From positions 50,530,001 to 50,594,000 of the forward strand of contig OX597816.1 of the NCBI GenBank assembly GCA_951406725.2: a stretch of DNA of 64,000 bases, read 5' to 3'. Source of the stretch: Octopus vulgaris. Its lineage: Eukaryota. Both the position numbers and the translations under genes were made by a program. Of the stretch, positions 1-64,000 are shown in pieces; position 1 is the first letter of the stretch; every line of letters begins with the position of its first letter. Under the pieces are notes generated by a model. That model did not search any database. It had not been told where the DNA came from and was given only the letters and a program-made list of their open reading frames with translations.

Positions 1-14015: not shown

Positions 14016-14017
<2 letters not shown>
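13655..14017 (-). mobile_element. tRNA-derived SINE family A
   Basis: Head GGCGCAGGAGTGGCTGTGTGGTAAG (A box), GGTTCAGTCC (B box), internal TA microsatellite, tail GGTGCTCCAGCATGGCCGCAGTCAAATGACTGAAACAAGTAAAAGAGTAAAAGAG; (TA)n on both sides. Confidence 0.9.
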
Positions 14018-14058
<41 letters not shown>

Positions 14059-14283
14059 ATTACTGTATCATAAAAAATAAAAGTAACAGGAGTAATGCAA
14101 TGCCAAGGCGACTGAGATCTTTCAGAATTGAAAGGAAATAAAACAAAAAAGCTCGCTACTCCATAGACGATTGTTCGTAATCTGAGAAGAGTTACACAAG
14201 TTTAAGAATGTAGTCAAGATTTGAATAAAACTATGTATCTAGCGCTTTCGTTTCTTTCAAGTATTCATTGTGGATTATTTCTA

Positions 14284-14686
14284 AGGCGGCGAGCTGGCAG
14301 AAACGTTAGAATGCCGGGCGAAATGCGTAGCCATATTTTGTCTGCCGTTACGTTCTCAGTTCAAATTCCACCGAGGTCGACTTTGCCTTTCATCCCTTCG
14401 GGGTCGATAAATTAAGTACCAGTTACGCACTGGGGTTGATGTAATCGACTTAATCCGTTTGTCTGCCCTTGTTTGTCCCCTCTAAGTTTAGCCCCTTGTG
14501 GGTAATAAAGAAATAGGTACTTCGTCTGTCTTTTCGTTACGTTCTGAGTTAAATTTCCGCTGAGATCGACTTTACCTTTCATCCTTTCTGGGTCGATAAA
14601 TTAAGTACCAGTTGCGTACTGGGGTCGGTCTAGTCGACTGGCCTCTCCCCCAAAATTTCGGACCTTTTGCCAATAGTAGAAAAGAT
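14284..14686 (+). mobile_element. SINE family B, dimeric
   Basis: Head GGCGGCGAGCTGGCAGAAACG; 184-nt module 14332-14515; second unit ends in the alternative CCCCCAAAATTTCG...TAGAAAAG tail. Confidence 0.88.
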
Positions 14687-15299
14687 TATAGAATATTTCT
14701 TATATAGAAAATTCATACTCTTTATATATGTGAGTTAGATTTTTAAATATAAAAAAATTAGGAGCTGAGTTTGTCTTCTTGAGTTTTGGAAAGAGGGTGT
14801 TTTGGGGGTTGTTATTGGAGATGTTTCTTGTTATTTTAAAATCTATATATGTGAATGTGTATATGTGTGTAAGCATGATTGGGTATAGTGAATATTTAAA
14901 CTAAGAAAAAGGAAGAAGAGAGAGAAGAGGAAAGAAACAAAGGAGTGTTTTTCTGGGATGATTGAAATTGATGGCAGGTCAAGTTCCTTTATCAATAGCA
15001 ACAAATTCCTTTTAGTTATTGCCTGACTGACTAAACTGCTTTGGTCAGTGGTCATGTTATCCAGCTATAACAAATTGAAACTATGGAATTGTTTCAGAAG
15101 GCTTTTAAATGTGTGTCTGTGTGCGCGCGTTTATGTGTCTGTGTTGAAGCCTATGCGTGTGAGAGTGTTTGTGTATTGAAGCTTATGCGTGTGAGAATTT
15201 GTGTGTTGATGCGTTCTGCGTTGGTTTTTAAGTGAATTTCTCCAGCTGCTTTAGTAGCAGTAACAAAAAACATTATTAATAATAAATATAATCAGTGGT

Positions 15300-15990
15300 A
15301 ATCTAATTTGGTTTTATCTGGGTAAGTAATTGTTTTTATAAAAGAATTTCTCCTTTTGTACAAATACATATTTCTCAACGTTTAACTGTGGTAGCAATTT
15401 TTTTTTATAAAATGTAGTTCCATTGCATTTTGGTATTTTGGATAATTTTTTTGGTATTTGTACAAAGCGAAGATCTTGAATCTGCTGTTTCCATATATTT
15501 CCAGATGGTTACTGAGAGTAATCTTACTTAATTCAGCTTCTAGCATGTGTTGTGCATGGACTCTTACACCATATTAAAGGCAATTGTTGGCTTCGCTAAT
15601 ATATATATTCTGATTGCAATATGGGCAGATCACGTAGAATATTGAATACTGTGTCTTCCAATTCATATTTGCATTGATTTGGAAGGAGTATCAACTTCTA
15701 AATTTTATACGGGAACAAATATCCAAATATTTGGAGTTGTTGTTAATGCATATTCCAGATATATTGCCTCCACAGACCTTCAGGAAGAATTCTAAATTAA
15801 GCACTCGTGTGTATTTTGCCCTTGTGAGATATTTAAAAAAAAATTTTGATCGACATTTGCTATTCCTCTACTAGATTTTCATTTCCGCATTTGAAAAATT
15901 ATTGGTAGTTTTGTTTTTATAATATCGAATATGTTTATCACAACTGGGTCATAATTATTGATAAACAGAATCGCATTTTCTCCATTGTTT
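15300..15990 (-). pseudogene. Penelope-like element GIY-YIG endonuclease remnant
   Basis: Manual minus-strand translation of 15678-15541: INANMNWKTQYSIFYVICPYCNQNIYISEANNCL*YGVRVHAQH, matching the PLE GIY-YIG pattern (IY.I.CP.C...YIGET...L...H). Cys-containing linker CGGNISGIC upstream. Boundaries approximate. Confidence 0.65.
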
Positions 15991-16583
15991 TCCTAGATGT
16001 CCTCAGTCATGCGATGTCTAGTTCCATTGCTTATATAGTTCCATTGTTTATTAATTCTAAGGGATAATTCCTTTTTTTACGAAGACTAAGTTCATTAAAT
16101 CTGATAATGGTACACAAGGCACATGCATCACAACGAAATGTACGCGACATGGTGATCTCATATGAAGATAAACAGCGCATGACCGTGCAGGTGGGGCCCA
16201 GTTAGAATTTTCTTCTGGTCGAGTAGCCCATCCCGCTCAAAAGTTTCCTGAATAAGGATTGTTTAAGGATGTTGAACGAACCACCCATGTTTCCAGAGGT
16301 GAATTATCGAAATCTCCAAGAATTTCTTTCAACACACGGCTATGATGTTCCGCACTAATTCTGCTTGTGATCAGAGATGCACATATCGCCAGCCACTAAG
16401 GTCAACTGGTTAAGGTCAAACAACTGACAAGCAAATCTGTGGTATTGAGCAGAATATTTGTTGTAGCCCATCTTTTATACCAAGACAAAACAATGTACAT
16501 GAAAATACTTCCAATCAGTTAAGATCAGTAGCCATGAAAGCCACTGTCTGGTACTGCATCAAGGCATTTATAATAATAATAAC

Positions 16584-16640
<57 letters not shown>

Positions 16641-16641
<1 letters not shown>

Positions 16642-16932
16642 TGGAAATAGAGGTAACCAGAATGTGGAATCTAAAAACAGAAACAATTCCTATCATAGTA
16701 GGTGCATTAGGCATGATAAAAAAATATTCAGACAAATACATAACAAAAACACCAGGACTTACAAACACATATAACATACAGAAAATTGCACTACTAGGCA
16801 CTGCACACATCCTACGCAGAAAACTTTCCATACAATAACCATCAGAGCATCACAACAAATCACATCACATACTCAAGGCACACAGAGCTGCGCTCGATAG
16901 TGAAGTGAAAGCACACTATAAAAATAAAACTA

Positions 16933-16936
<4 letters not shown>
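16641..16936 (+). mobile_element. 3' end of a Dong/R4-clade (RLE-type) LINE embedded in (TAA)n
   Basis: ORF EIEVTRMW...IPIIVGALG...IQKIALLGTAHILRR is the C-terminus of the restriction-like endonuclease domain; short 3' UTR; (TAA)n at 16570-16640 and 16937-16995. Confidence 0.85.
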
Positions 16937-16995
<59 letters not shown>

Positions 16996-17006
16996 TATTG
17001 TTATTG

Positions 17007-17051
<45 letters not shown>

Positions 17052-18038
17052 TATTTTTTTCTTGATGTTATAATTATCATATTCCAAATAACAGTTACAC
17101 ATATCCTACACACTTCATAATATTACTACTGCTTCGGTTTTGACAAACGTAAGATAAAAGTATAGATTCATAACGACATATAATGAACACCAACGACGAC
17201 AACGATGATGATAACGATACAGAAATTTAACAGAAATAAATAAAAAGACTAATTCAGTTAGATTGCCGTGGAGATTTATTGCTTTCCTTTCATTCTTTTC
17301 TTAAATTCATGACAATGAGACGCTATAATTTGTAAATAGCACCGCAATGATCGATTCAACTGTTTTGGTTATAAGAAAAGGAATAAGAACGAATAAAGCG
17401 ACGCATGTCATTTATAGTATTAGTAGCGTTGTAGCAACAGAAGCAGTAGTGTTTATACGTGCCTACTGTTTTGCATGACAATCGTATAATAACTACACAG
17501 GGAACTCACTATTGACGTATATATTATTATTGATTTTTTTAATATATTAAATGGGTTTTTTTTGTCTAATTTTGTTCTGTCCTGAGTTTATTACGTCATA
17601 TTATGTTGTTGTACATAGTATACAATGAACGATGATATAACGGCTTAAAGTACAAACAAGACTTTAGCTTTAAAAAAAAAAGGCAATGATTCATTTCTTT
17701 CGGATATCCTGGTTGTACTCCCAAGGAAGTAGTTCTTAAGCGTTGCACCGCATGTGGCATCCGCCCAGTGAATTGTTTTAAAACTAATTGAAAGTTTTAG
17801 AAAAAACAAACAGCAATAATTAGCTTGCGCATCTTGAAAAACAAGTTATTCATTATGTTGTTATACAAGAATTGTTATTAAAACGACGAAAAGAAGTGGT
17901 ATTTTCTCAATATTTAAATAATAATAAACGATTTAACATTTAATGCAAAGAACACCAAATAAATTTGGTTTGATCAATCCCATGTTAAAACTTCAAAGAC
18001 AAGTAATCCTTTCTTCTAAAGGTACAAGGCCTGATATT

Positions 18039-18184
18039 TGTGGTAAGTAGCTTGCTTACAAACCACATGGTTCCGGATTCAGTCCCACTGCGTGGCACCT
18101 TGGGCAAGTGTCTTCTATTGTAGCCTCGGGCCGACCAAAGCCTTGTGAGTGAATTTGGTAGATGGAAACTGAAAGAAGCCCATC

Positions 18185-18254
<70 letters not shown>

Positions 18255-18461
18255 TTATGTGTCTGTGTTTGTCCCTCCGACAACGCTTGACAATCGATGC
18301 TGGTATGTTTACGTCACCGTAACCTAGTGGTTCGGCACAAGAGACCGATAGAATAAGTACTAGACTTACAAAGAATAAGTTCTGGGGTCGATTTGCTCGA
18401 CTAAAGGCAGTGCTCCAGCATGGCCACAGTCACATGACTGAAACAAGTAAAGAGTAAAGAG
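18039..18461 (+). mobile_element. SINE family A
   Basis: Same head (slightly 5'-clipped), body, internal (TA)n(TG)n and tail as 13655-14017. Confidence 0.9.
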
Positions 18462-18825
18462 AAAGTATATCATACGAATGAGTAAATCATTTCTGTCAAC
18501 TCGATGAGGTAACAGGCATTTCAGAAAATAACAAGAGCATCCTGTTATTGAAATTCCAAAACGAATATGATATAAAACCAACCGTTTCAACCAAAGGTTG
18601 TAATTTGAAAACTTACGAAGATAATATATTCTTCCGATTTCTGTTGATGGTAAACTTAATGCATTACTTCATTTAACACTTTTACACCGGAAAATTTGGT
18701 GACTTTAGCAGATTCTGATCTGACGCCACATTGCCGATGACATCCTAAAACTTGTACCAGTCTCGAAGGCCTTGTAATGTGATAAGGGTGTTCTGTTCTC
18801 CCTTACACTCTTTTTCTTTTCTCCT

Positions 18826-19023
18826 TCTTTTACTTGTTTCAGTCATTTTGACTGCGGCCATGCTGGAGCATCGCCTTCAATCGAGCAAATCGATCCCAGG
18901 ACTTATTCTTTGAAGGCCTAGTACTTATTCTGTCGGTGTGTTTACGGAGACATAAACACACCAGCATCGGTTGTCAAGCGATGTTGGGGAGACTCACACA
19001 CAAAAAAATATACACACACATGC

Positions 19024-19054
<31 letters not shown>

Positions 19055-19223
19055 CATATACGACGGGATTCTTTCAGTTTCCGTCTACCATATCAACTCA
19101 CAGGCCTTTGGTCGGACCGAGGTTATAGTAGAAGACACTTGCCCAAGGTGCCACGCAATGGGACTGAATCCGGAACCATGTGCTTGGTAAGCAAGCTACT
19201 TACCACTCAACCAACCCTGCCCC
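18826..19223 (-). mobile_element. SINE family A
   Basis: Family A head and tail; small internal deletion. Confidence 0.88.
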
Positions 19224-19785
19224 TAAAATATAAAATAACATACTACTCAATTGAATCGTAGTATGTACTCCAGAGATTTCAGTGGTTCTTCTGCAATCAC
19301 TTAATAACGGGAAATAAACCATAATTAACCAGTACAACTAAGTACATCATGATAAAAAGAAATTATGGCATTTCTTAAATAGCGAGTCAAATGATTATAA
19401 AAAATATGTGCTCTTTAAAAAAAATCAGGTTAAGTCTTTAAAATGTGATATATTACATACTGTAGTCTAAGAAATGCAATGTTTGAATTTAGCTCTTGTT
19501 GGCAGAGCTAAACTGGAGTAAAACAGCAGCAGAGTTCAATAACTAGGTGCAAGATAGGGTACCATAATATAAAGTTACCCGAATGTTCCACAAATAAGGC
19601 CTTTCAATTTTAAGATGGGACGGACTATAATCGACATTTCTGAACATAGGCCTGCTTAATTAGGATTGACCTTGCATTTAATAAAAAGAATATTGGCAAG
19701 AGAGCAAGTAGTACAATTAGTGTATATATAATGACTCCAATTAGGATGAAAAACAAATTAGTGAAGTTAGTCACAAATACTTTCA

Positions 19786-19925
19786 CACACACAAACGCAC
19801 GCATACACATATACACAAATACACAAACACACACACAAACGCACGCATACACATATACACAAATACACAAACACACACACAAACGCACGCATACAGATAT
19901 ACACAAATACACACACACTCGCATA
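19786..19925. repeat. About 3 x 44-bp CA-rich higher-order tandem repeat
   Basis: ACAAACGCACGCATACACATATACACAAATACACAAACACACAC repeated. Confidence 0.75.
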
Positions 19926-20349
19926 GACATATATAAAAAATATGCGTACACACATACATATTGTGTATATGCGTAAGTGTGTGCGTATAAGTGTATGTGT
20001 GTGACTGTATGTGCTTGTTTGTGTCTACTGCCAAATGAGAAATCAATGCAAAATTCTGTCAACTTGCTCTAAAATATAACATTGTTAAAACACTTGCAAA
20101 GAGCATTTCTGGAATAACAATAAAAATATGGCACTGTCTGGTTTGTTCTCATCTGATTCATTGTTTTCTCTTGTGTATATTAATCAATATGGACGCAACC
20201 ATTGAAAAATAGTTAAGGAGCGTGTATTTCAATGAAGAGGAGCAGGTTTCTATTGCGCTACGTTACATAGCGAGCAAGTATTATATTAGAGTAAACACTA
20301 CTCTCGTAGCCGTGTCACAAACTCACAATATATGTATATGTACATACCT

Positions 20350-20392
<43 letters not shown>

Positions 20393-20417
20393 GGTATGTA
20401 TATATACATGCATATAT

Positions 20418-20597
20418 TGTTACAGGACATAAAAAGAACTCTGAGCACAATGAGAAACGAAAACATGAAAACAAATACATAGAAACGAACTTTTTTCAAA
20501 CAACGAAAAAACAGAGTACAAGACTTACAACACAAGGAATATTCCCCTTCTTCAATTGTCCCCGTTTCATCTACTCCGCATTCCGAAGGTAAGGACA
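20418..20597. repeat. Unclassified dispersed repeat (paralog of 62550-62716)
   Basis: TACAGGACAT.AAAA...ACATAGAAA.CGAACT...ATTCCC.T...TCTACTC shared with 62550-62716; both adjoin TA-rich repeats. Confidence 0.55.
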
Positions 20598-20970
20598 TAT
20601 ATATATATATATATATATATCCATATATGCAAACAAAATATGCAAATATCTGGTAATGTAAAAGAAAATTAAGTTTCTATAGGGCTATCGGAACAATTTC
20701 ATATGCATAACAGTTCATGGAGATTTTTTTCTTTTAATTTGTTTAACCCATCACGGTTAACTGATGCAGAGAAGAAGTAAGATCTTTAGAGTTTAGCGCA
20801 AAATGATTCTTTCTGGAAACACTAATTACTGAATCTACATAATTATTGATTCATACTTTTAGGCCAAAACCACTAGCCTTCTGCACAGTGTTATGTTTTA
20901 AAATGTGAAGGACTAGTACAATATTCATATTTATTTTTATCGATTCGGTAAGTATTGATGATTAGATAGC

Positions 20971-21291
20971 CTTTTATTATTTTACTTGTTACAGTTAGGT
21001 GACTTCGGCCATGCTGTAGCACCACCTAGAATGTTTTTAATCGAACAAATAGCGTCCAGGACTTTGTAATTATTCTATCGGCCTATTTTGCCGAACCGCT
21101 AATTTACCGCGGACGTAAACCCACCAACACTGGTTGTCAAGTTTCCGTCAACCAAATACACTCACGTGGCTTTAGTCACCGTGAGGCTGTAACAAAAGAC
21201 ACTTGCCCAAGGTGCCATGCATTTGGACTGAACATGGCCGGCACCATGTGCTTGAGAAGTAAGCTTCTCACAACACAGTTACACCTGCACC
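20971..21291 (-). mobile_element. SINE family A, diverged, lacking the internal microsatellite
   Basis: GGCCATGCTGTAGCACC, GACACTTGCCCAAGGTGCCA and head remnants. Confidence 0.75.
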
Positions 21292-21928
21292 AGATGTACT
21301 GTAAGAGGGCCGTCTAGCCGTTGGCAGTACCAGCAGACCAGTGAATTCATGATAATTTCCCTCGTTCCGTATTGGACAACCTGTTTACTAGAAACAGCAG
21401 CCAACCGACCTTACAGCATATAATTAGAGACGCGCCGGCCAGTTGCTGATCTAGTTTAAAATTTCAGAATGAGATCTCTGTAGTAACGGTACTGGATATT
21501 AAAGTGTATTTGCCAACAGTGATATAAAACTAGCTCTTTTTCTCCTTATGAGATCAGCGACTGACAGTCACTTCGATAAGTATATATTGTGAGTAAGGTC
21601 GGATAGCTGGTGTCTCAAGCCAGACGCTTGTCCAGTACCGAAAAAATGGAAATTACCCAGAAATTTTGGTCTGCTGGTAGTGCCAACGGGTAGAATAGTT
21701 CGGCAAAAGGGGCCGATAGAATAAATGCAACGCATAAAACAAGTAAGTCCTTTTTTAGGTGGTGCTACAGCATGGCCGCAGTAGTAGTAAGCCGCCTTAC
21801 TTACAGTATATATTGGACACAGACCATGTGTCATTAACTCAGCTGGGAAAGCTGGTTTCCCGGGGTTAAAAAGTAGTAACACAATCGTATGTAGGGCGAT
21901 CATGCTATGTTGACAAATAAAATTTAAG

Positions 21929-21963
<35 letters not shown>

Positions 21964-21998
21964 TACACACACACACACACACATATAATATATGTGTA

Positions 21999-22038
<40 letters not shown>

Positions 22039-23408
22039 GCGTGTGCGCGTCAGGGAGTGCGTGAAAGAGAAAAAGAAGGAGCAGGAGAAATATTCCACCA
22101 GTTTAATTTGAACGTAAACGCAACGAAGGAAACTTTATGAAATTATTCTATAAACCATAAATGTATTCTAAGACTTCAACTCTTTCATTGTCAGTAGGTT
22201 CTATAACATAATGCATTCCGATGCCTTAAGATTAAACACAACCGATGAACATCTGAGTGGGATGCATAACATAGAGTTCGTAATTCTTGCAATTTGCCAG
22301 AACATTTGCAGGTGAGATGGAATTGTGTAATCGGGAGATCAAAACCATGTCAATATCTTGGTTGGCAACATGATTATATCTAACACAAGTCACATGTAGT
22401 TCTTGTTTTCTTTCCTACTTAGCAACGTGTTTGAATGCGGTGGTGGATTTGTATATTATGTTGCATGTGTGAATGTGCATATCAGTGTTGTGTGTAATGT
22501 GTGTACCTGCTCTATTTCCCAGTCTGCCGGTTCTACTGTGAGAAAACTTGATTTAGAAATATTACTGACCTTTTCAACATCATGTACTTTATCTCAATTA
22601 ATAACTCACAAACATTCACCGCAAATAAGTAATAAACATCCAGGCTGGATATGCAATTCAAAATATCTCTCAGTGATGATCAAATTATCGATCGCTTCTC
22701 ATATATTCAACACATATGTGTCTGTGTATGTGTGTGTTTGTATGTCTTTGTGTGAGTGCATGCGTGCTTGTATGTGTTCATGTGCGTGTGTACATTTGCG
22801 TGTGTGTGTACGTGGGCACTTTTGTATGCTCACAAACGCGAGTATATGTACGTGTGTATGTGTGAAAGAGAAAGACAGAGACAGAGAGAAAGAGCGAGAA
22901 AAAGACAGTGTGTAGGTCTGCCTTTGTAACATAATGCCGATTAACAGCCATTGCTATGACCCGTTAATAATGAGATCATATTAAGGAATGCAAATGCAAG
23001 GAGAATAATAATATTGATTTCTAGCATAGACCCATGTCATCAAATATGGGGATAAGTATAAGCACTAGATCGAACACATTACTCACACGGTTCAACTTGT
23101 TTCACTGACACCAAAGAGATGAAAGGAATTTTGAAATCCTGCAAGAATTAGTCTAAAGCTATACTGCTGATTGCAGATTGCTGATTGCAACCGCCCTCTT
23201 GTATACAATAACACGGAGGCATAATAATGTAAAATGTTAGAAGATTATGTAAATGTCATTTTACGTTTTCATTTTGTATTAGAGGATACGTTGTTTCAGT
23301 TTCTAGACAAAGAAATAACATAATAAAAATCTCCCAGTCACTTACTTTTTCTCTTTCACTTCGGTCACCTTTTCTCTGTGCACGGAAATCCATTTATCAA
23401 TCAATCAG

Positions 23409-23490
<82 letters not shown>

Positions 23491-23563
23491 CATCTATCTA
23501 TCTACCTACACACCCATATATATATATATGTATAAGATTATATTATATATATATATATATTTA

Positions 23564-23651
23564 TAAATGTAATATGTGACGGTTATTCGGTAGCCATGAT
23601 GAAACTCGAGTTTTATCATGGCTACCGAATAATTGTCACATATTACATTTA
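23564..23651. repeat. 88-bp loopless palindrome
   Basis: 44-bp arms centred on CTC|GAG (23607/23608), 3 mismatches. Confidence 0.92.
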
Positions 23652-23779
23652 CAGATAAATTCCTCTATTTACATAATATCGAGGTATCTTTCTTTCTTTT
23701 GCTGTCTTATCATTTCTATCAATATATATTTATTTATATATAGTATACATATATATGCATATGTATATACACATATACA

Positions 23780-23820
<41 letters not shown>

Positions 23821-24436
23821 TTATATATATATATATGTGTGTCTACACACATATTCCTTTTACAGAGGCATATATGCGTATACACGCACAAATACAAACA
23901 CAAGCCCACGATCAAATCATATTTAGTGAGAAAATACTACACTATCCTCCGAAATCGTCAGAAACGGTAAATGTACCTAATAGACAGAAAAATTCACAAA
24001 TGAGAAAAATTATCATTCGTTAGCTATAATGTTAAAGATTCTGGATGTTCAATTGTCTTCCAATATAAGATTTAGCCTAATGGTCTCTATACCAATTGGG
24101 TACGATGTTTAGGCAATTTATCCTATAGAAATGACACAAAGAAGTAAAACATAGATGTATCAATGTGATTGGATAGATGAAAGTAACAACAAAAGGAGTT
24201 GATGTATATTTGAGGTTAATGACTGGGACAGGGAAACGTAAGACTTCTTACATTGAAATAAATCATTTGTAATTTGTAGATAAAGTAAAACATTATTCAA
24301 TTGCTATATAAATAAAACCAACGAAAACAATAGGATACAACAGTTCAACAATTGCCATGCGAAATGAACTAAGAAAACGTACGAAAACGTCATGTATGAT
24401 GTTCTCAGACGAATAATATAGAGTGAAGTTTATATA

Positions 24437-24614
24437 GGCGCAGGAGTAGCTGTGTGGTAAGTAGCTTGCTTACGAACCACATGGCTCCGGGTTCAGTCCC
24501 ACTGCGTGGTACCTTGGGCAAGTATCTTCTACTCTAGCCTCGGGCCGACCAAAACTTTGTGAGTGGATTTGGTAGACGGAAACTGAAAGAAGCCCGTCGT
24601 ATATGTATGTATAA

Positions 24615-24678
<64 letters not shown>

Positions 24679-24871
24679 TTTGTGTGTGCATTTGTGTGTG
24701 TGTTTGTGTTTGTGTGTCTGTCTTTGTTCCCCAACATCGCTTGACAACCGATGCTGGTGTGTTTACTAGGCTTACAAAGCATAAGTCCTGCGGTCGATTT
24801 GCTCGACTAAAACGGCAGTGCTCCAACATGGCCACAGTCAAATGACTGAAGGAAGTAAAAGAGTAAAAGAG
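24437..24871 (+). mobile_element. SINE family A
   Basis: Full head, internal microsatellite and tail; TATA on both flanks. Confidence 0.9.
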
Positions 24872-25489
24872 TATACATCGTAATCTGAAAGCTAAAAGAG
24901 ATATTTGTGTGACTTGATGATAGGTAGGACGTGGTAGACTGGGAATCGGTAGATATAGAACTGTTAAAAAGAGACGACATGAGAGAGGAGTAGGGGAAAA
25001 GCATAAACATAGGGAAGAAAGAATGAGAGGAAGAGAATGGAAGTGCATCTCAGCAGTTGGGAGTGTTTGGAGCTTATCTGCGAGCATTGAAATTCTGGCC
25101 TGTTTAGGTTGTTTGTTGAGAAGTTGAAGATTGGCATATCCTATTGTAACGTTCTTTCGAAGTAAGCAGACATGGAGTCAGTGCGTCTGTAACGTAGAGT
25201 GTTAAGGTTGCGAGTGCATGACGCATGATTAAAGAAATTTAAGGTAGAATAAGGGTAGTATCATCTATGAAATTTGGGTGTTATAGGACATGTAGAAAGA
25301 AGTAGCCCAGTGGAAAGTCTCCATCTGCTCGTGACAGTATTTTATCCTAAAAATTATAGCGAAAGTATGCTGTCTAACTGAATTCGTCTGAAAATGGCGG
25401 CTGCCTTTATAGAATGTTCGTAAGAAAGACGAAGTGAGGTACGCACACAGAAAAACTAATTAAGCTTCCAGAAAACTATTTGAAATTGA

Positions 25490-25534
<45 letters not shown>

Positions 25535-25538
<4 letters not shown>

Positions 25539-25628
25539 TAATCCAAACATGAAAACACAAAGAGAAAACACAACGCGCGAACATGGAGCAAGTATAGTGT
25601 TATTGGACGCTCAGGAAAGGAAAGAATA
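25535..25628 (-). mobile_element. Short copy of the 29286-29490 Penelope-like repeat, embedded in (TA)n
   Basis: AGTTAATC.AAACATGAA...CAAGTATAGTGTTATTGGACGC..GGAAAGGAAAGAA shared with 29286-29377. Confidence 0.6.
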
Positions 25629-25629
25629 C

Positions 25630-25697
<68 letters not shown>

Positions 25698-26531
25698 GTA
25701 TGTATATATATATAAATATATATATTTATATAAGTATTCACGTAATAACCTTAGAGAAGATTATGATTTTATTACCATGTCTGAGTTAATGATGGTAGCA
25801 GTTGGGTAGGAAAAATTGACACAAAACCATTTCACATTTCATAAAGAAAATGAAAGTCACTGACAAAAAGATGTGAATTTATATAAATCCATTACCGTAC
25901 TGTCTTCAGAAAGTACTATAATATTTCAAAGAATAAAATTAACGTAAATATCTGAATGACAGGCAATTTCATTAGAATTCTAAATCATAGCAACTCATGT
26001 TTGCAATGCAATGTGCATTTTTGTGGCAAATATGCATTTTTGTCGAAAGCCATTTCACTTCGGTTAAGCTATTAATGCCCTTAGTAAAGATATGGGCTTT
26101 GCAACATCTTACCATTACGTTGCATGCAACACACTGCAATTATTGAATCATTCATACTAAAATATAATTAAATCAACGTTTCAAAAATATGAAATTTGTT
26201 TTACAGGAAATTAGTGAATATTTTGCATTCAATAGGCAATAACAGAAAGAAGAAGACAACGCTGCAGGGACAGGCTTTAGAGAACACTATATTAGCTTAA
26301 TGCTTCAAAAGAAGTGTTTTAACTATTTGAGGGTAATAAATCGTCAGAAAAATGAGAGAAATATATGAGGGGAGTGAGATTGAGAAAAGTTGTTAGAAAA
26401 AAAAGAAAAACGGGTCAAGGTTTAAAAACCGAATGGGAACGTTAAAAAGAAAGGAGAAGATTGTATTCATTTTAAGAAATGCGCATATGGTGTGGTTATG
26501 TGTGTACTTTTAGAAAAGTGTATATATATAT

Positions 26532-26616
<85 letters not shown>

Positions 26617-27135
26617 GTGTGGTATTATAGTGGCGTACGGTAATGGAATCTGAGGAGATGCTGATTATGTAAGCGTTCAATATGAAGTGTGTATGTGTGT
26701 GAATGTGTGTGTATGTGTGTGAACGTGAGTGTGTGTTTGTGTATGTGTGTGAATGTGTGTGTATGTGTGTGAACGTGAGTGTGTGTTTGTGTTAGTGTGT
26801 GTGTGATAGTACCCATATTCAGTGACGAAATAAAATGTCGGGGAAATATACTATAAAGACATATCGGATGTTGATACAAGAAACATAGTTCAATAATATA
26901 AGTCATTTCTTAGGTATCTAAAATCTGGATAAAATCCGAAGCTGAGCGTTTGCCGGTAAACTTAAAACTCAAGATTCCAGTATCCTACCGTTCTGTATTT
27001 TAGAGACTCACCCCTAATATCTAAATCCATACCTGTTTCAAAATATTATTATCAGATATACACTGCTGCAGATTCGATTGTCATCGCAATTGTCAGTGAA
27101 GTAGAGCATGTTGACAATTGTATGAATAATCAATA

Positions 27136-27340
27136 GCATAGGGGTTGCTGTGTGGTAAGTAGCTAGGCGTAGGAGTGACTGTGTGGTAAGTAGCTTGCTT
27201 ACGAACCACATGGTTCCGGGTTCAGTCCCACTGCATGGCACATTGGGCAAGTGTCTTCTACTATAGCCTCGGGCCAGCCAAAACATTGTGAGTGGATTTG
27301 GTAGACGGAAACTGAAAGAAGCCTGCCGTATATATGTATG

Positions 27341-27377
<37 letters not shown>

Positions 27378-27381
27378 GCAC

Positions 27382-27415
<34 letters not shown>

Positions 27416-27416
27416 G

Positions 27417-27484
<68 letters not shown>

Positions 27485-27701
27485 TATATGTATATGTGTG
27501 TGCGTGTGTGTATGTTTGTGTGTCTGTGTTTGTCCCCCAATATGGCTTGACAACCGATGCTGGTGTGTTTCCGTGCCCGTAACCTAGCGGTTCGGCAAAA
27601 GAGTCCGATAGAATAAGTCCTGGGGTCAATTTGCTCGATTAAAGGCAATGCTCCAGCTTGGCCACAGTAAAATGATTGAAACAAGTAAGAGTAAAAAAGA
27701 G
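27136..27701 (+). mobile_element. SINE family A with a duplicated partial head and expanded internal microsatellite
   Basis: Partial head 27136-27164, then full head from 27166; about 200-bp internal TA/CA/TG tract; standard tail. Confidence 0.88.
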
Positions 27702-28200
27702 TGTATTGTATTCTAAATCGAACCCGCAGTCGGCTTTCGACTTTTTGGCGATGTATATTTATATTCCTTACGTAATGAACAACCTTGCAAAATGAACGAA
27801 TGTCACAATTCGGAAAAGTAAATATTTTACTTTAATGTGGGCGGCCTATGCTTTTTGATAAAAAATAAAAAATACGCAGTAAAGAAAATAAAAGAATTAT
27901 TATAATGACATAATCTATATCTGACGGTAAATTTTTCTTTCAACCACATTTCAGGTATATTTATATCAAGTATATTACTGGAAAAATAAACTTAATATTT
28001 AGGAATAAATGTTGAGAATATATTACTAACAATACATTAATAGATATTCATAGATAGATCATTTTAAAATAAGATAAAGTGAATGTAGATACAGAGTTTG
28101 AATGGATGCTAATCATGCAATTATTTATGTCATATATTGATTTGTAACATAGATATAAAAATGTAAATTCTGAAAGAGGGTACACTATACTCAATTATAT

Positions 28201-28263
28201 GAACTTAGGAAGGAGAGTAGAAACCTAGGAAGGACGCTAGGAACCTAGGAAGGACAACAGGAA
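28201..28263. repeat. 3 x 20-bp imperfect minisatellite
   Basis: (G/A)AAC(C/T)TAGGAAGGA....AG at 28201, 28221 and 28241. Confidence 0.8.
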
Positions 28264-28359
28264 AAGTGGATTTCAATATTGATTTGAGCTTGTAAAGGTA
28301 TTTTCAAAATCAGAATTTTCCAACGCTACGGTTTCTAGCATTCGCTGTACAGAAATATA

Positions 28360-29204
28360 TACATGGTTTTCGGATTATATTTGACGATTCGCAAGAAGCA
28401 AAGAAGGAAAAGAAAACAATATTCGATCCAAAATTAAAGTGTTTTAAAAATAATTTTTAAAAAATCAATTATATTATGGCTGGGAGATAGCAATCTACTC
28501 AGAGTAGCAGCCTTCACCTTCCACCACAACATCAAGACCGCTCCGCGACCTGACGCATGCGTTCCTCACTGTATCCCTTGGGATATCTTCGAAAACTAAC
28601 TTGATGTTGGCAGTCAGCTTAGACTTGGCGTTATAGATAGAGCGGTTTTTATTTTTCTCTACCCTGCCGCGTTGAACCGTGTGAATTAGGAGGACAGATA
28701 GTGAAGTCGCTGAAATCCTCCAACTAACACCTTTGACACTTTCCGGAATATGACAAGAAACTAAGTCAGGCTCCCACACATATGGCCTTTCAGCAGCAAC
28801 ATCCTTCGGGCAGAGGTGGCCTACAGTCTCTAGGAGCTTCACAGGCCTGTTCAAAGACTTGGGGCGGCATGCCGTTACCCTTACTGGAGACATATCCAAA
28901 TACCTATATAGTTTGGATGAACGTGGTTTTCATGACAACTATGTGACGTCTAGCTGTCTTTACTGTGAAAACGCAGCATTGGGCAGCAGTCATGATATAG
29001 GGCTTGTGATGCTCATCTCGAGGAATCATGTTACAGGTAACTCTTTTCCACTAGTCAGATGGATTCCAGTCCTACATGTCAGTTAACTTTTCCTCAACTT
29101 TAACATTTATGCTCATAAATGTCGTTGATTTGCACCTATACACCAAGCTGTTCCTTGTAAAAGGAGACAATGTATCGTGAAATTTAGCCCGAACATCCCG
29201 GGTA
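28360..29204 (-). mobile_element. Internally deleted Tc1/mariner-superfamily element (maT/DD37D-like)
   Basis: TIRs TACATGGTTTTCGGATTATATTTGACGA / TCGTGAAATTTAGCCCGAACATCCCGGGTA; ORF 28495-28899 with RPYVWEPDLVSCH (YVxQQDSAPxH-like) and DTVRNACVRSRSGLDVVVEGEGCY C-terminus. Confidence 0.75.
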
Positions 29205-29285
29205 TATGTAGAGAAGTACACATACACACACACACGCACACACAAACACACATACACACACACACATACACACGCACAGACATAT

Positions 29286-29487
29286 AGTTAATCGAAACAT
29301 GAACAAAGAGAAAACACAACAACGCGAGGACGTGGAACAAGTATAGTGTTATTGGACGCCCTGGAAAGGAAAGAAAGAAGGAAGACTTAACATTTCGAGC
29401 GGAAATCTTCGTCAGAAACATAGAAAAAGGAAAGGTCCAAGGAAGGGAAAACGGAGAAAGAAAATCGCCAACAATACAAACGCGGTC

Positions 29488-29490
<3 letters not shown>
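29286..29490 (-). mobile_element. Penelope-like terminal-repeat fragment with hammerhead core
   Basis: Minus strand 29388-29421: CTGACGA-A-GAtttccGCTC-GAAA-TGTT; flanked by microsatellites; paralog at 25535. Confidence 0.6.
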
Positions 29491-29558
<68 letters not shown>

Positions 29559-29852
29559 GAGAGAGAGAGACAGAGGGAGGGAGAGCGAGAGAGCGAATGC
29601 ACTTCCCTCATCATACCACCGATATTTTCCATGATGAATGTTGCCAGCTAGGTGCTAGTATTTCCGTGCTCATTGTTCTTCGAACGTAAAAACCGGTAAA
29701 GTATAACTGTAAGGTACGATTTTCGAAGCTCTAAAAGTCCTGCTACTCTATCGCCTTTGTTACGTACTTATTGTTATTATTGATTTGCTCAGAAATGAGG
29801 AAAAGCATTATTCGAAATTAGGGCGAAGTTGCTTGGAACAAATTGCAAGAAA

Positions 29853-30420
29853 TATTGGGTTGTCCGGAAAGTTCGTGCCGATTTATAGTAGCTTACCTTT
29901 CGACTTATTTTACAACATGGTTGATTCCATAACATAGGATTTGACTACACCTCTATTCAGAGCACAGTTTAAGTTGTCTTTTCGTGGAAGCAGGTTTATG
30001 TTCCTATAACCTGTGTTAATTCTGTAATCCTTTAAAATTGGAAATAAGAGAGTTCATTTTTGGCACTTGATGCTTTGGGAACCAGACAAAAATTGCTGCA
30101 GCTCGCTGCGATGTGTTACTCCACCCTTCATATTCACCAGATATTTCTCCTTCGGATTTCCACTTATTCAGGTCTCTGCAGAATAGTCTTATGGTAAAAA
30201 TTTCAATTCCTTGGATGACGTAAAAAGATACCTTGATGAATTCTTTGACATGAAACTACCTCAATTCTGGGAAGAGGGTATTTTCAAGTTAAAGGAAAGA
30301 TGGAGATGCACTGTGCAACAAAATGGTTCATATTTGGTTGATTAAAAATGTAATGGCAAGTATTCATTGACCTTTTTCTTTCCTTTAAAAATCAGCACGA
30401 ACATCCTGGACAACCCAATA
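29853..30420 (+). mobile_element. Non-autonomous mariner deletion derivative
   Basis: TA-flanked TIRs TTGGGTTGTCCGGAAAGTTCGTGCCGATTT; retains the PPSYSPDISPSDFHLF C-terminal remnant; paralog at 57334-57885. Confidence 0.92.
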
Positions 30421-32037
30421 TTATATCAAAGCTGCTATACTAATGCGCTACATCAATCATGGAAAACAATTTTGATTTTATCGGGATCGGAACTGTGATC
30501 CGAAACGACCGCAACTAAATACTACTAGGTCTGTTTTCTGGTACATTATTGTTTTCACCACCCACCGCTCAGTTAATTTCAAACAATAATAAATAATTCA
30601 ACAACAGCTGCTCTGACAGAAACTGCATAATTGTTTGAAATGAAATCGGCTTTCTTGGTGTTGGCAATCAATTTAATATTTTCTTGATTATAGTTTTGGC
30701 ATTAATCTATCTGCAGATGATGTGTCATAGATGGGAAGAATAAACAAGGAACTGTAAGTTATATATACGTGTGTGTGTATGCATATATATATATATATTT
30801 ATATGAATCTTTTACTTTCTCCTCAGCCACATACACACACACATACACACAGACATATATTGTGTTAAAGCCATCACTTGTGTTAAAATATTAGGGTGTG
30901 AAGGAACAGAGAATTATAAATTCAGATGTGGGAAATATGTTTAATGTGAGACGTAAAGAAACGCGGAACACATTGTTAACTCGCAGCTGTAAACGATGTA
31001 ATACGTTCGTTAGATGTGTAGGAACAGCTATAATTTCCTTTCATTTTTCGTCATAATGCTATCGCCACTGGATTTCAGGTCACCTAATATATACAGAGAT
31101 GTAAGGAAATGTTAATTAACATTACCATTAATAAAAGTACCGAGCAGATGACTGTAGGCTAAATTCACATTGGAAAGTGTTTCATATATGTAATATAATG
31201 GGTTGATTAACTTCAATTAGCTGAAACTACATTTGCAATTAAAAGGCAAAAACTCCCGTAAGGGGGCGTTGAAAATCTTATGGACACAAGCAAGGAAGAC
31301 ACCTCCAATATTATTAATTAATTCGAGGTTCTGGAGAATTATTACAATTCATTTACGAGTGGAAACTAAAATTAAAACCAATAGAAGAAAATAACTTGTA
31401 ATATTTCAGCAGCGAAAGATATTCATCTTAGATGACAAGATTAAAAGGTAATCAATTCTGCACATACATGAGTGCAGGCCTTTGGAGAGAACTTTGAGAT
31501 GAAAAAGACAAACAGCTGCTCATGCATGCTCCTCTCCCCTTTCCATTCTCTTCAAACTTATCTAATTGAAAGTATCTCAGCTTTTACCGATAAAACTTGG
31601 TTCCGGTGTTGTCTAAAGTGTTAGACATAGAATGCAAAGAGCCAGTGTATATGTCGCAAAACCTCTCAGTCAGCTCTCTAGTATTCTCTCTATTTCAATG
31701 ACCTGAATTGGTGCTAATAGAGAAAACCCCAAAAGAATGACCGCCAAATTTGATCGAGTCATGATTTCAACTGAGTCGGAACAAATATAATACCTAATTT
31801 TATCCATAACTCTAACGACTGACAAATAACCACCTGAGAAGTTATCAATATATACAGAAATGAGGGGAATTAATGACGAATGTAGTGTATATCAATAAAA
31901 TGCCGAACAGAAAGTACCACAATGTGGTGTTCCGAAAACTCACAAACACCTGGGATCATTTATGGAATTAAAAAACATAAATTACCAGTTAATATGTTTA
32001 AAATGTAAACGCACCAGATATGGGTGATAATTGTAAT

Positions 32038-32367
32038 CTTAGGAGTACTCCGTCGGTTGCGACGACGAGGGTCTCTGCTGATACGATCAACGGAACAGCT
32101 TGCTCATGAAATTAACGTGTAAGAGGCTGTGTACTCTACAAACACGTGTACCCTTAACGTAGTTCTCGGGGATATTCAGCGTGACACACTGTGTGACAAG
32201 GCTAGCCCTTTGAAATACCGGTACTACTCATTTTTGCCAGCTGAGTGAACTGGAGCAACGTGAAATAAAGTGTCTTGCTCAAGGACACAACGCGTCACCG
32301 GGAATTGAACTCACGACCTTACGATCATGAGCCGAATGCCCCCAACCACTAAGCCAAATGCCTTCAC
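32038..32367 (-). mobile_element. tRNA-derived SINE family C
   Basis: A box TGGCTTAGTGG, B box GAGTTCAATTCC, body CCTTGAGCAAGACAC...; TSD GAT(A/G)ATTGTAAT at 32026-32037 and 32368-32379. Confidence 0.85.
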
Positions 32368-32566
32368 GATGATTGTAATATCATCTGCTAATCCAAATGT
32401 TTGTAAAAATAAAGACAGAGAAGTTAGAAGTGTGTCTGTTCATTAAATAGAACTGCTAGAGTACGGAATCTAACATGTTCGAATTATGATCGATTCTTTC
32501 GCCTGCCGGCTGCATTCCATTTTCTATATCTACGTCAAAAATCACTCACTAATATTACTAGTGTTA

Positions 32567-32950
32567 AAGGTGGTGAGCTTGACACGATGAATTTAGCACA
32601 TCGAGCATAAAACTTAGCGGCATTTTATCCGTCTTTAAGTTCTAAGTTCAAATTCCGCTGCTGTCGACGTTGCATTTCATACTTTCGGGGTTGATAAAAT
32701 AAGTACCAGTTCAACACTAGGGTCTATGTAACTGACTTGCCTCTGCCTCGGAATTACTGGTCTTGTGCCAAAATACGAAACCAATATTACTAATGTTTGA
32801 CGTAAGGCGGTGAGCTGATAGAACCTTTATCATGCCTGGCATTACGTCTGTTTTTACGTTCTGAGTGCAAACTGCATTGAGCGCTCCGGTCGATTAATCA
32901 AGTAAACCCTTTTTCCGAACTTACTGATCTTGTTCGAAAATTTGAGACGA
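32567..32950 (+). mobile_element. Two tandem old SINE-B monomers
   Basis: Heads AAGG(T/C)GGTGAGCT at about 32567 and 32804; bracketed and separated by AATATTACTA(G/A)TGTT. Confidence 0.75.
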
Positions 32951-35665
32951 ATATTACTAATGTTTAGTGCAAATAAATACACAGCATTTTAGAGAGGTTT
33001 CTCTTTTTTTAAACTGTATTGTCAAAAGGAAAACGGTTGTTACCCCCGGATAATCTTCTGTGAAGGTGGGGAAGAGAAATATTTCATAAGCTGGAAACCT
33101 AGCCCAGCTGGAAAATTGGCCAGTTGATGGTGCCAAATAAGGCCACTAATTAATGTACCACCCAAACAGATTATGACGGGACTGAAAATGTAAAGTAAAA
33201 GGATAAATCTGACAAGACATCTGGTCTGACCTTCTTACAGTTCTGTCTATCTACCACTCTGGAGTATTCTTTTTCATCGATATCCGGTGAATAAATAACA
33301 TAGATACAATTGATAGGATTTGAAATCAAAACACAGAAAGTTGGAATAACTTCGAGGAGATGAATTCAAGCACTCATCCTCTAATTTTATTGATCTTCGA
33401 CTTCTAAATACGCAATGTTTCTACCAGCAAAATTCGTTCTCAGCATGCAAAAGGGAAAATAAAATAAATGCTTGATGACATTTAATTTGGCGCTCTTCCG
33501 ACTGTGCTAATAGAACTCCTTCGTTATACAATAAATTTAAGACATTTCTCTATTGTCTGCTACTCTTATTCTAATGAGATCTATTCAAATAATAACGGGT
33601 TGAACAACCAATTCATTTTAAAGAGGCGGTGGGACGCATAATTGGTAATGCAAAAGATGTTCAAAAACAACCAGGGAAAGAACCACAAAAAATGTTCTGA
33701 TAAAATACAATGTCCACCAATATATTGCTCAACTACTGTTCATCCCTGCATAATGAATACTAAATATACACACATCTAATATTAGTTGCATATCAGGGAT
33801 TAGCTGATCTTTAAATAGTAAGTATCTAGTTTATATTAGTAGTGTTTCCATGCGAACCGTATCAAAACAATTAAAATCAACCATAGTTTTATGGAGATAT
33901 GGATTTTTCTGATTATATATTTGCACGAAGAGGGTTGTTTCCGGTTTCGCATACGTACGTATTTGTAAATTATATTTTCAGTTCAAAAACGAAAATAATA
34001 ATAAAAAATAAATAAACGATAAGGAAAGAAAAAAAGCAATGGCAGAAAAGTCATAAAGCCATTATTTCAAATCTATCCAAACGCGCAGTGCGTATAAACA
34101 AATAGATAAATGTTAAAAGGAACACAAAACATAATACACTTACAGATTAAATGCACCTGCTCAGAGATATTAATAATGCAAAGCAAAAAAGAAAACTAGT
34201 TACAATGAAGTTGACTGACTGGAAAGTTAAATCAGCGCTTGTACGGTGTAAAATGGTGCAATGTAATAAATCAAGATATTGTCGAAAGAAAACAATATCG
34301 TGAAAATATTGCATAATTAATGCAATAAATTAACACTTTGGACTATCTCACTTTCTCACATAGAAATGCACATATGCATGCGCGTATTCTTACACTAGCT
34401 ACCGCCACACATTCCTCTGCCGTTCCTTCTCTCTCTTTCCCTCCCTCTTTTTCCCGACTTTTTGCATATATACATGCATACACGCATACATGCATACACG
34501 CATACATGCATACATATGTTCATACATACATGAATACATATGTATACATGTATATGCATAAATGCATATATATACATTTACATGTAGGAACACTCGCTTA
34601 TTTCCCGGTTTCTATGGCGTATGTGTACCCCCCCCCCAGCCGGACGGGACTCCAGTCCATCGCAGCGTTACTCCAGAAACAGGAAGAAAGCGTAAGAGAA
34701 AATTAACCTGCATAAATAATTTTCTTAAAACATATAGAATTAAATTAAAGGACCTTTTGATGAAGATTCATAGATGGACATAGAACAGGTAGAATCTGAA
34801 CGATAAAGTATCTATTCATTCTTAATATGTGCAGGCAGATTCGAACGTGAATATCTGGTTGTTATTGCTTTTCCTAGCGGGAAAAAAATAAGTAGAAAAC
34901 AATAGTAAAATACAATTGACCAGGGTGCCACGCCATGGGACTGAACCCGGAGCCATGTACTTTGTAAGCAATCTACTAACCACACAAACACTCCCCCTGT
35001 GCAATTTTTGTTTGTAGTATATCAGACCTCTTAAATGAGTCTTTGTGACTGTTGCATCTTTTCGTTTCGTTACTTTCCCTATCCACGAATACCACCTAAC
35101 CGTCTTTGTTTCCGTAACCAATTCTTTCTTTATATACTCATACTTATAATTCATGTGACAAAAGCAGAATTTGATTCGAGAACGTAAAGACAGACAAAAT
35201 GCCACTAAGCATTTTCGCCGGCCTGCTAACGATTCTACCAGCACGCCACCTTGCTTCTGATTAATTTTTTGTTCTATTACATACGACGACATGGATACTA
35301 TGCATGGAAATGCCCCAAATGTGCAGGAAGCATCGAAAACTTTGTGTGTGTATGTGTGTTTGTGTCTGTGTGTGTGTGCGTGTGTTTGTATGTGTGTGTT
35401 TGTGTGTGTGTTAATTTAGTTGAAAACCCCCGTAGATGTCTTCTACTTGCATATGTTTATTTATCTCTCCTTTGTTGATATTCACACGAGTCTTACCTTC
35501 CATCGACCACACATGCTTTTGTGATACATTTGGATGTGCAGACGACATATTGAGATCCGCTCAAACAATCACGTAACCATTCTGGAAACAGCTCTAAAGA
35601 CGACATGCATAACTATTGCCAATCCAATCAAAGGATCTTTACGAGTGACTATCAATTTGCTTCAC

Positions 35666-36272
<607 letters not shown>

Positions 36273-38503
36273 ACACCGGACATAAACATGAAACACAAAC
36301 ACTTCATGTCCATAATACAAGCCATATGTGACAAATATGTCCCAATGTGCAGGGCCAGCACACACAAGAATAAAAACAGGATCCCTAGAGAAAGGAGGAT
36401 TCTTATGAGACGACGGACAAGGATTGCAAACCGCCTGAGCAAGCACACCAAAAGTGGTGAGAAGTCTCGGCTCGAAAGAATGCTAATGGAAACTGAGAAA
36501 AGTCTACATCAGTCCCATGAAAAGGAGAGAGCAGATAAAGAAGCTTGGGTAATAGAAAATATAAAATCAAACCCTAAAGCTTTCTTTAAGTTTGCCAAAG
36601 AGACAGCCACAGTGCACCAGAGAATAGGACCTCTCTTCCAAAAAGATGGCTCTCTCACAGGAAATCCCACGAGGATAAGTGAAATACTGAACGAACAGTT
36701 CCAAAGTGTGTTCACTACACCTCTAGGACACAGGCAAGTAAACAACCCAGAAGAATTCTTTGCCACTTTACCAGCGGCCAAAGAGACAAAAATTGAGTAC
36801 ATCAACATCGAAGAAGATGATATCACACTAGCCATTGATGAGATTGACACAAACTCAGCTGCTGGACCTGATGGATTCCCAGCGATCCTTCTCAAATCGT
36901 GCAAACGAGCCCTTGCAAAACCGCTACAGCTTCTTTTTCAGAGCTTTCTTGCAAGTGGTAAGCTCCCAGTCAAACTGAAAGAGGGGGTAATATGCCCTAT
37001 CCATAAGGGAGGTAGCAGAGCAGATGCTAAAAATTATAGGCCTATCTCTCTGACCTCACACATCAGCAAAGTCATGGAACGAATAGTCCGTAAGAAACTA
37101 ATCATGTTCCTTGAAGAAAATGACTTACTGTCTGACACCCAGCATGGATTTCGACCAGGTAGAGGCTGCCTAACACAGCTCCTGCAACACTATGACTGGG
37201 TGTTGAAACAGCTACTAAATGGCTCAAATGTGGATGTAATATATCTTGACTTTGCAAAAGCCTTTGATAAAGTCGACCATGGTATGATCTGTCACAAACT
37301 GCGTGGTCTCGGCATAGGCGGGAAACTTGGAGAGTGGCTGCACAACTTCCTAAAAGACAGAAAACAGGCAGTTGTGAGCAATGGAGCCACCTCCAGGGAA
37401 ACGCAAATAACAAGCGGTGTCCCACAGGGCACTGTCTTGGGGCCACTGATGTTCATAGTGGCCCTTTCAGACATGCCTTCAGTTGCTACGATGACCACCC
37501 TTGCTAGCTATGCAGATGACACAAAAGTCTCCCACGCAATACAAAACCCTGAAAATATTGCGCATCTGCAACATGAGCTGGACACAATATACAGGTGGGC
37601 TGAGGACAACAACATGCAGTTTAATGCAGGTAAGTTCCAGGCCCTGCGCTACTGGCACACAAAGGTAAATGACGTGAAGACTGGATACACTGGCCCAGGA
37701 AGAATTGCAATCCCTGAGTCAAAATCAGTGCGTGACCTGGGCATTGACATGAGCAATGATGCATCTTTCCAAATGCATATTGCTAATCTGGTGATAAAAT
37801 GCAGACGGCTAGCTGGATGGATTCTCCGAACTTTCAGAACAAGAGAGAAGGAGACACTGATGGTCCTATGGAAAACATTTGTCCTCAGCCGCTTGGACTA
37901 CTGCTCCCAACTTTGGTCACCACACAATATAAAACAAACAGCAGAACTCGAAGCAACTCAGAGAAGCTACACAAAGAAAATCGTCTCAATGCAAAATGTC
38001 AGCTACTGGGAAAGACTGAAGGTATTAAACCTCTTCTCCCTGGAGCGGAGGCGGGAGAGATATGCAGTGATATACATCTGGAAAATCCTGGAGGGTCTTG
38101 TCCCAAACTTTGGCATTCAAAGTTACTCCAACCGCAGAACAGGGCGCCGCTGCGTGGTGCCAAGGATTCCAACATCACCATCAAAATACAGGTCCAGATA
38201 CTGCAACAGCTTGGGTTTCAGAGGACCACAGCTCTTTAACATCCTCCCTAAATGCCTGAGAGACTTACATGGTGTGGATGTGGGTTTCTTTAAAACTAAA
38301 CTGGATCTCTTCTTGTTGGGAGTCCCAGATGAACCTACCTCACGACAGGAGACACGGATGCGGGCAGCAGCATCGAACTCCCTTGTTGATCAAGTGCCAC
38401 GTATCAGAGGTGGATTCACAAACTAGTGTAGCTCATTCAGCGGTGGTGCCCCAGCATGGCCGCGGCCTTCGGGCTAAAACATTTTTAAGGATTTAAGGAT
38501 TTA
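36273..38503 (+). mobile_element. Young 5'-truncated CR1-group LINE
   Basis: Uninterrupted RT ORF, short 3' UTR with a hairpin, tandem tail TTTAAGGATTTAAGGATTTA running into (TA)n; endonuclease domain absent. Confidence 0.92.
36288..38426 (+). CDS. Non-LTR retrotransposon reverse transcriptase (ORF2 lacking the APE endonuclease domain), 712 aa
   Basis: GPDGFP, NYRPISLTS, QHGFRPGR, YLDFAKAFDKVDH, GVPQGTVLGP, YADD, RDLGI, LERRR motifs; no stops. The N-terminus is post-endonuclease linker (ICDKYVP), with an in-frame stop at 36267 just inside the inverted arm. Confidence 0.95.
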   Translation: MKHKHFMSIIQAICDKYVPMCRASTHKNKNRIPRERRILMRRRTRIANRLSKHTKSGEKSRLERMLMETEKSLHQSHEKERADKEAWVIENIKSNPKAFFKFAKETATVHQRIGPLFQKDGSLTGNPTRISEILNEQFQSVFTTPLGHRQVNNPEEFFATLPAAKETKIEYINIEEDDITLAIDEIDTNSAAGPDGFPAILLKSCKRALAKPLQLLFQSFLASGKLPVKLKEGVICPIHKGGSRADAKNYRPISLTSHISKVMERIVRKKLIMFLEENDLLSDTQHGFRPGRGCLTQLLQHYDWVLKQLLNGSNVDVIYLDFAKAFDKVDHGMICHKLRGLGIGGKLGEWLHNFLKDRKQAVVSNGATSRETQITSGVPQGTVLGPLMFIVALSDMPSVATMTTLASYADDTKVSHAIQNPENIAHLQHELDTIYRWAEDNNMQFNAGKFQALRYWHTKVNDVKTGYTGPGRIAIPESKSVRDLGIDMSNDASFQMHIANLVIKCRRLAGWILRTFRTREKETLMVLWKTFVLSRLDYCSQLWSPHNIKQTAELEATQRSYTKKIVSMQNVSYWERLKVLNLFSLERRRERYAVIYIWKILEGLVPNFGIQSYSNRRTGRRCVVPRIPTSPSKYRSRYCNSLGFRGPQLFNILPKCLRDLHGVDVGFFKTKLDLFLLGVPDEPTSRQETRMRAAASNSLVDQVPRIRGGFTN

Positions 38504-38505
38504 TA

Positions 38506-38542
<37 letters not shown>

Positions 38543-38628
38543 TTATATATATATATATATGAATATACATATACATATATATATATATACACATATATAT
38601 ATGTATATATATATATATATATATATGC

Positions 38629-38688
<60 letters not shown>

Positions 38689-39612
38689 CATGTATAAGTG
38701 TATAAGTTTAAATATCTGTTAAACTGTTTTCATGCCCTGACTGGCTGTTTAAGCTTTTGTCCCAATTTTCTATGTATAGGAACGCGTGTCTGCATACATA
38801 CATACACACACGCATAAATATATATAAATGTTTCTTTGTGCTCATATACATGTATACACATGTGTGTGTGGAAGATAAACCTTTTAAACTTAAAATATTT
38901 CAATTCCTCAACACCCTGCAAATAATAGTTATTAAATATTAAATGTCACGTTTGAACGCATTACTTCCTATTGTCATCGATTCAGAAAACGTTCTCGTAT
39001 ATTATATTTATGAATACTTCAAAGTGTACATGAATATTTCAGAGACGTTGCATTTCTTTATATATTCATCAATCGAAAATCAACTTTGCTGGTTTCTATT
39101 AATCCATTAAATAGCACAAATGCAAAAATTACATTGCATATTTTCGTTTTGAAATGCATTCATGCAAAAGAAATGAAATAACGTAGGAATATAACGAGTA
39201 CAATCACTATAAAGAAATAATAACAGAATGCAAAAATTCTTAAAGTAATTTCATTTGTGCATGAGCATTTCTTCTTGATATTTCATGGTTATTGAGTATG
39301 GGTGAAAGGGATATCGTCAGGATAAAATTTCATATCGAAGAATCATTGCAGCCATCGTGTGTGTGTGTGTTCAGCACAGGTAGAGTTATAGTGGTGCTGT
39401 CAGAAATACTATAAACCTATAGAAGACGATGGTAATAAGGCAGTGGTGTGGTTAGTGTTAGCAATGTGATTTCACATGTGTTACACTTCTTTAGCAGGAA
39501 AAAAAAAGTAATTACGATAATAGGTCCATATTTTTTGCGTATTGTGTGGGAATAGCTTCTCCAGAATATCGGTTTATGGATTACAACATGATGATATTTT
39601 CTGTACTACATG

Positions 39613-39679
<67 letters not shown>

Positions 39680-40053
39680 GGGGGGGGGGTTGTGCGTACA
39701 CGTGTGTGTATTTATGTGGTGTATGTATTTCTTTGTGATCATATTTACGCCACATGACCGAAATCTTGGCGTTGAAACATGAAATGCGTATAATTATATA
39801 ATCCAGTACTACATGATCTTTAACTGGTGAGAAAAAGAAGTGAAGAAAGATATTGATTAGAGAGAAAAATTGAATAATACAGGCAAATATCGATCTTTAA
39901 AAAAGTACTGAAAATACACGGTTCAGTAACTGGCTAGTGTGATTGCACCTTCCCTTATGTACACAGCTGTTCTGAGATATAACATGGCAAATGTTACGAA
40001 GTTAATTTCTTTATGAAGATGTGGATTACGAGTTACCTAAAAATGTTCAAATA

Positions 40054-41258
40054 TACAGAAGATGGACGAAAATACCTACCACCATAACGTCATAATTTTG
40101 AAATATCTATAAAATCGTCAAAAGCTTCTTTATTTTTATGTTTTTTAAAATCATTATTAGTATTGTTTCATATGTTTTGCTAAAATTGCTGTTCCTTTTC
40201 GGATATCATCGAAAAAAGGTAATTAAATTAATTAAAATGACATTCAATTAATTCAACGAGAGCAAATTGTTGGTGCTCGTATGGCAGGTGCTAGCGTAAT
40301 GAAAACAGCCGAAATGCTTGATGAATCAAGAAGTACTGTATCGAAAATAATGAGAGCCTTTGAGAAAGAGCGAAAAAACTTCGTTGTCGAAACAAACCTC
40401 TGGAAGAAAACCAAAATTTTCAGATATGCCCGTCGGACTCTTTCGCGAATTGTTAGAGAGATCGCAAAAGTACATCTCTCAAAATTACTGCAGGGCTTAA
40501 TGACCACCTGGAGAACCCAATTTTCACAAAAACTGTTCGCCAGGAGCTGAAAAATCCGAATTTCATAGAAGGGCTGCAATCAGAAAACGACTACTTTTAA
40601 AAACAAACGTGGGAATGCGTTTAGAGCGGTGTAAAAACCTACAGAATTGGTCGCTAGAGCAGTGGAAGAATTGGACGAATCATCCTTTACCTTATTTCCG
40701 GACCCAAGCAGCCTTATTCCAGGTGTTAAACATGAAGGAGGATCTGTGATGATCTGGTGGCTATATCTTGGAAATCCGCCGGCCCAATGATTTCCCTTCA
40801 TGCCAGAATTAATAGTCAAGGCTATTTAAGGATTTTATCTGCTCAAATTCATCCTACGGTTTTGGATCAGTTTCCGGGGTGGGGATGGGGGGGACACAAT
40901 CCTTCAGGTTCGTAATGCACCAATTCACATAGCTAAAGTTGTTACTGAATGGCATGAGGAACATTCTGGTAAAGTTGAACATATTATCTGGCCACCACAG
41001 TCCCCAGATCTCAATATTATTGAACATATATGGTGCATTTTAAAAACAAGTAAGGAGTCGATATCCTCCACCATCATCGTTACAAGAACTGAAAAATGTC
41101 TTAGCTGAAGAATAGACAAAACGTCTTTTGAAAACAATTCAAACTTTGTACCAGTCGTAGACTCCAAGGTATAATTATTACCAAAGGCGGCCCTACATCA
41201 TATGAAAATAGATTTGTTTGAAATTTTAAAGTGTTTCCATATTTTATCCAACCCTTGA
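40054..41258 (+). mobile_element. Decayed Tc1-like (DD34E) transposon
   Basis: HTH ORF 40281-40550 (GASVMKTAEML..SRSTVSKIM); VKHEGGSVMIW at about 40725; WPPQSPDLNIIEHIW at about 40990; degenerate TIRs. Confidence 0.85.
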
Positions 41259-41693
41259 GTCATTAATTATGCTATGTTAGCAATCGATTGCAGTTAAAAA
41301 TTAAGAAACATTGAGTGGCCCCTTGAATAACGAAGGAATTGATCCTTAAATGCATACGTTTCAACAGCAAGTTTCCTTTTAAGCAACACATTGAATATGT
41401 TTCAAGGGGTAATAATAATTAAAACAATGAATATGCTAAATAGCAATATTGATAATTCTTGCTAAAATTAGATTTAAACGAAAGTGTGTATATGTATATA
41501 AGTATCTATCTATTTACCTATATATACACACACACATTCATACATACATTCATACATATATACATACGTTCATGTATACATACATATAAATATTTTATGC
41601 AGCATAGAAGATACGTGGGTACAGTCATGACTATTTTTTAAGATGTAGTTATCACCGGTAAAATAAAGGGATAAATATCTCTCTCTCTCTCTT

Positions 41694-41733
<40 letters not shown>

Positions 41734-42974
41734 CATATAGATATATAGATATATATATATATATGTATATATATCGTAACATTCTAGTATATATTAGAAT
41801 TTGCAAGAAGCATTAAGAAGCACTTTCCTAAAGACTTTTCTTCGGTGAACAAAAAAAAGGTGATCTGAATTGAAGCTTCATGGAGTTGATACTAAAATGA
41901 CAGACAAAAAAATAGAGTAAATACAAAAATACCATGTCATGAACTTCTGCGGATTTCAAATCGCACAATATTTGTCATATCTTCAATTGTAATAGAAACG
42001 TCAATGACAGGCGTAACAAGTTTAAACGGCTGCATAAAGCACCCAGATGTTGAGGTGATTTTTCTGACTTAAGGGAAATTTCACTTTGCTTGGCAAGAAA
42101 CAAGAACCAGACAGTGACATATACTTAATGTTGTGGGATGAGGCCTTATACCTAGCAAACCAATATAGACAGAACAATATCAAAATACTGAATGAACGAA
42201 GGGAATAACACCACCACCAACAACAACAATGCCGATAATAATAACTGAGGCTAAAATAGTAAAATAAGAAATGACACTTGCATAATGTACTTGTATTGAA
42301 TGTTAACAACCTTTCAACTTGCCAGAAAAGACTACAGAATCTACTTAATAGCAATCGCTAAGTGAAACCAATACTGTATTAAAATATGCAGAAATATCAT
42401 TGTGCACTTGTCACCGGGACGATGGCTTGTAATTACGATGCAAATAGAATGCAGCTGATATTGTTAATGATGATGGTGATGAATATGACGATGAGGATGA
42501 TGGCAATAACGTTGATGATGATGATGATGATGATAATGATGATGATGAAGGAGACGACTAAAAATACGACGATGGATGGTGGTAACGGCAACCGCGATTA
42601 TTATAGTACATCGAGGCCTTCCTTTATTGGTAATGAAATACAACACAAAGAGAAGCGTGGCATATACGTATGCGTGTTCCTACGTACGTATGCATTCATA
42701 TTATATATATGTATATATATGTATACATATCTAAATATATAAAGATATATATATATATATATAAATATATAAAGATATATATATATTTATTCATAGATAT
42801 ATATATGTATATACATATATATACATATGTACGTATATATACACACACGCCTACACATACAAACACGCACAACACACATATGCACACACATACGCCCACA
42901 CACACATACATAAACACACACACACATACACATATATATATATATCTTAGCGTAGATATATTTATATATGCGTA

Positions 42975-43026
<52 letters not shown>

Positions 43027-43061
43027 TATATTTATATATACACATATACATATGATGTATA

Positions 43062-43135
<74 letters not shown>

Positions 43136-43601
43136 GATAGATAAATCGACAGACAGCCACTTAGATGCATTTACACAGTCGGTGAGGTGAGGGAGACGCA
43201 ATAAAACTGATTAGGAAAACAGGACGGAAAGATAAATTGATAAAAATAGAATCAGGTGAGAGGTGTGGACAAGAAAGAAAAGCGGACAGATAAGGAGAGT
43301 CAAACGGTCGGTGTGGGGATATTGTCAAATACGCAAGGTAATAAAAGTTTCCTGGAAAAAGACAAATGATCCCGTTATTACAAAACGGCATTTATTCGAA
43401 AGGACTCATAAAGGATTTTATTGGCTTTGTCAATATTTATTTCAGCAAGAGCGTACTAAAGGGCGGCCCACCATTCCCCTCAGGTACCGCATTCAATGTA
43501 CTTCGTTATATCAAATGTTTTCCATATATAAATTCAGTATTTCTCACGCCTCCCCCATTATCGCTTTTACACTGCAGATATTATTGCGGCAATTCATATT
43601 A

Positions 43602-44003
43602 TTGGTTTCGAATTTTGGCACAAATTCCAGCAAGTTTGAGGGAGTTTTAAGTCGATTCCATCGATACCAATGTTGAAATGGTATCTATTTTATCGATCTC
43701 CAAAATGATGAAAGGCAAAGTCGACCTCGTCGATATCTAAACTCGGAACATAATGACGGACGAAATACCTATTTCTTTATTACCCACAAGGGGCTAAACA
43801 TAGAGGGGACAAACAAGGACAGACATAGGTATTAAGTCGATTACATCGATCCCAGTGCGTAACTGGTACTTTAATTTATCGACCCCGAAAGGATGAAATG
43901 CAAAGTCGACCTCGGTGGAATTTGAACTCAGAACGTAACGGCAGACGAAATACCTCTAAGCATTTTGCCCGGAGTGGTAACGTTTCTACTAGTTCACAGC
44001 CTT
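43602..44003 (-). mobile_element. SINE family B: old head and body with a young 185-nt module
   Basis: Module 43770-43954 is close to the other modules; head 43955-44003 and distal unit 43602-43769 are heavily diverged. Confidence 0.85.
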
Positions 44004-44574
44004 AAACACAATTCAGTCACAGGGTCTGGCAGTTTCCACAGCAACTGTCTTCAAAGTCTGTCAATATCAATATGCATTTCCTCTTCACAGGGAAAATCAT
44101 TTCTTCTGCAAGAATTCACTAGATTCCGCTTCTATATTGGGAAATTTTCTCTCTCAGTTGTCATCCCGGAAGCAATCGCTCGCATAAATATACCGTCCGA
44201 TTTCACTAACCTTCCGTATCATTATATTATCAAATAGGTAAGTGAAACCATAATATAACCGTATCTTAGAGAAAAATAGTCTCCAAAAGAGCAAGGCTTT
44301 TGCAGCGGCAGAGAACTCTTACATGGCATGCTTATTTCTCTAGCAAAAGTCTCCACACATTTGTTTAATTTATCATAAATCAATTTTAAAAACTAACTAC
44401 AGAGATGACCACAGCATTCTACAAATGAACTTAATCAGCTTGGGAGTCATTTGAGAGCTACTGCGACGTATCTGTTTGCGTGATATACAGAACCGTAAGT
44501 GAATGAAAGCATAGAATTTACTCAGGAACATGAACAACTAATTCTGGGCCTCATTCTATTGAGTTTCGTAAATA

Positions 44575-44782
44575 TGTTTGTGCCTATGTTTGTCCCCCAC
44601 CATCGCTTGACAACTCGTGTTGGTGTGTATACGTTCCAATAACTTATCAGTTCGGCAAATGTCGCTGGCATATTACGTATCAAGCTTGGAGAATTAAATA
44701 GTGGCGCCGTTGCGTTCGACTAAAATTTTCGAAGGCGGTGCCCCAGCATGGTCGCAATGTAAGTGACAGAAACAAGTAAAGG
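44575..44782 (+). mobile_element. 3' half of a SINE family A relative
   Basis: TTTGTCCCCCACCATCGCTTGACAAC...GGCGGTGCCCCAGCATGGTCGC...GAAACAAGTAAAGG followed by (TA)n. Confidence 0.75.
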
Positions 44783-44865
<83 letters not shown>

Positions 44866-44875
44866 AAAATGTTCC

Positions 44876-45097
44876 TTTTCTCGAGCCATGCCGGTTTCAG
44901 TGGCGTAAACGTTCCCCACCTGGACAGGACGCTGGTCCGTCGCATGATTACCCATTTTTGCCACCTGAGTGGACTGGAGCAACGGGAAAATGAAGGGTTT
45001 TGCTCATGAAAACAACGCATCGTCCGGTCCAGGAATCGAAACGACAACCTTACGCTCTTGAGTACAACACCCTAACCACTAAGCCACTCGCCTCCAC
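44876..45097 (-). mobile_element. SINE family C variant (same head and core, different tail)
   Basis: A box TGGCTTAGTGG; core CATTTTTGCCA.CTGAGTG.ACTGGAGCAACG shared with 32229-32260; 3' part unrelated. Confidence 0.75.
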
Positions 45098-45126
45098 ACA
45101 CACATATACATACACACACGCACACA

Positions 45127-45170
<44 letters not shown>

Positions 45171-45173
<3 letters not shown>

Positions 45174-45212
45174 TTAAAATCCTTAAAGTCCTTAAAATGT
45201 TTTAGACCGAGG
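45171..45212 (-). mobile_element. 42-bp 3' tip of a relative of the CR1-group LINE
   Basis: Minus strand CCTCGGTCTAAAACATTTTAAGGACTTTAAGGATTTTAAGGA then (TA)n; matches 38467-38503. Confidence 0.7.
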
Positions 45213-46820
45213 TACTTGTGCATGTGAGTGTATGCACATGCGACTATGTAAGTTTTATTTTTTACATGGATCATTTTGTCAAGAACTTTGATCTTTTGGC
45301 TGAAGAGCCTTCATGAAAGTATTATTGTTCAAGTCCAGTGAAGTATATATTTGCAGTGGTGTGTTACAAGTAAATATATATTGAGTGACATGTAGCTTAG
45401 TTTCACCTTCTTGAAGATATTCGTATGGCTAATGAAGAAACTTTATATATAATATGGCTCCCTGGTATTTTAGTGATCTTACAAAAATGTTTATAGTTGG
45501 TAATGGTTGTATTTGTAACAGGGCATAGATCAAGGTGAAGCCGAAGCTAATGCTGGCGTTGGGAGATCTCTTGCGAGTAATTTTTCAACTTGAATGATTA
45601 TAAAAAGGGAGAAATGTTACTTTAAAGGAATTATTGTGTTCCTATAAAATATTTATAAGATTATTCTATTAGTTCCTTCCCCACCCGCTGATACACACAA
45701 ACACACATATATATGTATATCGAATGAAAGGGGAGCATATGTTTGTTTGTAGCTGCACATGTATACATACATATCATAGAAACCTGAACAAATTGAGTAT
45801 GATGATGCATATTTCCTTAAATATATATTTCTTTCAATATTTGAATTCTCTTCTCACACTCTTTCAACTTTGTTTCCATATCAACCTTCAAACATTCACA
45901 CTTATCCATCTAATTCGAACAATTCTCACTCTCTCCCTATATCTTCTGTTTCTTGCATGTCTACAAATTTCATCTTCTCTCTTCTCTCTTCTCTCTGGCT
46001 GCTTCTCGACATTTCACATCTAGTTTACTTTTTTTTTTTGGCTTTAGCTTTATACATCTTACGAACATCTTTATATCATCTTTATATGCATATTACTTTA
46101 TATTGACTTTATAGCTATTATTGAAGTATTTCTCGCTACAAATCTCCTTTGATCACTGCATCCCTCTCTCAAATTACTAAAGTTTCACCGAGTACCAATC
46201 CAGCTTCGTTTATCATAGTGCTATACAACAATATTTCTCTCTACCTCTTTCTATAACTTCCTCTCTCGCTTTCTATAATGAGGGAGAGATACAGAGGAAC
46301 ACAGAGCACGCACAATTCTACACACACATCCATACGCATGCACACATACTTACACACACACGCGCATAATCACCTTTTATTTTAGATATAAATCTCTATC
46401 ATACGATTGACCCCATTAATATTGATTGTTATATACAAAGCTTTCATCTCCCAAATCAATCAAAACACACGTGTTACACACACACACGTACATACATACA
46501 TACATACACACATACATGCATACATACATACATACATACATACATACATACATACATACATACATACATACATACATACATACATACATGATTAAGAGCA
46601 GCACCTTTTGAGCATCGCAAAAAAAAAAAGATCTGTGTAGTAGTATATATGTCTCATAATAGTCGAAATCCGTAAGCCGACTAGTACTCTTCTCTTTGTG
46701 GGTCGAAAAATGTGACTTCCAGTGTTTAATTAATGAGATGTAATCCAATCAGGACATCGACTAGTAACAGAGACCGTACAACAGCTGAAATAGTAGCACA
46801 CCCAGCAATATATGTACAGT

Positions 46821-47044
46821 TATGAAAGCGGGCACTGCATAGTTCCTGGCTTTGAATAAAAGAAAATATAGGAGGATCAATTAATTATGATTTTACTCAA
46901 CATATCCCATTCTTAGATTTACACATTTATTGCAGCTGTCTTTCAGTTTTTCTAAGCCCTGTAAAAGAAGTAGGATAATTTGAGCTTCTAACAAGTTCTT
47001 TAGCGATACCCTTAAAGCCAGAATCTTTTCAGCAACCCCTCGTG
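46821..47044. mobile_element. Probable mariner-type MITE
   Basis: Degenerate inverted ends GGGCACTGCATAGTTCCTGGCTTT / AAAGCCAGAATCTTTTCAGCAACCCCTCGT. Confidence 0.45.
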
Positions 47045-47272
47045 CACATCTTGTCGTCACTATTTTCACACATTCTCTGTCAAATTCTCAGTAAAGTCAA
47101 CGTTCAGCTCCCAGAAGAATCGTGGGTTAACTTCATCCAAATCCGTTTATCAAGATACTGACAAGGGTTGAGTAAGTTGAAAGTGACCTCTATAGGTTAC
47201 TAAAAATTATATGCTATTGGTCTATTCAAGTGAACGAAGAAAGAGGACAGAAGTGATATTTCTATATTTATC

Positions 47273-47322
<50 letters not shown>

Positions 47323-47340
47323 TTCTCTCGCTATTCTCTC

Positions 47341-47372
<32 letters not shown>

Positions 47373-47373
47373 C

Positions 47374-47495
<122 letters not shown>

Positions 47496-47504
47496 CACAT
47501 ATGT

Positions 47505-47707
47505 TCTAACTCTTTTATTTGTTTCATTCATAAGAGAGAAGTCATGTTGCAGGGCAGTTGGACACCTTGAATTGTTTTCTGTTGAATAAAACCTGATCTA
47601 TACTCTATCAGCCACTTAGCTGAACCGCTAATTTTACGGCAACGTCACACACTAACGCTGGTTAATCAAGTGTTGGTGGGAGACAAACACAGACACAAAC
47701 ACACACA

Positions 47708-47770
<63 letters not shown>

Positions 47771-47900
47771 AAACATATATACGACGGGCGCCTTTCAGTT
47801 TCCGTCTACCTAATCCATTCACAAGGTTTCGATCGGCCTGAGGATTTACACAAATCAGGAACCATATGACCGTTAAGCAGACTTCTTAACACACAACCAC
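47505..47900 (-). mobile_element. SINE family A, diverged
   Basis: GACAAACACAGACAC(AC)n...ACGACGGG...TTTCAGTTTCCGTCTACC. Confidence 0.75.
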
Positions 47901-48478
47901 ATATGTAACCCAGTTTTCGATTCCCTTTCTCTGATATAATAACCATCGCTCTGTCTTGGAATTGATTCAGTAATATAAACGCATTTGCTTTTTCTATAAC
48001 AGCACATGCATACAGGCATGTCTACATATACATCGTCTATATATATTGATGTGTGTGAGTGTTTGTATAATATGTACTGAGAGATTGCGAAAGAGAGTTT
48101 CAGAGAAACAGAGTGAGAGATGTACAGAGAAGGAATACATGTACGTTAAAAAGAATCGTTAGCATATTACATAAATACTATTGATTTCTTTCTGGATGGA
48201 TGCGGTTGTAAAAAAAAAAAAAATGATATGAAGTAATAAAATCGATTCAGTCCAACGTAATACTATTACTTACATTGTCGTTCCGCGGAGATTTGAAAAC
48301 ACAAAGATGCAGAGAATAGAGTAAAAGTTTTAGTGCATTTACATTTCGCAAGACCATTTCTGCAATATACGCCATTCGTTGTATTATTTATTTATTCATT
48401 TTTGTGTTTAAAATTTTTTTCCCTGCTATTGTTATTAAATTTACACTCGCCCTCATCCACTGGTATCATTATTATTTC

Positions 48479-48534
<56 letters not shown>

Positions 48535-48570
48535 TAATAATAATAATTATTATCATTATTATTATTATTA

Positions 48571-48601
<31 letters not shown>

Positions 48602-48620
48602 CATTATTATTATTATTATT

Positions 48621-48971
48621 ATTCAGTAGTTTTATTTTTATTTTTATAGCGTGCTTTCACTTCACTACCGAGCGCGCTCTGTTGCCTTGGGTATGTGCTG
48701 TGATTTGTTGTGATGCTCTGATGGTTATTGTATGGAAAGTGTTCTGCGTAGGATGTGGGCAGTGCCTAGTAGTGCAATTATGTTATATGTGTTTGTAAGT
48801 CCTGGTGTTTTTGTTATGTATTTGTCTGAATATTTTTTTATCATGCCTAATGCACCTACTATGATAGGAATTGTTTCTGTTTTCAGATTCCATTCTAGTT
48901 ACCTCTATTTCCAGGTCTTTGTATTTTGAGAGTTTCTCCATTTCTTTTAGAGACACGTTGTCATCTGCCGG
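48621..48971 (-). mobile_element. Second 3' fragment of the same Dong/R4 family, in (TTA)n
   Basis: Reverse complement of 16641-16936 extended upstream (PADDNVSLKEMEKLSKYKDLEIEV); trinucleotide repeats on both sides. Confidence 0.88.
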
Positions 48972-48996
48972 TTATTATTATCATTATTATTATTAC

Positions 48997-49108
<112 letters not shown>

Positions 49109-49443
49109 TCCTCTCAAATTATTATTATTATTATTTCCCTTCAAATTATTATTATTATAATTTCGTTTCAAATTCCGCCGAGGTCGACGTTGTCTTTCAT
49201 CCTTTCGCAGTTGGTAAAATAATTAACGAGAAGGTGCCGGGGTCAATGCATTATACTTGGCTCCTCCCCGCTAAATTCGTGGCTTTGTAATAAAATTTGA
49301 AACCAATATTATTATTTTTAAAACACCGATTTTGTATTTAAACATGCTTCTACCGATTACATAAGGGGTAAAGTTTAAACCATCGCGTTACAGGAAAATT
49401 ATGGAGCATCTTCGTGGCTACTAGGCCAAATAAAAATAACGTA

Positions 49444-49617
49444 GCCGTAGGAGTGACTGTGTGGTAAGTAGCTTGCTTACAAACCACATGGTTCCGGGTT
49501 CTGTCGCACTGCATGACACCTTGTGCAAGTGTTTTTTTACTATAGCCTCGGGCCGACCAATGCCTTATGAGTGGATTTGCTAGACGGAAACTGAAACAAG
49601 CCCGTCGTGTGTGTATG

Positions 49618-49679
<62 letters not shown>

Positions 49680-49890
49680 TGTGGTGTCTGTGTTTGTCCC
49701 CCACCATCGCTTGATATCTGATGATGGCGTGTCTACGTCCCCGTAACCTAGCGGTTCTGCAAAAGAGACCGATAGATTAAGTACTAGACTTACAAAGAAT
49801 AAGTCCGGGGATCGATTTGTTCGACTAAAGGTGGTGCTCCAGCATGGCCGCAGTAAAATTACTGGAACAAATAAAAGAATAAGAGAAGAA
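49444..49890 (+). mobile_element. SINE family A
   Basis: Full head, body, microsatellite and tail. Confidence 0.9.
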
Positions 49891-50189
49891 AAGAATAAAG
49901 TCAAATCTATTTTAAGTCACTTCCTTCTTTCATAAATGAACAGGAATTAGTGTTACATTATAACTGACAATCTTACATTTAATGTATTTTTCGTCACCGA
50001 TTCCAGCAAGATATGTTGAAATATAGCTAAATGAATGCGATCCTGATGATCATTTTACATGATGTTAATCTATGCAGATATATGTCCACAAACACAAACG
50101 AGATTTCATCTTGTGATAGAAATTCTATGGGCTAAAAGAAAGCATATCGCTGTAGTATGTTTAAGTTCCCTAGACAATATTTAAAAAGG

Positions 50190-51028
50190 CAATATTTTTC
50201 GTAGGATAAGAGCATTTTCCATCAGTCCCATCTTTTGAATTTCTTCCTTTAGTTTTGATTTCCTGGTGTCCGGGATATGCTCCAACCAGCCGCTTTTGCT
50301 ATCATTCCTAGGGAAGCTATGTCATCAAGTATTGCTTAAGTTTTGTGGTTCCACATATTGCTAATCTCTATTTCAAGATCTTTGTACGTGCTCAGTTTTT
50401 GGCAGGTCTTGACATATATCTATGTTGACTAGGACAGCCATGGTGTTCGACTGAAATCCTTCAATACATTGTCTGGCCTATTTGCATCTATCTTTCTGAC
50501 AGTTTGAGCCGTAAAGTTCCAAAGGAGTGAAATGTGATCATTTTCATGCACTGGAGGCTGTTTATCTTCCCATCAGTTTTTATCAAGGGTCAGAACCAAG
50601 TCTTTAGGAATTACCTAGTGAATATACTGTGCTTCTGTATCATGCCTGTTGAGATACTCTGTCAGCGCAAGAGGGTTGCACATGGAGATAACACGAATGA
50701 GGTTTTCATTTTGTAGTTTACATCCACGATATGTTGCTCTACTGCCCTTTTTTAAGGCGTTGGCCTGGTAGCTCATTGTAGTTAGGCATTGATCTTGGAA
50801 TGCTAGGATAAACCCTTCAATGTCTAATTTGAAGCCAGAAGACACTAACCATTGATGGGTAAGGACCTAGTCTGCATCAACATTATTAGCTCTCTTTGGG
50901 CATTTTCTATTGAGAAAATTTTCTTGCCATTTATCAGTAAGAATATCTAAAGCAGCAGTTTTAGCAAGGGTTTTCATACGCTTAGATATTTTTCTGTGCT
51001 TCTTTCCGGAACGTCTAACTGTGGAATT
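50190..51028 (-). mobile_element. Older Dong/R4-clade LINE fragment (zinc knuckle + RLE)
   Basis: LDIEGFILAFQDQCLTT...ISMC..LA.TEYLNRHD; KLSTYKDLEIEISNMW. Confidence 0.8.
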
Positions 51029-51082
<54 letters not shown>

Positions 51083-51085
51083 AAC

Positions 51086-51123
<38 letters not shown>

Positions 51124-51164
51124 GAAGAAGAAGAAGATTAATAATAATAATAATAATAATAATA

Positions 51165-51812
51165 CCATTGCCTTTGCACAATTTCTAAAGCTGGAGATGT
51201 ACTACGATATCAGCTGTCCACTACTAGTGAATTAAGGTAACACCTCTTATTTTTCGAGGACCTTCCTCAATATTTGACCGGTTCCAAGCAGTGCTGTTTT
51301 CTGCACGTGCTCCACCCTTATTGCAGCTCGTATTTTTCCACGTACTTCTCGAGATTTTTACTCACTGTTACCAGGACTCCGACAATTATTGGTATCACTA
51401 CCACCTTTTCCATCGACCACAACTGCTTTAACTCCCAAGCTCACCTGTCATACCTATCGATTTTTTTCTTCCTTATCGCATACCTTGTTGTCTGCTGGGC
51501 ATGCTACATCTATGATCCAGCATAGTTTACCCATTTTCACAATTTTGACTTTGTCTGGCTTCCTGTTTCCTATCTCGTGGTCGCACTGAATCATAAACTC
51601 CCCTAGGATCTTTGCATTATCCTTTTCAACGATGCCTTCGGATTTGTGATCGTACCAATTTTTTTTTCTCTGTCAAGACCATAGTCGTTGCAAAGCGTGC
51701 AATAGACAAGCCTGGCTATATTGTCGTGACGTCTCTTATATTCCCTCTGGACTAGTGGAGTACATTGGCTGGTAATTTGCCATACGGTTTTCAGAAGGAG
51801 CTTCACCAATGA
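51165..51812 (-). mobile_element. Third Dong/R4-like family 3' fragment
   Basis: ITSQCTPLVQREYKRRHDNIARLV; RKPD; IPIIVGVL; VQKTALLGTGQILRKVL. Confidence 0.8.
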
Positions 51813-53384
51813 TTTTTGATCATATCAGTCTAAACAGCATAACAATATAACATAGTTGATTTCAATTTTTGGCAAGAACGCCAGGCATTTTGAGTGTAGG
51901 AACCATCTCGATTACACTGACAAAGCGCTGGAACGTTACATTATGTTATCGACCAAGAAACGTTGAAAAGCAAAATTGATCTCACCGGCATTTGAACTCA
52001 GAATACAATGAGCCGGAAGAAATTACGCTATGCATTTTTCCGAAGCTGTAACGATTCTGCTGGCTCACCGCTTAAGGAAAGCTCAGCACGATAATATAGC
52101 TAATTTGTTTGTAGAACAAGGGGAATTAGGTGATAAGGCGTTACATACAACAACATAAATTAATTAACAAATAGATAGGACATCGGATGAAATGGCAAAT
52201 ACACAAAAACAGTTTTGGCGTTTGTGGATATTAAAAGAAAACAACAATTTATGAAGTAAACCGGACGAAGCCTTTAAAGAGCAAGATATTTATGACGTAA
52301 TCGACAGACAGATGCAACAGATGTATTGAAGCAGGGCATAGCTTACACAAACCACGATGTGGTTACGTGAACCATAAGCACAAACAAAAGCACATACTGA
52401 ATTAGCCATTGAAAAACGATATACGGATTAAAAATCAACTGAGGCAAAAATGAACGAATGGAAAATTATAACAAACGGAGAAAGTGATTTAATAGGAAAT
52501 TAAAACCATTCGACTTAAAATGATAGACAAAAGAATGAACCCATTCTACGGTATACAATATTAGACAGTTTTCTTCTGAATATGACAGTAGCATGGGACA
52601 TGCCATTCGAAGAAACAGTAATTCATTTGATATTCATAAAATAACTAGCACAATACAGAATGTATTCCCTAAAGGCTTCGTCCAGAAAATGTAATTGCTA
52701 AGTGTAAAAATATATAACAATATGCGTGCTTGCATGTTTGCGTTGTTCAGTGTATATGCATATATACAAGTGAGTACATGTAAACTTAGACATTCGTTTG
52801 TATATTATTAGTAAACATCTGCGTTGTTAAACCGTAAGGTCATCTGACTGAAAGAAGAATCTTACGGTCTCACCAAAATGTCTACTTGTTTCTATAAATA
52901 TTAAAGGTAACTTTCCTTTAAGTGCAGACATATAAGCCTACTTTACATTTTACAGAGTAGTCACATGCTTATACACACACAAAGACATACATACACATAC
53001 ACACTCTTTTGCTCGTTTCAACCATAGAGTTGCGTTCATGCCGGAGCATGAAGTCCGTTAGAAAATATCTTATCTTCTCGAGATAGAAGCAGTATACGAA
53101 CCAAAAATTAGTGTTTATCTACCTTAACGTGGGTGTCCTCTAGGTACCGACGATACTATTAGTCTAACCCTAGGAAGACATCTCTTCCAGCTGGTTATGC
53201 AGTGCGCTTTTGCATTCAACATTCATTGCCAGCAAGAGAGAAAACTTGACACCGTAGCTCTAACACTACCAGATCACGTGTTTTCGATCTTACATTTTCG
53301 GTGTTAAAAAAAGTATCGTCGACTCTTAGACAACATCCACGTTAAAGTGGCGATAAACACTACATATACAAGTAAACATTCTTT

Positions 53385-53538
53385 ATTCTCTCTCCTTGTT
53401 TCTTTCTGTTTTCTTTTCTGCGGAAGAGCGTAAGCTCGAAACGTTAAAGACTTTTTCACTTCCTGAGCTTTATACTAATACACCTCTTTGTTTTGTACAC
53501 CACCTGTCTTCGTCTTTTGTTTATTTTTGTGAATTCTG

Positions 53539-53542
<4 letters not shown>
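53385..53542 (+). mobile_element. Penelope-like terminal-repeat fragment with hammerhead-like motif
   Basis: CTGCGGA-A-GAGC-GTAA-GCTC-GAAAC-GTT at 53418-53445; pyrimidine-rich; ends in (TA)n. Confidence 0.55.
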
Positions 53543-53596
<54 letters not shown>

Positions 53597-53966
53597 TAAA
53601 TATACGCTTGTGTAATAATTAGCGCACATATATATGCGTGTGTTGCATGTGCATCAGTGTTTTAGTTGTGCACATATATTCATCTATTTATGTTTACACT
53701 ATATATAGATATATGTGTGCATCCGCGACTAATCGTTTTCCGTTAGAAACTACTAGATGGTCATTATATCTGTATTTTACTTGCTTGTCTAATGTTTACG
53801 CTCGTATGTGCATGCGTATAAAAGCATGTGCTTGTGTGACCGTGTATGAGTGGTTAGTGTGTATATTATATACATGTGCGTGTATGTAAGTGTATGTACA
53901 TGTGGGTATCTATGTTTGTATATGTGTACGTGTATGCACACATATTTACGTATATTTAGGTACCTA

Positions 53967-55261
53967 TAATGTTGTACCCAAAAGTAACCGACAACGTTCT
54001 CAGTAGGACATACTCATTGTAGTTCATACTTCCATCGCTAGAATCCACTTGATATGACCCTCAGACATCTGTCTATCGACTGGCATTGTCGGTTGCACTC
54101 ATACTGTCACGTGGTGCGTCTTTGCAATGCTTCTTCCCAGATCGTCGAATTTTGCGATGGGTGATACGAAACAACAGCGTGCTTCCGTGATATTCTGTTT
54201 TCTGCTGGGGAAAACGGTGGACGAAACAATTGTCAAGCCTCAAAAAGCTTACAAAGACGAGGTCATGAACAAAACACAAGTTTACGTGTGGTTTCCACGC
54301 TTTAGGAATGGCCACTTGTCACTTGAGGACCAACGTCGTTCAGGGCAACCGTCAACCTCCCGAACGAATGAAAGCATCATGAAAATTTATGAACCGTCAC
54401 CGAACACATGACAAACTTGTTGATATGACTGGTGTGTTCTGGAGATCCTGCAACAAATTTCGCGTTAGGATGCGCGACTGAATAGAGTTGCAGCAAAATT
54501 TGTGCCTCGCTTACTCACGAAAGATCAAAAACAGTTACGACCGAATACGTGCCGTGAACTGAAAAATTAGGTGGAAGTTGATCTGGACCTTTTTATGGAA
54601 GGTATCACTGGTGGCAAAAGCTGGTGCTACGGAAATTGCAGATGTGGTAGAGGTGAAGAAAAAAGGGACGGAAGCGTTAACAGGCATCGTTTCACAAGAC
54701 TTATAGCACTGCTTCGAATTATGGAAACCGCGCCGAGACCGATGCATTGCTTCAAATGGAGAACACTTTGAAGGCAATAAAAGTGTAAACAAAGGCGGCG
54801 AGCTGGCAGAAACGTTAGCACGCCGGGCGAAATGCTTAGCGGTATTTCGTCTGCCACTACGTTCTGAGTTCAAATTCCGCCGAGGTCGACTTTGCCTTTC
54901 ATCCTTTCGGGGTCGATTAAATAAGTACCAGTTACGCACTGGAGTCGATATAATCGCCTTAATCCGTTTGTCTGTCCTTGTTTGTCTTCTCTGTGTTTAG
55001 CCCCTTGTGGGTAGTAATGAAATAGGTATTTCGCCTCTCCTTACGTTCTGAGTTCAAATTCCGCCGAGGCCGACATTGCCTTTCATCCTGTTGGGATCGA
55101 TAAATTAAGTACCAGCTGCATACTGGGTTCTAATTGACTGGTCCTCTACCCCAAAGTTTCGGGCCTTGTGCCTAGAGTAGAAAAGAATAACAGTGTAAAT
55201 ATGTAAAAATAAGGGAATATAAACAATATTGCAAAATTTACGCTTTCTTTTGGGGCAGAGC
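53967..55261 (+). mobile_element. Internally deleted mariner interrupted by SINE-B
   Basis: ORF 54127-54411 QRASVIFCFLLGKT...KTQVYVWF.RF..G..SLED..RSGQPSTS (mariner DNA-binding domain); AAKFVPRLLT; C-terminal CIASNGEHFEG; weak TIR match. Confidence 0.85.
54792..55185 (+). mobile_element. SINE family B, dimeric, with 14-bp TSD
   Basis: GGTATTTCG at 54841 and 55025 (184 nt apart); AATAA(A/C)AGTGTAAA at 54776-54789 and 55186-55199. Confidence 0.9.
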
Positions 55262-56463
55262 AAAAACAGGATTCTTGATTCATATCGATAATCTTGTATG
55301 TATGTATATTCTTGTTTCTATAGTTTTTTTAAAAAAAATTTAACTGTGTCTTTGTCTGTGTATGAATGCATCGACATGCAGGAGTAAAAGTATATGCGTG
55401 TATGAGCGTGCATTCATGTATACACACTGTATGCGTTCATATTCAGCGGCACTCCCATTTATACGTGCGTATATATATGGATGTATTTGTTTAAGCTTTC
55501 GTACTTGTTCAGTTATTTATTTAGTTAACACTGTAATGCATACAATTTGCGTGAGAGTGGTATAATTGTTTTATAATTTGTTGTTGACCAATACAGGAAT
55601 ACACCATGATCACCCCTTTATAAATGTAAGTCCACTCGATTTGAAGTCAATTTGCTAAATGCCTAAGAAAGAAAATCTTGGGCTCTTCAGTCACTCTATA
55701 AATTCGACTGGCTATGAATAAGAAACAAGTGTATACATGCACACACATAATGAGATAGATAGATAGATATATAGATAGAGGGAGAGGGAGAGGGAGAGAG
55801 AGAGAGAGAGATAGAGAGAGAGAGGTGTAAGAAGCTAGGAACCATTGTGTATACTCATGTTAAAGAGTTTCATGAGAAAATCAGTGTAAATTTTCTTTTT
55901 GCAGTGAAAGTACTGAGATAACTACAGATGAGCTTTGGGATCAAATTGAGATTTCAAACCGAGTCTCAAATATCATCCAATAGTAAGGAGGCGCGCTGGC
56001 CAGAATCATTAGCACTCCGAACAAAATGCTTAGAGGCCTTTCGTCCATCTACACATTTTGATTTCAAATATCGCCGAGTGAGGTTTTGCCTTTCGTCTTT
56101 TCGTGATCGGGGTTGGACACTGTGGTCGATGTAATTGATTTACCTCCTCAAGTCGAAATTTCTGGCCTTGTGCCGAAATTTAGATCAAATGTTTTCATGA
56201 TTTCAATATCCTACGTAAATGTTATTCATGAAGCAATGCCTATTTGTGATTGATGTATAATATATTTGCTGCATAGGAGATTGGTACACACAAATGTTAA
56301 GTTTACATCTCTTACCCTTGGCGCAGATCGAAAATGCAATTAACCAATAGACGAGATATAATAAAATACTATACATCAAAAGAAAATAAAGCATACACAC
56401 ACACGCACATATAAGTGTATGTGCTTATATATATATATATATGCTTATATATATCTATGTATG

Positions 56464-56496
<33 letters not shown>

Positions 56497-56619
56497 GTGT
56501 GTGTATGTGTGTGTGTGTGTGGGGGGGGGGTGTGAAGAAGCAACTTCTTTTGGCTTCAATAATAAACAAACACGCACTACGAAAACATATCCATGCATAT
56601 CCATCCAGCCCTCTTCTCC

Positions 56620-57145
56620 GCCCAAATTGACGAGAAGTTTGTTGGGGTAGCTATCGCAAACCCGTCCTCCACAAGGTCCTAGCAGTATCTTTCTTGCTTA
56701 ATTCACAAGCTTGATCCTCTGTGATTACCGATGTTAATGAAGCATCCTGTTTTTGCTCTGCCCCCAAATTCCTGTTCGACTTGAAATATCAGTCTTGCGA
56801 TTGATTTTCTCCTGAGATTTTTCCGCAAACCTTGAGTGATCTTACTCTGGAGATTCTTCAGGGGATCTCCATTTAAGCTATTTTTATCTGCGATCATACT
56901 CATTGGGTCACTATTCAAAAGCCATGACCATAAGTAAGGCTTGGAACGAATACTAGTCTAACGAACGAATGCTGGAGCTGGCGCATTAGTATGCATGCAC
57001 CTACAATTATAGCGTCCAATTCAGCCAAATACTTTCCATCTGTCATGAATGCGCCCGAGATCCTCGAACTTCTTCGTTTCTCTCATCGATATCCCATTAA
57101 CATGCTGAGTACCTCGGTAAGATAATCTTGTCTGGACCACTGTCT
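56620..57145 (-). pseudogene. Highly decayed RTE-clade LINE RT fragment
   Basis: Manual translation fragments VNGISMRETKKFEDLG, FMTDGKYLAELD and LVFVPSLTYGH resemble RTE motifs (V..FKYLG, F.SDG...EID, PILTYGHE). Confidence 0.5.
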
Positions 57146-57263
57146 CTATAATGCGCTATTGGGTTTACTGCCGAAAGCTACAAGCTGCAAGGCAGGAATT
57201 AGTATTACAGTTGAGAGCACACGTGTACACACACCAACACGCATGCACACACACACATACACA

Positions 57264-57308
<45 letters not shown>

Positions 57309-57333
57309 ATGTTTAAATGCATGAATACAAATA

Positions 57334-57885
57334 TATTGGTTTGTCCGGAAAGTGTGTGCCGATTTTTAAAGGAAAGCAAAAGATCAATAAATACTTGTCA
57401 TTACATTTTTAATCAACCAAATATGAACCAGTTTGTTGCTCAATGCGTCTCCATCTTTCCTTTAACTTGAAAATACCCTCTTCCCAGAATTGAGGTTGTT
57501 TCATGGCAAAGAATTCAGCAAGGTATCTTTTAACGTCACCCAAGGAATTGAAATTTTTACCATTAAGACTATTCTGGAAATCCGAAGGAGCAATATCTGG
57601 TGAATATGGAGGGTGGGGTAACACATCCCAGCCGAGCTGCAGCAATTTTTGTCTGGTTCCCAAAGCATCAAGTGCCGAAAATGAACTTTCTTATCTTCTA
57701 TTTTAAAGGGTTACAGGATTAACACAGGTTATAGGAACATAAACCTTCTTCCACGAAAATATAGCTCAAACTGTGCTCTAAATTGAGGTGTAGTCAAATC
57801 CTATTTTATGGACTCAACCTTGTTCTAAAATAAGTCGAAAGATAAGCTACTATAAATCGGCACGAACTTTCCGGATAACCCAATA
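57334..57885 (-). mobile_element. Non-autonomous mariner deletion derivative (second copy)
   Basis: Same TIRs and same internal fusion as 29853-30420; ORF 57409-57663 LGWDVLPHPPYSPDIAPSDF. Confidence 0.92.
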
Positions 57886-58653
57886 TTGATATATGGGTAT
57901 AGGCAAAAATGATCAATACTATTACAATAAGATCTGGTTCAAATATATATACACAACACCAGTAAATTAGTAGGAGAGGTTTTGTCGAAAACTCGCTATT
58001 TTAACAAACCGAGAATGGTGTGACGTTAGTTGAATTTAGGAGTGTTTTGAAATCAGAAAGTAACATGTCGAAGTAATAATACGTTGCGTTTTGTCTGACG
58101 TTTTACCGCAATTCCAAATTCAGCGATTTTACTATAGTGATGACAATGTTTAAGAGAAAAACTCTGTACACGTATACACGGGTATTTACGTATATATATA
58201 TATATATATATGTAATATATACATATATATATAAGTATATATGCATTTATTCACGCGTGTATTTACCTGCGAGTGTTTGATTGTGTATTCATAATAGATA
58301 TGAAATAAAATATTTCTCTTAAAATAAATGTTAAATTTTAAGTGCACAAATTTTCTGTGTGACGGAAGGAAACATTATAAATTATAATAGCCGAAATACT
58401 ATCTAGATCTAGGTGTTATGACCTCTATTTATTTACAAATTGCAGAATACCTTAAATGCAATTTCAATTACAGAATTCTCAATACCACTTAAATATACAT
58501 TTTCAGTTTATAATTGTAGAATATGTTCTCTTACCATATGTTTTGATGAGTAAATAAAATCTATTTAAGTAAAATAATGACAGCTATGATTATAAGAATA
58601 GTTATAAATTATTCCTTCTTTTCTGAATTTGAATCTGGTTTACATGTTGGATG

Positions 58654-59533
58654 TAGACTGGGGAAAATATATTTAAGACCGATGATAAAATTTCTATTTC
58701 TTACAAAATATTTTCTTACTAAAACCATACAAATTATTTTCATCTTTTACACCTTATGCAGAATTTATTTGTCTTTCGAATGATGCAGATTCTTATACTC
58801 TTATACTTGTTTCAGTCATTTGACTGCGGCCATGCTGCAGCACCACCTTTAATCGAGCAACTCGACCTCAGGACTTATTCTTTTGTAAGCCAAGTACTTA
58901 TTGTATCGGTCTTTTTTGCCGAACCGCTAAGTAACGGGGACATAAACACACCAGCATCGGTTGTCAAGCAATGTTGGGGTGACAAACACAGACACACAAA
59001 CACGCATATATATATATACATATATACGACGGGCTTCTTTCAGTTTCCGTCTACCAAATCCACTCACAAGGCTTTGGTCTGCTCGAGGCTATAGTAGAAG
59101 ACACTTGCCCAAGGTGCCACGCAGTGGGACTGAACCTGGAACCATGTGGTTGGTAAACAAGCTACTTACCACACAGCCACTCCTAAATAACTATTTTTAT
59201 ACAACTTGAAGAATTCTAATGCTAAATTAATATAAACGTTTCAAATTTACCGGTAAAATGAGTTTAACACCGTATCATTATAATTTTATTTCAAGCTTAA
59301 GATTGTAGCAAAAATGAGCAACAAGAACAAAATACATATTAATACTTTGTGCCGTAGCCTTTATTCTTAATAACGGGTGAACAACGCCTCGGCATTGAAT
59401 TCGCTAAGTGATTATAAAATAAATTCTGCACAAGGTGTAAAAGATAGAAGTAATTTGTATGGTGTTAGTAACAATATATTTTGTAAAAAGTAGAACTTTT
59501 ATCATCGGTCTTAAATTTATTTTCACCAGTGTA
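58654..59533 (-). mobile_element. Non-autonomous Tc1-like element with about 116-bp TIRs, interrupted by SINE-A
   Basis: 58654-58769 is the reverse complement of 59418-59533 (TA ends); minus strand 59408-59341 encodes LANSMPRRCSPVIKNKGYGTKY, a Tc1 C-terminus. Confidence 0.85.
58791..59183 (-). mobile_element. SINE family A
   Basis: Near-complete copy nested in the Tc1-like element. Confidence 0.9.
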
Positions 59534-59892
59534 TACAAATGTTTAAAGGAGACAGAATAAAAGCATGTATTAGGCAAATGTTAGACTATATAAAAATAAG
59601 ATAAGGATATATACACCATTTTAGAGGGTTGGTTTTATATAACACGGAACGATACGCAAACCAATAGAGATATAAGACGATTGAGAATGCAATCAAACTG
59701 CTGAATATTTTCACATCTAAAATGTTAGTTTCGATGAGTGATGTTGTAAGCTTAACATCCATCCATACATAAACATATAAAGAATTATGCGTGCAGCTGC
59801 GCTTGTGCGTATGTGTTGATGGATTTAAATATGCTCAAACCCACAATCACGTGTACGAATATAGATTCATGCATAAATACATACATGTATAT

Positions 59893-59962
<70 letters not shown>

Positions 59963-60098
59963 TATATATGCATCTCCATATACATATACGCACATATATA
60001 TATATGCATATATATTTATATATATATATATGCATATTTATATATATATATATATAATTTTATATATATATATATAATTATATATATATATATATATT

Positions 60099-60155
<57 letters not shown>

Positions 60156-60166
60156 GCATATATATA

Positions 60167-60243
<77 letters not shown>

Positions 60244-60679
60244 CCACTCTACATTAGTGCGTTGGTGTCTAGGACACTTCAGTTCTGTGTTTATCACATT
60301 TTCCCCATTTAATCTCCTCAGCTATGTCACTCGTTTCGCTTTGAAATTTTTAATATTCGCTCTCGAACTCTAATTTATATGTATGCTAATTAAATCCTTA
60401 ATTTCAGTGGCTGATATGATTGCAGATATTACTTGAACCCATACTAACGAGGTTATACCGTGTCATAGCTAATGAACAGCGTGTGAGCTAATTAATTTTG
60501 AAGCAAGAGGAATTCATATTAATTAAAACTGCATTAAATATTGTTTTTTTAAAAAGAACAGATGTTAATTTATGTGGGGAACTCTTCCGAAATAGTGATT
60601 TACGCAGGCACAATCAAATAGGCATGTATACATGCGACCATGTACGCGTATGCATGTAGGAGGCTTTCATATTTTATCA

Positions 60680-61459
60680 TTTAGATATTTTAGTCATTAG
60701 CCTTGCTGGGGCCCCACCTTGAGAAATTTTAATTCAATTTAATCGGCCCCGGTACTTGTTTTCTTGTTAAGCCTGCTACTTATAGCGGTCTCTTTTGCCG
60801 AATCGTTACGGTCACGTAAACACATTAATGCCCGTTGTCAGGTGGTGGTGGACAAATCCAAGCTGAAAGACACGCATGCAAGCCCCACCCATATTCCCCC
60901 TCACATAAATATGACGGGATTCTTTCAGTTTACGTCTACCGAATTCACACAGAACGTTATAGCAGAAGACACTTGCCCCAGGTTTACTCCCACTGCGTGT
61001 TTGTCAACTCCCAGAAAACATCATACCATGCTGACATGCCAGCACCTTTTACTCTTTTACTCTCAATTGTTTCAGTCATGTGACTGTGGTCATACTGGAG
61101 CACCGCCTCTAGTCGAGCAAATCGACCCCAGGACTTATTCTTTGCAAGACTCGTACTTATTCTATCGGTCTTTTTGCCGAACCGCTAAGTTACGGGGACG
61201 TAAACACACCAACATCGGTTGTCAAGCGATGTTGGGGCACAAACACAGGCACACAACATACACACACATACACACATATATACATATACATATATACGAT
61301 GGACTTCTTTCAGTTTCCGTCTACCAAATCCACTCACAAGACTTTGGTTAGCCCAACGTTATAGTATAAGACACTTGCCCAAGGTGCCTCGAAGTGGGAC
61401 TGAACCCGGAACTATGTGGTTCGTAAGCAAGCTACTTACCACACAGCCACTCCTACGCC
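60680..61459 (-). mobile_element. Two SINE family A copies (old 60680-60985; younger 61046-61459)
   Basis: Family A body and tail motifs in both; intact head ending at 61459. Confidence 0.85.
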
Positions 61460-62394
61460 TATATATGTGTGTGTAATATGTATATATGCTTGTATACTTA
61501 TAGACATACACACTCAAACACACGCACACACACAAACACACACATATATACAATAAGAATTGATAGGTGTGTGTAAATACATGTGTATGTATGTCCGTAA
61601 GCATGTGCGCACATGCACACTTAATCGTCCCCATAGGAATAGTTGTTTCTATCATAGGCACCCCCACTAAAGTTACGAGGTAAAAATAGTAGATTAAATG
61701 ATACCCTGTACTTCATACCCTATTTCATCGAAAAGGATGAAAGAGAAGGGAGAAATCTGAGATATGCTTTCAACACTCCCATAAATTGCTGATATAAACG
61801 AATAAAGCTACTTAGAGGATTTCTATGGCAACCAATTTTGGAAAAATCAAACGTTCTATCGATAGAACTTGACAGAGATTTAAGGAGAGTATATAATACT
61901 CTGGCAAATGCTGATCGACATTGTAACACGTCCGTCGTTTATCACTGTAAGAATGATTGTTTCAAACTTATGAATACAATGTCAGAAAATTAAAAAGAAA
62001 AGGTTTTTCGAGAATTCGAAGAAATACTGTATATATTCTTCTCGAACCCAGAATGATGTAAAGCTAGGTGGTTATGGCGTATTTTGAAATCAGAAAGTAA
62101 AGTGTCAATGGCATAATTAATTTTGTCCGACGATTTACGGCATCTCCAAATCGAGAACTCTTACTGTAGTAAGATTTACAATATAAACGTTAATATATCC
62201 TATGTGGTTAAACGAATTCATACAACATACACACGTATATGTATACAACCTGCACACACACACACGCACGCACACACACACATACACACAGACACACACA
62301 CAGACACACACACACCCATATATATATTGTTGCTATTATGCAAAAAGCATCGTAAGTTCAAAACGTTGCTTTTTCCTGTATGAGAGTTCAACAT

Positions 62395-62472
<78 letters not shown>

Positions 62473-64000
62473 ATATATAAATATATGCATATATACATAC
62501 ACATATATACAAACCTACATGTATATGTATATATGTACGTGCATACATGGGTACAGGACATCAAAAAGACGTAGACTATGAGTTACGAGGACATAAATAC
62601 AAAAACATAGAAAACGAACTGTTTTTCGAACAACGATAAAACAAACAAAGAAAAGAGACATGCAACAAAGAGAACATTCCCTTCATAAGATGTCCGCTGT
62701 TTTATCTACTCTGCGGCTCTCTTCCTTTTATATTCTACTGTTTTCACCCAAAAGCTGAGGCCATGCTGGAGCACTTTCTTTGAGTGTTTCGAAGTCTCAC
62801 TTCGGTACTGCTTTTGATGAAGAATCGAGTTGGGCGAAGATGCTCTTCTTTTTATCCTTAACCAAATGTGTATTTTTTTAAATGTTTATTTTAACTTGGA
62901 ATAGCCGGTTCTTTTTCTTAAACTATCGTATCTCCAGCTGCTTCAGATGCCAAGATATCAAAAATTGTCAAAGTGTAGTACAATGGTATTGCTATGGAAT
63001 GGCGAAACTATGTTTTCGTTTTCTGAAAGAAGAACGGCTTGCACTTACGACACTTTTGCATGATAGCGACGATACATACATACATACATACACACGCACA
63101 TATATATATATGTGTGTATTTATGTATGTATGTATGTATGTATGTATTTATATGTGTGTGTGTGTGTATACGCGCGCACACACACATATATACATAGATT
63201 TTCATATGCGGGATGAAAGAGTGAGATAGAAAGTGATTAGGCCGGGATATACACACGTGTCATTAATCCAAGAGAAAGTGATCATGGTATTTCTGTTTTA
63301 CCAATTCTCATGCTATAAAACGATCAATTCTGAGTTGTAAGATATAAGAAAAACATGTAATTCAAGTTGATTTTGATTTTGATTTCCTTGCGGTATCTTT
63401 ATTTTATATTTGCCTTCGTTAAGCTTCAAGTTTCAGAAAAGTATTTAACGATTAAAATAATGATGGATTTTGGCCGGTAGAATTCGCTTCTCACCTATTG
63501 AACACCACATTCTTGCCCATGTGTAATTTTATCAGATTCCAGTCTGCTGCAAGTTTTCCTCGGAACTCTGTGAATTAAAAATACGTTCTTTTTCCCCTTT
63601 CATCAATCTCGGTTGTCCTGTAAGGTATCATGTCACACACATCCCTATACCCGTCACTGGTAACGTGCACCAGGGTTTCGAGAATTAATGTTAGACATTT
63701 CTGCAGTTATGAACAACCATAGACACATTCTTGACTCTCTCACTACAAAATGCCGAGGAGCGTTGAAGATATGGTAGCGGAGATAGGAAGGGCTGCTGCA
63801 GTGTTAGGCCGCTACTGCAGCAAGTTGAAACGTACCTCCTTGTTCAAACATTAAACTATTAAAATTTTCAAATTAATTATTTCGTGCATTGAATAACGAT
63901 CTATATTTAAATGTGTGTTTAATTTGTTTAAAATGGGGTTGTGTAACCGAAGTTGTCGCACTGGGGTCGATGTAATCGACTTAATACCTATGTTTGTCCT

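Follow-up and report, generated by a model that had tools for sequence, protein, structure and literature searches.

Self-insertion of a SINE at a single nucleotide is already known in Alu, and the SINE-B dimers described here would be a variant of it. The Alu hotspot lies at position 133, with 15,759 sense events (Levy, Schwartz and Ast 2010, PMC2836564; for this and the other papers cited by PMC number, our statements refer to the passages that treat the point at issue). Among the other systems that come close, the 'anneal' junctions of R2, where the cDNA end pairs with homologous target sequence upstream, are seamless with as little as 11 bp of upstream homology (PMC11331408), and for SINEU-3 and Tx1-Mar, 313 of 347 insertions lie in Mariner-N4_AMi (Kojima 2015, PMC4494074). 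Insertion of young into old elements has been put forward in a 2026 review as an untested idea (PMC12988792). A tRNA-derived SINE is defined in SINEBase as an interspersed element under 1 kb with at least 100 copies (PMC3531059), the tRNA criterion being A and B boxes together with 60% identity or more to a tRNA across 60 nt (PMC3531059).

The window, that is, the whole 64-kb stretch of DNA analysed here, is AT-rich animal DNA dense in microsatellites, and its repeats have an octopus-like look. SINE-B falls within the general definition (under 1 kb, interspersed, at least 100 copies): BLAST searching with the 54.8k copy as query places it at about 15 loci in the window, five of them dimers and ten monomers or fragments. 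Its A- and B-box-like motifs were recognised by eye; ARAGORN called 0 tRNA genes, and the Rfam tRNA model was unmatched in two dimers. Run over the whole window, Rfam gave only microsatellite look-alikes among the 150 of 231 matches listed. Compared by eye with the BivaCORE sequences given in the supplement of PMC4824008, SINE-B lacks the CCTTG.GCAAG motif and has only a short likeness at TAAAT.AGTAC. Scans elsewhere with SINE-B patterns yielded no further copy, with seven matches in metagenomes and 0 and 1 in prokaryote genomes, all eight spanning only 18-22 nt, and 0 and 0 in viral contigs. A second SINE family was noticed at 12 places between 13850 and 61443 of the window, with a CCTTGGGCAAG core and (TA)n-rich ends; its copies are 77-93% identical to the 18k copy and carry the CCTTG.GCAAG motif.

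Layout and junction of the dimers

All five dimers, which measure 393-430 bp, have a single head (47-49 nt), followed by a module (184 or 185 nt) and then a distal unit restarting at GGTA(T/C)TTCG. In five of five, unit follows unit in sense orientation at a single-nucleotide site, and each of these loci in the window contains only one junction. Four of the dimers are laid out as follows (TSD, target site duplication).

6681 to 7098, minus strand: dimer 6.7k, with a young head (GTAGCC variant), the module at 6866-7049 and a long-tailed distal unit of similar age
6663-6680 and 7099-7116: perfect 18-bp TSD of dimer 6.7k
11102 to 11531, plus strand: dimer 11.1k, with a head 7/47 off and the module at 11151-11334; its distal unit is long-tailed and more decayed, TSD 12/14
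14283 to 14684, plus strand: dimer 14.3k, with a young head (GTAGCC variant) and the module at 14332-14515; its distal unit is short-tailed and has the old-type T at +14, TSD 9/10 (13/16 by eye)
54792 to 55184, plus strand: dimer 54.8k, with a young head (1/47 off) and the module at 54841-55024; its distal unit is short-tailed and 16/116 off, TSD 13/14 (54776-54789 and 55186-55199)

The five internal duplications listed by the sequence-only reading were all recovered, with a period of 184 nt at 6865/7049, 11151/11335, 14332/14516 and 54841/55025 and of 185 nt at 43769/43954. Its identical junction stood in part: AAAGAAATA followed directly by GGTATTTCG is exact in three of the five copies and one base off in each of 14.3k and 54.8k, and all five share GAAATA/GG (the slash marks the junction here and below). 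The start of the module is not identical throughout, because the proximal units of 6.7k and 14.3k, which belong to the GTAGCC head variant, open with C instead of G. The distal tails fall into the three classes first described, long (6.7k, 11.1k), short with CCCCAAA (14.3k, 54.8k) and old with GAAACCAAT (43.6k), and the latter two classes are also present as free monomers (11.5k for the short tail; 32.5k and 49.2k for the old one).

Seven long-tail 3' ends were counted in the window, five of which are junctions and two the ends of distal units; one more copy is cut by the window end and stands outside this count. For five of seven ends in the window to fall at one SINE position, a binomial estimate gives p ~1e-18, based on some 17 such positions, a rough count, in 128,000. 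Four of 24 public runs were matched to 43150-44750, namely X8 (organism D), X11 (organism A) and X13 and X14 (organism E). Between 17,549 and 126,154 contigs matched per run, with nearly all depth on repeats, and contig counts in the runs are not copy counts. The loose-end figures that follow come from the best 24 of 1,826 rows, and those for X8 and X13 are lower bounds. Contigs leading from the module start back to a long-tail end were common in two of the four runs, with at least 429 of 115,461 in X8 (agreement 0.75) and 111 of 17,549 in X11 (agreement 0.80); the junction was absent among the six rows listed for X13 or X14 and may be rarer in organism E. C at the first base of the proximal unit accounts for 9-12% of depth in X8 and X11 and for less than 1% in X13 and X14. 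Contigs that stop exactly at 43770 and continue into unrelated AT-rich sequence numbered at least 486, 418, 401 and 53 in the four runs, so free long-tailed copies exist that end in GAAATA, exactly where the module does. The feature is genuine and recurs.

Three structures belong to the insertion site, the tail and the 3' junction, given here for the 43.6k copy.

43942 to 43971, minus strand: predicted head hairpin with a 13-bp stem including G-U pairs and a 4-nt loop (predicted RNA folds)
43782 to 43794, minus strand: putative tail stem-loop GCCC-CTTGT-GGGT (fold of the 54.8k tail and alignment)
43761 to 43778, minus strand: 3' junction GAAATA/GGTATTTCG, with a predicted 5-bp stem and AGGT loop

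Head hairpins were predicted in six copies at -8.9 to -17.0 kcal/mol. The insertion site lies at the 3' edge of the predicted loop, between 43955 and 43954, so that the module begins with the first base after the loop; the sequence there, TTAGC/GG, contains no A-tract. The tail ends in 6 nt that are complementary to +3..+8, the sole such hexamer site in the 231-nt unit; this was noticed post hoc, and 130 of 100,000 shuffles match likewise. A second helix of 5 bp joins +11..+15 to the tail in the consensus fold. Folds of the whole unit were not more stable than shuffles (z -0.11 and -0.03). The short-tail class has the same CTTGT loop between GGC and GCC, and this stem-loop is a possible recognition signal for a partner LINE.

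TSDs of variable length are significant at five of nine copies (null fraction at most 0.002), borderline at one (0.028) and missing at three. At 11090-11760 the 11.1k dimer immediately precedes the head of an older monomer (11549), and the pair is flanked by three decayed target copies (ATGATATAGTGTAG, ATGATATGTTGTAG and ATGCCATATTGTAG), which points to repeated insertion into one TSD. At 32550-32950 an old monomer (TSD 14/15) lies a few bases in front of a decayed head (32804) in the same orientation, another instance of insertion closely upstream of a SINE head. A 5'-truncated old monomer at 49160-49312 sits within a (TTA)n microsatellite, its tail continuing into AAT repeats; AT-rich targets seem to be favoured by free SINE-B ends. 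A Mos1-type transposase HTH fragment at 54058-54411 (PF17906, E 3.8e-8) belongs to a mariner remnant, and the 54.8k dimer appears to sit in the 3' part of this remnant.

Ages of the units and the 43.6k copy

Ages were referred to the majority of the five proximal units. Modules differ from it at 8-14 of 184 positions, and the first 120 nt of the distal units at 4 (6.7k), 11 (11.1k), 14 (14.3k), 16 (54.8k) and 24 (43.6k); over 120 nt, a module and its own distal unit are 15-24 mismatches apart. In four of the five dimers decay has gone further in the distal unit than in its own module, and the two are equal at 6.7k. Over the shared part the mean pairwise distance is 0.106 for modules versus 0.198 for distal units, a gap that in part reflects the subfamily difference. 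Position +14 is T in six of six old monomers and in three of three short- or old-tailed distal units but in none of the five modules; +14T and +16T are common variants in the public-run contigs. Counting private changes, the short-tailed distal units have 13 and 13 and the free monomer of that class 15 (per 148 nt), and modules have 5-15 in 184. At 11.1k the distal unit (22/183) is significantly older than its own module (9/184, p=0.015); for 14.3k and 54.8k pooled, 26/296 private changes in the distal units versus 21/368 in the modules are not significantly different (p=0.13). Pooling distal units against modules gives 62/649 versus 36/736 (p=0.0008), a figure from hand-picked trios on which we do not rely. 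The TSDs of 14.3k and 54.8k, with 1-3 mismatches, fit either age.

Heads differ from the majority at 3 (6.7k), 7 (11.1k), 2 (14.3k), 1 (54.8k) and 10 (43.6k) of 47 positions. An old head at 11.1k was suspected from its 7/47 (p=0.06) and dropped, as the change-point search did not support it. What had been proposed as a young headless unit inserted site-specifically into older family members now divides: insertion at a fixed site is clear at 43.6k and agrees with the older distal units in four of five dimers, whereas headlessness is not supported, the heads at 6.7k, 14.3k and 54.8k being no older than their modules. The GTAGCC variant is found in both the 6.7k and the 14.3k head, over different distal tails, so that the head would have arrived with the module. 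Given the young heads of three dimers, and free copies that end at the module's last nucleotide, the invader was likely not headless; the 184 nt then simply measure the stretch between the site and the natural 3' end, where free long-tailed copies stop too. Most likely the incoming unit was an ordinary full-length SINE RNA. The 18-bp TSD around 6.7k is perfect, as previously reported, but it does not prove that dimers move as a unit, since a resident's own TSD survives internal insertion and dimer TSDs are thus uninformative on dimer mobility.

The 43.6k copy is made up as follows.

43955 to 44003, minus strand: old SINE head, resident-derived, 10/47 off the proximal majority; it includes the A-box-like motif and the hairpin's 5' arm and loop
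43770 to 43954, minus strand: young 185-nt module (body and long tail to the natural 3' end GAAATA), 8/184 off the five-module majority
43917-43929, minus strand: B-box-like motif within the module
43602 to 43769, minus strand: old distal unit, the rest of the resident with its GAAACCAAT tail, 24/120 off the module majority

In this copy the head carries its last mismatch at -1 and old-type variants at -42 and -12, the first mismatch of the module is at +39, and mismatches of the distal unit start at +12, the unit differing at +12, +14 (old-type T) and +16. The nine mismatches to the 54.8k head found by the sequence-only reading were confirmed, over 47 aligned columns, and so was its contrast of a decayed distal unit with a near-consensus module (24/120 versus 3/120 off over the same part, Fisher p=2e-5). 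With CpG sites removed, head plus distal unit differ at 23/129 positions and the module at 5/159 (p=3e-5). The old-type variants of the head and distal unit are common to free old monomers. A site-blind change-point search in head plus module placed the change at position 47, which is the site, with a permutation p=0.0065, or ~0.03 over five copies; no significant change-point was found in the other four dimers (11.1k, p=0.18). No significant TSD surrounds the copy (best 7/8, null fraction 0.058), whereas a TSD of 14-18 bp and module age would be expected to show at most 3 mismatches with p>0.94. On the simplest reading, 43.6k is an old monomer with a young segment acquired later, both switches falling within ~12 nt of one position. 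Evidence for insertion into an older resident is strong at 43.6k, and such insertion is plausible at three further dimers.

Public runs were also checked for a monomer allele at this locus. Two X8 contigs cover the flanks (43246-43577 and 43946-44278), and none in that run spans the module; X13 and X14 barely cover the flanks, and across the runs 0 contigs bridge the module. Skips of 184-195 nt among the 15 of 527 joints listed have sides under 30 nt and were taken as paralogue artefacts. One contig of X11 (organism A; the run is guessed to be RNA) agrees without a single difference with the old tail and the unique flank at 43470-43634, and may be intronic RNA or DNA carry-over.

Routes to the junction

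We give a probability of about one half to retro-insertion, at a fixed site, of full-length RNA from the young SINE, in which homology would make the 5' junction seamless, as it does in R2. A break would arise in a resident SINE beside the loop of the head hairpin, and RNA of the long-tailed subfamily would be reverse-transcribed there. The reverse transcriptase of a partner LINE would prime from the resident antisense strand, which ends in ...GAAATACC, and copy the RNA from its 3' end. The other end of the cDNA would anneal to homologous resident sequence with no end-joining; because the cDNA is homologous to the resident, this annealing would leave no second head, no new TSD and a constant gain of 184 nt. 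Annealing at the break would keep the old head, as at 43.6k, and strand exchange through the head would let a young head replace the old one, as at 14.3k and 54.8k and perhaps at 6.7k. The least certain step is a putative tethering of the RNA 3' end to the sense-strand arm behind the site (6 bp + 5 bp).

Target-primed reverse transcription has this polarity, a fixed 3' junction and a 5' junction that varies. The retro-insertion model can draw directly on the fixed 3' junction at the tail's natural end, on the site at the loop edge and on residents of three tail classes. At 43.6k, the young segment is bounded on both sides by old sequence at the same position. Weighing against the model, the tail is complementary to the sense strand, whereas ordinary target priming uses a different pairing, and the primer end CC is unmatched in the RNA end. 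In addition, a significant change-point was obtained in only one of five copies, 6.7k combines a perfect TSD with a distal unit of the same age as its module, and no monomer allele turned up in the public runs.

Neither a site-specific endonuclease nor a partner LINE was found in the window. A LINE with a 718-aa frame and a reverse transcriptase domain (36270-38426; PF00078, E 5.5e-30) is present; at 36270-38500 it ends in two stem-loops and TTTAAGGA repeats, and we take it to be CR1/L2-like. As a partner of SINE-B it was rejected, its 3' end and tail being different. A minus-strand frame at 3201-3572 contains a GPGYWKLN motif, presumably typical of L1/Tx1 ORF2, and has no Pfam match. Tx1 elements include target-specific families.

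More than one route may be operating. Homing of a SINE subfamily into its own family by RNA guidance, similar to prime editing and without a site-specific enzyme, strikes us as unlikely. The tail end would here mimic the 5' arm of the hairpin and pair with the 3' arm of a loop-cut resident; 184 nt would be added, and the resident promoter could be overwritten. If true, decayed copies would become young-headed dimers with no new genomic sites used, in perhaps ~10^5 events per genome if the window is typical (extrapolated from 5 per 64 kb).

The junction might also form between RNAs, the 3' end of a full-length long-tailed RNA being joined to the loop-cut 3' half of another one. After a cut in the anticodon-like loop, the tail would pair with the freed arm and be joined by RtcB-type ligation or a reverse-transcriptase jump to the 3' half, which starts GGUAUUUC; the dimer RNA would then insert elsewhere with a fresh TSD. 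Consistent with this, the distal unit begins at the first base past the predicted loop, the final 6 nt of the tail match +3..+8 of the sense strand by complementarity, which suits ligation or a template jump after loop cleavage, and the consensus fold brings both ends of the headless unit together. The young heads of three of five dimers and the TSDs around four of five fit as well, and tRNA halves, RtcB ligation and template switching are documented for L1 chimeras (PMC13174262). The 43.6k copy, however, whose young module sits between an old head and an old distal unit and which lacks a recognisable TSD, would stay unexplained, and transcripts would be required from decayed copies of three tail classes, whereas partners in human Alu/L1 chimeras are described as active at the same time (PMC13174262). 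The ends of single modules close with high probability in only two of five (0.94-0.98; the others 0.004-0.2), and covariation supports just 1 of 47 pairs of the consensus fold. We consider formation between RNAs unlikely. A few founding dimers could instead have served as masters, with monomers expanded at a hairpin break by repair from dimer donors or by gene conversion. Such repair would produce an invariant junction without special priming and would account for 43.6k if the break lay at the hairpin; donors are plentiful, because the junction form is abundant in run contigs, and 6.7k does have two units of equal age. The outcome is nevertheless asymmetric, with 47-nt heads wholly young in three dimers and old-type bases within 14 nt of the junction in three of three informative distal units; if tracts ended at random over the 120-nt shared region, such clustering would occur about once in 600 (0.12 cubed, an estimate). 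One master cannot explain the dimers, because modules come in several variants and distal units in three tail classes, which also sets them apart from a true dimeric SINE with both arms from one master and of one age. Origin by repair is in our view distinctly unlikely.

The circular intermediate that had been suggested earlier is now disfavoured and in our judgement very unlikely. A headless 184-nt RNA would be circularised after loop cleavage, reverse-transcribed and integrated by homology. The ends of the headless unit can pair in predicted folds, closing a GAAAU[AGGU]AUUUC hairpin, and 43.6k retains its old head to the last base, both as such a circle would have it. Young heads occur in three dimers although a circle would bring none, and two of these heads share a variant over different distal tails; a circle could be primed anywhere in 120 nt, yet the switches cluster at the junction. 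Rolling copying predicts trimers and longer forms, but none of the five loci has more than one junction. Retrozymes and other ribozyme-containing circles feature a self-cleaving ribozyme motif, and in the two dimers searched no Rfam ribozyme family was matched at E up to 10, although a ribozyme of a type not yet described may be present. The four candidate mechanisms differ in their predictions and are separable genome-wide.

Comparison with known systems

If retro-insertion into residents is true, a young and highly abundant SINE subfamily has placed the majority of its 3' ends at one position in its relatives, a self-targeting safe-harbour strategy of a non-autonomous element without a known site-specific partner. 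Head replacement would then be a route by which dead copies regain a promoter, and repeat-age landscapes and SINE presence/absence markers would be distorted, because one locus holds two ages. Ohshima and Okada are said to have described, in 1994, the tRNA-derived octopus SINEs OK, OR1 and OR2, one with a consensus near 410 bp. As this is close to the 393-430 bp of the dimers, the dimer may already stand as a family consensus. In full-text literature searches we found no account of the SINE-B junction or of self-targeting by octopus SINEs. The word 'nested' is absent from the passages seen of a 2026 octopus repeat annotation (PMC13282606) and of the 2026 review (PMC12988792), and the corresponding parts of PMC4758252, PMC4824008, PMC5804259, PMC3531059 and the SPLASH preprint give family names or nothing on the junction. 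A likeness of the site to the R2 target was considered and dropped.

Like SINE-B, the squamate sSat has a fixed, box-B-containing SINE segment tandemly duplicated at many loci (PMC10702118). It forms homogenising arrays of many units, ascribed to unequal recombination (PMC10702118), whereas SINE-B loci in the window hold two units each, which come from different subfamilies and ages, and the repeated unit ends at the natural 3' end (PMC10702118 for sSat). L1 chimeras resemble the dimers in the head-to-tail fusion of RNAs at defined ends and in tRNA-half break points (PMC13174262); they are described as single events with a fresh TSD and with tRNA halves mostly in antisense (PMC13174262), which 43.6k does not fit. 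SINEU-3, like SINE-B, hits mostly another repeat and shows tandem re-insertion around one TSD (PMC4494074); it differs from SINE-B in inserting into a DNA transposon to which it is unrelated, in generating a TSD there, and in having a known partner LINE that shares its target (PMC4494074). With R2, SINE-B shares a precise 3' junction and a seamless 5' junction at which the shared sequence is not duplicated (PMC11331408); R2 is autonomous and inserts into 28S rDNA with its own site-specific endonuclease, whereas SINE-B is non-autonomous and targets its own family (PMC11331408). The Alu hotspot and the SINE-B site both receive sense insertions at a single nucleotide of their own family (PMC2836564). 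In Alu, the poly-A tail primes on an A-rich linker, and an identifiable inserted element lies between both resident parts; the SINE-B site has no A-tract, and each of the five dimers has one head, which is replaceable (PMC2836564 for Alu). Unlike the Alu hotspot, the SINE-B site takes five of the seven long-tail ends in the window.
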